Of a DNA stretch of 45,763 nt, positions 1 through 45,763 are shown one piece after another (position 1 is the first letter of the stretch; each line of letters opens with the position of its first letter). The stretch is taken from IMG/VR virus record IMGVR_UViG_3300045988_132303; one strand, 5' to 3'. A program made the position numbers and the translations under genes. A model generated the notes under the pieces. The model did no database searches, was not told the DNA's origin, and was given only the letters and a program-made list of their open reading frames with translations. Source of the stretch: a virus.

Positions 1-55
1 AACGTCAGCGACAAAACCGAGAAGAAAAACGGTATGACCTACCTCTCATGGGCAT
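1..55. repeat. Terminal overlap, identical to 45709-45763
   Basis: Direct comparison of the two ends: aacgtcagcgacaaaaccgagaagaaaaacggtatgacctacctctcatgggcat at both. Confidence 0.95.
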
Positions 56-573
56 GGGCATGGGGAGAGCTGAAAAAGCTCCATCCGGATGCAACCTACA
101 CCGTCTACGAAAACAAGGACGGCTGGCTCTACCACACCGACGGTCGCACCTGCTGGGTAAAGACCGGTGTCACCGTAAACGGAATCGAGAACATCGAGTA
201 CCTGCCGGTCATGGATTTCCGCAACAACTCCATCCCGGCGGATAAGGTAACCTCCTACGACGTAAACAAAGCCGTCCAGAGATCTCTCACCAAATCCGTT
301 GCCCGTCACGGTCTCGGTCTTTACATCTATGCCGGAGAAGACCTCCCCGAAGGCGAGGAAAAGCCGCAGGAGAGACAGACCGAAAAGCCCCCGAAAGCCA
401 AACCCTCAGCCGAAATCACCTGCACCAAATGCGGAGTAAAGATCGAGCCGGTCATAGCCAAGACCGGCAAGACCATGACCGCGCAGGAGATTTCCGACTT
501 CTCAAGAAAGAAGTTCGGACAGTGCCTCTGCCCCGCCTGCCAAAAGATCGAGAATGAAAGAGCTAAAGCATGA
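1..573 (+). CDS. Rad52-like single-strand annealing protein (Sak/DUF1071-like) with C-terminal CxxC..CxxC zinc ribbon; the ORF really starts at 45670 and crosses the junction
   Basis: LSWAWAWGELKKLHP and YLPVMDFRNN motifs are typical of Sak-type SSAPs. The reading frame is continuous from ATG 45670. C-terminal CTKCG...CPAC. Confidence 0.7.
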   Translation, partial: NVSDKTEKKNGMTYLSWAWAWGELKKLHPDATYTVYENKDGWLYHTDGRTCWVKTGVTVNGIENIEYLPVMDFRNNSIPADKVTSYDVNKAVQRSLTKSVARHGLGLYIYAGEDLPEGEEKPQERQTEKPPKAKPSAEITCTKCGVKIEPVIAKTGKTMTAQEISDFSRKKFGQCLCPACQKIENERAKA

Positions 574-1100
574 AAGGCAGGATCGCCTCCGAAATAACCT
601 TCACCGCCGACCGGAAGCAGCGCGTCACAATAGAGCTTGACGAGGACTTCCGTCCGGCATGGGACGGGCTTCACGGAGAAGATGTCGAAATCACCGTTAA
701 GAAGTACCGCAAAAAGCGCAGCCTTGATTCGTCAGCCTACGCATGGGTGCTCCTCGACCGCCTCTCCGAAAAGCTCCGCATCCCGAAGGAAAGGATATAC
801 CGTTCCCTCATCCGCGACGTAGGCGGCAACTGCACGACCGTCTGCGTTCAGGATAAGGCGGTGGATAAGCTGACAGAATCATGGCAGAGAAACGGCATCG
901 GATGGGTCACCGACACCATGCCCTCAAAGCTGAAGGACTGTAAGATCGTGATCCTCTATTACGGCTCCTCCACCTACGACACCGCCCAGATGTCCCGCCT
1001 CCTTGATCTCATCATTGAGGAGTGCAAGGAGCAGGGCATCGAAACCAAAACCCCGAACGAGATCGCGGAGATGCTGAGCCTATGGGAAAACGCGAGATAA
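570..1100 (+). CDS. NinB/Orf-like recombination mediator (tentative)
   Basis: RSLDSSAYAWVLLDRLS resembles lambda NinB RSLDQNRKLWACLGDVS. ATGA overlap with the upstream gene. Sits in the recombination module. Confidence 0.4.
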   Translation: MKGRIASEITFTADRKQRVTIELDEDFRPAWDGLHGEDVEITVKKYRKKRSLDSSAYAWVLLDRLSEKLRIPKERIYRSLIRDVGGNCTTVCVQDKAVDKLTESWQRNGIGWVTDTMPSKLKDCKIVILYYGSSTYDTAQMSRLLDLIIEECKEQGIETKTPNEIAEMLSLWENAR

Positions 1101-1396
1101 AATCCGTCCTCAAGACCCGCCCCGGTCTGTGCTACCTCTGCAAAAGGCAAACCGAAACCTGTCTCCACCATGTGTACTTCGGCTTCAACCGCTGGATGTC
1201 CGACGAAAACGGCTTCGTCGTCTTTCTCTGCCCCGATTGCCATACCGAATCCCCCACATCAGCCCATAAATGCCGTGACACCGACCTTTACCTCAAGCGC
1301 AGATGTCAGGCGGCATACGAAAAAAACCACACAAGAGACGAGTTTATGCGCCTTGTGGGACGAAATTACTTAACCGAAAAGGAGAAAGAGAAATGA
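1082..1396 (+). CDS. HNH-type zinc-binding nuclease-like protein (NinG/DUF968-like, tentative)
   Basis: CYLC...HHVYFG.NR..S...G.VVFLCPDCH...H pattern. Start taken at ATG 1082. Confidence 0.4.
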   Translation: MGKREIKSVLKTRPGLCYLCKRQTETCLHHVYFGFNRWMSDENGFVVFLCPDCHTESPTSAHKCRDTDLYLKRRCQAAYEKNHTRDEFMRLVGRNYLTEKEKEK

Positions 1397-1680
1397 AAGA
1401 ACAGAACTACATCGTAAGAGCCGACAGAGCAGGAGTGTTATTCGGCAAAATCAAGGAGCGCAGCGGAAGCGAAGTCACCATGACCGACGTCCGCCGTATC
1501 TGGTACTGGGACGGTGCGGCATCCCTTTCGCAACTTGCCGTCGAGGGAACAAAAAAACCCCAAAATTGCAAGTTCACCATCTACGTCCCCGAGATGATTA
1601 TACTCGGAGTGATTGAGATTATCCCCTGCACCGCCGAGGCTGAAGTCAGCATAAAGGAAGTCCCGGAATGGAGAGTGTAA
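1393..1680 (+). CDS. Conserved phage hypothetical protein (RIWYWDGAASLSQLA motif)
   Basis: ATGA overlap at 1393-1396. I recall this motif from many phage early regions. Confidence 0.5.
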   Translation: MKEQNYIVRADRAGVLFGKIKERSGSEVTMTDVRRIWYWDGAASLSQLAVEGTKKPQNCKFTIYVPEMIILGVIEIIPCTAEAEVSIKEVPEWRV

Positions 1681-2234
1681 AAAAGTTTGTTGCTGTCAGA
1701 TGCGGCTCCGACTTCGGCTACGGCTACGGCTCCGGCTCCGGCTCCGGCTTCGGCTACGGCAACGGCTCCGGCTCCGGCTACGGAATTGCGTCGTACGACG
1801 GCAGAGATGTGCATCTGATTGATGACGTACAGACCATAATAACCGCCGTCTTCGGCAACGTAGCAAAAGGATATATCCTCGAAAACGATCTGACCCTCAC
1901 GCCATGCTACGTCGCAAAAAGCGGAAACACCTTTGCCCACGGAAATACATTAAAAGAGGCAATCGATGCACTGCACGAAAAGCTCTTTGATGATATGCCC
2001 GAAGAAGACCGCATCGCAGAATTCTTCAAAACCCACAGCCCCGGCGTGAAATATCCCGCAAAAGATCTCTTTGTGTGGCACAACAGGCTCACCGGAAGCT
2101 GCGAAGCCGGACGGATGTCCTTCGCCCGAAGTCACGACATAGACCTCGAGAATGACACCTTTACCATAGAGGAGTTCGTCAGCCTCTGCAAAGACAGTTA
2201 CGGCGGGAAAACTATAAAGAAGCTCCTCGGATAA
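1668..2234 (+). CDS. Hypothetical protein with N-terminal Gly-Tyr/Gly-Ser dipeptide repeat
   Basis: FGYGYGSGSGSGFGYGNGSGSGYG is encoded by 12 tandem GGC-NNC hexamers (1713-1784). Confidence 0.55.
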   Translation: MESVKKFVAVRCGSDFGYGYGSGSGSGFGYGNGSGSGYGIASYDGRDVHLIDDVQTIITAVFGNVAKGYILENDLTLTPCYVAKSGNTFAHGNTLKEAIDALHEKLFDDMPEEDRIAEFFKTHSPGVKYPAKDLFVWHNRLTGSCEAGRMSFARSHDIDLENDTFTIEEFVSLCKDSYGGKTIKKLLG

Positions 2235-2541
2235 CCCCTCAGACAGCCTGATGACAGCCGGCAAAGACCGACCGCCCGACGGAGCGCATCCGTCCCAGTA
2301 TCAAGCCTCGCCAAAGTACACGGCGAATGAGCGCGGAGAGATATGGCGACACTCCCGCGCCGGAGATGTGACTGTACGGCGTTACCCGCAGACGCTATCA
2401 CATCAGCGGGACACCGGAACGTAACTCAACAGCAGAGAACACCGCACGCGGCGGGGTATGAAGGTGCAATTCCTTCCGTTCCGACCAGCCGAAAGGCATA
2501 AAAAATACCGAAAAACAATTTCGAAAGGAGATTTTCCCAAG
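2235..2541 (+). ncRNA. Gene-free GC-rich region with nested helices; candidate structured RNA or cis element
   Basis: 307 nt with no credible ORF, in an otherwise overlap-packed operon. Several 5-8 bp helices, including stacked and nested ones (see finding). Confidence 0.3.
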
Positions 2542-2784
2542 ATGAACGCTACAACACAATGCTTTAAGGTGCTTGAACACCTGAAGTACATAGGGGCTCT
2601 CACACAAGCGCAGGCGCTTGAGCTGTACGGCGTTGCCCGTCTCACTTCCCACGTCAACGACCTTAAAAGGAAGGGGATTGTAATCAACACAAGGACGATC
2701 CCCGCAATCAACCGCTTCGGCGAGAGAGTGCGTGTCGCCGAGTACAGTTTACCGAAGGGAGAGCAAAAGGATGAGCAATCTTAA
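2542..2784 (+). CDS. Small winged-helix/HTH DNA-binding protein
   Basis: ALTQAQALELYGVARLTSHVNDLKRKG helix-turn-helix-like segment. AAAGGAG RBS upstream of ATG 2542. Confidence 0.5.
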   Translation: MNATTQCFKVLEHLKYIGALTQAQALELYGVARLTSHVNDLKRKGIVINTRTIPAINRFGERVRVAEYSLPKGEQKDEQS

Positions 2785-3229
2785 CTTTAACCAAGTCATA
2801 CTCGCCGGTCGGCTGACCGCAGACCCGGATGTCCGCACGACACCGCAGGGCAAACAGGTGCTTCAGGCAAGCATCGCAGTCAACCGCGACCGCAGAGACG
2901 GAAACGAGCAGACGGATTTCATTGACTTCGTCGCATGGGAAAAGAGAGCCGAGTTTATCTCAAAGTACTTCCGCAAGGGAAGCGCGATCCTGATATCCGG
3001 CAAGGTACAGACCCGCATATGGACGGACAAAAACGACCAGAAGCGGAAATCGGTCGAGGTGCTTGTCGATGACGCAAGATTTGTTGACGGAAAATCCGAC
3101 ACCGCGCAGAACACTCAGAAATCGCCCACAGCGAACGAAAGCGCCGGAGCGCCTGCTTATATTCCCGACGCATACAAAGCCCCGCAGTTTGAAGAAATGG
3201 CGGGCGACGACAGCGATTTGCCGTTCTGA
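2771..3229 (+). CDS. ssb: Single-stranded DNA-binding protein
   Basis: N-terminal OB-fold motif NQVILAGRLTADPDVR. Acidic C-terminal tail DDSDLPF. Confidence 0.9.
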   Translation: MSNLNFNQVILAGRLTADPDVRTTPQGKQVLQASIAVNRDRRDGNEQTDFIDFVAWEKRAEFISKYFRKGSAILISGKVQTRIWTDKNDQKRKSVEVLVDDARFVDGKSDTAQNTQKSPTANESAGAPAYIPDAYKAPQFEEMAGDDSDLPF

Positions 3230-3252
3230 TAGAGAAAACAAGGAGAGAAGCA

Positions 3253-4128
3253 ATGTCGCGTCCGATGAGGGACGGGGTCGATTACTTTCCGAAGGATACG
3301 GACTTTTACAACGATGATAAAGTCCGTATGTTGAGAAGCGAGTTCGGCATAAAGGGTATGTACCTTCTGGACTACCTGCTATGCGACCTATATGGTAAAA
3401 ACGGATATTACATGAACTGGAACGGTGACAAGTGCTACCTTGTGTCTGATGGTGCGGGATGTGGTTGTGATTCCAAGTTCGTTGAGGAGTTCATTCAGGG
3501 TTGCGTGAGGCGTTCCTTCTTTGATGAAGGGATGTTCACAAAGTTTGGGGTGCTGACATCTCAAGGTATCCAGCGGCGCTATATACGGATGCTCAACAAC
3601 CGCAAAAACATAATACTCAACCGAGAATACTTCTTACTGGACGTGTCAAATGACAATGACGTTCCGGGGGGTGTTCTTGAAAAGATTACTTTTATCGGCG
3701 AAACCATTAATGGAAACCCCGATAAAAGTAATGGAAACCCCGATAAAAGTAATGGAAACCCCATAAAGAAAAAAGAAAATAAAATAAAAGAAAATAAAAC
3801 AAATTATCAAGAGGTCGTTGACCTCTTCCATGACACTTGCGTGTCATATCCTCGTGTGACCGCTCTTTCGGACAAGCGAAAGACAGCAATCGGGGCAAGG
3901 ATGAAAATGTATTCTATCGATGATTTCCGGCGGATGTTTGAGAAGGCAGAAGCAAGCGATTTTCTTAAAGGCGCAAATAGCCGTAACTGGAGAGCAAACT
4001 TCGACTGGCTTATGTGCGATTCGAACTTTGCTAAAGTCCTCGACGGAAACTACGATAACCGGGGAACAACCGGGAAAGGAGATACAGGCAACGTCTTCCT
4101 GAAGATGTTGCAGGACGAGTATGGATAA
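3253..4128 (+). CDS. Replisome organizer / replication initiation protein (DUF4373 Lin1244-like N-terminus, DnaD-like C-terminus)
   Basis: VDYFPKDTDFYNDDKVRMLRSEFGIKGMYLLDYLL and NWRANFDWLM..NFAKVLDGNY motifs. Internal iterons. Confidence 0.75.
   Translation: MSRPMRDGVDYFPKDTDFYNDDKVRMLRSEFGIKGMYLLDYLLCDLYGKNGYYMNWNGDKCYLVSDGAGCGCDSKFVEEFIQGCVRRSFFDEGMFTKFGVLTSQGIQRRYIRMLNNRKNIILNREYFLLDVSNDNDVPGGVLEKITFIGETINGNPDKSNGNPDKSNGNPIKKKENKIKENKTNYQEVVDLFHDTCVSYPRVTALSDKRKTAIGARMKMYSIDDFRRMFEKAEASDFLKGANSRNWRANFDWLMCDSNFAKVLDGNYDNRGTTGKGDTGNVFLKMLQDEYG
3709..3768. repeat. About 2.9 tandem copies of the 21-bp unit aatggaaaccccgataaaagt (candidate iterons)
   Basis: Copies at 3709-3729, 3730-3750 and a partial copy at 3751-3768. 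Followed by an A/T-rich tract at 3769-3806 and an 8-bp-arm inverted repeat at 3809-3827. Confidence 0.8.
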
Positions 4129-4726
4129 GAAAGATATACTTGAGTGCCTGTCACTGCTGAAGGTTGCGTATCCGTACATATACCGCGATATAAGCGACGG
4201 TGACGCAAAAGCGCTTGTAAACCTATGGAGCTTCAGCTTTGCCGACAGCGATCCGCAGACCGTGAAGTTTGCCGTGTCCGAGCTGATAAAGAGATCAAGC
4301 TACGCGCCATCTATCGCGGATATAAGGGATTACATATCAAGCATGGAGGATATCGCTTCCGGCACACCCTCCGACAGTCAGATGTGGTCAATCCTTCTCC
4401 GTGCCGTGCGAAACGGGTACTACAACTTCCGTGAGGAGTTCGAAAAACTCCCGGACGAGCTTAAGGCTTACGTCGGACAGCCGGAGCAGCTCCGGGCATG
4501 GGCGCAGATAGACGAATCGATCTTCAACTCGGTTCATCAAAGCAACTTCATGAAAAACTTCAAGGCATCTCGGCAGCGCGTGAAGGACAGCAAGCTCCTC
4601 TCGCCCGAAGTAAAACAGCTCCTGCTTGCGCAGAAGGAACGAATGAGTATGCCAGGAGACAGACTGCTCCCGGACGAAAACGAGCGCAGGAACGCGGTTC
4701 TGGATGCTCTGGAGGCAGGAAAATGA
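4121..4726 (+). CDS. Helicase loader, SPP1 G39P-like
   Basis: LLKVAYPYIY...LVNLWSFSFADSDPQTVKFAVSELIKRSSYAPSIADI matches the G39P loader pattern. Confidence 0.65.
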   Translation: MDKKDILECLSLLKVAYPYIYRDISDGDAKALVNLWSFSFADSDPQTVKFAVSELIKRSSYAPSIADIRDYISSMEDIASGTPSDSQMWSILLRAVRNGYYNFREEFEKLPDELKAYVGQPEQLRAWAQIDESIFNSVHQSNFMKNFKASRQRVKDSKLLSPEVKQLLLAQKERMSMPGDRLLPDENERRNAVLDALEAGK

Positions 4727-4974
4727 AAGAGAATCCGGCAGACAAAATCAAAGATACCATGTGGGGCTTCCTGATGACTTACGGGCAGAAGGAAAATATC
4801 CCGGCGCTGAAAGAGCACTGCTACGATCTGATACAGATGCTGACGCAGAAAACTGCGGGGCAGAGAAAAAACAAGCCGAGCGATATCTCATGGGAAGAGC
4901 TTGATATGACGATACAGTCAATTGCCATTGAAGCCGTCGCACTTGTGCTTTCGGGGAGGCTTGACGAACTATGA
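4723..4974 (+). CDS. Hypothetical protein
   Basis: ATGA overlaps at both ends. Start at ATG 4723. Confidence 0.5.
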   Translation: MKENPADKIKDTMWGFLMTYGQKENIPALKEHCYDLIQMLTQKTAGQRKNKPSDISWEELDMTIQSIAIEAVALVLSGRLDEL

Positions 4975-5453
4975 TCAGCAATTACAAGCTGAGAAAAAAA
5001 TATCATTACTGTGTCACGTGCGGAAAGCAGGACAGCTACACGCTGAACGGTCGCGCGAGATGTCAGGAGTGCAATGAGGAGCAGAACGCTTATCAGAGAG
5101 AGCATCCGGAGTATAATCGGCATCGCGCCGAAAGGCAACGGAATTTATACAAAGAGCGAAAAGACAGCGGGATATGCGTAAGGTGCGGGAAACGCCCTGC
5201 AGCGCCGGGAAAAACGCGGTGCGGTGTTTGCCTTGCAAAAGACAAAACCGCGCACAGGAGTGACACAAGCCGTCCAACGGCGGCAGGAAGCGGGCTGTGT
5301 TACACGTGCCTGAAAAATCCGTGCAAGCCGGGATATAAAGTCTGCCCGGAATGCTATGACAGATCTGCTGAAAGTCTTAAACTCGCAAGAGCAAGCATCA
5401 CGGAGAGAAAGCCGTTTCTGTTCGGAAGATATGCAGAAGGGAGAGTAAAATGA
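4971..5453 (+). CDS. Hypothetical protein with three tandem CxxC-N-CxxC zinc ribbons
   Basis: CVTCG..CQEC, CVRCG..CGVC and CYTC..CPEC. Confidence 0.55.
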   Translation: MISNYKLRKKYHYCVTCGKQDSYTLNGRARCQECNEEQNAYQREHPEYNRHRAERQRNLYKERKDSGICVRCGKRPAAPGKTRCGVCLAKDKTAHRSDTSRPTAAGSGLCYTCLKNPCKPGYKVCPECYDRSAESLKLARASITERKPFLFGRYAEGRVK

Positions 5454-6487
5454 CCCACACCAAAGGCGAACTTCAGCAGATGCAGTCCCTCCCGCTCGAC
5501 CTTAAGATAGCGATGACAGAGCGCCGGATACGCGAGTTTTACGACTACTACGACGGCATGGTGTCGGTCAGCTTCAGCGGCGGCAAGGACAGCACGGTGC
5601 TGCTTGATATCACAAGGCGCTTATATCCCGATGTGCCGGCGGTTTTCGTCAACACCGGCTTAGAGTACCCCGAAGTGCAAACCTTCGCCAAATCGCAGGA
5701 AAATGTCATCGTGCTTCGTCCGGCGATGCGCTTCGATGAGGTAATACGCAGGTACGGATATCCCATGATAAGCAAGAAAACATCGCTTATACTGTACTAT
5801 GCCAAAAAAAGAAAAGCCGGATGGGCTTTCCTGAATCTCGAAGGCAAAAATGCCGACGGCTCCGATTCTTGGTATAAGCAGAGGCACATGAAGTTCGCAC
5901 CGCTTCTGAAAGCCGATTTTTGCTTATCTCACTACTGCTGCGAGAAAATGAAAGAAAATCCGCTTGATAGCTACCATAGAAAGACCGGAAGAAAACCCAT
6001 TGTCGCAACCATGGCTTGCGAGAGCGGAAGAAGAGAGCAGGCATGGATGAAGACCGGATGCAATATCGTCGGCACGAAAACCGCCGTATCAAAGCCCATG
6101 AGCTTCTGGACGGAACAGGATGTCCTGCGCTACATAAAGGAGCGGGATCTCCCTATCGCCTCCGTCTACGGCGAGATCGTACCCGAAAGCGATCCCGGAC
6201 AGGTGACCATCGACGACTTCGGATGCGACAGCGGATGCAAGCTCTGCACTACCGGAGCAAAGAGAACCGGATGTATCTTCTGCGGCTTCGGTGCGCACCT
6301 TGAAAAAGGCGAGACCCGCTTTCAGAGACTTAAGCGCACGCATCCAAAGCAGTACGCCTACTGTCTCGGAGGAGGGGCATATGACAAGGACGGTCTGTGG
6401 AAGCCGGACAAAAACGGTCTCGGCATGAAGCACGTCTTCGATGTTCTCAACGAAATCTACGGAAAGGACTTTATCAGATATGAGTAA
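5450..6487 (+). CDS. Phosphoadenosine-phosphosulfate-reductase-family (PP-loop) protein, IbrA/DndC-like, with Cys cluster
   Basis: SFSGGKDSTVLLD PP-loop. MACESGRREQAW motif. C-terminal CKLCTTGAKRTGCIFCGF cluster. Confidence 0.8.
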   Translation: MTHTKGELQQMQSLPLDLKIAMTERRIREFYDYYDGMVSVSFSGGKDSTVLLDITRRLYPDVPAVFVNTGLEYPEVQTFAKSQENVIVLRPAMRFDEVIRRYGYPMISKKTSLILYYAKKRKAGWAFLNLEGKNADGSDSWYKQRHMKFAPLLKADFCLSHYCCEKMKENPLDSYHRKTGRKPIVATMACESGRREQAWMKTGCNIVGTKTAVSKPMSFWTEQDVLRYIKERDLPIASVYGEIVPESDPGQVTIDDFGCDSGCKLCTTGAKRTGCIFCGFGAHLEKGETRFQRLKRTHPKQYAYCLGGGAYDKDGLWKPDKNGLGMKHVFDVLNEIYGKDFIRYE

Positions 6488-6815
6488 ATACCACAACCGC
6501 AAAACCACCCTCCCCACCGGCGAGACCTTCGACAGCCAGCGTGAAGCGCTCCGGTACATAGACCTTGCCTTCCTCGCAAAAACCGGATACATAACCGACC
6601 TGAAGCGTCAGGTAAAATTCACCCTGATCCCGAAGCAGCGCCTGAAATCCGGCAAAGCCCTCCGCGAATGCGCATACGTCGCAGACTTCACCTACACCGA
6701 CACCCGCACCGGAGAGCATATCGTCGAGGACGTAAAGGGACACCGCACACCGGAGTATATCATCAAGAAAAAGCTCATGCTCCACCTCTACGGAATCGAG
6801 GTGACGGAGACGTGA
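6480..6815 (+). CDS. DUF1064-family protein (putative endonuclease/resolvase-like)
   Basis: SKYHNRKT...FDSQREALRY...YVADFTY...EDVKG pattern typical of DUF1064. Confidence 0.65.
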   Translation: MSKYHNRKTTLPTGETFDSQREALRYIDLAFLAKTGYITDLKRQVKFTLIPKQRLKSGKALRECAYVADFTYTDTRTGEHIVEDVKGHRTPEYIIKKKLMLHLYGIEVTET

Positions 6816-7483
6816 AAGTGCTTGTCGCCTGTGAAGAATCGCAGAGAGTTTGCACCGCCTTCCGCGAGAAAGGACACGAGGCGTACTCCTGCGACATACA
6901 GGAGTGTTCCGGCGGACATCCGGAGTGGCACATAAGAGGCGACGCCCTGGAAGCCCTGAAAGGCGGGATCATCCTCACCGACGACTGGGCGATGCACGAT
7001 ATAGGCAAGTGGGATATGCTGATAGCACACCCGCCGTGTACGTATCTTTCAGCCGTCACGACACGGCATCTGTCCCTTCGCGTCACCCCTCCGGAAAAAG
7101 TTGTAAGCCGGATGTGGAATCTTGCGGAAGCTGCGGTGTTCTTCATGAACTTCGCCCTTGCGGATATCCCGAAAATCGCCATAGAAAACCCGAAAGGATA
7201 TATGGCGCGTTTGTGGAGGAAACCCGATCAGATGATACACCCGTATTACTTTGCTGAAAGCGAAGAGGACGAAAGCTACGAGAAGAAAGGAACTTGCCTG
7301 TGGCTGAAGGGACTTCCTCCGCTGCAAAGAACCTCTCATCTGCCAGAGCCGAAACCGAAAAGTTTTTCTCCGCACACCGGAAAGGCATACTATTTCGAGG
7401 AATCCGTAACAACCGACCGGGCAAAGAACCGGAGCAAAACATTTCCCGCCGTTGCAAGGGCAATGGCAGAACAGTGGGGCTGA
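6812..7483 (+). CDS. DNA cytosine-C5 methyltransferase-like protein lacking the FxGxG SAM loop
   Basis: GTG start in a GTGA overlap. HPPCTYLS (motif IV-like). IAIENPKG (motif VI-like). N-terminus reads VLVACEESQ instead of a glycine loop. Confidence 0.55.
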   Translation: MKVLVACEESQRVCTAFREKGHEAYSCDIQECSGGHPEWHIRGDALEALKGGIILTDDWAMHDIGKWDMLIAHPPCTYLSAVTTRHLSLRVTPPEKVVSRMWNLAEAAVFFMNFALADIPKIAIENPKGYMARLWRKPDQMIHPYYFAESEEDESYEKKGTCLWLKGLPPLQRTSHLPEPKPKSFSPHTGKAYYFEESVTTDRAKNRSKTFPAVARAMAEQWG

Positions 7484-7484
7484 T

Positions 7485-7664
7485 ATGACCTTCGCCAAAA
7501 CCCTCCACCAGCAGGGCAAGCTCACCCGCATCCACCCGGAGCGGAAAATAAAGCACAACCCCGACCCTCTCCACCCGGACGAGATCGAGATGTGCCTGAC
7601 CTGCGAAAAGAAAACCTGTCGCGGATGCGAAAATAAATTCAGAGAAATGAGGAAAACAACATGA
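7485..7664 (+). CDS. Small hypothetical protein with CxxC..CxxC
   Basis: CLTCEKKTCRGC. Start at ATG 7485, just after the upstream stop. Confidence 0.45.
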   Translation: MTFAKTLHQQGKLTRIHPERKIKHNPDPLHPDEIEMCLTCEKKTCRGCENKFREMRKTT

Positions 7665-8041
7665 AAAAACTTATTAAAGCCGCCATTATCGTAATGTTAG
7701 CGATGCTTCTTGCCTCCTGCACAGAGGCGGACAAAGTCAATTCCAACCTGTCAAAACAGGCGGAATATTTCGAGTGCGAACGCCGCGTGACGGTGTATAA
7801 CGCAAGAACCGACCAAGTGATACTCTATACCGAAGGATACCTCAACATCGCCAACAACAATCACAACGAGCTTGTGATAACCGCCAAGGTCGGCGCAAAT
7901 GAGTATAAGAAAAATTATGTATACCTCAACGCATACACCCTGTACGTCGTTGAGGACATAACCGGAACGCATACCGATCCGTATCACTACAAGCTGTATT
8001 TCCATACGGAATTTCCGGTTGACATTGACCCAAAGCCGTAA
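7661..8041 (+). CDS. Lipoprotein
   Basis: Signal peptide with lipobox: MKKLIKAAIIVMLAMLLAS|C. Confidence 0.7.
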   Translation: MKKLIKAAIIVMLAMLLASCTEADKVNSNLSKQAEYFECERRVTVYNARTDQVILYTEGYLNIANNNHNELVITAKVGANEYKKNYVYLNAYTLYVVEDITGTHTDPYHYKLYFHTEFPVDIDPKP

Positions 8042-8054
8042 GGAGGAATGAAGA

Positions 8055-8321
8055 ATGACATACAAAGAAACCATCACATGGCATGAGGTAAAGACACGAC
8101 CGCTGACAGATGAGGAAAAAGACGAGCATCCCACATGGGGCATGATAGTCGAAGGCGCGATACCGGATGAAGACAAAGAAATTCTTGTTGCCACAAAAAG
8201 CGGAGTGTTTACAGACACTTGCCTGTATGACTATGACGAGGGATTTTACCTCGACAGCGGCAAAGACTGGGATGAAATTCTCGCATGGGCAAAAATGCCA
8301 AGGTACAAGAAAAATGTTTGA
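8055..8321 (+). CDS. Hypothetical protein (DUF551-like, tentative)
   Basis: ITWHEVKTRPLTDEE and ILAWAKMP pattern. GGAGG RBS. Confidence 0.45.
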   Translation: MTYKETITWHEVKTRPLTDEEKDEHPTWGMIVEGAIPDEDKEILVATKSGVFTDTCLYDYDEGFYLDSGKDWDEILAWAKMPRYKKNV

Positions 8322-8451
8322 TTTCATTGAGGAATACAAAGCATTAACAAAAGATTTTTGTCCCGCGCCGAACGCAAAATATCAGCCGAAACGGTCAATG
8401 GTGCTGAAAAGAAAAAAAAAACAAAAGAAAAGGACGAAAGGAAAAAAATGA
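8314..8451 (+). CDS. Small lysine-rich hypothetical protein (45 aa)
   Basis: ATG at 8314 overlaps the upstream stop. Its own stop is in an ATGA overlap with the next gene (8448). Confidence 0.35.
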   Translation: MFDFIEEYKALTKDFCPAPNAKYQPKRSMVLKRKKKQKKRTKGKK

Positions 8452-8912
8452 ACACTTCAAAAATCGAAAAAGCAATTCTCGCGGCAATGCAGAAAGACGT
8501 GACCGCAGTAAAAAGAGAAACCCTCGCAGACGGCGACGCCTTCATCACGGCAGATGGCGTGACGGGGTTCGTCATGAACGAAGCAGAGACGAACCTCAAC
8601 CTTAAAAAAATCCCGAGCGCAGAAATGAAAAGCCTCATTGATGCGTGGGAAAGCCAGATGTGCGAGGGAAACCTCCTCAAGAAAACCGAAAACCTCATAG
8701 AGGCAGACAACAACCTCGGCATATACCGAGAGCTCGCCAATGGAAGAGGGGTATTCTATGTAAAAGAGAAAGCGGTCGAGCTTTTTGACGGGGAATTCAC
8801 AAGCTATTACGCCTCGGACGTAAGCAACATCGTCACCGTGGCGCAGATAACTCCGCGAGGAGAAAAGATGGTCGGAGTTATAGCCAAGCTCCGCACGGAT
8901 AATGAGATATGA
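8448..8912 (+). CDS. Hypothetical protein
   Basis: ORF beginning at ATG 8448, after the poly-A/purine tract. Confidence 0.5.
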   Translation: MNTSKIEKAILAAMQKDVTAVKRETLADGDAFITADGVTGFVMNEAETNLNLKKIPSAEMKSLIDAWESQMCEGNLLKKTENLIEADNNLGIYRELANGRGVFYVKEKAVELFDGEFTSYYASDVSNIVTVAQITPRGEKMVGVIAKLRTDNEI

Positions 8913-9133
8913 CGCTTTCACGAAACGCTACAAAAGCCCGTGAAGAATTAAGGGCGGAGAAAGGAAGAGGTGCAGACAAGACGAAAATCACTTGTTTGAA
9001 TTGCAAACACCTCATGTTTTCCGATATGTATGGAGAATGTAAAATACAATTAAGAATAGTCAATCCGAGCGATACTTGCGAATATGCAGAGCCAAAAGAA
9101 AGAGGCAGTGAAGAATTGAGGAAAAACAAATGA
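8909..9133 (+). CDS. Small hypothetical Cys-containing protein
   Basis: CLNC...C...C. ATGA overlap. Confidence 0.45.
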   Translation: MTLSRNATKAREELRAEKGRGADKTKITCLNCKHLMFSDMYGECKIQLRIVNPSDTCEYAEPKERGSEELRKNK

Positions 9134-9384
9134 CCCCCGGAAACGCAATGAAAATACTGAAAGGACTGTACCCGGATCTCTCCCGCGCAGGGAAAGCGGC
9201 AATCGACGCGGCGGTCGAAGCCCTTGAAAAGCAGATACCGAAAAAGCCGGACGGCGGATACGACATATTTTACGGCGAGGACGCAAGATTTTGCCCGGTA
9301 TGCGGAGACCCACGTCCTGACACATACTGCGGAACCTGTGGGCAACGGCTTGATTGGAGTGATGAAAATGAAACGAATGACTGA
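9130..9384 (+). CDS. Zn-ribbon hypothetical protein, paralog family (ALEKQIPKKP ... CxxCGQRLDWSD)
   Basis: Shares N-terminal and C-terminal motifs with the genes at 11380..11610 and 9362..9769. Confidence 0.55.
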   Translation: MTPGNAMKILKGLYPDLSRAGKAAIDAAVEALEKQIPKKPDGGYDIFYGEDARFCPVCGDPRPDTYCGTCGQRLDWSDENETND

Positions 9385-9769
9385 ATACAAATGGGTGGGC
9401 GGATACCCTCGCGTAATGCCGATTGTGGACGAAGAACAAGCAATGAAGTGTCTGTTCGATTACGAGAACACAAATCTGACACCAAGCGAAGTGGGAAAGA
9501 TATCCGTAGTACTTGCAGATATTGCGGCGGATTATAACTGCTCGTTCGATTTCGTGAAAAATCATTTTCTGGACAATGTTCAGCGTACCACCCCGGTTGC
9601 ACCGTGCAAAGCCAACCGCGCCGTAAAGATCAACGGTTACCTTACGATGCTTGACGAAAACGAGTTTTTCAAATGCCCGTCGTGCCGGTTTCAAGACACA
9701 AAGCTCCGTCCGGGGCAGAACTATTGTCACGAATGCGGGCAACGGCTCGATTGGAGTGATATCACATGA
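9362..9769 (+). CDS. Zn-ribbon hypothetical protein, paralog family (C-terminal CHECGQRLDWSD)
   Basis: The same 27-nt 3' end as the preceding gene. Start at 9362 is uncertain (alternatives 9368 and 9377). Confidence 0.5.
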   Translation: MKMKRMTEYKWVGGYPRVMPIVDEEQAMKCLFDYENTNLTPSEVGKISVVLADIAADYNCSFDFVKNHFLDNVQRTTPVAPCKANRAVKINGYLTMLDENEFFKCPSCRFQDTKLRPGQNYCHECGQRLDWSDIT

Positions 9770-10017
9770 CCCTCTCCCGCAAAACCCGACAGGAAATGCA
9801 CGACAATGCGCTTATTGATACGGCAGTCTCGATGTGCTTCCTCGCCGCCGGACTTGTCTTAAACGGCGAGTTTGGCTTCGGCGAGAAGCGCATGGAAAAG
9901 TTTTCAAAGGAGTTCACACAGACGATAATCGACTACCGCAACCGCTACGGCGAGGTCGCGCTCGAAGCTCTCGAAAAACACGCAAAAGATAAAGGAATCG
10001 AGGTAAACTGGAAATGA
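9766..10017 (+). CDS. Hypothetical protein
   Basis: ATGA-coupled ORF. Confidence 0.45.
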   Translation: MTLSRKTRQEMHDNALIDTAVSMCFLAAGLVLNGEFGFGEKRMEKFSKEFTQTIIDYRNRYGEVALEALEKHAKDKGIEVNWK

Positions 10018-10325
10018 AAGCAGAAAAAGAAGTAATTGGGCTGGTTGAAGAATTGAAAAAGCACAATTTAGAATCAGCGAAAGCAGAGAGACTAAAGGAA
10101 ATGATTTGTAGCAAAATTCCGGACGATTTTTTCGGCGGCAATATCGGCGATATTTCTATCGTAGACGAACCGAAAGGCAAACAAGTGGGGAATGGCGTGT
10201 GGGGAACACTCAGTCTTAACTTTAGCCGTAACCTCTATATTGGTGTTTATTACTATCCAATTGAGGATTCTGAGAAATATATAGCTGTTACATACAGCTA
10301 TCAATATCAAGGAGGAACAAAATGA
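10014..10325 (+). CDS. Hypothetical protein (AT-richer patch)
   Basis: ATGA-coupled ORF. Confidence 0.45.
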   Translation: MKAEKEVIGLVEELKKHNLESAKAERLKEMICSKIPDDFFGGNIGDISIVDEPKGKQVGNGVWGTLSLNFSRNLYIGVYYYPIEDSEKYIAVTYSYQYQGGTK

Positions 10326-10636
10326 GAAGAACAACAGAAATCCTCACCTGCGACATCTGCGGCGCAGAAACAGAAAAATCAGAGGAACAGGAAGTTCTGC
10401 TGTATAGTGTCAGGTGTCCCACAAGGCAATATCGCGACGACGGAGGCTATGAGAAAGCAGAATCGTTGGTAGATATGTGTCCCGATTGCTTCAACGCATA
10501 TTTTGCATTGTTTGACCGGCACTTTGCAACAATCAAATCAGAACACAACAAACGTACAATACTCAAAAAATTCAAAACCGAAGACCCATTCACAATAAAC
10601 GAACCGGAGGAATTCAAAAATGCACCCAACACTTAA
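10322..10636 (+). CDS. Hypothetical Zn-ribbon protein
   Basis: CDICG ... CPDC. Confidence 0.45.
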   Translation: MRRTTEILTCDICGAETEKSEEQEVLLYSVRCPTRQYRDDGGYEKAESLVDMCPDCFNAYFALFDRHFATIKSEHNKRTILKKFKTEDPFTINEPEEFKNAPNT

Positions 10637-10901
10637 AACCGCCCTCGATACCTTCGGGGCATACGCTCAGACCGTCGTCGCTATAGAGGAGCTGTCCGAG
10701 CTTCAGAAGGAGCTTTGCAAAGCCATCCGCACCGGCATCGGCGATCCGGAAAACCGTGAGCACATAGCCGAGGAGATCGCTGACGTGTATATCATGCTTG
10801 AGCAGATGGAAGCCCTCTTCGACGTGTCCGAGGACGTTCCGCTTTACAGGATAGCAAAAATCGACCGCCTCGGAAAGAGACTGAAGGAGAATGCAAAATG
10901 A
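10620..10901 (+). CDS. MazG-like nucleotide pyrophosphohydrolase (small all-alpha type)
   Basis: EELSELQKEL...EEIADVYIMLEQ, an EExxE...ExxD metal-binding pattern. Confidence 0.65.
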   Translation: MHPTLKTALDTFGAYAQTVVAIEELSELQKELCKAIRTGIGDPENREHIAEEIADVYIMLEQMEALFDVSEDVPLYRIAKIDRLGKRLKENAK

Positions 10902-11383
10902 CAATAAATCTCCCCGTCAGCATCGGCGATCACGTCTACTTCATCCGCGATCACGAAAACCAGAAACGCATAGCCTTCGGCACGATAAAGGAGATATTCT
11001 TCTCTCAGGATATGCGCCTCATGATCCGCGTAAAAGGATACCGAGCCGCCGAATGGGGCGTGAAAGCCTTCAGAACGCGCAAGGAAGCCGAGACCGCTAT
11101 CGGAAACACCGTGTGGGAAAGCGCAAGCGACGCGCAGAAAAACGCGACAGCAGTGTATAATGCCATGGTCGAGTACGTCAGAAACGCGCTCACCGCATCA
11201 AAGGAATCGCAGAAAAAACTTGCCGACCGGGCAGGAGTTTCACAGGGAACCGGCACAAGCTTCCTCTCCGGAGGACGCTCCGTCGGCACGAACCTGACGC
11301 TTGCGCTACTTGAAGCCTCCGGTATCGACACTTTTGATATGTTCTATACCTACATCGACAAAAAGGAGGATGAGGGGGAATGA
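10898..11383 (+). CDS. Hypothetical protein with C-terminal HTH-like segment
   Basis: SQKKLADRAGVSQGTGTSFLSG. Confidence 0.45.
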   Translation: MTINLPVSIGDHVYFIRDHENQKRIAFGTIKEIFFSQDMRLMIRVKGYRAAEWGVKAFRTRKEAETAIGNTVWESASDAQKNATAVYNAMVEYVRNALTASKESQKKLADRAGVSQGTGTSFLSGGRSVGTNLTLALLEASGIDTFDMFYTYIDKKEDEGE

Positions 11384-11610
11384 AAATACAAGAAGCAATT
11401 GAAAATTTGAAATATCTTATAAGTGATGATTGCACCGACAATCAAATGGATTTTGTTGAAGAAATCGAAATGGCAATAAATGCACTTGAAAAACAAATAC
11501 CACAAAAACCTATTGAAGATGGTTATTATGGTTTGCCTTGCGTTTGTCCTTGTTGCGGTCAAGCACTCGATTTTACCGACCACCCAACCGAGAAAGGCGG
11601 CGGTGAATAA
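11380..11610 (+). CDS. Zn-ribbon hypothetical protein, paralog of 9130..9384
   Basis: AINALEKQIPQKP ... CPCCGQALD. Confidence 0.5.
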   Translation: MKIQEAIENLKYLISDDCTDNQMDFVEEIEMAINALEKQIPQKPIEDGYYGLPCVCPCCGQALDFTDHPTEKGGGE

Positions 11611-11858
11611 TGTTCTTGTATAACCCTATCGGAAAGACACTTGCAGAGGTACACAAAGATTGTGGCGGTAATATGGGTGGTTATTCTGTATTTGTTTTGC
11701 AAGACGAAAACGACACAATAGGAAAACCACTTGACGAGGATTTTTCAATCGGTTTAATTTTGAAAAAGCACCCACAATATGCGAATTGCAAGGTCAAATA
11801 TGAAAATGATTTTTATGGCATAACTGTGTTGCGAGTAGAGAAAGGCGGTGAGGAGTGA
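11610..11858 (+). CDS. Hypothetical protein
   Basis: ORF in an AT-richer patch. Confidence 0.4.
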   Translation: MFLYNPIGKTLAEVHKDCGGNMGGYSVFVLQDENDTIGKPLDEDFSIGLILKKHPQYANCKVKYENDFYGITVLRVEKGGEE

Positions 11859-12226
11859 TGAAGGAATGTGATTGCAAACATTATGATGCAGAATTGGATT
11901 GTTGCAAATATTTAAGCGATTGGTCGGATGCGATGCCGGTTCTTCAACCTTGTGTAGAAAGTCCTTGCGAAAAATACAGACCGAGAGAAGTTGGAGAAAA
12001 ATGTCCTGTTTGCAAATATGATATTTCAATGTGTCAATGTATGTTTGGCGGTAGTGCTCATCCTGACCGTTCAAAAAGACGAGAGGTTGTCATAGACCAC
12101 CTGTATTTGCTTTCACCAAAACAGATTGAGCATATTATCAACTTGCAACGGAGATGGCAAACATCTTATGGCGATGAAGAGAAAAACCGAATATTAGAAG
12201 AATTAAAGGGTGGTGCGAATGGCTGA
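11858..12226 (+). CDS. Cys-rich hypothetical protein
   Basis: 12 Cys in the first 63 residues. Start is ATG 11858 or GTG 11855. Confidence 0.45.
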   Translation: MKECDCKHYDAELDCCKYLSDWSDAMPVLQPCVESPCEKYRPREVGEKCPVCKYDISMCQCMFGGSAHPDRSKRREVVIDHLYLLSPKQIEHIINLQRRWQTSYGDEEKNRILEELKGGANG

Positions 12227-12283
12227 TGTGAACTATTCCCGCCGCCGCATATGCAGATTATTCGAACTGAAAGGAAAGCTGAA

Positions 12284-12583
12284 ATGACCGACTACAGCGA
12301 AGAATTCGACCGCCTCCGCAAAAACCGCGTTGAGCTGTCGCATATAAAGTACGGCTCCGCAAGGATAAATTTCGGCGGCGGCAGAGTGGACGCTCTCAAA
12401 ACCGCCGAGGATTGCCTTGAAGCCTTCAAGCGGGACAAAAATACCGAACACCTCGTCGATGCCGCGAACTATCTGATGTTCCGGTTTATGTACCCCTACC
12501 CCGGAGAACACTTTCGTGCCACCGACAGCAGCGAAAGCGTAAAACCCGTCGGAATACCGATAAATATGGAGGAATCAATATGA
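12284..12583 (+). CDS. Hypothetical protein, possibly a second MazG-like all-alpha NTP pyrophosphohydrolase
   Basis: KYG...EDCLEAFKRDKNTEHLVDAANYLMF. Alternative start at 12251. Confidence 0.35.
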   Translation: MTDYSEEFDRLRKNRVELSHIKYGSARINFGGGRVDALKTAEDCLEAFKRDKNTEHLVDAANYLMFRFMYPYPGEHFRATDSSESVKPVGIPINMEESI

Positions 12584-12990
12584 TCGAAGTTTTGTGCAGA
12601 AACGATAACTGCCAGTTCTACGATGTCAACACAGGACATTGCTGGTGTCCGTATATCGAAATCGGCGACGATCTGACCTGCGAATCGTTCTCGGAGCTGA
12701 CTGACGAAGTGTGGGGAGATGAACCGATACAGTTCTGGATCGCAGTGAAGCAGGACAGGGAACCTCGCCGCAAACTCGTCCGGGGCAGAAAGGTAACCGT
12801 CTGCGGAGAAGATTTCTATACAACGTTTGACCTGAGATATAAGGACAAAGACATCCTTCTGACCGACCCGAGAACCGGGTATTTACTGCCATCGCCCGAA
12901 GATGTTGAAAAGAACATCGAAACAGTTCGCAAGAGGCGAGAAGAACTTCCCGACGTAATGACCTACCCCACAAAGGAGGACGAACCATGA
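12580..12990 (+). CDS. Hypothetical protein
   Basis: ATGA-coupled ORF. Confidence 0.45.
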   Translation: MIEVLCRNDNCQFYDVNTGHCWCPYIEIGDDLTCESFSELTDEVWGDEPIQFWIAVKQDREPRRKLVRGRKVTVCGEDFYTTFDLRYKDKDILLTDPRTGYLLPSPEDVEKNIETVRKRREELPDVMTYPTKEDEP

Positions 12991-13331
12991 CCCTGAAAAA
13001 CAAAATCCTGAAAGCCCTCGGCAGAGAAGAGGTGCAATGGTACAGAGAATTCGGTGTCCTCGCTCCCTTCTGCCCATATTGCGGAGAACCCGCCTACGAC
13101 ACGCACAGATGCGCTTTCTGCGGCAGAAAATATATCTGGAGGGATTCGCCCCACCCGCCGACAATCGCTGAATACGGCGATTATACAGCGGCTCAGACCG
13201 GCGGCTCCATCCTCATCTTCAAGGGAGACCGACTGGTATATCATGCATCGTATACAGGCGACCCCATGACGGAGGACGAGCTGAAAGACCATATAGCCTT
13301 TGTCTTCGGACTGGGTATGACAGATGACTGA
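12987..13331 (+). CDS. Hypothetical Zn-ribbon protein
   Basis: CPYCG...CAFCG. Confidence 0.45.
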   Translation: MTLKNKILKALGREEVQWYREFGVLAPFCPYCGEPAYDTHRCAFCGRKYIWRDSPHPPTIAEYGDYTAAQTGGSILIFKGDRLVYHASYTGDPMTEDELKDHIAFVFGLGMTDD

Positions 13332-13343
13332 CAGGAGGTAAAA

Positions 13344-13637
13344 ATGCGGACACGGGACAAGAGATATAAAGACTATGAAATCACAAGGGAAAATCGGGAC
13401 TTTCTCCTTGCGCTCTGCCGGATGGAAAAACCGGAGGTACAGGGACTGCTGCGGCAATCATGCGAAGAATCGAACGACCAGATAGCGGAGCTGCTTTATC
13501 AAAATCTTTCTCGTGGCGATTCTTACGACAAGATCGAGCGCATACCTTACGCGCAGACGGACTTCTACGCATACAGAAAAAAGGCTCTCGCGATTTTCCG
13601 GGATAAGTATATCGTCTGGCTCGGAAAAGGGAAATGA
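13344..13637 (+). CDS. ArpU/RinA-like late transcriptional regulator (tentative)
   Basis: C-terminal TDFYAYRKKALAIF resembles the ArpU-family YYR.K.KAL motif. Sits as the last early gene before packaging. Confidence 0.45.
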   Translation: MRTRDKRYKDYEITRENRDFLLALCRMEKPEVQGLLRQSCEESNDQIAELLYQNLSRGDSYDKIERIPYAQTDFYAYRKKALAIFRDKYIVWLGKGK

Positions 13638-13649
13638 CCGGAGAAAAAA

Positions 13650-13672
13650 GGGGCTGTCATTATGGCAGCCCC
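13650..13672. terminator. Bidirectional hairpin terminator between converging transcription units
   Basis: ggggctgtc/ggcagcccc stem. An A-run upstream gives a U-tail for the minus-strand hicAB transcript. Confidence 0.65.
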
Positions 13673-13686
13673 CTTGATGAAAGGGA

Positions 13687-14097
13687 TTATCTGTGGAGAT
13701 TGTAGCGTGAAACTAATGCCTCTTGAAGTACTTGCGAAAAGTTCACGCCATAATCAAGAGCTTTAGCATTCAACCATGCAGGAAGTGTTACGGTGCGGTT
13801 TACAGACTTGTTTTCCTGAGACAGCCGTACAGCGGGCATATAAACGCTTACCAATGTCACGATCTCGTTATTGTCCAAATCGACCTCTTTCAGATGAGAT
13901 GGTGTGGGGATATTATCGCCGTCTCTTTCCATGCCCCACAGGTGAAGACCAAGCGCTTCACGCGCCATATCTAATGCGTCGGTATCGTCCTTCCCGCTTG
14001 TTGCGCATCCCGGTAAGTCAGGAAACGTGACGGCGATTTCGTATCCTTCTTCGTAAGTAAGGACAGCGGGAAAGGCGTATTTTTCGGGTAATTTCAT
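13687..14097 (-). CDS. hicB: HicB-family antitoxin
   Basis: YAFPAVLTYEEGYEIAVTFPDLPGCATSGKDDTDAL N-domain plus a C-terminal RHH-like segment. Directly downstream of hicA. Confidence 0.85.
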   Translation of the reverse strand: MKLPEKYAFPAVLTYEEGYEIAVTFPDLPGCATSGKDDTDALDMAREALGLHLWGMERDGDNIPTPSHLKEVDLDNNEIVTLVSVYMPAVRLSQENKSVNRTVTLPAWLNAKALDYGVNFSQVLQEALVSRYNLHR

Positions 14098-14143
14098 TCC
14101 TTTTCACTCCTCTTGTTATTTCATCCCGTAAGGGATGGGGGCA

Positions 14144-14341
14144 TCACTTGAATGATACCCCCGACTGTGTTGAAATGCTTTTCAGCGTTTTGGGCGGTAT
14201 ATCTTTGCAGGGATGCTTAACCGTGACTTTCCCCGGCTTTTCCGGGTGTTTGTACTGGTGATGGCTTCCTTCCGTTGCGACGAGATACCAACCGTCTGCT
14301 TTTAGCATTGCAATCACTTCTCGAGATGAATATGATTTCAT
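14144..14341 (-). CDS. hicA: HicA-family mRNA interferase toxin
   Basis: 65 aa. REVIAMLKADGWYLVATEGSHHQYKHP matches the HicA pattern. Confidence 0.85.
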   Translation of the reverse strand: MKSYSSREVIAMLKADGWYLVATEGSHHQYKHPEKPGKVTVKHPCKDIPPKTLKSISTQSGVSFK

Positions 14342-14361
14342 GGTGTTCCTCCGATGATGAT

Positions 14362-14390
14362 ATTATAACACATAGTTTTGTATTTGTCAA
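14362..14390 (-). promoter_or_regulatory. Consensus sigma-A-type promoter for hicAB
   Basis: Minus strand reads TTGACA-17 nt-TATAAT. Confidence 0.7.
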
Positions 14391-14428
14391 GAGAAAAAGC
14401 AAATATTTTTATATTTGTTATCGAAAAT

Positions 14429-14467
14429 AAATGCGTATTTGACGCATCAAAAAAATCAATGTACAAT
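14429..14467 (+). promoter_or_regulatory. Putative late/packaging promoter with upstream AATGCGTATT box
   Basis: aaATGCGTATTTGACG-17 nt-TACAAT. The same box occurs at 22946 and 35208. Confidence 0.55.
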
Positions 14468-14478
14468 AGGAGGTACAT

Positions 14479-14577
14479 ATGGAGATAAAAACACTTAAAA
14501 TCGGAGATATACACCCATACGAAAAGAATCCGCGAAAGAACGACAAATCCGTCGCGGCGGTGCTTCTCAATGGCTGA
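14479..14577 (+). pseudogene. 32-codon remnant of a ParB-like N-terminal domain
   Basis: MEIKTLKIGDIHPYEKNPRKNDKSVAAV matches the start of the ParB/Sulfiredoxin fold (L.PY..NPRK), then stops. AGGAGG RBS. Confidence 0.5.
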
Positions 14578-14827
14578 CTATAACACTTTTCACCTTTACG
14601 ACTGCAAAGGACGAAAGACGATTCTGATCACATCAAGCGCAAGAAAGTGTCTGAGGGAGCTGTGTGTCGGGAAAAGGATAGATATCTGGAACGGCAACAC
14701 AAAGACAGATACAGTATACGATCGGACAAAGGACAAAATGCGACCATATGTCAAAGCCGAAAAGGATTATATCCGGAAAAAGCAGGAAGCGCAGACACTA
14801 AGAAACGCAAGAAGAAAGCGTGCATAA
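14570..14827 (+). CDS. Hypothetical basic protein upstream of terminase
   Basis: ORF with a Lys/Arg-rich C-terminus. No recognisable TerS motif. Confidence 0.4.
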   Translation: MADYNTFHLYDCKGRKTILITSSARKCLRELCVGKRIDIWNGNTKTDTVYDRTKDKMRPYVKAEKDYIRKKQEAQTLRNARRKRA

Positions 14828-14845
14828 CGAAGGTGAGGTGAATAC

Positions 14846-16450
14846 ATGGCAGACGGACACGACAACCTGATACCTTTTCCTGAATCCGGAAGGAGTAAGG
14901 AAGAAGTAAGGGAAATCAACGCACGCGGCGGCAGGAATTCCGCCAAGGCACGCCGGGAGAAAAAAGCAATATCGCAGCTCGCCTCTGCCATGATTTACTC
15001 ACAGCTCGACGGCAAGGGCAAGGATGCGATCAAGAAGCAGTTTGGCGGGCTTGTGAGCGACGATGTGACCGTTGCCTCGGCTATGATAGCGGGGCAGATA
15101 CAGGCGGCAATGAAGGGCGACAGCAGGGCTTTCAGCACGGTCGCGGCGCTTATCGAAAAGCAGGAAGAAAAAGAAGCCAAGGCAGAGGAAAAGCGGCAGT
15201 CGCTCATCAATCGCGTATACCATATGGACTTGTACGAAGTGCCGGACGCTTTTCACAGTACGCTCCGGGCAGTGCGGGATCAGAAATATCTTGAGTATGT
15301 CTTTTCCGGCGGCAGAGGCTCAACAAAGTCGTCCACCATCGCGCAGATTGTGGTCGAAATCATGAAAAACTATCGGGATATACACTGTGTAGTGTGCCGA
15401 AAGGTCGGAAACACTTTAAAGGATTCCGTGTATAGTAAGATAAAATGGGCGATTGAAAAGCAGGGACTGACGGCAGAGTTTACGGTACACAAAAGCCCGC
15501 TTGAGATAACACTGAAAGCAACCGGGCAGAAGATATACTTCCGTGGTGCCGATGAGCCGGAAAAGATAAAGTCTATCTCTCCGGAGTTCGGATATCTCGG
15601 CATCCTGTGGTTTGAGGAGCTTGACCAGTTCTGCGGGCAGGAGGAGATACGAAACATCACGCAGTCGGTAATCCGAGGCGGTGAGCACGCGTGGATTTTC
15701 AAGAGCTTCAACCCGCCGAAGTCAAAGGTAAACTGGGCGAATCAATACATACTTGAGCCGAAGGACAACCGGATCGTGCATAAGTCCACATATCAGGACG
15801 TTCCGGTTGAGTGGCTCGGACAGCCATTTATCGATGAGGCGGAGCACCTGAAGGAGATAAACCCGTCAGCTTATGAGCATGAGTATCTCGGCATTCCCAA
15901 CGGGAGCGGAGGAAATGTTTTCGATCTTGTTGAGGTGCGCGAGATTACCGACGAGGAGATATCCCGCATGGACAGGATATATCAGGGCGTGGACTTCGGT
16001 TGGTATCCTGATCAGTTTGCTTTTCTCCGGACGCACTACGATGCCGCGCGTGAGAAGATATATCTCATGGACGAGCTGTATGTGAACAAGCAGAGCAATG
16101 CCGAGACCGGAAAATGGATCATCGACAAAGGTTACAGCGATTTTGCCATCACGTGCGACAGCGCAGAGCCGAAGTCGGTCAACGATTACCGGGACATGGG
16201 GCTTAAAGCGCGAGGAGCGATAAAGGGCGCGGGTTCGGTGGAGTACGGCTTCAAGTGGCTGCAATGCCGGACGATTGTTATCGACCCGAAGCGCACACCG
16301 AACGCATACAACGAGATCACAAAGTATGAGTATGAGCGGGACAAAGAAGGAAATGTTATCAGCGGATATCCGGACGGCAACGACCATGCGATTTCCGCGC
16401 TCAGATACGCATACGAAAGTCTATTCAACAAGCGGGGGATAAACGCATAA
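14846..16450 (+). CDS. terL: Terminase large subunit (PBSX/Terminase_3-like) with an N-terminal extension of about 130 aa
   Basis: Walker A GGRGSTKS. WFEELDQF (Walker B-like). C-terminal nuclease region. N-terminal GGRNSAKARREKK segment. Confidence 0.9.
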   Translation: MADGHDNLIPFPESGRSKEEVREINARGGRNSAKARREKKAISQLASAMIYSQLDGKGKDAIKKQFGGLVSDDVTVASAMIAGQIQAAMKGDSRAFSTVAALIEKQEEKEAKAEEKRQSLINRVYHMDLYEVPDAFHSTLRAVRDQKYLEYVFSGGRGSTKSSTIAQIVVEIMKNYRDIHCVVCRKVGNTLKDSVYSKIKWAIEKQGLTAEFTVHKSPLEITLKATGQKIYFRGADEPEKIKSISPEFGYLGILWFEELDQFCGQEEIRNITQSVIRGGEHAWIFKSFNPPKSKVNWANQYILEPKDNRIVHKSTYQDVPVEWLGQPFIDEAEHLKEINPSAYEHEYLGIPNGSGGNVFDLVEVREITDEEISRMDRIYQGVDFGWYPDQFAFLRTHYDAAREKIYLMDELYVNKQSNAETGKWIIDKGYSDFAITCDSAEPKSVNDYRDMGLKARGAIKGAGSVEYGFKWLQCRTIVIDPKRTPNAYNEITKYEYERDKEGNVISGYPDGNDHAISALRYAYESLFNKRGINA

Positions 16451-16451
16451 T

Positions 16452-17867
16452 ATGGGACTTATTTCATGGATAAAAGGATGGTTTAACAGAATGCTTTTAA
16501 TCGACAGCCGAATCAAAGACGAGTTTGACGTGGAGCCTATATCATCCACTGCGATGGACAAGTACATCAAGCGGTGCATGGATATATACAGCGGTATGCC
16601 TGACTGGGTAGACCCCGACGGGCATATCAAGACCGTAAACGTTGCGAAAAGCGTATGCTCCGAGGTCGCGCGGCTTACTACTCTTGCTATCGGTATAAAG
16701 ATAGACGGGAGCGCACGCGCAAAGTGGCTTCAGGAGCAGATAGACGCAGCATATTCAAGCTTCAGGGACTGGACGGAGTACGGATGCGCGGCGGGGAATA
16801 TGATCCTCAAGCCCAACGGCGAGGGGATAGATTTCGTCATGCCGGACAGATACAAGATTGTTGACATGGCAAACGGAGCTATTACCGGGATTGTGTTCAT
16901 CGACCGGCAGAAGTATGAGAAAAAGTGGTACACCCGGCTTGAGTATCACCGCTTCACCGGCACGGGGGACAACCGCAGGTATGAGATATCCAACCGGTGC
17001 TTCAGGGGAGAGAGCGAAAACGACAACGGACGCGCCGTACCGATAGCCGAGACCCCGTGGAGCGGCTTGCAGGAGGATATAGTCGCCGTCAATGTCGATA
17101 AGCCCCTGTTCGGAGTTTTCCGCACACCGAGCGCGAACAACGTTGATATCGGCTCCCCGCTGGGCTTGCCGGTCTTTGCGGAGGCGACCGAAGAACTCCG
17201 GGACTTTGATATAGCATACAGCCGCAACGCGAAGGAAATCCTCGACAGCAAGCGGCTTGTGCTCCTCGACAGCGACCGCCTTCTCAGCACACCCGGCGCA
17301 CGTCTCAGCCAGAAGAACGCCGATGCGCTTTCCCGTGACATGGGGCTTCCGGACTATATCAAGACTGTCGAAGGCGACGGCAACAGCGAGATATATCACG
17401 AGATCAACCCGTCCCTCAATACCGAGATGCGCAAGAGCGGCATGGACTTCCTTCTTTCGCAGATCGGGTACAAGTGTGGATTCTCCAACGGGTACTTCGT
17501 TTTCGACGAAAAATCCGGCATGGTCACGGCGACGCAGGTCGAATCGGATGACCGCCGCACGATACAGCTCATCAAGGATATGAGGGATAAGCTTCAGGCT
17601 TGCCTTGACGGTGTGATATACGCGCTCGACAAGTTCGCCGATGCATACAACCTCGCCCCGGCGGGGACATACAAGGCGACGTATGACTTCGGGGACATCA
17701 CATACAACCGGGAGGAGGATCGCGCGAGATGGTACAGCTATGCACAGTCGAACAAGGTTCCTTTCTGGTATTATCTTGTGAAGTTTGAGGGACTGAGCGA
17801 GGAAGAGGCAAAGGCTCTCATAGAGGAGGCAACCCCGGCAGACCCGATGTTCGGAGGCGAGGAGTAA
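16452..17867 (+). CDS. Portal protein (SPP1 Gp6-like)
   Basis: 471 aa, immediately after TerL. Size and position are typical of a portal. Confidence 0.8.
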   Translation: MGLISWIKGWFNRMLLIDSRIKDEFDVEPISSTAMDKYIKRCMDIYSGMPDWVDPDGHIKTVNVAKSVCSEVARLTTLAIGIKIDGSARAKWLQEQIDAAYSSFRDWTEYGCAAGNMILKPNGEGIDFVMPDRYKIVDMANGAITGIVFIDRQKYEKKWYTRLEYHRFTGTGDNRRYEISNRCFRGESENDNGRAVPIAETPWSGLQEDIVAVNVDKPLFGVFRTPSANNVDIGSPLGLPVFAEATEELRDFDIAYSRNAKEILDSKRLVLLDSDRLLSTPGARLSQKNADALSRDMGLPDYIKTVEGDGNSEIYHEINPSLNTEMRKSGMDFLLSQIGYKCGFSNGYFVFDEKSGMVTATQVESDDRRTIQLIKDMRDKLQACLDGVIYALDKFADAYNLAPAGTYKATYDFGDITYNREEDRARWYSYAQSNKVPFWYYLVKFEGLSEEEAKALIEEATPADPMFGGEE

Positions 17868-19781
17868 ATGCTGTCTCCTGAGTACCTTCTGCGTGTCTCT
17901 GAGGGCGCGGAGGAAATAGCGGAGCGGTTACACCAAGATATCGTTAAAAGGCTTATACGGCGCATTGTGGCGCGTCTGGAACGGGGAGACGATTACATAC
18001 TCACCCCGATTGACAAATATCAGCTTGAAACGCTGAAGCAGGCGGGCTTCCTCATGAAGGATATCGAAAAGGAGATAGCGGCAAAGACCAAGCTCCAGAG
18101 GGCAGAAATCCGCGCCGCCTTTGAGGATGCCGGCATACGCTCTTACGCTTACGACAGCCGGGTATACGAGGCGGCAGGGCTTGCAACAAAGCCGCTCACA
18201 CAGTCGCCGCAGTACATCCGCATGATGCAGAGGGCATACGAAGCGACGCTCGGAGAGTGGCGTAACTTTTCCCGCACGACAGCGGGGGAGGCATACCGCC
18301 GTTTTATCGTTGAGTGCGACCGTGCATATTACAGCGTGCAGTCAGGCGCGATATCGTATACGCAGGCATTCCGTGAGGCGATAAACCGCATAGCCGACGA
18401 GGGTGTTGTGGTGGCATACCGGGACAAGGACGGCAACATCACCCGGCGGGACACTATTGAAACCGCTACACTTCGCAACATTCGAACCGGAATCTCTCAG
18501 TCATGCGCGGAGATCACCAATGCCCGCATGGAAGAAATGGACTGGGATATACTTCTTGTGTCTGCCCATCTCGGCGCGAGGTACACCGAAAAGAACGATT
18601 ACACAAATCACTTCTGGTGGCAGGGTAAATTTTACTCCAAAAGCGGCAAGGACGAGCGTTTCCCGCCTTTCAGCGTATGCGGACAGGGGGAGGTACAGGG
18701 AATCAACGGCGCGAACTGCCGGCATTCATACAGCCCCGGAGATGGCGAGACAAATCCCTTCTCGGATTACGACAGCGAGGAGAACAAAAAGGCATACGAT
18801 CTTTCGCAAAAGCAGAGACAGCTTGAAAACCGCATCCGGCACACCAAGCGTCAGGTCATGGCGATAAAGGAAGGTCGCGATTATGCCGAACACCCCGACC
18901 ACAAGGCGGCTCTCGACGAGGATTACAAGAAGAAAGCCGCGAAGCTGGAGCGGCAGAACAAGGAATACAAGGACTTCTGCGAACAGAACGGCTTGAAAAC
19001 ACGTCAGGAACGGCTGACAATAGCCAAGTGGGACAGGCAGCAGGCGGCAGAGGCGCGGGGAGCTGCGGCAAGGTACAAGAACAGCCGGAGCACAGAGCCG
19101 AGAGAGAAGCCGGACACGAGCACGGTTGAGGTGACCGTCGGGACAGATATCTATAACGTCGAAAAGCCGATGTCGGAGTACAGGGACGCATCGGGGCGGT
19201 TCGATATAGATAAAGCGAATGCAGATTACGAAAAGCTCTTGACAAAAGTTCCGGAAGAGTATAAAATGAGCATAGAGACAGCTTATAAAACGACGGAATT
19301 TGAAGAGAACACGGAAATCAGCTCCGCTTTCCGGTATGATACCAAGAGCGACAGGGTAGTGTATAATCCTCGGTATGATAATTTCGATGATTACAGCTAT
19401 CCTCAAGCGGTCACACATGAGCTTTCTCACCGCATTGACGCTCTGGATTATCATTCAGAGAAAAACGCGAAATTCAGCAAGGCGATTGATGATGCATATC
19501 AAGTTGTCATGAAAAATGCCGGGAGACTGCGCGAATACAGTTTTAACGAAGATGGTGACGGTTTTGTGTCTGATATTATATCAGCTCTTTCAAACGGAGA
19601 AATTCGAACATCCGCAAGTCACTCCGTGAATTACTGGATGAAACGAGGAACAAAAGAGAAAGAGATTTTTGCTAATCTGTTTTCAATGGGTGTCTTTGAC
19701 CAAAAGAAACATATTGACCTTATTAACGAGCTATTCCCGGAAGTATATGAAGCATACGACGAGATCAGAAAGGATGTGTAA
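17868..19781 (+). CDS. Head morphogenesis protein (SPP1 gp7/MuF family) with a C-terminal HExxH domain
   Basis: MuF-like core follows the portal gene. HELSH at 19416-19430 (about residue 517 of 637) lies in an AT-richer 3' part. Confidence 0.75.
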   Translation: MLSPEYLLRVSEGAEEIAERLHQDIVKRLIRRIVARLERGDDYILTPIDKYQLETLKQAGFLMKDIEKEIAAKTKLQRAEIRAAFEDAGIRSYAYDSRVYEAAGLATKPLTQSPQYIRMMQRAYEATLGEWRNFSRTTAGEAYRRFIVECDRAYYSVQSGAISYTQAFREAINRIADEGVVVAYRDKDGNITRRDTIETATLRNIRTGISQSCAEITNARMEEMDWDILLVSAHLGARYTEKNDYTNHFWWQGKFYSKSGKDERFPPFSVCGQGEVQGINGANCRHSYSPGDGETNPFSDYDSEENKKAYDLSQKQRQLENRIRHTKRQVMAIKEGRDYAEHPDHKAALDEDYKKKAAKLERQNKEYKDFCEQNGLKTRQERLTIAKWDRQQAAEARGAAARYKNSRSTEPREKPDTSTVEVTVGTDIYNVEKPMSEYRDASGRFDIDKANADYEKLLTKVPEEYKMSIETAYKTTEFEENTEISSAFRYDTKSDRVVYNPRYDNFDDYSYPQAVTHELSHRIDALDYHSEKNAKFSKAIDDAYQVVMKNAGRLREYSFNEDGDGFVSDIISALSNGEIRTSASHSVNYWMKRGTKEKEIFANLFSMGVFDQKKHIDLINELFPEVYEAYDEIRKDV

Positions 19782-19783
19782 CA

Positions 19784-19975
19784 ATGTATCTGTGCCCCAA
19801 GGAGATGGCTATGGTGAAAAGTAAGGAAATACAGAGCCTTATGGACGAGTACGAAAAGGTATTCAACGAAATCTCTCCCGGATTCAATCATGACGAATTC
19901 GACAGCATAGAGGACTATGTCAGAATACTGAAAGAGTGCATCAAAACAAAGAAGAGCTGGTATGACATTCCCTGA
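19784..19975 (+). CDS. Small hypothetical protein directly after the MuF-HExxH gene
   Basis: ORF. Alternative start ATG 19811 has a better-spaced AAGGAG. Confidence 0.4.
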   Translation: MYLCPKEMAMVKSKEIQSLMDEYEKVFNEISPGFNHDEFDSIEDYVRILKECIKTKKSWYDIP

Positions 19976-20020
19976 CCGCGCGTATAAAACCGCCCGAAAA
20001 CCCCGATAAAACAGCCACAA

Positions 20021-20048
20021 AAAGCCCGGTGAATACACATCGGGCTTT
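20021..20048 (+). terminator. Hairpin terminator
   Basis: aaagcccg/cgggcttt stem followed by a T-rich tract. Confidence 0.55.
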
Positions 20049-20053
20049 ATCTA

Positions 20054-20081
20054 TTGACTTTCGCTCCCTGTATGGTATAAT
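20054..20081 (+). promoter_or_regulatory. Promoter (TTGACT-16 nt-TATAAT with TGn extended -10)
   Basis: ttgact at 20054-20059. tggtataat ends at 20081. Confidence 0.6.
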
Positions 20082-20102
20082 TATTACAACGGAGGTGGGG
20101 CG

Positions 20103-20477
20103 ATGAACTTCATACAGTATAACCCCAACCCAAGGGGAAACCGCGTCGGAGACTGCGTCATCCGGGCGATATCCAAGGCAACCGGACGGGATTGGGAGAC
20201 AACATATGCCGGGGTGTCTGTCTGCGGGTTTGAGCTTGCAGATCTGCCGTCAGCCGATCATGTGTGGGGCGCGTATCTGCGCAAACACGGGTACTCCCGG
20301 AGGCTCGTTGACGATCACGGGCAGGACGTGTACACAGTGGACGATTTCTGCCGGGACAATCCGACCGGGACGTACATCCTCGCGATAAGCGGTCACGTGG
20401 TCTGCGTGATAGACGGAAAGTATTATGATTCGTGGGACAGCGGGAACGAGATTCCCCTGTACTGCTGGCAAAAGTAA
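20103..20477 (+). CDS. Predicted papain-fold (Cys-His-Asp) hydrolase-like protein
   Basis: VGDCVIRAIS (Cys), ISGHVVCVIDG (His), DSWD. Has its own promoter and terminator. Confidence 0.4.
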   Translation: MNFIQYNPNPRGNRVGDCVIRAISKATGRDWETTYAGVSVCGFELADLPSADHVWGAYLRKHGYSRRLVDDHGQDVYTVDDFCRDNPTGTYILAISGHVVCVIDGKYYDSWDSGNEIPLYCWQK

Positions 20478-20481
20478 ATAA

Positions 20482-20525
20482 AGCGTCAGAGCCGTAGAGC
20501 CTTCTATCGTTCTGGCGCTGTTTTT
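20482..20525 (+). terminator. Hairpin plus T-run
   Basis: agcgtcag/ctggcgct stem (one G-U pair) followed by gttttt. Confidence 0.45.
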
Positions 20526-20542
20526 ATATACGGAGGTGCAAA

Positions 20543-20941
20543 ATGGCATACGGAAACTATCAGAGCGGGTATCAGATGCCGGTATACGGGCAACAGGTAT
20601 ATCCGCAGATGCAGTCACAGCCGCTTCAGCAGCAGCCCCAACAGCCGCAGAGCGGTATACAGTGGGTGCAGGGAGAAGCGGGGGCAAAGTCGTATCTTGT
20701 AGCGGCGGGAAACACTGTGATGCTCATGGACAGCGAAACACAGAGGTTTTTCATCAAATCGACTGACGCGAACGGAATGCCGCATCCGCTTCAGGTGTAT
20801 GAGTACCATCGCGTGGATAACGCACCGGCACCCGCAAACGTCCCGACGATCACAAGGGAAGAATACGATGCGCTCGGCGCGAAAATAAACGAGCTTGCCG
20901 AGAAGGTGAACAGGCTCGAAGCAAAGGAGGCTGAAACATGA
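20543..20941 (+). CDS. Hypothetical protein with Q/Y-rich low-complexity N-terminus
   Basis: MAYGNYQSGYQMPVYGQQVYPQMQSQPLQQQPQQPQ followed by a globular part and a coiled-coil tail. Confidence 0.5.
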   Translation: MAYGNYQSGYQMPVYGQQVYPQMQSQPLQQQPQQPQSGIQWVQGEAGAKSYLVAAGNTVMLMDSETQRFFIKSTDANGMPHPLQVYEYHRVDNAPAPANVPTITREEYDALGAKINELAEKVNRLEAKEAET

Positions 20942-21159
20942 ATCCGCTTTACGGAATGCTCGGAGGAGCAGGAGGGGGAGGGGCAATGAACCCGAAGCTT
21001 CAAATGATACAGCAGTTCAGGCAGTTCAAGCAGGGATTTCAGGGCGACCCGAAAGCCGAAATCATGAAGCTGGTACAATCGGGGAAGATATCACAGCAAC
21101 AGCTGAACGAATTTCAGCAGATAGCACGTGAATTTCAGAATATGATGGGAAATCAATAA
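20938..21159 (+). CDS. Small Q-rich hypothetical protein
   Basis: ATGA-coupled ORF. Confidence 0.45.
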   Translation: MNPLYGMLGGAGGGGAMNPKLQMIQQFRQFKQGFQGDPKAEIMKLVQSGKISQQQLNEFQQIAREFQNMMGNQ

Positions 21160-21178
21160 TAAGCCGGACGTATAACGC

Positions 21179-21211
21179 AGAGCAGATACCTTACAGTGTC
21201 TGCTCTTTTTT
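21179..21211 (+). terminator. Rho-independent terminator
   Basis: agagcaga/tctgctct stem followed by ttttt. Confidence 0.75.
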
Positions 21212-21268
21212 CATGGCAACAACCGTGCGCACGGATTGCAAATATATATTTTACATGGAGGAAAAATC

Positions 21269-21970
21269 ATGGAGAATTACGGAATGTCTCCTGCCGATTA
21301 CGCGGCAGTGAGCGGAAACAACCGGAACGGAATTTTCGGCGACGACGGCATCTGGATAGTGGTGCTGTTCCTCATGATGTGGGGAAACAACGGCTGGGGA
21401 AACAACGGCGCAAACGGAGCCGGTTTTCAGGGCTATGCTACTCGAGCAGACATCAACGAGGGCTTTGCTCTCAACGGTATCGAGAACGTCATAAGAGGCA
21501 TACAGCAGGGAATCTGTGACAGCACTTATGCGCTCAATAACAGCATAATGCAGGGCTTTGCGGGCATGGATAAGGAATTCAGCAACCTTCTCAGCCGCCT
21601 CGCGGAGTGTTGCTGCCAGACGCGCGAAGCCATAGCACAGCTGCGCTATGATATGGCAACGCAGAATTGCGCAATCAGTAACGCAATTCAGAATGCTGCA
21701 AGGGACATCATCGAGAACGCCAATGCCGGAACAAGGGCGATCCTCGATAAGATGTGTCAGCAGGAGATAGACGCGCTCAAGTCGCGTAACGCTGACCTTC
21801 TTGCGGATGTCAACGCACTGCGTTTTGCACAGTCTCAGACCGCGCAGAACCAGTTTATCACGCAGGTCGGAAGCGATATCGTCAATCGGCTTCAGCCCAC
21901 ACCGACCCCGGCATACATCGTCCAGAACCCCAACTGCTGCGGAAGTACCTTCGGTACCTGCGGCGGTTGA
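21269..21970 (+). CDS. Membrane-anchored Cys-rich helical protein (YjcZ-like Gly/Trp-flanked TM segment)
   Basis: GIFGDDGIWIVVLFLMMWGNNGWGNNG transmembrane segment. AECCCQT. C-terminal NPNCCGSTFGTCGG. GGAGG RBS. Confidence 0.55.
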   Translation: MENYGMSPADYAAVSGNNRNGIFGDDGIWIVVLFLMMWGNNGWGNNGANGAGFQGYATRADINEGFALNGIENVIRGIQQGICDSTYALNNSIMQGFAGMDKEFSNLLSRLAECCCQTREAIAQLRYDMATQNCAISNAIQNAARDIIENANAGTRAILDKMCQQEIDALKSRNADLLADVNALRFAQSQTAQNQFITQVGSDIVNRLQPTPTPAYIVQNPNCCGSTFGTCGG

Positions 21971-22006
21971 GTGAGCCACACGGAATCACGGTAGGAGGTG
22001 CAAAAG

Positions 22007-22438
22007 ATGCCTGAATATACTTCAAACGCCGTCCAGACAGTGGCGGCAGGCGGCAACGTCCTTTTCACCGAGACGCCTGTTCCCTGTACCAAGGGATATG
22101 TCGTACACCGCGAAGGTGCGGGAGTTATAACTCTGCGCGGCATCGTGAATTCCTGCGCTCAGAGCGCAAGATACAAGGTGTCCTTCGGAGGCAACATCGC
22201 AATCCCGACGGGCGGTACAGTGGGTGCGATATCAATTGCGCTTGCCATCGGCGGAGAGCCGATACCTGCAAGTTCGATGATATCCACCCCGGCGGCGGTG
22301 GGCGAGTATCAGAACGTCTCCGGATCACTGTTTGTCACGGTTCCTCGCGGGTGCTGCTACACTATTGCGGTGGAGAACACAAGCGGACAGGCAATCGAAA
22401 TCCAAAACGCCAACATCATTGTTGAGCGCGTGGCTTAG
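22007..22438 (+). CDS. Small beta-rich protein resembling the BclA C-terminal (C1q/TNF-like jelly-roll) domain (tentative)
   Basis: Alternating beta pattern: VLFTE..GYVVHREGAGVITL..ARYKVSFGGNIA..ISIALAIGGEPI..LFVTV..IAVEN..ANIIVERV. AGGAGG RBS before ATG 22007. Confidence 0.4.
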   Translation: MPEYTSNAVQTVAAGGNVLFTETPVPCTKGYVVHREGAGVITLRGIVNSCAQSARYKVSFGGNIAIPTGGTVGAISIALAIGGEPIPASSMISTPAAVGEYQNVSGSLFVTVPRGCCYTIAVENTSGQAIEIQNANIIVERVA

Positions 22439-22451
22439 GGGGGGTGAGAGC

Positions 22452-22910
22452 ATGGACGAGATGTACCGCATGGGCGAACGCATAAAAGAGGAGCTTGACA
22501 AGATAGCCGAAAAAGGGCTGAATATCGGCAACCTCGATCATGCGTATAAGCTCATAGATATGTACAAAGACCTGAAAAACGTCGATTACTGGGAAGCCAA
22601 AAAGGATTACTATGAGACCGACGGATACAGCGAGAGAAACCGGAAGCGTGACAGTCACGGCAGATACAGCCGGAGCGACGGATACAGCTATCGGGACGGC
22701 TCGGATGCTTATAACCGATATATCGACAGTAAGCGGACATACAGACACAACGCGGGGGACGGAAACTGCAAACAGCGGCTGATGAACACCCTCGATGACT
22801 ATATGGACAGCTTCGCCAGCAGAATGGAGGAAATGCTCCGGGACGCTGACTGCGCGGAAGAGCGCGAGACGATACAGCGGTATCTCAGCAAGCTGAACAG
22901 CCTTAGCTGA
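22452..22910 (+). CDS. Hypothetical protein with central Tyr/Arg/Asp/Ser-rich low-complexity region
   Basis: Start at ATG 22452. DGYSERNRKRDSHGRYSRSDGYSYRDGSDAYNRY. Confidence 0.5.
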   Translation: MDEMYRMGERIKEELDKIAEKGLNIGNLDHAYKLIDMYKDLKNVDYWEAKKDYYETDGYSERNRKRDSHGRYSRSDGYSYRDGSDAYNRYIDSKRTYRHNAGDGNCKQRLMNTLDDYMDSFASRMEEMLRDADCAEERETIQRYLSKLNSLS

Positions 22911-22917
22911 CAGGCGT

Positions 22918-22943
22918 GGGGGAGAACGGAAACGCTCTCCCCC
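22918..22943 (+). terminator. GC-rich hairpin (weak U-tail)
   Basis: gggggaga/tctccccc stem. Confidence 0.4.
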
Positions 22944-22945
22944 TT

Positions 22946-22984
22946 AAATGCGTATTGGACTTTTTTTGTTTTTGGCTTTACAAT
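22946..22984 (+). promoter_or_regulatory. Putative promoter with AATGCGTATT box
   Basis: aaATGCGTATTGGAC-18 nt-TACAAT. Confidence 0.5.
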
Positions 22985-22998
22985 GGTTATGATAGGGG

Positions 22999-23175
22999 GT
23001 GAGGCTTATTAATCCGACCGAAAACGAGTGGGTGTTATGCCCGATATGCGGAGGAAAAACCCGCGTGATGGTCAATCGGCGCACCAAGGTCAGCGATTTC
23101 CCGCTGTTCTGCCCGAAGTGCAAGAATCAGTCCCTTGTCGATATCGCAGATATGAAGCTGACATACAGTCGGTGA
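22999..23175 (+). CDS. Cysteine-rich KTR-domain protein (58 aa, GTG start; not in the ORF track)
   Basis: Manual translation: (M)RLINPTENEWVLCPICGGKTRVMVNRRTKVSDFPLFCPKCKNQSLVDIADMKLTYSR. CPxCGGKTR and CPKC motifs. Confidence 0.6.
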   Translation: MRLINPTENEWVLCPICGGKTRVMVNRRTKVSDFPLFCPKCKNQSLVDIADMKLTYSR

Positions 23176-23258
23176 CATAAAATTACCTTGCCGGGGTTTA
23201 CACGGCTTATCATCCGATTCGCGGGCGGCGCGAAAAACAAATCACGCAGGAGGATAAT

Positions 23259-23891
23259 ATGCAGAACATCACAGAAATACTCAAGGAAATCGGCATCGAA
23301 GTTCCGGAGGACAAACTGCCCGATCTCACCAAGAAGGTCGCGGAAAATTACAAGACAGTCGCCGAGATGGAGAAAAAGACCGGAAGACTTGAGCAGGAAC
23401 GCGACGATTACAAGTCGCAGCTCGAAAGCGCGAAGAACACGCTCAAGGGCTTTGAAGGCGTTGACCTGTCCACCATGCGCACCCAGCTTGCCGAATATAA
23501 GGACAAAGCCGAGAAAGCGGAAAAGGATTTTAAGGACAAGCTCGCCGAAAGAGACCTTGACGACGCGCTGAATGCCGCGCTGGACGGCATAAAATTTACC
23601 TCTGAGACAGCCAAGCGGGGGGTGAAATCCCGGCTTAAAGAGGAGAGAATCGAGCTTAACAAGGACGGCAAGCTCCGTGGCTTTGATTCCCTGATATCCA
23701 AACTCAGGGAGGAGGACAAGGACGCTTTTGCCGAGGACAGCAAACCTTCAGCGCGCTTTACTTCATCATTCGGGAAGAACGACGGCGTAAAGAAGTACTC
23801 CAGCATCGAGGATATTTACAAAATCAAAGACGCGACAGAGCGGCAGACCGCCATCGCACAGAACATGGATTTGTTCAGAAAGGATGAATAA
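23259..23891 (+). CDS. Scaffolding protein (GP20-like)
   Basis: Coiled-coil, charged protein immediately upstream of the major capsid gene. Confidence 0.75.
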   Translation: MQNITEILKEIGIEVPEDKLPDLTKKVAENYKTVAEMEKKTGRLEQERDDYKSQLESAKNTLKGFEGVDLSTMRTQLAEYKDKAEKAEKDFKDKLAERDLDDALNAALDGIKFTSETAKRGVKSRLKEERIELNKDGKLRGFDSLISKLREEDKDAFAEDSKPSARFTSSFGKNDGVKKYSSIEDIYKIKDATERQTAIAQNMDLFRKDE

Positions 23892-23893
23892 CT

Positions 23894-25060
23894 ATGGCAG
23901 CTAAAGACGGACTTATAAAATCCGCAAATATCAGCGTAACCGCGAGAGAGATAGACTTCGTCACGCGGTTCACCCGTAACTGGGAGCATCTCACCGAAAT
24001 CCTCGGCATCATGCGTCCCATCAAGAAACAGCCCGGCGCGGTACTCAAGAGCAAGTACGCAGAAGGCACGCTCAAGAGCGGCGCGGTAGGCGAAGGCGAG
24101 GAGATCCCTTACAGCAACTTCGTTGTCAAGGAAAAGAACTACGCCGAGATGACCATCGAGAAGTACGCAAAGGCAGTCTCGATAGAAGCAATCAAGGATC
24201 ACGGATACGACAACGCAGTCGCGATGACCGACGACGAGTTCCTGTTCCAGCTTCAGAGCGAGGTTACATCCCGCTTCTACGCTTACCTTAACACCGGTGA
24301 GCTGACCGACACCGAGACCACCTTCCAGATGGCTCTCGCAATGGCAAAGGGACTTGTCGAAAACAAGTTCAAGACCATTCACCGCACCATGACCGGCACC
24401 GTCGGCTTCGTCAACGTCCTTGACGTATACGAATACCTCGGCAACGCAAACATCACGATTCAGACCCAGTTCGGATTCCAGTACATCAAGGACTTCATGG
24501 GCTTCAACACCATCTTCCTTCTCGGCGAAAACGAGATCGAAAGAGGTCGCGTGATCGCAACGCCGGTCGAAAACATCGTGCTTTACTACGTCGATCCCGG
24601 CGATTCCGATTTCGGCCGCGCCGGACTTGAGTATACTACTCAGGGACAGACGAACCTCATCGGTTTCCACACGCAGGGCAACTACAACACCGCTGTGTCC
24701 GAGGCTTTCGCAATCATGGGACTTACCCTCTTTGCGGAGTACATCGACGCAATCGCGGTCGTTACGCTGTCCGACGGCAACGGTTCTCTCGGTACTCTGA
24801 CTGTCACATCTGCGGCAGGAAGCACGACCGGCACAACCAAGCTGACCGTCACTCCCGCTAAGGTCGGCGGCGTGTACAAGTACAAGACCGATTCCACAAC
24901 CGCTCCGACCGTGACTTACCTTCAGAACGTCCGCAACTGGACGACATGGGACGGCAAGTCTGACATCGCGGCAACGTCGGGACACAAGATTACCGTTGTC
25001 GAGGCTGACAGCACCTATAAGGCGCTCAAGTCCGGCAACGCAACCATCGCAGTAAAGTAA
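23894..25060 (+). CDS. Major capsid protein with C-terminal Ig-like domain
   Basis: 388 aa after the scaffold gene. C-terminal region TLTVTSAAGSTTGTTKLTVTPAKV...ATIAVK is Ig-like. Confidence 0.8.
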   Translation: MAAKDGLIKSANISVTAREIDFVTRFTRNWEHLTEILGIMRPIKKQPGAVLKSKYAEGTLKSGAVGEGEEIPYSNFVVKEKNYAEMTIEKYAKAVSIEAIKDHGYDNAVAMTDDEFLFQLQSEVTSRFYAYLNTGELTDTETTFQMALAMAKGLVENKFKTIHRTMTGTVGFVNVLDVYEYLGNANITIQTQFGFQYIKDFMGFNTIFLLGENEIERGRVIATPVENIVLYYVDPGDSDFGRAGLEYTTQGQTNLIGFHTQGNYNTAVSEAFAIMGLTLFAEYIDAIAVVTLSDGNGSLGTLTVTSAAGSTTGTTKLTVTPAKVGGVYKYKTDSTTAPTVTYLQNVRNWTTWDGKSDIAATSGHKITVVEADSTYKALKSGNATIAVK

Positions 25061-25072
25061 GGAGGAGGGCGT

Positions 25073-25570
25073 ATGGCATACGCGGATTACAGCCGGTATA
25101 CGTCGATATACGGTGAAGGAAGCATATCTGAGATAGATTTCAACCGATTCTCATATGATGCATCGCGGTATATGGACTACTGCACAACCGGCGTGGACGG
25201 GGTGAAAAAACTTAAAATCGCGCACCCGACGGACGCTGACGATGCCGAGGCTGTGATCCGCTGTGCCTGTGCTCTTATACATGATATGTCCGAGATAGAT
25301 GCCGCAGAAAAACGCGCGGCATCCGTCCGGGGGTTTGTACAGCGCGAGGACGGCACCGTCACCGGGGCTGTCGTTTCGTCGGTATCATCCGGATCGGAAT
25401 CGATCAGCTACTCGGTATCATCCGGGCAGTCTGCGATAGATGCCGCTGCGGCAAGCGAGGATGAGCGCAGGAAGCTTTATTTTGCGACGGTAAGGAAATA
25501 CCTGTCCGGAGTAAAAGACGCAAATGGCGTGAATCTGCTGTACGGAGGGGCATATCCTTATGTACTCTGA
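25073..25570 (+). CDS. Head-tail connector/adaptor protein
   Basis: Position and size. N-terminal YADYSRYTSIYG pattern. Confidence 0.5.
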   Translation: MAYADYSRYTSIYGEGSISEIDFNRFSYDASRYMDYCTTGVDGVKKLKIAHPTDADDAEAVIRCACALIHDMSEIDAAEKRAASVRGFVQREDGTVTGAVVSSVSSGSESISYSVSSGQSAIDAAAASEDERRKLYFATVRKYLSGVKDANGVNLLYGGAYPYVL

Positions 25571-26015
25571 TACCGTCACCGTTTTCAATCGGTATGAATC
25601 TTCTCTCGGCGATACATGGTATCCCACAGTCATCGCCGGGGTTGATCTCAACATCGACAAGGCGGCGATACTTGCGAAATACGGCGCGGAATCTCAGGAT
25701 AAAGCGGTGCTGCATATAAAGTACACAAAGACTGACGGCGGCATATACGTCGCGGGGAAAAAGTGGCTTTCGCCCAAAGAGTGGGACAGGCAGACAAACG
25801 ACCTTCTGCCGAAGACCATCACCTTCACAAGCGAAGGCGAAGACAGCGACTTCTTCATGTGGGGAAAGTATGACACTGCCCCGGTTTCTGACGCGGATTT
25901 CGACAAGTACGACGGCTTTTACAACTATATGCTCAAAAAGCACGATTACGTCTTTACCGTCAGCTCTGCGGCTCTGTATACGGTGATACCGCACTTTGAG
26001 ATACTTGGGAGGTAG
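25560..26015 (+). CDS. Head closure / head-tail joining protein (tentative)
   Basis: Gene order. Confidence 0.4.
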   Translation: MYSDTVTVFNRYESSLGDTWYPTVIAGVDLNIDKAAILAKYGAESQDKAVLHIKYTKTDGGIYVAGKKWLSPKEWDRQTNDLLPKTITFTSEGEDSDFFMWGKYDTAPVSDADFDKYDGFYNYMLKKHDYVFTVSSAALYTVIPHFEILGR

Positions 26016-26017
26016 CT

Positions 26018-26488
26018 ATGGCGAAGTCCAAGAAAATCGAGGCGCTTAAATACACCGGAAACTTTACGATGATCGACGGCGACCTCAGAATCAAGGTGGA
26101 TTACAAACGCTTTTACGACCAGTTCAAGCGTGCGCAGTTTGAGCTTGACAACAACGTGATGAGCGGCATGAAGCCATTTATGCCAATGGACACAGGGACA
26201 TTCATACAACTTACTGAACAGGAAAGCATGGCTCTTGCCGGTTCCGGCGAGGTTGTCGCGGCTCATGCTCCTTACGGGCGATTCCTGTACTACGGCAAGC
26301 TGATGATTGACCCGGTGACGGAAAGCCCGTGGGCGCGTAAAGGCGCGAAAAAGGTTGTAAAAGTGCCGGAGGTTGAACTGACGTTTTCTAATCCGAAAGC
26401 CGTGCCGATGTGGTTTGAAGAAGCCAAAAAGCATTATGCGGCTGACTGGATAAGAAAAGCAAAAAAAACAGCCGGCGGAGGTGACTGA
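26018..26488 (+). CDS. Minor capsid / tail-completion protein (HK97 gp10-like, tentative)
   Basis: Gene order. MKPFMPMDTGTF motif. Confidence 0.45.
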   Translation: MAKSKKIEALKYTGNFTMIDGDLRIKVDYKRFYDQFKRAQFELDNNVMSGMKPFMPMDTGTFIQLTEQESMALAGSGEVVAAHAPYGRFLYYGKLMIDPVTESPWARKGAKKVVKVPEVELTFSNPKAVPMWFEEAKKHYAADWIRKAKKTAGGGD

Positions 26489-26988
26489 TGGCAGACCAAG
26501 AGTTAAAATATGATCTTGACGGTTACGAAGAAGTGACCGCCGCAATGCGCATACTGCTGAACAAATATCCGGGGCTTGCGATAGGGGACGAGATCGCATT
26601 TGCGACGCTCCCCGAAACGAGCGGGAAGGCGATGTATCCTATATCGAGCGCGGTTATAGCAACAGAGCGGGAAAGCATCACCGGACACGTAACGCAGACG
26701 TGTGTATACCCTCTGCACGTCATATACCGTGCGGCAAATCTGACTGAAGACCGCCGGGCGAGGATCAAGGAGTGGCTTGACAACCTCGGACGGTGGCTTG
26801 AGCGGCAGACGATCACGGTAGACGACACGGAGTATAAGCTCGACGGATACCCCGCGCTGACCGGAAACCGCGTGATTACGCAGGTACAGCGGCAGACAGC
26901 GGCATATCTCGACAGCGTAAACGAAAACAAAAGCGAAAACTGGGTGATATACATATCCGCTCAGTACAAAAATGAATTTGAAAGGTAG
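26488..26988 (+). CDS. Tail completion protein (tentative)
   Basis: Gene order. Confidence 0.4.
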   Translation: MADQELKYDLDGYEEVTAAMRILLNKYPGLAIGDEIAFATLPETSGKAMYPISSAVIATERESITGHVTQTCVYPLHVIYRAANLTEDRRARIKEWLDNLGRWLERQTITVDDTEYKLDGYPALTGNRVITQVQRQTAAYLDSVNENKSENWVIYISAQYKNEFER

Positions 26989-26994
26989 GATAAT

Positions 26995-27495
26995 ATGGCT
27001 ATAACCGGAAAAATCGAAAGAAAGTACATGGCGCATTACATTGATACTTCTTTCGGAAGCACAGCAAGCTGGGAAAGGCTCGGCAAAGACCTTGAGGAAT
27101 ACAGCATCGAGCTGAACCCCGACACCGAGACCAGCAAAAACATCCTCGGCGAATCGACCTTCAAGCACAACGGGTACGAGGTTTCCGCAGATGCAGATCC
27201 GTATTATGCGGAGGTCGGCGACGCGCTTTTCCTCAAGCTTCAGGACATCATCGACAACCGCACGACCGGAGACGGATGCAAGACCAAGGCTCTTGAGGTG
27301 CATCTCTGGGACGAGGATTCCACCACAAGCGGCTCTTTCACTGCATGGCAGCAGGACTGCTATGTCGTGCCGACCTCTTACGGCGGGGACACTTCGGGAT
27401 ATCAGATCCCGTTCACCGTATACTATACCGGCGAGAGAGTAAAGGGAAAGTTCGCACTGGCGACCAAAGCCTTTACAGCCGATTCATCGCTTTAA
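26995..27495 (+). CDS. Major tail protein
   Basis: 166 aa, directly upstream of the chaperone pair and the tape measure gene. Confidence 0.65.
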   Translation: MAITGKIERKYMAHYIDTSFGSTASWERLGKDLEEYSIELNPDTETSKNILGESTFKHNGYEVSADADPYYAEVGDALFLKLQDIIDNRTTGDGCKTKALEVHLWDEDSTTSGSFTAWQQDCYVVPTSYGGDTSGYQIPFTVYYTGERVKGKFALATKAFTADSSL

Positions 27496-27506
27496 GGAGA
27501 TAACAC

Positions 27507-27929
27507 ATGGACGAGAGAAGACTTACACTTGAGGTCGATACCGGAAAAATCATGATCGACCTGAAAGACGAAACCGGAGCAAAGATAGGAGAATTCGGGC
27601 TGAATCCGTCAGACGTCGGCATCGTTGACCGCTTCCGGGCGGTGATAGACTTTTTCAACGGCTATGGAGATTCAGAGGACGCAGACCCGCTTGACCGGGC
27701 ATCAGAGCTTAACCGGAAGATCGGGGAGCAGTTCGACTATCTTCTCGGCGAAAACGCGCACGAGGGGATTTTCGGGAAGGTAAGCGCTCTCTCTCTTAAC
27801 TCCGACGGCGACTTCTTCTTTGAGGGTATAATCGAGGGGCTTGGCGGTATCATCGAGCAGATAACCAAAAAGCGCGTCGATAAGAAGCTCAAAAAGATAA
27901 AGAAATATACGGATAAATACACAAAGTGA
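27507..27929 (+). CDS. Tail assembly chaperone
   Basis: Acidic protein between the major tail and tape measure genes. Confidence 0.5.
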   Translation: MDERRLTLEVDTGKIMIDLKDETGAKIGEFGLNPSDVGIVDRFRAVIDFFNGYGDSEDADPLDRASELNRKIGEQFDYLLGENAHEGIFGKVSALSLNSDGDFFFEGIIEGLGGIIEQITKKRVDKKLKKIKKYTDKYTK

Positions 27930-28486
27930 ATGTCTGGGAACTGCCCACATCCCTTGAAATCGGGGGTGTGGGCTTTGCCATTAGAAGCGACTTTCGCGCG
28001 GTGCTCGACGTACTGAAAGCCTTCAACGACCCCGACCTTGAGGATGACGAAAAGGCTATTGTGTGCCTGAAGATACTGTATGAGGACTTTGACAAAATCC
28101 CGCAGGAAAAGTACGAAGAAGCCTTTCAGAAAGCGGTGGAGTTTATCGACGCAGGAAGCACGTCAGACGACAGCCCCAAGCCCCGGCTCATGGACTGGGA
28201 GCAGGACGCGCCTATACTCATCCCTGCCGTAAACAAGGTTCTCGGCACAGAATGCCGTGTAGCACCGTATCTGCACTGGTGGACTTTCCTCGGAGCATAT
28301 ATGGAGATAGGCGAGGGGCTTTTCTCCAGCGTTATAAGCATCCGGAACAAGAAGGCAAAGGGAGAAAAGCTCGAAAAGTATGAGCGGACGTTTTACCGGG
28401 AAAACAAAAAGCTCGTTGATTTTGAAAAAAAGTACTCGGAAGAGGAATTGCAGGAGCAGGAGCGGCTTAAGGCTCTGCTCGGATAG
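27926..28486 (+). CDS. Phage Gp15-family protein (second tail chaperone-like protein)
   Basis: GFAIRSDFRAVLDVLKAFNDPDLEDDEKAIVCLKILY matches the Gp15 family pattern. GTGA-coupled start. Confidence 0.55.
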   Translation: MNVWELPTSLEIGGVGFAIRSDFRAVLDVLKAFNDPDLEDDEKAIVCLKILYEDFDKIPQEKYEEAFQKAVEFIDAGSTSDDSPKPRLMDWEQDAPILIPAVNKVLGTECRVAPYLHWWTFLGAYMEIGEGLFSSVISIRNKKAKGEKLEKYERTFYRENKKLVDFEKKYSEEELQEQERLKALLG

Positions 28487-28493
28487 GAGACAA

Positions 28494-31439
28494 ATGGCAA
28501 GGCACGCCGACGGAACAATAGTAATAAACACAGCCATCGAAACCGACGGCTTCAAAAAAGGCTCCAAGGACATGGAAGCCGCTTTCCGCAAGGCGGCACA
28601 CAACCTTGAGGGTGTAAGCGAAAAAATACAGATATCCATTGAGAAGTCCGTACAGGCTTTTGAGAAGCAGAATGCCGCATACAGGGAGCAGGAAGCGCGG
28701 GTTGAATCGCTCAAGGCGAAGATCGAGGAAGCGCAGAGCGAAAAGGTTGAATCTCAGGCTTTCACTGACATAAACAAGCAGATAGACGACTACCAGAAGA
28801 AGCTTGACGCGGCAATCGAGAAAGAAATCCGCTTCATGGAGACCGGAGGAAGCACCAGAAGCACGGCATATGAGCGCATGGAGTATGATATCGAGATGCT
28901 TCGGGAGAAAATAGCCGAGGCGAAAGCCGAAAAAGACCGGCTGTTGCAGTCCGGCGAAGCATACACCGGCGCGGACATCTCCGGTCTTACCTCTCAGCTG
29001 ACCGAAGCACAGGACAAGCTCGGACAGATGGGCGGGAAACTGGAAGTAACTTATGCTTCACTGCGTGAGAAACTGGGCGAGTACATAAGCTCAGAGCAAG
29101 AGGCGGCAATAGCGACGGCTGAAACGGCTGACAACACCGCTCAGGCGGCAACGACAACCTCGGAAATGTCTTCGGAGGTCGAACAGGCAGCCGTAAAGGG
29201 TAATATTTTCGCTCAGGCTTTCGAGCGCATAAAAGCCGTTTTTGCTACCATAGGGGCAATTCCTCAAAACGTCCGAGAATCCACAGCGGCTCTTGAAGAA
29301 TCGCTCGGTATAGTATCTCAGGTATCGGGAGAAGCGGAACAGGCGGCAGAATCCATAGGAGAAATGGCTGATGAAACCGAACGCGCGGCGGGAAGCGGTG
29401 TCGGTTTTTCCGGCGTTTATGAGAGAGTAAAAAACACCATGAACAATGCGGCGGGGGCGGTGAAAAAGTTTTTCGCAGGGATTAAAGGCTCCGGAAACCC
29501 GCTGAAAAAGTTTATCAAATACGGCTTGGGCATCGCGTCGGTCTATATGCTGTTTAATAAGCTCCGCGCAGCTATAAAGGATGGTATAAAAAACATCGTC
29601 CAGTTCGACAAGAAAACGAACACAAGCATTTCCGGCATACAGTCAGCATTTGCGAAGCTGAAAAACAACCTCACTGCAGCTATCGCTCCTTTGATAAATG
29701 CACTTGCGCCGTACATTATTAAAGTTGTAGATTGGCTTAATCAGGCAATAACCCAGCTTGCAATCTTTTTCGCACAGCTTACCGGGCAGAAAACGTATAT
29801 TCAGGCAAAGGATGTATGGAAGGATTATGCCCAAGGTCTCAAAGACACTTCAGCCGCCGCGAAGGAGGCAAAAAAGAACCTTTCCGGACTTGATGAGATA
29901 AAAACATGGGATTCCGGAAGCTTCGGAGGGAGCGGTGGTTCAGGCTCTGGCACAAAAGCGGAGGATATGTTTGTTACGAAGAAACTCGATTCTTCCCTTG
30001 GAGACATAGATTGGAAGAGCTTTGGTGCAAAAATATCCGACGGATTTATAAATGTTATGTCAAAAACAGCCACATGGCTGGATAATATTCCGTGGGATGA
30101 TATTGGGACAAAAATTGGAGATACGATAAAGGGGATAGATTGGGGAGGTGTTCTTGTCGGCTTAAGTGGAGTTGTTTATAATTTAATAAATGGCATTTCG
30201 GAGGCGATTAGCGGCTTGGGGCGATCGTTGTCAGGCGGAGAATTAGATTTGCCGTCAATGGACGATACTATTCAAGGCAAGTTAAGCGACTGGGAGAGAT
30301 TCCAGTACATAATGAAAAAAATAACCAGTGACATAAGCCTAAAAGAGTTCAAGGACTACTGGGGGTATGTTCCATCGTTCGCGGACTATACCGATGCTTT
30401 TTTGACTTCTGGCGGGCTTGAAACTTTATATGATCGTTTCAAGGAAGCGGAAGAAGCGGCAAGATCGAAGAAAATCACCAAGACGCTTAAGGTAAACGAA
30501 AAAGCACTTGAAAAGATCAGAAGTTTGCTTCTTCTAACTGACAGAGACATTGCTATGATTAACGCTGAAATCATAGATTCAGGAGAGGTTTGGAGTATAT
30601 ATGCTGTAATAGAAAAAGCTTATTCCCGCGGACTTATCACTTATGATATGTATCATAAAGCCTTGATAAGAGCAACAAACGATTTCGAAAACTTTAATCA
30701 AGGGCAAGAAGAGGTTAACAAGCGCGCGGCTGAAAACGCTATTGGTACTTCTACTGCAATTCAGGATATCGTAAAAAGAACGGTTGAGAATGCAAAAGCG
30801 GGAGGGCAGGAAGCAGGGAGATCATACGCGGAGGGTTTTGAGTTAGAACTGCGCAATGGCAAGCTATCAATAATTAAAGCCGGCGAAACAATTATTGATG
30901 ATATACGAAAAAACAGCAAGAATCTTATATCTCAGCTTGTATCAACTTTCGGAAAACAAGCTCTTGAAAGAGCAAATCAAAAGGCTGCAAAAGCGGCAGG
31001 AGAAGCAATCGGAGATGCGCTTGGAAACGGAATAATAAGTTCTGTTAACCAAACCAATACACACGTCGCAGATTATACGGAGTTCTTGATCGGACAGCTT
31101 GAGGACAGCATGAAGCCCGGAGAGGATTATTACAAGAAAAAAGCGGCAATACGCAAACTAAAGTCTTTTACCGTTCCATATCTTGCATCCGGCGCGGTGA
31201 TCCCTCCGAATGCGCCGTTTACGGCAGTTCTCGGCGATCAGAAGCACGGGACGAACGTCGAAGCACCGCTTGAGACCATAAAACAGGCACTGCGGGAAGT
31301 GCTCGGCTCCGGCACCGGCGGCGGGAACACTTACAACATCACCGCGACGGCGAATGGAAAAACGCTTTTCCAGCTTCTGCTTGAGGAGGGGCGCAACGCG
31401 CAGATGCAGACCGGGAAGAATCCCTTCCTGCTTGCATAA
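28494..31439 (+). CDS. Tape measure protein
   Basis: 981 aa. Long coiled coils and a central hydrophobic segment. Start at ATG 28494. Confidence 0.85.
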   Translation: MARHADGTIVINTAIETDGFKKGSKDMEAAFRKAAHNLEGVSEKIQISIEKSVQAFEKQNAAYREQEARVESLKAKIEEAQSEKVESQAFTDINKQIDDYQKKLDAAIEKEIRFMETGGSTRSTAYERMEYDIEMLREKIAEAKAEKDRLLQSGEAYTGADISGLTSQLTEAQDKLGQMGGKLEVTYASLREKLGEYISSEQEAAIATAETADNTAQAATTTSEMSSEVEQAAVKGNIFAQAFERIKAVFATIGAIPQNVRESTAALEESLGIVSQVSGEAEQAAESIGEMADETERAAGSGVGFSGVYERVKNTMNNAAGAVKKFFAGIKGSGNPLKKFIKYGLGIASVYMLFNKLRAAIKDGIKNIVQFDKKTNTSISGIQSAFAKLKNNLTAAIAPLINALAPYIIKVVDWLNQAITQLAIFFAQLTGQKTYIQAKDVWKDYAQGLKDTSAAAKEAKKNLSGLDEIKTWDSGSFGGSGGSGSGTKAEDMFVTKKLDSSLGDIDWKSFGAKISDGFINVMSKTATWLDNIPWDDIGTKIGDTIKGIDWGGVLVGLSGVVYNLINGISEAISGLGRSLSGGELDLPSMDDTIQGKLSDWERFQYIMKKITSDISLKEFKDYWGYVPSFADYTDAFLTSGGLETLYDRFKEAEEAARSKKITKTLKVNEKALEKIRSLLLLTDRDIAMINAEIIDSGEVWSIYAVIEKAYSRGLITYDMYHKALIRATNDFENFNQGQEEVNKRAAENAIGTSTAIQDIVKRTVENAKAGGQEAGRSYAEGFELELRNGKLSIIKAGETIIDDIRKNSKNLISQLVSTFGKQALERANQKAAKAAGEAIGDALGNGIISSVNQTNTHVADYTEFLIGQLEDSMKPGEDYYKKKAAIRKLKSFTVPYLASGAVIPPNAPFTAVLGDQKHGTNVEAPLETIKQALREVLGSGTGGGNTYNITATANGKTLFQLLLEEGRNAQMQTGKNPFLLA

Positions 31440-31448
31440 GGAGGATAT

Positions 31449-31826
31449 ATGGCACAGGACAAAATCAAGATAAACGGAATTACCATAAGACAGCCCGACG
31501 AGGGGCTTGGGTACGACTTCGAGACTACCTATGACGAAAGCGCAAAGAGAGCGCAGAACGGCAAGCTCAAGGCTTCAAGGCTTTTCACTGTCGAAGCCCT
31601 GAGCTATGCCGCAAGCAATCTTACGCTTGACGAGATGAAAACCATCCTTCAGCAGGTGGCAAAGGGAAGCTCTTTCACGCTTCACTATTTCTCGCCTTAC
31701 TATGGTGCGTGGAGAGACGGAAAATTTTACGTCGGGCGCGGGAATCTTTCGATAGGTCGGCTTATCGAGGGAGGGGAAGTGTATGAAAGCCTGTCGATAC
31801 AGATGACGGGGGTGAATCCTATATGA
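31449..31826 (+). CDS. Small distal-tail-type protein (tentative)
   Basis: Lies directly after the tape measure gene. Confidence 0.4.
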   Translation: MAQDKIKINGITIRQPDEGLGYDFETTYDESAKRAQNGKLKASRLFTVEALSYAASNLTLDEMKTILQQVAKGSSFTLHYFSPYYGAWRDGKFYVGRGNLSIGRLIEGGEVYESLSIQMTGVNPI

Positions 31827-33304
31827 TATCGGTATCTGACGCCTTCAAGGAGGCGATGAAAGACCGGTCGGATTACAGGTGTAGCGCGACAATCACCCTC
31901 GCAAACGGCACGGTTCTGACGCTTGCGGAGAACGATTTCTCGATCATGGGAAACAAGGTGTCAGAAGGGGCAGAATCTGACGGTCTGCCCCTCGGAGAAG
32001 CAATCAGCAGGAGCATATCGCTTGAACTGCTGAACTTCGACGGCGCGCTTAGTGCATACTCCTTCACCGGGGCAAAGATCGAGCTGCATCTTCTTTTCGC
32101 TCTTGACGGAGGCACGGAAGATGTACTCATGGGAATCTTTACGGTACTGACACCCGAAACCCCCGGCACGATAATCTCCATCACCGCCAACGACGATATG
32201 TACCTCACGGACAAGGAGTACGACACCGCGCTGTCTTATCCGGCAACGCTTTCGGAAATCTTCGTCGATGTCTGCAATCGGTGCGGTCTTGCTCACGGAA
32301 GCGACAGCTTTGTAAACAGCGACTTTGAAGTGACGGCAAAGCCGGACGGATATACTTACCGAAAGGTTCTCGGCATGGTGGCGATGCTTGCCGGAGGAAA
32401 TGCCAGGATAAACCGCGCCGGGGAGCTTGAGATCATCACATACAGCTTTGCTTCTCCTGCCGTGCAGACGGTAGAGGACTGGATCAAACTGACTGTCGCG
32501 ACGGATGATATCACGATAACCGGCATTTCGGCGATAGCCTCTCAGGTGGTTGACGGAAAAATCGTCCGGAACCGCGTCATATCCGGAACTGACGGATATG
32601 TGATAGAGCTTGAAAACCCGCTGATGGACGGCAAAGAAGCCGAGGCGGTGAATGCGCTCAACAGCATCTTCGTCGGGAAAACTCTCCGGAAGTTCGACGG
32701 AGAGATAGGAGGATATCCTCTCGCGGAGTTTATGGACACGATCAGCGTGAAAGACCGGAACGGGACGGAATATTTCTCTGTCGTGACGGATATGTCCTTT
32801 ACTTTTCTCGGCATGACAAGCATCAAAAACTCTGCCGCGTCCGAGATGCGCGTAAACAGCACCTTCGACGTATCAAAGGACGTCGGAAAGCTGATCGATA
32901 ACGAGCGGACGGAAAGAATTGCCCAGATTACAAAAACCGAGGAGGGACTGCGCTTCGATGTAGCCCAGCTGTCTCAGCAGGTCGCGATGACCATGACGGC
33001 AGACCAAGTCAGAATCGCGATCTCGGAAGCTGTCGGGGACATAAACTCGGTGACGACTGAAACCGGATATACCTTCGACAAAGACGGTCTGCGGATAAAG
33101 AAAAGCGGAGAGGAAATAGAGAACCTTCTCGACAACACCGGTATGTACGTAAACCGTGACGACGAAAACATCCTGACGGCAAATAACGAGGGCGTGAGCG
33201 CGATAAACGTCAGCGTGAGAAAGTACCTGATTATCGGCAAAAACTCGCGTCTTGAGGACTATGACGGCACACGTACAGCGTGCTTCTGGATAGGAGGAAC
33301 ATGA
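31823..33304 (+). CDS. Tail tip / tail-associated protein (Tal-like N-terminus, tentative)
   Basis: Gene order and size (493 aa). Confidence 0.5.
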   Translation: MISVSDAFKEAMKDRSDYRCSATITLANGTVLTLAENDFSIMGNKVSEGAESDGLPLGEAISRSISLELLNFDGALSAYSFTGAKIELHLLFALDGGTEDVLMGIFTVLTPETPGTIISITANDDMYLTDKEYDTALSYPATLSEIFVDVCNRCGLAHGSDSFVNSDFEVTAKPDGYTYRKVLGMVAMLAGGNARINRAGELEIITYSFASPAVQTVEDWIKLTVATDDITITGISAIASQVVDGKIVRNRVISGTDGYVIELENPLMDGKEAEAVNALNSIFVGKTLRKFDGEIGGYPLAEFMDTISVKDRNGTEYFSVVTDMSFTFLGMTSIKNSAASEMRVNSTFDVSKDVGKLIDNERTERIAQITKTEEGLRFDVAQLSQQVAMTMTADQVRIAISEAVGDINSVTTETGYTFDKDGLRIKKSGEEIENLLDNTGMYVNRDDENILTANNEGVSAINVSVRKYLIIGKNSRLEDYDGTRTACFWIGGT

Positions 33305-35205
33305 TGGAACTTACAAGCACATATCAATACCTCGGACGGTCGGCAAAGATCGCACCGCAGAGCGGCAACTATGGCTTTTATATCCTGCTTTACGGGAAAT
33401 CAACGCCGAACACCGTGACAGGATATCACACGGTATCAACAAAAATGGTGCTTGCGTGTACTATAAACTCGGAGTTTTACCAATACGGCACGACATACAC
33501 CGGAACGATAAACGGCGCGTCGGCTTTTTCCGGCACGAACGAGCCTTCTGCCGCGTGGGAGCTGTCGGCATTTTCCGAGGGCGGGTACAGCTATAAAAAA
33601 GGCACTGTTATCGACGAGGGAACCGTGTACGTTGACTGCACTGACGGATATGCGAAAAACATCCCGCTCTATGGGAAGTGGACTTTCACGGTAAACGGTA
33701 CGACATACACCCCGGCAAAGAACGCAAGCGGGACGGTGTCGGTCACTGCGACACTTCCGGCAATCGCGAGAAAAAGCACCGTGACGGCAACGGATGCTTA
33801 TATCGGTGCGGCAAGCACTATCGTTATAAACAAGAGCAACAATGCGTATACCAGCACCCTTTCATACCGGTATTATGGGCAGAGCACGTACACCGAGATC
33901 GTATCCAAAACCGCCGCGACACAGTACGGATGGACGGTGCCGGAGGCGGCATATCAGCTGATACCAAACAGCCGGGAAATCAAGATATACATCCGGTGCG
34001 AAACCTTCAACGGCTCGACCAGTATGGGGACGAGCGAGACATATCTCACCGCATCCGTGAGGGAAAGCATCAATGCTCCGGAAGCCTCTGCAACCGCGCA
34101 GGATGTAAACACAAAGGCAACAGCCCTCACAGGAGCCGCCGCAACGCTCATTAAGGGCGTTTCCAATCTTCGGGTACAGACAACCGCGACGGCAAAGAAC
34201 GGCGCTTCCGTGGCTTCTGCGCGCGTCACGTGCGGCGGCATAAGCGCAATCGGAACTGACGTCACCCTCAACGCCGTCGAAAGCAGTGCCGTCACCGTCA
34301 GCGTGACCGACAGCAGAGGGCTTACAACCGCCATACAGCTTGCTGGGCTTAGTATGGTGAACTATATACCCCTCACACTCAATCCGACCGTACAGCGCGA
34401 ATCTGCGGGTTCTGACGTGGTGTCGGTAAGTGCAACCGGAAACTTTTTCTCCGGCTCCTTCGGCGCGGTTGCAAACACTCTCACGGTAAAGGTGAGGGTA
34501 AAGCCCGACGGCGGTTCTTACGGCGATTATACGGAAATCACGGCATCGTCGGTCGGGAACACATACACCGCATCCGGTAACGTGTCGGGGGTGTCCTATA
34601 CTGCCGTAAATGACGTGGAAGTGACCGCGTATGATAAGATATACACCGAAGGGAAAACCGCCGTATATCGCGTAAATAAGGGTGTTCCCGTCTTTGACTG
34701 GGGCGAAAACGATTTCCGCTTCAATGTCCCGGTCAGCATCGACGGGAACCTTACGGCAAAGAAGATCACCGGCACACAAGGGGAGTTTTCCGGCGCAATG
34801 GCGGTCAAATCTCTGACCGTCAACGGAAAAACCTTTTCCGACTATGTCATCTCCAGATATACAAGCGGTATATGGAAGGTGTGCAAGTGGAGTTCCGGCT
34901 TCTGCGAACTGTGGGGTACATACTCAAAGACCGTAAACATTTCCACAGCATGGAACGGTATGTACATCAAGGACGACGCGATACCGAATCAGACCTTCCC
35001 GGTGACCTTCACAAGCATCCCGACGGTCACGGCGACGCCGCATATATACGGCGGTCAGCGTTTCGGTTTGCTCACCGGCTCCGGTGATACAGAGACATCC
35101 AAGCCGTCAAAGACCGGAACCGGCGCGTGGGGTGTTTTCCGCATGAATAACCAGTCAAACATCACCATCGGTGCGGATTTTTACGTCGCAGGGTATATCT
35201 CTTAA
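33301..35205 (+). CDS. Tail structural protein, Thr/Ser-rich beta repeats (DUF859-like, tentative)
   Basis: Gene order. Repeated TVSVTA/TVTAT-type beta segments. Confidence 0.45.
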   Translation: MMELTSTYQYLGRSAKIAPQSGNYGFYILLYGKSTPNTVTGYHTVSTKMVLACTINSEFYQYGTTYTGTINGASAFSGTNEPSAAWELSAFSEGGYSYKKGTVIDEGTVYVDCTDGYAKNIPLYGKWTFTVNGTTYTPAKNASGTVSVTATLPAIARKSTVTATDAYIGAASTIVINKSNNAYTSTLSYRYYGQSTYTEIVSKTAATQYGWTVPEAAYQLIPNSREIKIYIRCETFNGSTSMGTSETYLTASVRESINAPEASATAQDVNTKATALTGAAATLIKGVSNLRVQTTATAKNGASVASARVTCGGISAIGTDVTLNAVESSAVTVSVTDSRGLTTAIQLAGLSMVNYIPLTLNPTVQRESAGSDVVSVSATGNFFSGSFGAVANTLTVKVRVKPDGGSYGDYTEITASSVGNTYTASGNVSGVSYTAVNDVEVTAYDKIYTEGKTAVYRVNKGVPVFDWGENDFRFNVPVSIDGNLTAKKITGTQGEFSGAMAVKSLTVNGKTFSDYVISRYTSGIWKVCKWSSGFCELWGTYSKTVNISTAWNGMYIKDDAIPNQTFPVTFTSIPTVTATPHIYGGQRFGLLTGSGDTETSKPSKTGTGAWGVFRMNNQSNITIGADFYVAGYIS

Positions 35206-35207
35206 TC

Positions 35208-35245
35208 AATGCGTATTTGCAATATCAAAGAAAGTGTAGGATAAT
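35208..35245 (+). promoter_or_regulatory. Putative promoter with AATGCGTATT box, ahead of the fibre genes
   Basis: caATGCGTATTTGCAA-17 nt-GATAAT. Confidence 0.5.
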
Positions 35246-35251
35246 GAAGTC

Positions 35252-35560
35252 ATGAGACAAGGAACCACACCCACAATCAAGATGATACTGCCGGATGAAA
35301 TCAATGTAACGGCGGTAAAAGAAGCTGTTCTGACCATAGCACAGCACGGAAAAGAGAAAATAAAGATATCTCTTGCGGGCATGAAGGTCGGCGCGGACGA
35401 CAACTCGCTGACCGTGACCCTTTTGCAGGGCGAAACTCTTGCGCTTGATAAGCTATGCGCGGCAGAAATACAGTTGAAAATCAAAATCGGAACGACCGTG
35501 ACGGCGTCGAACATAATATACGTCCCGGTAAGTGAAATACTGAACAAGGAGGAAATATGA
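35252..35560 (+). CDS. Hypothetical tail-associated protein
   Basis: Gene order. Confidence 0.4.
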   Translation: MRQGTTPTIKMILPDEINVTAVKEAVLTIAQHGKEKIKISLAGMKVGADDNSLTVTLLQGETLALDKLCAAEIQLKIKIGTTVTASNIIYVPVSEILNKEEI

Positions 35561-36768
35561 ACCTCAAAATTAAATTTGAGCTTGAAGAAACCGAGCTGAA
35601 TGGCGAGATAGAAAACCTCATTCCCTCATCTTCCGGCGGTCTCCCCTCCGGCGGCACGACCGGGCAGGTGCTTACGAAGAACAGCGATGCCGACGGAGAT
35701 GCAGGGTGGAAGGATTCTTCCGGAGCTGAATTTTCGGATGACGGAAGCGGGAACATATCTGTAAACGGAGCTTCTTCAGATGCGAAAAGGTTCTTAAACA
35801 GTCTGACAGTTCCGGGGCTTAATTACAAGTATGTAAATCCGATTAACAGTGGGACATATGCAAGTCCTTACGGAGTGTACATCGGTAGCGGAACGGTTAT
35901 TGATTATGTTGTAGGGCTTACACAGGTTGGCTTTTATACGGCATATGTCAACAGAAAGGTTACGGATATTCCGGATGCTGCGAAAGCTGCTAATTCGTCT
36001 CTCAGAGGTTTTGTATGCGTGTCACAGATTGACAACACAGCAAGCGGTGGTAGTCAGAAGTGCTATGCATATATTGCTCTTATAGACCAGAACTCAAACT
36101 TCTACATCCAGTATATTCAGGGAAGCGTAGGCGGAGGTTGGAAACGTATGTATCCATATGAAACTGCCGAAAGCGCTCTTATGGAAAAGCTCGATAAAAA
36201 CCAAGGTACCGCAAACTCCGGAAAGTTCCTCGGAATAGGGGCTGATGGAATTGTTGTGCCGACTGAGGTTGGTGGTGGAAGTAGTGATATTTCATTTCCT
36301 TTGCTTTACGAAGCTACAACGACAGAAGAAGTTCGTTGGATCGATACTGGTGCAAACGCTTTCAGAGCAAAAAGAAGATTAATCATTCAGCTTATTTCTA
36401 AAGCAACCCCATCAAATTCTACAGATAATGTCGGGTGTGGTTCTATATATACCGATGGTTCGCCAATTTCAAGTGCCTATGCGAATTATGTACTAACAAG
36501 AGGAATGGCAGCAATGCTTCCGAAGCAATACGATCGTCTTAATACTTTTTACGGATATAGAGTTAATGACGATGCGTCATGGATTTTTTATCATACAAAT
36601 AGAACAGTTGTTAATAATGGATCAACCGCTCTTAATTGTTCAAACCAAAACTCTGCAGTGTCAAAGAAAGACATAACTGGATTTATCATCGGCGATAATT
36701 CGGCAGCAGCTAATGAAGGTACACGGGTGTTCGGAATTGGAACAGAAATAAAAGTATGGGGTGTATAA
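35557..36768 (+). CDS. Tail fibre / receptor-binding protein
   Basis: GGTTGQVLTKNSDADGDAGW motif is common in fibre N-termini. The 3' half is AT-richer. Confidence 0.6.
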   Translation: MNLKIKFELEETELNGEIENLIPSSSGGLPSGGTTGQVLTKNSDADGDAGWKDSSGAEFSDDGSGNISVNGASSDAKRFLNSLTVPGLNYKYVNPINSGTYASPYGVYIGSGTVIDYVVGLTQVGFYTAYVNRKVTDIPDAAKAANSSLRGFVCVSQIDNTASGGSQKCYAYIALIDQNSNFYIQYIQGSVGGGWKRMYPYETAESALMEKLDKNQGTANSGKFLGIGADGIVVPTEVGGGSSDISFPLLYEATTTEEVRWIDTGANAFRAKRRLIIQLISKATPSNSTDNVGCGSIYTDGSPISSAYANYVLTRGMAAMLPKQYDRLNTFYGYRVNDDASWIFYHTNRTVVNNGSTALNCSNQNSAVSKKDITGFIIGDNSAAANEGTRVFGIGTEIKVWGV

Positions 36769-36964
36769 TATGCAGTATAAAATATGGAAAAAGGATCACG
36801 CTGAAGAGATCGAAATGACTTCTGAAGAAATAGCAGAAGCTAAAGCGGCTCAGGAAGAATACGAAAAGCATCTTGCATCTCAGCTTCCCACCTACGAAGA
36901 TCGTCTTTCTGCCCTTGAATCGGCTCTTCTTGAGATGATAACAGGAGGTGAGACCGGTGGTTAA
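36761..36964 (+). CDS. Small hypothetical protein between the fibre and lysis genes
   Basis: ORF. Alternative start at 36770. Confidence 0.4.
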   Translation: MYNMQYKIWKKDHAEEIEMTSEEIAEAKAAQEEYEKHLASQLPTYEDRLSALESALLEMITGGETGG

Positions 36965-37058
36965 GTTTCTTGCGATTCAGGTAAAGCTGGGGAAGATTAC
37001 GATTGAGCAGATTCCGGAGAGGTATCGGGAAGCTGTCCGGAAGGAGCTTGAGAAATGA
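36957..37058 (+). CDS. 33-aa XkdX-like small protein (GTG start; not in the ORF track)
   Basis: AGGAGG lies 7 nt upstream of GTG 36957. (M)VKFLAIQVKLGKITIEQIPERYREAVRKELEK. The stop overlaps the next ATG. Confidence 0.4.
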   Translation: MVKFLAIQVKLGKITIEQIPERYREAVRKELEK

Positions 37059-37501
37059 CACTTAAAGAAATCCTGTGGGGGAGCGGCGGTGCTATAATCA
37101 TCCTGCTTTCCCTCATACAGATAACGCCTATCAGGGTCAACCCTTGGACGGCGATAATAAAAGCCATAGGGAGGGCGTTTAATACAGACGTGATTAAAGA
37201 CCTTAAAGAAATAAAAACGTCGCTTCTTGAGACGCAGGAGCGGCTTGAAGGGCATATACTTGCCGACGACATGAGAGCGGCGGACGAGCATCGGAGGCAG
37301 ATACTCCGCTTCAACGGGGAGGTCTTGCGCAAGCTCCGGCATACCAAGGAAGAATTTGACGACGTGCTTGTCGAGATAGACGAGTATGAGAGGTATTGCA
37401 AGGCTCATCCCGACTACAAGAACAACCGGGCGGTGCTTGCGATAGAGAACCTGCGCCGGGTATACAAGATACTTCTTGAAACAAACGATTTTTTAACCTG
37501 A
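37055..37501 (+). CDS. Membrane protein of the lysis cassette (one N-terminal TM segment plus a coiled coil)
   Basis: GGAIIILLSLIQI transmembrane segment. Lies upstream of the holin. Confidence 0.45.
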   Translation: MTLKEILWGSGGAIIILLSLIQITPIRVNPWTAIIKAIGRAFNTDVIKDLKEIKTSLLETQERLEGHILADDMRAADEHRRQILRFNGEVLRKLRHTKEEFDDVLVEIDEYERYCKAHPDYKNNRAVLAIENLRRVYKILLETNDFLT

Positions 37502-37516
37502 AAGGAGACAAACATT

Positions 37517-37810
37517 ATGGATTTCGGAATTACGGGAATTGCGGCAATAACGGTTATCTGTTACCTTGCCGCGCAGCTTATCAAGGCGACACCGCTTGAC
37601 AACAAGTGGCTTCCGGTGATATGCGGCATACTCGGAGGAGGGCTTGGCGTACTGGGAATGTACATAATGCCGGACTTCCCTGCCGGGGACATCATTACAG
37701 CAATCGCTGTGGGCATAGTATCCGGACTTGCGGCGACGGGAGCGCATCAGATATACAAGCAGCTTTCCGGGGACAAGCCCAGTGCCGACGACGGTGAGGA
37801 GGGCATATAA
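37517..37810 (+). CDS. Holin
   Basis: 97 aa with three hydrophobic segments and a charged C-terminus. Immediately upstream of the endolysin. Confidence 0.65.
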   Translation: MDFGITGIAAITVICYLAAQLIKATPLDNKWLPVICGILGGGLGVLGMYIMPDFPAGDIITAIAVGIVSGLAATGAHQIYKQLSGDKPSADDGEEGI

Positions 37811-38619
37811 TGACTATAACCGAATGCCTTCACACCCAGAGCCGGTGCTATACGGTATATCAGGAGTGTGAGCCGGTCGGGATCGTGGTACACTCGACCG
37901 GAGTTAACCAGACCTCGGTGGCGAGGTACTGTCAGCCGTCGGACGACAATCCTTCAAGGGCTGAAATAATCTCAAAGATCGGGCGCAACAAGTACGGCAA
38001 TCACTGGAACCGACCGAACGTGAACAAGGCGGTTCACTATATGATCGGGCGGCTTGCTGACGGCACGGTCGGCATACTTCATCTGCTTCCGGAGGAGATA
38101 TGCGCGTGGGGCGTGGGGAACGGAAAGAAAGGCTCTTACAACTATCCTCCGTATCCGCACATACAGTTTGAGATATGCGAGGACGGGCTGAAGGACGAGA
38201 CGTACTTCAAGGCGTGCTACAACGCTGCCGTTTCTCTGTGTGCCGACATCTGCCGCAGATGGGGATGGGAAGCCTCGGTCATCGTATCTCACAGGGAAGC
38301 GTACAAAAAGGGCTATGCAAGCAATCATGCCGACTGCGACCATTGGCTGAAGCGGTTCGGGCTGACGATGGACGACTTCCGGCGCGACGTGGACGGGCTT
38401 CTTCATCCCTCAAAGGTGATATCCGTCGGCGACACCGTGGTCTTTGCCGGAAAAAAGCATTACCGGAACGCAAACGCTATTTTTGGCTTCAGGTGCAAGC
38501 CGGGAAAGGCAAAGGTCATGAGGATATACCGGCTCGGCAAGTCGAGACATCCGTATCTGCTGAAGGGCTTCGGCGGGTGTACGGCTAACGGGTGGTGCAA
38601 CGAAGAAGAAATAAGGTAA
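37810..38619 (+). CDS. Endolysin, N-acetylmuramoyl-L-alanine amidase with a C-terminal binding domain
   Basis: GIVVHSTG...VIVSHREAYKKGYASNHADCDHW amidase pattern. SH3-like C-terminus. Confidence 0.8.
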   Translation: MTITECLHTQSRCYTVYQECEPVGIVVHSTGVNQTSVARYCQPSDDNPSRAEIISKIGRNKYGNHWNRPNVNKAVHYMIGRLADGTVGILHLLPEEICAWGVGNGKKGSYNYPPYPHIQFEICEDGLKDETYFKACYNAAVSLCADICRRWGWEASVIVSHREAYKKGYASNHADCDHWLKRFGLTMDDFRRDVDGLLHPSKVISVGDTVVFAGKKHYRNANAIFGFRCKPGKAKVMRIYRLGKSRHPYLLKGFGGCTANGWCNEEEIR

Positions 38620-38628
38620 AATAAGTGC

Positions 38629-38663
38629 GCGGCAAGAGCGATTTTGCCGCCATTTATTTTTTT
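38629..38663 (+). terminator. Rho-independent terminator of the late operon
   Basis: gcggcaa/ttgccgc stem followed by a T-rich tract. Confidence 0.7.
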
Positions 38664-38696
38664 CAAAAATTTTTTTATTTTTTTTTCAAAAACCCC

Positions 38697-38725
38697 TTGA
38701 CAAATGCACTCAATGGGTGTATAAT
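38697..38725 (+). promoter_or_regulatory. Consensus promoter with an A/T-rich UP-like element
   Basis: TTGACA-17 nt-TATAAT, preceded by long T/A runs (38651-38690). Confidence 0.7.
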
Positions 38726-38776
38726 AGACGCGTAAGATAAAAAACACCCCGGACACCGGGAAGAAAGAGGTACACA

Positions 38777-39088
38777 ATGGAAAACAACAGAATCGCAAAA
38801 CTCGTCAACACAATCGTAAACGCAGCTTCATGGGAAGAGGTCAGAAGCGAAGTCAGAGAGTTCTGCCAGATCTACTGCGGAGAAAACTTTGACTGGAACG
38901 TCGAACACGGATATAACCTCCGCCAGATCTTCGAGCGCAGCCTTGCAATCGCGTTTTATGGCGCAAATATGTATCTTCTCAATGATGAGTTTACCGAAAA
39001 AACCGACTTCCTTGTCCTTTGCGACTACCGCAATAACGTCCTCGAAAAAATGCCGAAATCCGAAAATTACGAAGGCATCAGAAGATAA
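38777..39088 (+). CDS. Hypothetical 103-aa moron protein
   Basis: ORF downstream of the consensus promoter. No recognisable motif. Confidence 0.55.
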   Translation: MENNRIAKLVNTIVNAASWEEVRSEVREFCQIYCGENFDWNVEHGYNLRQIFERSLAIAFYGANMYLLNDEFTEKTDFLVLCDYRNNVLEKMPKSENYEGIRR

Positions 39089-39174
39089 TCAAAGCCGGTC
39101 TGCAACAAAACGAAAAGAGAGCATCTGATTTACAGCCGAGCCGGGCGGCTGATCCCGGCAGAAAGAGGTACAAA

Positions 39175-39786
39175 ATGTTCGAATTCACAGACGAATATCA
39201 GCAGGAAAAGCTCATAGCCCGTCCTTGCTTCTACCGCGAGGACAAGAAAAATGACCGCAAACCCGCGATCTATCTCAAAGGCACCGACGAAATCGGCACC
39301 GAGATCAGGATCTTTGAGGAAAGCTACTGCCCGAAAGACAAGGAAGAATGGTCTGACTTCTGGAACCGCGCAAGGCAGATTTCCGAAGAAGACGCGGAAG
39401 ACGTCGTTTTTGCCGACGACGACCAAGCCGAGGAGCTTGCCGAAACAATCCGCGAGGCAGACAGCTGGGACGACTGCCAAGACGAGATCAGACACCTGTG
39501 TGAGCTTGCCGGACTTTCCGACGAGTATAACGAGGCAGACGGAGATACCTTCGAGTGCGTTATCGACCGCGCCGCAGAGTTTTTCGGTGTCACCGTCATC
39601 GCGACAGTCGCCGAGGCTCTGAAGTCTCTCCGTAAAAGAACCGGTCTTTCGCAAACAGCTTTCGGCGAAGTCTGCGGCGGCATCCCCCTCCGCACGATTC
39701 AGAACTGGGAATCGGGGATTAGAGAATGCCCTGACTACGTCCTTTTCCTCATAAAATCCCACCTGAAGAGCAAAAACCTCATCTGA
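39175..39786 (+). CDS. Acidic N-domain fused to a C-terminal XRE-type HTH
   Basis: D/E-rich region SEEDAEDVVFADDDQAEELAE...DEYNEADGD. C-terminal LRKRTGLSQTAFGEVCGGIPLRTIQNWESG. Confidence 0.6.
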   Translation: MFEFTDEYQQEKLIARPCFYREDKKNDRKPAIYLKGTDEIGTEIRIFEESYCPKDKEEWSDFWNRARQISEEDAEDVVFADDDQAEELAETIREADSWDDCQDEIRHLCELAGLSDEYNEADGDTFECVIDRAAEFFGVTVIATVAEALKSLRKRTGLSQTAFGEVCGGIPLRTIQNWESGIRECPDYVLFLIKSHLKSKNLI

Positions 39787-39792
39787 AAAACC

Positions 39793-39827
39793 AACCCGCG
39801 CCGGGAACGGAATGCGGGTTAGTTTTT
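39793..39827 (+). terminator. Rho-independent terminator
   Basis: aacccgc/gcgggtt stem followed by agtttttt. Confidence 0.7.
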
Positions 39828-39828
39828 T

Positions 39829-39850
39829 CGTGGCAGATTCGTGGCAGATT
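39829..39850. repeat. Tandem cgtggcagatt x2 (arm-type site candidates)
   Basis: Exact 11-mers at 39829-39839 and 39840-39850. Confidence 0.8.
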
Positions 39851-39974
39851 TGAGGTCAAAATTATGCCCCGCAGGGCAAAATCGCGCCCCACAGGGCAGA
39901 ACAAAAACCTGCCGCGAAGCCCCGTAATACAAGGAAAAACCCGCAATCCCAAGCGGGACGCGGGTTTGCGGGTT

Positions 39975-40002
39975 TGGTGCGGGTAACAGGGGTCGAACCT
40001 GT
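39975..40002 (-). other. 3' fragment of a tRNA gene (T-arm, 3' acceptor strand, ACCA); candidate att core
   Basis: Minus strand reads ACAGG-TTCGACC-CCTGT-TACCCGC-A-CCA. No matching 5' acceptor, D arm or anticodon arm upstream. Confidence 0.6.
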
Positions 40003-40048
40003 TCAAAAAGTCTGTAAACCCCCGTATTGATTGACTTTTTTGTTGCTC

Positions 40049-40070
40049 ATGGCAGATTTCGTGGCAGATT
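40049..40070. repeat. atggcagatt and cgtggcagatt (second pair of arm-type site candidates)
   Basis: 40049-40058 and 40060-40070, in the same orientation as the first pair. Confidence 0.75.
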
Positions 40071-40071
40071 A

Positions 40072-41115
40072 TTATAAATATCGCTTAAAAGTATCGCTAT
40101 AATACGTTTCGAGCCGCTCAAAAAACTGGTCTTTTTTGTCCCTCATAATGTGACCATATACGCGATTAACCATCTCCTCCGTCTCGTGTCCGAGCATATC
40201 CGCGATGTACTTTACCGGAATTCCAAGCATGATCATGACCGATGCAGCATAATGACGCAGTTCGTGGAAGGTGTAGTGTGCTCCGGGGCAAACTCTTGCG
40301 AGGGCGCGTTGATATCGAGTGTAAATTTGATTGGCTTTGAGCGGCGTTACAAAGACAGCGTCCGATGTATAGAGACGGCTCATCTCGTCCCGCAGATAAG
40401 GAATCATCTTAATAATCCGATATCCTGCGTGAGATTTCGGAGCCTTTTCGACAAAATTGTTATGGATGTCCCGCACGAGCGCGGTATCGACTTTTATTGT
40501 TCCCGCTCCCAAATCAACATTTGCCCATTTAAGCCCAGCGATCTCACTTGAACGCATCCCGGCAAGAGCGGCAAGCAGCACAGGCAGCTCGATATCTGTG
40601 TCGTATACATCTTTAATCAGCCGCATAACATCTTCTTCGGTTGGTATGATTATGTCCGATTTTTCTTTCTGCGGCAATGTTGTAAGTAATGTAAAATCCG
40701 GGCGAAACATCTTGAGCGCGGAAGACAAAAGCCCGTGCATATTTCTGACTGTCTTCGGCGCATGGCTTTCCGCTTCTGCGTTAACTGCCGCTTGCACATC
40801 CTCACGGGTCAGATCGTTGACATTGATTTGGTGGAGCATCTTGAGCGAGTTTTTCCGCATCTGAGTATACTCTCGATAGGTGCGCGGCGAAAGGACGTTT
40901 TTTTTGGATTCCACGTATCGTTCCATTGCGCAACAAACCGTGATGTTCCCTGCGCGGTTGTCTTTTCTCTGCGCTTCAAATTGCGCCGCCTCAAGCTGCA
41001 CGGCTTTTTTGTTTTTTCCGGTAAAGCTCCGGTAATGCGCCTTTCCGTCCTCGTCCTTATAGTCAAGGACTTTTATCCGGTACGACCCCGACGGTAGCCT
41101 TTCTGCCTTAACCAT
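40072..41115 (-). CDS. int: Tyrosine site-specific integrase
   Basis: C-terminal catalytic pattern: R(SSEI)...HELRHY...LGH...Y. GGAGG RBS 6 nt before ATG 41115. Confidence 0.9.
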   Translation of the reverse strand: MVKAERLPSGSYRIKVLDYKDEDGKAHYRSFTGKNKKAVQLEAAQFEAQRKDNRAGNITVCCAMERYVESKKNVLSPRTYREYTQMRKNSLKMLHQINVNDLTREDVQAAVNAEAESHAPKTVRNMHGLLSSALKMFRPDFTLLTTLPQKEKSDIIIPTEEDVMRLIKDVYDTDIELPVLLAALAGMRSSEIAGLKWANVDLGAGTIKVDTALVRDIHNNFVEKAPKSHAGYRIIKMIPYLRDEMSRLYTSDAVFVTPLKANQIYTRYQRALARVCPGAHYTFHELRHYAASVMIMLGIPVKYIADMLGHETEEMVNRVYGHIMRDKKDQFFERLETYYSDTFKRYL

Positions 41116-41136
41116 TTTGACCTCCTTCAAAAAGAA

Positions 41137-41152
41137 CCCCGCACGCGCGGGG
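41137..41152 (-). terminator. Hairpin plus U-tail between the HTH-TM gene and int
   Basis: ccccgc/gcgggg stem. The minus strand continues ttcttttt. Confidence 0.5.
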
Positions 41153-41158
41153 TGTTGT

Positions 41159-41626
41159 TCATATTATCGTTATAAGGATTTCTTTCTGCATCTCGACAGA
41201 AGCAAGTGCCTGCCTGAAAAACCCGATGTCGATGTGTGTGAAATCGTATATCAGTATGCCGATGATCGCGGCAACCAACGCAAACAAAAGAAAGCCGAGA
41301 AAGATTATCCAAAGGTTTTTATCTCTTAAAGAGCGGAGATAGATCTCGGATATCCGTTTCTCCGCTCCATAGTCTCGGACATACTTAATGACAGTCGCGG
41401 TTCCGGTTGTAGGCTCAATCTGCTTTTGCTCGATTCCCGCAAGCTCGTCGAGAGAGCCACCAAGAACTTTTACCACACTGGAGACGGTGTAAAACGCCGC
41501 TCCCTCGGCATGACCGGAGAACAGACGCGCAACCGTGCCTGGAGCGATGCCGCTCAGCTCTGCAATCTGCTGATTGGTCAGGGCTTTTTCCTTTTTCAGC
41601 TCGTTCAGATACTCTGAAATCGTCAT
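41159..41626 (-). CDS. Membrane-anchored XRE-type HTH protein
   Basis: LTNQQIAELSGIAPGTVARLFSG HTH. C-terminal transmembrane segment LWIIFLGFLLFALVAAIIGILIY. Start at ATG 41626. Confidence 0.65.
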   Translation of the reverse strand: MTISEYLNELKKEKALTNQQIAELSGIAPGTVARLFSGHAEGAAFYTVSSVVKVLGGSLDELAGIEQKQIEPTTGTATVIKYVRDYGAEKRISEIYLRSLRDKNLWIIFLGFLLFALVAAIIGILIYDFTHIDIGFFRQALASVEMQKEILITII

Positions 41627-41682
41627 TTTTTTTGACCTTCCTTCATTGTATAGTTTCCAGCATTTAAATATGAATCGCAATT

Positions 41683-41694
41683 CTCATATATGAG
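41683..41694. promoter_or_regulatory. Perfect 12-bp palindrome ctcatatatgag in a divergent intergenic region (operator candidate)
   Basis: Self-complementary. Flanked by an imperfect aatcgcaatt / aattcgatt inverted repeat. Confidence 0.4.
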
Positions 41695-41736
41695 TTGCAC
41701 AATTCGATTAAATATGCGGGTATTCAGAACTGGTTA

Positions 41737-41765
41737 TTGCTATTCACCTGTAAATGTGGTATGGT
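41737..41765 (+). promoter_or_regulatory. Promoter candidate TTGCTA-17 nt-TATGGT with TGn
   Basis: Read directly from the sequence. Confidence 0.4.
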
Positions 41766-41795
41766 AAATATAGCATAAAAAACCGGAGGTATACT

Positions 41796-41963
41796 ATGAT
41801 ACGCAATCGCTATGAGAAACGGCGCATCGAAAGAGAACGCCATTACACCGACCCGATAATCACCGAGGACGAGCTTCGGCTTGCAAGAGCCTTGCAGCTC
41901 CGCATGAGGCGCGTGACGTATCAGGAGGACTGTGCGCCGGAAGACGGAAAGGGGGGTGATTGA
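41796..41963 (+). CDS. Small basic hypothetical protein (55 aa)
   Basis: GGAGG RBS. Arg/Lys-rich. Confidence 0.45.
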   Translation: MIRNRYEKRRIERERHYTDPIITEDELRLARALQLRMRRVTYQEDCAPEDGKGGD

Positions 41964-42107
41964 ATGGGAGAGATTCGTTTGACGCCGGATGTTGCCCGGT
42001 TTATCGCAAAACTCACGCAGGAAGAATTCACAATTATAAAATCTCTCTACGGAGAGGACGACGAAAGGACACAGACAAATGAAAGACGAAATAATAAATC
42101 TCGATGA
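41964..42107 (+). CDS. 47-aa hypothetical protein (not in the ORF track)
   Basis: ATG immediately after the upstream stop. MGEIRLTPDVARFIAKLTQEEFTIIKSLYGEDDERTQTNERRNNKSR. Confidence 0.35.
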   Translation: MGEIRLTPDVARFIAKLTQEEFTIIKSLYGEDDERTQTNERRNNKSR

Positions 42108-42198
42108 ACTCAGCGAAGAAAGTAGAATTCTCGTCGAAATCATACTTAATGCCACCCCCGAAGAGTTTGAAGAACTTAAACGCCTTGCAGGCAAATAA
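42079..42198 (+). CDS. 39-aa acidic hypothetical protein (not in the ORF track)
   Basis: MKDEIINLDELSEESRILVEIILNATPEEFEELKRLAGK. Followed by a terminator. Confidence 0.3.
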   Translation: MKDEIINLDELSEESRILVEIILNATPEEFEELKRLAGK

Positions 42199-42216
42199 GC
42201 AATAACATATACAACT

Positions 42217-42240
42217 GCCCGCTTCGGCGGGCTTTTGTTT
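42217..42240. terminator. Hairpin terminator between converging genes
   Basis: gcccgc-ttcg-gcgggc followed by ttttgttt. Confidence 0.7.
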
Positions 42241-43277
42241 TATAATTTTATATTTTTTTCTTGCAGATATTCGGTTATTCTTTGATATTTCTTAGAATTG
42301 CTGTTTTTTATGCGTCGAAATGCACCGAATGTTTTTGGTATCAGTTCTTCCGGAAGAACTTCAAGAAGAACATAATAAATTCTTCTGTCGATTTCTTCTT
42401 GCTTTTCTTTTTCGAGCAAATCCAGATAATCTTGATATCCTCGTTTCTGCTCTTCTGTCCTATCATCAACATATGGACGGTGACTTGCAATGAAAGGGTT
42501 GGCTTTTTTTCCTTTTATGTAAAAGTAATCGGGAGAAAAAGCAGTTATAGAGCATCGACAACCGGGATGAAAATTTCCATGTACTCTTGCATAGTTTGGT
42601 AGCTTTGGATATTTTGATAAGCCATTTTTGACCGTGTATACTCTGCCGATCATTTTGGCACATTCGCCGCAGCATGGATGCCCTAAGTCGCTATACATAA
42701 CCAAGCCGTTTGTATATGAAATTGCATTGGGAATTACATATTTAATTATTCCTTTTGCGCATTGATCAAAAGTGTTCTCTGTATATCGAGGTTGCGATTC
42801 AAGATATTCTACGGCTTTTCTCCCCTCATCAAACATTTTCAGCTTAAAATGCCAATCAATCAAACGGTTAAAATCGTTATGCGACCATCCGCAATGTTCA
42901 TTTGCAAGCATAAGCTCGGTAGATTTCCAAAGAAGCGCAGAGCACAATTCTTTTTCGCTTTCGATACCTTTCTCACCGTCATCAAAATGCCCGCCAGCCA
43001 TCATCCGCAGAACATAGTCCAACGAGCCAAGAGAGCCGTCGCCAGACATGGTATCAACACGACCAAAATTCGGAACAGGTATTGCGCGAATATCATTTGC
43101 GCAGTTCATATCATAAATTCTGTCGCCTATTACTATATAATCTGAATATCTTGCGTCCGAAAAAACATCCCTGTTGTTCGGGCGCATTTTTGATAAATAC
43201 CCATTTTCAAAGAAAGCAATGAATTTACCTTGATAAACAGGGGATGAAAGTTTTCGATTAACTGCCCATGATATCAT
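42240..43277 (-). CDS. 345-aa protein with a MuF/gp7-like CxxC...HPxCRC domain, co-transcribed with the repressor
   Basis: GHPCCGECAKMIGRVYTV...PKLP...HGNFHPGCRCSITAF (residues about 200-247). AT-rich. Overlaps the upstream XRE gene by 20 nt. Confidence 0.6.
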   Translation of the reverse strand: MISWAVNRKLSSPVYQGKFIAFFENGYLSKMRPNNRDVFSDARYSDYIVIGDRIYDMNCANDIRAIPVPNFGRVDTMSGDGSLGSLDYVLRMMAGGHFDDGEKGIESEKELCSALLWKSTELMLANEHCGWSHNDFNRLIDWHFKLKMFDEGRKAVEYLESQPRYTENTFDQCAKGIIKYVIPNAISYTNGLVMYSDLGHPCCGECAKMIGRVYTVKNGLSKYPKLPNYARVHGNFHPGCRCSITAFSPDYFYIKGKKANPFIASHRPYVDDRTEEQKRGYQDYLDLLEKEKQEEIDRRIYYVLLEVLPEELIPKTFGAFRRIKNSNSKKYQRITEYLQEKNIKL

Positions 43278-43605
43278 TTTGTTTTTTTCCTTTGAACAAC
43301 TGTATTAATGATCTTTGCTCATCTTGAGGTAGAGCAATTACATACTTAAGAAAATCGACAATAGCCGGATCGAGCTTCGACAGATCGAGCGTGTCGGAAC
43401 TGAGGGAAGCTTCATCTGTTTCTATACTAAAATACTCAACCGAAATACCAAAATAGTCTGATATTTTTTTAATCGATGTAGCGCGTGGCTGTGCTCCCTG
43501 CTTCCAGTGCGTAGCGGTTGCATTGGAAAAACGCAGCTCCTCGCAGACTTTGCTCGGATATTTGTCTTTTTCAGCACACAGTTCAACGAATTTTTCCCAA
43601 AACAT
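43258..43605 (-). CDS. cI-like XRE-family repressor
   Basis: N-terminal HTH (KYPSKVCEELRFSNATATHWKQG). Divergent from the cro-like early operon. Confidence 0.7.
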   Translation of the reverse strand: MFWEKFVELCAEKDKYPSKVCEELRFSNATATHWKQGAQPRATSIKKISDYFGISVEYFSIETDEASLSSDTLDLSKLDPAIVDFLKYVIALPQDEQRSLIQLFKGKKQNDIMGS

Positions 43606-43662
43606 AATTTTGCACCATTTAAAATTTAATTAGTAAAATCAAATTGTGAAAGGCGCCGAAAA

Positions 43663-43707
43663 AGTAGAAAACGTAGATTTTTCTATTGACAAAGTAGAAA
43701 AAGTAGA
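43663..43707. promoter_or_regulatory. Two 15-bp direct repeats GTAGAAAANGTAGAT (operator candidates)
   Basis: 43663-43677 and 43693-43707, 30 bp apart. The second fills the spacer of the + strand promoter. Confidence 0.55.
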
Positions 43708-43714
43708 TTATAAT
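43686..43714 (+). promoter_or_regulatory. Consensus early rightward promoter
   Basis: TTGACA-17 nt-TATAAT. Confidence 0.7.
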
Positions 43715-43820
43715 AGAACCATCAAAGCACCGAACACACCGGTGCTACGACACAAACGGAGACGCGCCTCCGCTTGTTATAGACATCGCGCCTTACCATA
43801 TACGATTGTTCCGCAACTCA

Positions 43821-43849
43821 ATTGTAACACGGCAGGGCGCAAATGTCAA
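43821..43849 (-). promoter_or_regulatory. Leftward promoter toward the repressor gene
   Basis: Minus strand reads TTGACA-17 nt-TACAAT. Confidence 0.65.
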
Positions 43850-43889
43850 GGGAAATTCTGAAAAACTAACCGCAAAGAAAGAAAAGGCA

Positions 43890-43929
43890 GGCAAAACAAA
43901 AAACCAATGGATGCGCGTATCCATTGGTT
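43890..43929 (-). terminator. Strong minus-strand intrinsic terminator
   Basis: 11-bp stem aaccaatggat/atccattggtt (43902-43929). The minus strand continues ttttgttttg. Confidence 0.7.
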
Positions 43930-44014
43930 GAAATTGCGACCCGTCAATAAGGGAGCAGGCAAATTCAAAAGCTTGGCTAACATAACCGCGCTCCTTTCTT
44001 TGCCAAGACGGCAC
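43893..44014 (-). ncRNA. Candidate antisense transcript/attenuator unit of about 120 nt
   Basis: Bounded by the promoter at 44021-44049 and the terminator at 43890-43929. Contains AAAGGAG-7 nt-ATG (43983) opening a 45-codon ORF that runs through the terminator. Confidence 0.4.
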
Positions 44015-44020
44015 GCCGTC

Positions 44021-44049
44021 AGTATACCGCTGATCGGCGTGTTTGTCAA
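44021..44049 (-). promoter_or_regulatory. Second leftward promoter
   Basis: Minus strand reads TTGACA-17 nt-TATACT. Its upstream 16 nt nearly duplicates that of the promoter 200 bp away. Confidence 0.65.
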
Positions 44050-44090
44050 GAAAAATTCTTAAAAATTAATATATTAAAAAGGAGGACAAA

Positions 44091-44300
44091 ATGAACCTTG
44101 ACCTTAAGACCCGGATAGTTCGGCTTCATATAAAGCAGAACGACATCGCAAAGATGTTGAGCGGCAACGGCTTTCCGGTACATCCCGCAGAGCTGAGCGA
44201 CGCGATTCACGCAAAGAACAGCTACCCGAAAACCCTTAAGATTCAGAACGATCTTAAGAATCTTCTGACCAAGCTCGAACACGAAAGGGGACTTGACTGA
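44091..44300 (+). CDS. Cro-like small HTH protein
   Basis: First gene of the rightward operon. IKQNDIAKMLSGNG HTH-like segment. AGGAGG RBS. Confidence 0.55.
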   Translation: MNLDLKTRIVRLHIKQNDIAKMLSGNGFPVHPAELSDAIHAKNSYPKTLKIQNDLKNLLTKLEHERGLD

Positions 44301-44545
44301 TGCCCCGCGCAGCCATGACCGAAACCGAAAAACGGTGCGCTTCGGTCGTGCGGCATATCGACGCATACAAAGCAGAAAGATACCGGAAGGGAGACGATAA
44401 AGACACCGTCGCAAAGAAACTCGGTCTGTCCTACGGTCGCCTGAAAAGCATTCTCAGGACATCCCCGGAAAGCGTCACCCTCTCGGAGCTTTCTGCCATC
44501 GCAAACGCGATGAACATCTCAATCTCAACTCTCATAGGAGGCTGA
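44300..44545 (+). CDS. Small HTH-like protein
   Basis: LSELSAIANAMNISISTLIGG. Confidence 0.45.
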   Translation: MPRAAMTETEKRCASVVRHIDAYKAERYRKGDDKDTVAKKLGLSYGRLKSILRTSPESVTLSELSAIANAMNISISTLIGG

Positions 44546-44546
44546 C

Positions 44547-44696
44547 ATGAAAAAGTACATCCCCGGCACGCTTGCCCTCACACTCATGTATATCTTTCTT
44601 GCGCTTGCCGTGACCTTCGGAGTAAAGGCTCTCGCCGCTCTGCCGGTTATCGCATACGCGCAATACAAACTTCTTTTCAGGAGGAGCAAATCATGA
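44547..44696 (+). CDS. 49-aa membrane protein (not in the ORF track)
   Basis: MKKYIPGTLALTLMYIFLALAVTFGVKALAALPVIAYAQYKLLFRRSKS. The stop overlaps the next ATG. Confidence 0.4.
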   Translation: MKKYIPGTLALTLMYIFLALAVTFGVKALAALPVIAYAQYKLLFRRSKS

Positions 44697-44983
44697 AAAC
44701 ACTCACCCCCGCCCAAATGCATACCTTCGCAGAATATGCCCTTGAACACATCTTCATCCTCAACTGCCGCGCTCCGAAAAATGTGGAATTCAGTATGTCG
44801 TACAGCACGACTTCAATCAGGGTCAGCCTTTTCATCTATCAGCAAGGCACCATCAAAATCCTTTATTCGGAACACGCATACACATACACATTCAGCAAAG
44901 ACAACAGCGAGGTATACAACAAAATCAAAAGCTGGGAAGAAAGATACCTCAAGGAGACCCCCGAAGATGACACTCTGGGATGA
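44693..44983 (+). CDS. Hypothetical protein
   Basis: ATGA-coupled ORF. Confidence 0.45.
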   Translation: MKTLTPAQMHTFAEYALEHIFILNCRAPKNVEFSMSYSTTSIRVSLFIYQQGTIKILYSEHAYTYTFSKDNSEVYNKIKSWEERYLKETPEDDTLG

Positions 44984-45176
44984 AATCACCATAGCCGACT
45001 ACGAGCAAAAATGGCTCGACCCGGATTACGATTTTGCAAACCGCTGTTACCGATCCGACGAAGAAGCAGCCGAGACCAACACCCGCGAAATGCCCCTCAC
45101 GGAAGATGAGGAGTATGAAGAAGACCTCCGCATGACGGAGATGAGAAGAGAAATCCTCGGAAGGAGATACGCATGA
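44967..45176 (+). CDS. Small acidic hypothetical protein
   Basis: Start at ATG 44967. ATGA overlap with the next gene. Confidence 0.4.
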   Translation: MTLWDEITIADYEQKWLDPDYDFANRCYRSDEEAAETNTREMPLTEDEEYEEDLRMTEMRREILGRRYA

Positions 45177-45673
45177 ACCTCTACGAAATCAACTCACAGA
45201 TAAAACGAATCCTCGATAACGGCTTCAACGGGAGCATCGACCCCGAAACCGGCGAGATCATCGACGAAGGCGAACACGACCTTGAAACCCTTGAAATCCT
45301 CCGTCAGGACAAGCTTGAAGGCATAGCCCTCTATATCAAGAACCTGACCGCTCTGGCAGACGATATAAAGGCAGAGGAGAAATCCCTTGCCGAGCGCAGA
45401 AAAGCCGCAGAAGCCAAAGCAGAGCGTCTGAGCGCGTATCTCGCGGACGACCTCACCTCTCACGGCGAGAAAAAGCTTGAAACCGCAAAATGCGCCGTCA
45501 CAATGAGAAAATCCGAAGCGGTCATCGTCGACGAATCCCTCCTCGACATGACATGGTTCAAACCCACCACCACATACAAGCCGATGCTGGCTGAAATAAA
45601 GAAAGCAATCAAATCCGGAGAAACCGTCGACGGCGCACATATCGAAGAAAGGCAGAAGGTAACAGTGAAATGA
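45173..45673 (+). CDS. Siphovirus Gp157-family protein
   Basis: MNLYEINSQIKRIL start and a coiled-coil middle, directly upstream of the SSAP as is usual for this family. Confidence 0.65.
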   Translation: MNLYEINSQIKRILDNGFNGSIDPETGEIIDEGEHDLETLEILRQDKLEGIALYIKNLTALADDIKAEEKSLAERRKAAEAKAERLSAYLADDLTSHGEKKLETAKCAVTMRKSEAVIVDESLLDMTWFKPTTTYKPMLAEIKKAIKSGETVDGAHIEERQKVTVK

Positions 45674-45763
45674 ACGAGAAAAACTACTTTACAGAGCTGA
45701 ATGCGATAAACGTCAGCGACAAAACCGAGAAGAAAAACGGTATGACCTACCTCTCATGGGCAT
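45670..45763 (+). CDS. 5' end of the Sak-like SSAP gene (continues at position 56 after the overlap)
   Basis: ATGA overlap at 45670-45673. In frame with 34..573 across the junction. Confidence 0.7.
   Translation, partial: MNEKNYFTELNAINVSDKTEKKNGMTYLSWA

Follow-up and report, generated by a model that had tools for sequence, protein, structure and literature searches.

The gene at 42240..43277 on the minus strand of the window (the whole stretch of viral DNA analysed, 45,763 nt, from a temperate phage of gut Clostridia) encodes a 345-aa protein in which a conserved N-terminal domain is fused to a C-terminal half that shows homology, on profile comparison, to the same half of minor head proteins of the MuF2 type. 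The gene overlaps that of a likely immunity repressor in the lysogeny module and lies within an exchangeable AT-rich cassette. Under the favoured reading, which is given a probability of roughly 0.4, the gene would be an accessory cargo ('moron') of the immunity cassette, made in the lysogen and serving superinfection exclusion or defence. No earlier description of a half-MuF module recruited to a lysogeny module was found in the literature searched. The features of the region are listed below.

42217..42232, no strand: GC-rich hairpin (GCCCGC-TTCG-GCGGGC), a bidirectional terminator-like site.
42239..43835, no strand: exchangeable AT-rich immunity/cargo cassette, delimited by blastn breakpoints against the sister phages L055 and L054.
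42240..43277, minus strand: 345-aa gene of a large unnamed family (ORF list, homologues, AlphaFold2 model, PHROG 4611 and hhalign).
42537..42683, minus strand: Cys/His knuckle core of the MuF-like module, residues 199-247 (motif coordinates).
43258..43605, minus strand: gene for a 115-aa XRE/Cro-CI-type HTH protein (ORF list and Pfam/PHROG matches).
43606..43835, no strand: part of the switch region that is specific to the cassette (promoters and repeats; right edge from blastn).

The 345-aa reading frame and that of the XRE gene overlap by 20 nt, as had been described in the initial annotation and as the ORF coordinates bear out. The overlap was regarded as real because no alternative start is present downstream ahead of the conserved block, and through it the 345-aa gene is shown to be translationally coupled to the XRE gene. 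The hairpin starts 8 nt past the stop codon of the 345-aa gene and closes the operon; in a scan of positions 41000-44500, no terminator-like site was found between 42233 and 43756, hence none inside the operon. A leftward promoter-like site (43650-43623) lies upstream of the XRE gene, and the switch region of the cassette further contains a rightward sigma-70-like promoter (43686-43714, perfect match) and two 22-nt direct repeats (43658-43679 and 43688-43709), which are candidate operators. Opposed to the XRE gene are Cro-like and XRE genes read rightward at 44091-44545. Its 115-aa product was classified as XRE on the basis of sub-threshold Pfam HTH matches (HTH_3, 17.8 bits where the cutoff is 23) and a match to PHROG 8 'transcriptional regulator' (1.2e-8), and no peptidase or autocleavage domain was detected in it by Pfam, PHROG and NCBIfam profile searches; it is likely the immunity repressor. 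The layout of the sequence is consistent with co-transcription of the 345-aa gene with the repressor and with its expression in the lysogen. No tRNA genes were found in the window, and no INPHARED phage matched the region by megablast.

The main rival to the cargo reading is that the 345-aa protein is an accessory regulator of lysis and lysogeny, a sensor, co-repressor or anti-repressor that acts alongside the repressor to establish or lift immunity in the manner of ImmA with ImmR. Translational coupling to an XRE protein that lacks an autocleavage domain speaks for such a role, as does the gene order (HTH regulator, family gene, integrase), which is that of immR-immA-int. The rival is nevertheless considered unlikely: neither HExxH nor any other protease signature is present in the protein, no Pfam or NCBIfam match was obtained for it, and the genomic contexts described below also weigh against it.

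The AT-richness of the operon was confirmed, its GC content being 0.389 as compared with 0.503 for the rest of the window and the third lowest among 888 sliding windows of 1366 bp. The GC3 value was 0.32, against 0.60 for the MuF gene of the phage. Across the family, the gene was AT-richer than its own flanks in 48 of 48 loci, with a mean difference of -7.8 GC points. Acquisition as a cassette, which had been suggested from the composition, was borne out by comparison with L055, a sister phage whose integrase is 99% identical: blastn homology ends at 42238 and resumes at 43836, placing the boundaries at 42238/42239 and 43835/43836. The exchanged segment of 1.6 kb comprises the 345-aa gene, the XRE gene and the putative operators, and the hairpin, which belongs to the sequence common to the sister phages, marks its left edge.

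Between these shared flanks, the sister phages (integrases 99-100% identical) carry different genes, namely another XRE gene followed by genes for small membrane or secreted proteins: a 141-aa SHOCT+TM2 protein in L055, a 154-aa SHOCT+Zn-ribbon+TM protein in L054, a 250-aa multi-TM protein in L057, multi-TM proteins of 188 and 191 aa in L060, and a 228-aa secreted protein in L059. The membrane and secreted cargo of this slot resembles Sie proteins, in agreement with the exclusion-type position assigned to the operon in the initial annotation. Since the 345-aa gene sits where related phages keep membrane cargo resembling exclusion genes, it is probably a phage-versus-phage conflict gene; this argument from position is one of guilt by association. 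Joint replacement of the repressor and the 345-aa gene as one cassette would suit a regulator as well, but L057 and L060 have their XRE in common and differ in the cargo that follows it, and the membrane proteins found in the slot are a further point against a regulatory role.

Conservation of the XRE and MuF-like genes as a pair, which had been proposed for examination in other prophages, was not observed: the upstream gene differs among loci, and what stays is the slot, past the repressor region and at the last position before an integrase of the tyrosine or serine type. The recombinase that follows this slot is a tyrosine integrase at about 12 distinct loci and a large serine recombinase at L012, L014 and L020; in all, the lysogeny-module position is shown by about 15 loci besides that of the window. 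A role as an integrase cofactor was rejected, because the downstream recombinase may be of either type. The upstream genes encode a plain XRE protein, an HTH-TM protein, a LexA/S24-type repressor (L012, L013 and L020), an ImmA-like HExxH peptidase (L022), a lipoprotein or a bPH-SHOCT protein, the S24-type and ImmA-like assignments being motif readings by eye. As the family gene co-occurs with both self-cleaving repressors, which an ImmA-type anti-repressor would not be expected to accompany, and an ImmA-like protein, it is no substitute for either, and the idea of an ImmA analogue is weakened; in addition, the 237-aa variants of the family do not adjoin a repressor. On the other side, fusions to the FtsK-gamma winged-helix DNA-binding domain occur among the members, and one of them (P0083) occupies the repressor position, divergent from Bro-N and small early genes, as might be expected of a regulator.

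The differing upstream partners bear also on the possibility that the operon is a type II toxin-antitoxin or abortive-infection pair, with the XRE protein as antitoxin and the 345-aa protein as toxin. Overlapping genes with the small HTH gene first are the usual layout of such pairs, and the locus is AT-rich and mobile. The idea was rejected, however, because the XRE pairing is not conserved. Moreover, the XRE gene and the Cro-like genes make up a classic divergent switch, and no toxin-like fold or catalytic motif was recognised, a Foldseek search of the full AlphaFold2 model against the PDB having returned nothing below E=1 and TPR-like fragments only. No defence model of PADLOC-DB v2 matched the 345-aa protein at E<=1. 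A toxin-antitoxin function is thus held to be highly improbable.

Neighbours of family genes at other loci include a Mrr-type nuclease, RhuM, Fic and, from a sequence read by eye, a Uma2-type nuclease, kinds that are typical of defence islands. One distant member is fused to two AAA+ modules and lies in a conjugative-element-like locus rather than a phage, beside FtsK/SpoIIIE, an FtsK-gamma protein, Fic, a MobA/MobL relaxase and a serine recombinase. This locus, together with the FtsK-gamma fusions and the lack of a recognisable enzymatic motif in the family, would fit a factor for lysogenic conversion or element maintenance that takes no part in phage exclusion and acts instead on host physiology or on the DNA translocation or entry of conjugative elements, the MuF-like module being a zinc-stabilised scaffold for binding DNA or protein. 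MuF domains are also hubs of the polyvalent proteins of conjugative elements (PMC5512222). Prophage lysogeny modules, however, make up the great majority of the sampled contexts, the slot of the sister phages holds Sie-like cargo, and no host-physiology domain was detected, so that a maintenance role of this kind appears rather improbable.

The MuF-type motif recognised in the initial annotation reflects true homology, as judged from PHROG 4611, from PF06152 matches in relatives and from hhalign. It consists of GHPCCGECAKMIGRVYTV (residues 199-216), PKLP (residues 224-227) and HGNFHPGCRCSITAF (residues 233-247), giving the knuckle core pattern CCGEC...GRVY...PKLP...HPGCRC; the DNA coordinates first assigned to it (42552-42674) were otherwise right and slightly short at both ends (42537-42683). 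PHROG 4611 'minor head protein' matched residues 201-334 of the 345-aa protein with E=3.3e-13. The protein itself had no Pfam match at E<=1, and Pfam PF06152 (Phage_min_cap2) was matched by 14 of 33 relatives (best 1.4e-8), among which P0169 (48.3 bits) and P0076 (37.6 bits) exceeded the gathering score of 26.3. By hhalign, the family profile was aligned over 144 columns with the portal-adjacent minor head protein of Staphylococcus phage TPWB-09 (probability 99.1%, E=7.6e-19), which itself matches both PF06152 and PF04233.

The region of the 345-aa protein aligned to this genuine minor head protein (residues ~187-340) is wider than the motif first noted, and the homology is confined to one half of the domain. 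The alignment with the TPWB-09 protein took in only family columns 180-335, every PF06152 match in the relatives was limited to profile positions ~208-339, and the N-terminal ~200 positions of PF06152 were unmatched in the 345-aa protein, which therefore does not contain a full MuF domain. The nearest genuine MuF proteins, from Staphylococcus and Terrisporobacter phages, are only ~30% identical to the MuF module. The module is composed of the Cys/His knuckle, an S-x-R-P-x-x-D-D-R-T motif, a long helix and a basic P-K-S...R-M-K tail. From the ligand pattern of its conserved residues (C203, C206, H237 and C240), the knuckle is predicted to bind zinc. Among ~190 family representatives, the C-x-x-C cysteines, the H and the C were each kept in at least 80%, while the final position of CRC held Cys in 68 and His in 39 of 191, and the HPxCRC motif as such was kept in only about one third of members.

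The genuine MuF gene of the phage was confirmed at 17868..19781 (PF06152, E=1e-65), where it comes after the large terminase gene and an ORF in the portal position (16452-17867) for which no Pfam match was obtained at E<=0.001. The 345-aa gene is ~22 kb from this gene, on the opposite strand and in the lysogeny module. In three complete genomes, an HMM of the C-terminal module missed the resident phage's own MuF protein even at E<=10.

The MuF-like part had been described as a stand-alone domain in a protein of no obvious family, and neither description held. It is the C-terminal half only, joined to a separate conserved domain (residues ~15-190) of beta-hairpins and TPR-like helices, and the protein belongs to a large unnamed family, with 53 homologues in the word-index search, 290 clusters (50% identity) at E<=1e-30 over the full length and 1470 representatives at E<=1e-3. 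The hosts of the family are phages of Lachnospiraceae and Oscillospiraceae, and public records label its genes 'minor capsid protein' or hypothetical. The AlphaFold2 model of the 345-aa protein was confident and compact (pLDDT 91.5, pTM 0.86). Nothing in Pfam, PHROGs, NCBIfam or the PDB sequences matched the N-terminal half, and Foldseek gave weak TPR-like hits only (E>1); a PDB sequence-profile search gave nothing relevant, and Foldseek against BFVD returned only family members mislabelled 'minor capsid protein' and weak genuine MuF proteins. An ADP-ribosyltransferase fold, considered at first for the MuF domain, was discarded, as the papers treat MuF as a head-targeting structural domain that is fused to ARTs and is no ART in its own right.

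Both domains were present in 178 of 199 members; the N-terminal domain was combined with another C-terminus in 16, and the same C-terminal module with another N-terminus in 5. Membrane-tethered variants (TM, TM2) were also found. The MuF-like core is not essential to the family, since the 237-aa variant is devoid of the Cys/His core altogether and another variant has the whole C-terminal module replaced. An alternative C-terminal variant (P0046 type) was modelled with pLDDT 81 and pTM 0.50; a likeness to another virion protein was looked for in the PDB, and the model had no significant match there. A word-index homologue search with the P0046-type C-terminus alone found nothing, and neither did a search of the alternative C-termini against PHROGs.

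That the gene is a head-gene duplicate or fragment in decay, having no function of its own, might be supposed from its possession of only half a MuF domain and from its distance from the packaging module. This supposition is effectively refuted by the conservation data: the full-length clusters are numerous, near-invariant residues abound in both halves, the model is compact and the genomic slot is conserved. The reading frame is also intact in most of the 20 near-identical members of its cluster (>=90% identity), most of which have the full 345 aa and which come from many samples, many on contigs of ~42 kb.

Under the favoured reading of exclusion or defence cargo, the 345-aa protein would be produced in the lysogen from the same transcript as the repressor and would be directed at conflict with other phages or mobile elements. 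The MuF-derived module, with its predicted zinc knuckle and basic helical tail, may retain the binding activity of MuF proteins, and partner binding or regulation peculiar to the family would fall to the N-terminal beta/TPR-like domain. In SPP1, gp7 attaches to the portal oligomer and to DNA and helps infection to begin (PMC6316719); if the module keeps such binding, the resident protein could on that account act as a competitor of an incoming phage's MuF protein, either at the portal during procapsid assembly or at a DNA/entry step. A MuF protein of a distant subtype would let the resident phage itself escape, and the variants that have other C-termini would mimic different targets or act against them as effectors. 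Such a mechanism of MuF mimicry is plausible. The specific proposal for this gut-Clostridia prophage family, in which a captured MuF half fused to the N-terminal domain acts as a mimic that jams the portal/MuF or MuF-assisted DNA-entry step of superinfecting phages while the resident is spared by a different MuF subtype, is nevertheless put forward as a doubtful one. Mimicry of a contemporary competitor is only putative, given the ~30% identity to genuine MuF proteins, and nothing specific on a MuF-like exclusion protein or decoy was found in the literature searched.

Among phage head proteins, those of the MuF type belong to the commonest, and understanding of them is still poor. If true, mimicry of a structural protein for defence would be a new principle beside Tab and TerI among the prophage defences that target assembly or packaging, and would give a handle on what the C-terminal MuF module binds. 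For the annotation of Lachnospiraceae and Oscillospiraceae prophages, the analysis provides a family definition (interchangeable C-terminal modules joined to an N-terminal beta/TPR-like domain), a mapped exchangeable immunity/cargo cassette and a correction of the present gene labels. Experiments are feasible because family members are carried by Blautia producta DSM 2950, a cultured strain, and Blautia phage Montmirail, an isolated phage.

Among known systems, the ImmR-ImmA-Int modules of ICEBs1 and phi105-type elements consist of an HTH repressor gene, a second gene and an integrase gene with overlapping frames. The locus of the 345-aa gene is like them in gene order and overlapping reading frames. 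Unlike ImmA, the 345-aa protein has no HExxH metallopeptidase domain (Peptidase_M78/DUF955), as judged from Pfam, NCBIfam and the translation read by eye, and its family co-occurs with S24-type repressors and an ImmA-like protein.

Exclusion genes expressed in the lysogen are known from lambda (cI-rexA-rexB) and, between repressor and integrase, from lactococcal phages (Sie2009) and Streptococcus thermophilus phages (Ltp). The locus resembles these in having a cargo gene by the repressor, on the lysogeny strand and near the integrase, and in that the cargo is AT-rich and differs among related phages. The products themselves have no sequence or fold relation to the 345-aa protein, and the Sie and Ltp proteins are membrane proteins or lipoproteins, whereas the 345-aa protein is predicted to be soluble and cytoplasmic.

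The MuF superfamily comprises PF04233 Phage_Mu_F (MuF1) and PF06152 Phage_min_cap2 (MuF2), with SPP1 gp7 and Mu gpF as examples, and 85-87% of muf genes are located immediately downstream of a portal gene (Jamet et al. 2017, PMC5576092). The 345-aa protein shares with MuF2 the C-x-x-C, G-R-V-Y-S, F-P-x-L-P, H-P-x-C-R-C and D-D-R-T motifs and the A-P-K-S...Y-R-R-M-K tail, and its total length of 345 aa is that of a 'short MuF', but a beta-hairpin and TPR-like domain replaces the N-terminal ~200 positions of PF06152. Unlike MuF genes, moreover, its gene lies between repressor and integrase with neither portal nor terminase adjoining, and is apparently placed for transcription with the repressor, apart from the late genes.

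Tab (tail assembly blocker) is a prophage protein that blocks assembly of the invader (PMC10884400), TerI is a terminase inhibitor of prophage origin (bioRxiv 10.1101/2025.02.27.640495), and HepS senses tail-tip proteins (PMC13043305). These proteins differ from the 345-aa protein in not being derived from MuF, and Tab and TerI have dedicated self-immunity proteins, whereas no protein of this kind was identified for the 345-aa gene. The likeness to the three lies in the proposed mechanism, in which a prophage protein of the lysogen would engage a structural or packaging component of the invader, putatively so in the present case, and the resident would escape by means of a divergent component or an anti-factor.

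The two overlapping ORFs of the AT-rich repressor operon were confirmed, and the region is arranged as follows.

42217-42232: GC-rich hairpin after the stop codon of the 345-aa gene
42240-43277 (-): ORF of 345 aa, the subject of study
43258-43605 (-): ORF of 115 aa, overlapping the former by 20 nt
43658-43709: two 22-nt direct repeats, GAAAAAGTAGAAAACGTAGATT and GACAAAGTAGAAAAAGTAGATT, 30 nt apart, overlapping the rightward promoter
43686-43714: rightward promoter, perfect TTGACA-17-TATAAT
44091-44300 (rightward): small ORF in the Cro position, without a Pfam match
44300-44545 (rightward): XRE gene beyond the promoter region

In the alignment with homologues, the conserved N-terminal block begins about 20 residues past the first ATG of the 345-aa ORF, and the 20-nt overlap is genuine because a start further downstream would not serve. 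GC content was 0.389 in the operon versus 0.503 in the rest of the window (third-lowest among 888 sliding windows of equal size), and GC3 was 0.32 in the 345-aa gene versus 0.60 in the MuF (minor head protein) gene of the phage. The 115-aa product belongs to the XRE/Cro-CI HTH proteins (PHROG 8, 1.2e-8; sub-threshold Pfam HTH_3 and HTH_26; weak RstR-type match) and has no peptidase domain; its gene faces the divergent region, where the direct repeats are candidate operators.

Sister phages were found by an IMG/VR search with the integrase of the window, and their integrases were 99-100% identical to it. Homology by blastn (95-98%) extended from the integrase side to 42238 (sister phage L055) or 42116 (L054) and resumed at 43836 or 44020, respectively, and therefore the window-specific segment is 42239-43835, containing the 345-aa gene, the XRE gene and the putative operator/promoter region. 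The terminator hairpin (42217-42232) is outside this cassette, in the flank common to the sister phages. In the corresponding segment the sister phages carry a different XRE (36-43% identity where detectable) and then other cargo, which bears out the suggestion that the operon had been taken up as a cassette. The domain content of the cargo was read by sequence inspection, not by profile search.

Cargo after the XRE in sister phages
L055: SHOCT+TM2 protein, 141 aa
L054: protein with SHOCT, zinc ribbon and TM segment, 154 aa
L057: multi-TM protein, 250 aa
L060: two TM proteins, 188 and 191 aa
L059: secreted protein, 228 aa

L057 and L060 have the XRE in common and differ in cargo. After the repressor comes a site of variable cargo, and by our own reading its occupants appear to be mostly membrane proteins of the superinfection-exclusion kind. 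Just outside the cassette, in sequence common to L055, a 28-nt near-perfect palindrome (AACCAATGGATGCG/CGTATCCATTGGTT, 43902-43929) is followed by a T-run. On the other side, three small rightward ORFs (69, 47 and 39 aa; 41754-42198, +), none with a Pfam match, run towards the 345-aa gene and stop at the hairpin at 42217-42232, which is bidirectional; in L054 and L055, conservation is 100% for the 69-aa ORF and about 47-49% for the 39-aa ORF.

In the window and about 15 other distinct loci, the family gene was last or nearly last before the integrase, on the integrase strand and opposite to the early lytic genes, and its GC content was below that of the flanking sequence in 48 of 48 loci (mean, -7.8 GC points). 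Most loci have a tyrosine integrase, with large serine recombinases in L012, L014 and L020, and a role as a specific integrase cofactor is therefore unlikely. Upstream genes were identified by sequence inspection, apart from HTH assignments, which were scanned.

Genes upstream of the family gene
Window, L003, L010: plain XRE
L001: HTH with coiled coil and TM segment
L004, L006, L014: Cys-rich HTH with coiled coil
L012, L013, L020: LexA/S24-type repressor, by inspection
L022: ImmA-like HExxH protein, by inspection
L023: lipoprotein, by inspection
L008: bPH-SHOCT protein, by inspection
L011: Uma2-type nuclease, by inspection

The XRE plus MuF-like pair of the initial annotation thus did not hold up as a conserved two-gene module: the upstream gene varied across loci, and conservation is of the slot, not of the XRE pairing. 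A function of the 345-aa protein as regulatory partner of the repressor would agree with a gene order like that of ImmR-ImmA-Int, the translational coupling to the XRE gene, the joint exchange of both genes and the FtsK-gamma fusions in the family, one of them in a repressor-like position; however, the protein lacks any peptidase signature, family members are found alongside S24-type repressors and, in one locus, an ImmA-like gene, and cargo varies independently of the XRE. We consider such a function unlikely.

A second XRE-type HTH protein (173 aa; 41159-41680, -) is encoded directly upstream of the integrase, outside the swapped cassette. It has a C-terminal transmembrane helix (residues about 120-152) and is 97-99% conserved in sister phages L053-L055, and the protein preceding the family gene in L001 is similar to it.

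The 345-aa protein had been described as a stand-alone MuF-like domain, which it is not; its AlphaFold2 model (pLDDT 91.5, pTM 0.86) shows four parts.

Residues 20-56: two beta-hairpins
Residues 81-188: helical TPR-like block
Residues 192-265: Cys/His knuckle region
Residues 275-307: long helix, followed by two short helices

Foldseek with this model gave TPR fragments alone (E>1) and no relative in PDB. The motif block lies where it had been placed, and its true span (residues 199-247; 42537-42683) is a few codons wider. Among about 190 representatives, conservation of at least 80% was found for C203, C206, R212, P224, P227, H237 and C240, as well as for S265-x-R-P-x-x-D-x-R273, P314-K-S316 and many positions of the N domain (residues about 15-190). 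In about 56%, the final position of H-P-x-C-R-C holds Cys or His, and the strict string is kept in about one third.

The resemblance to MuF proved to be real homology, wider than the motif: PHROG 4611 'minor head protein' matched residues 201-334 (E=3.3e-13). Pfam gave nothing at E<=1 for the 345-aa protein of the window, and PF06152 matched 14 of 33 aligned relatives, always at profile positions of about 208-339. By tblastn against isolated phages, residues 191-342 were 31.9% identical to the minor head protein of Staphylococcus phage TPWB-09, whose gene comes directly after those for terminase and portal. That protein matches PF06152 as well as PF04233 Phage_Mu_F, two branches of one superfamily, MuF2 and MuF1, respectively (PMC5576092). 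The family profile aligned with the TPWB-09 protein by hhalign (probability 99.1%, E=7.6e-19, 144 columns) across C-x-x-C, H-P-N-C-R-C, D-D-R-T and the tail A-P-K-T-I-G-A-Y-R-R-M-K-R-S-N-S-K-R-Y-Q. The genuine MuF of the phage is encoded elsewhere, as had been stated.

14846-16450: large terminase, preceding the next two genes
16452-17867: portal-position ORF directly before the MuF gene, without a Pfam match
17868-19781: MuF gene, PF06152 Phage_min_cap2 at E=1e-65

This resident MuF was faintly similar to the family (hhalign E=0.0034, 59 columns) and was missed by the HMM of the C module (the MuF-like half, residues about 187-340) even at E<=10. PF06152 covers residues 2-372 of its 637 aa; the C-terminal extension of 265 aa (18984-19778, +) has no Pfam match, and MuF proteins with C-terminal extensions are candidate phage-delivered toxins according to Jamet et al. 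(PMC5576092).

The family is large and unnamed. A word-index search gave 53 homologues. When 1.84 billion representatives were searched with a profile, the matches numbered 1470 at E<=1e-3, 848 at E<=1e-10 and 290 at E<=1e-30, nearly all of the top 150 being full length. Decay of a head-gene fragment is contradicted by this family conservation and is extremely unlikely. Among 199 proteins compared, 178 had both halves, 16 combined the N domain with another C-terminus, and 5 had the C module behind another N-terminus; some members have extra N-terminal zinc ribbons, TM or TM2 segments, or FtsK-gamma winged helices. Hosts in genome records were Blautia, Lachnospiraceae and Oscillospiraceae.

Variants of 237-238 aa, with the N domain and a helical tail and without the Cys/His core, form a tight group on phage contigs of about 17-20 kb (L018, L025-L044; e.g. 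L025, 4177-4890) and are not beside an integrase. In L025, L032 and L043 the 237-aa variant is two small ORFs downstream of an Mrr-type nuclease (restriction endonuclease) gene, in L026 a Rha regulator is downstream of such a variant, and a RhuM gene adjoins one family member. In L006, L008, L014-L017, L023 and L024 (proteins P0044-P0052), the MuF-like half is swapped for an alpha/beta domain of about 180 aa, modelled at pLDDT of about 90, for which PDB, Pfam and PHROGs gave no match. The isolated Blautia phage Montmirail and the chromosome of Blautia producta DSM 2950 carry this variant. A word-index search with the alternative C-terminus of P0046 gave zero matches although P0046 and relatives are in the same collection, and a negative from such a sub-sequence query is not to be taken as absence. 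The distant member P0166 (1135 aa; L045/L046, 6001-9408) has a pair of SpoVK-like AAA+ modules as its C-terminal fusion partner. Its gene is situated between FtsK/SpoIIIE and FtsK-gamma genes in a locus resembling a conjugative element, near Fic, a MobA/MobL relaxase and a serine recombinase, with a very large SNF2/YodL protein (2398 aa) also in L046. BFVD entries A0A8S5N7M0 and A0A8S5LYD3 are family members labelled 'Minor capsid protein', presumably from a partial MuF match, and the label is probably wrong because of the lysogeny-module position of family members.

Operon and cassette structure, the conserved slot and homology to the MuF C-terminal half were established. The 345-aa protein is tentatively read as lysogen-expressed conflict or exclusion cargo, with a probability of about 0.4. 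A host- or element-directed conversion factor is decidedly unlikely, and a toxin-antitoxin pair very improbable. Precedents exist for prophage defences at assembly or packaging: tail assembly is blocked by Tab (PMC10884400), terminase by TerI (bioRxiv 10.1101/2025.02.27.640495), and HepS senses tail-tip proteins, the resident prophage bearing a non-triggering variant (PMC13043305). SPP1 gp7, the best-studied MuF, is a DNA-binding protein that binds portal oligomers strongly, is present in a few copies in the capsid and is needed for full infectivity, only about 25% of virions without it being infectious (PMC6316719). A lysogen protein keeping the MuF C-terminal module might compete with the MuF of an incoming phage, either at the portal, as the particle is assembled, or in the DNA/entry step. 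Variants tethered to the membrane or fused to FtsK-gamma would fit action near DNA entry or translocation, and self-sparing would be allowed by the resident MuF being a distant subtype. This specific mimicry is doubtful, since the nearest genuine MuFs share only about 30% identity, some variants of the family do without the Cys/His core, and the 345-aa protein matched no PADLOC defence model.

The anatomy of the gene and cassette is both new and solid, and the family is a large one that lends itself to experiments; the mechanism is an unproven proposal. In excerpts of Jamet et al. (PMC5576092), 13-15% of muf genes are away from portal/terminase genes, and no description of the present family was found there. 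The closest family is the MuF superfamily, of which the 345-aa protein has only the C-terminal half; because it has neither the full domain nor a position beside the portal gene, it is not filed as a MuF and is described as a MuF-derived module within an architecture that is new. As to function, it comes nearest to the cargo of immunity regions, examples being lambda rexAB and the Sie (superinfection exclusion) and Ltp genes of lactic-acid-bacteria phages.
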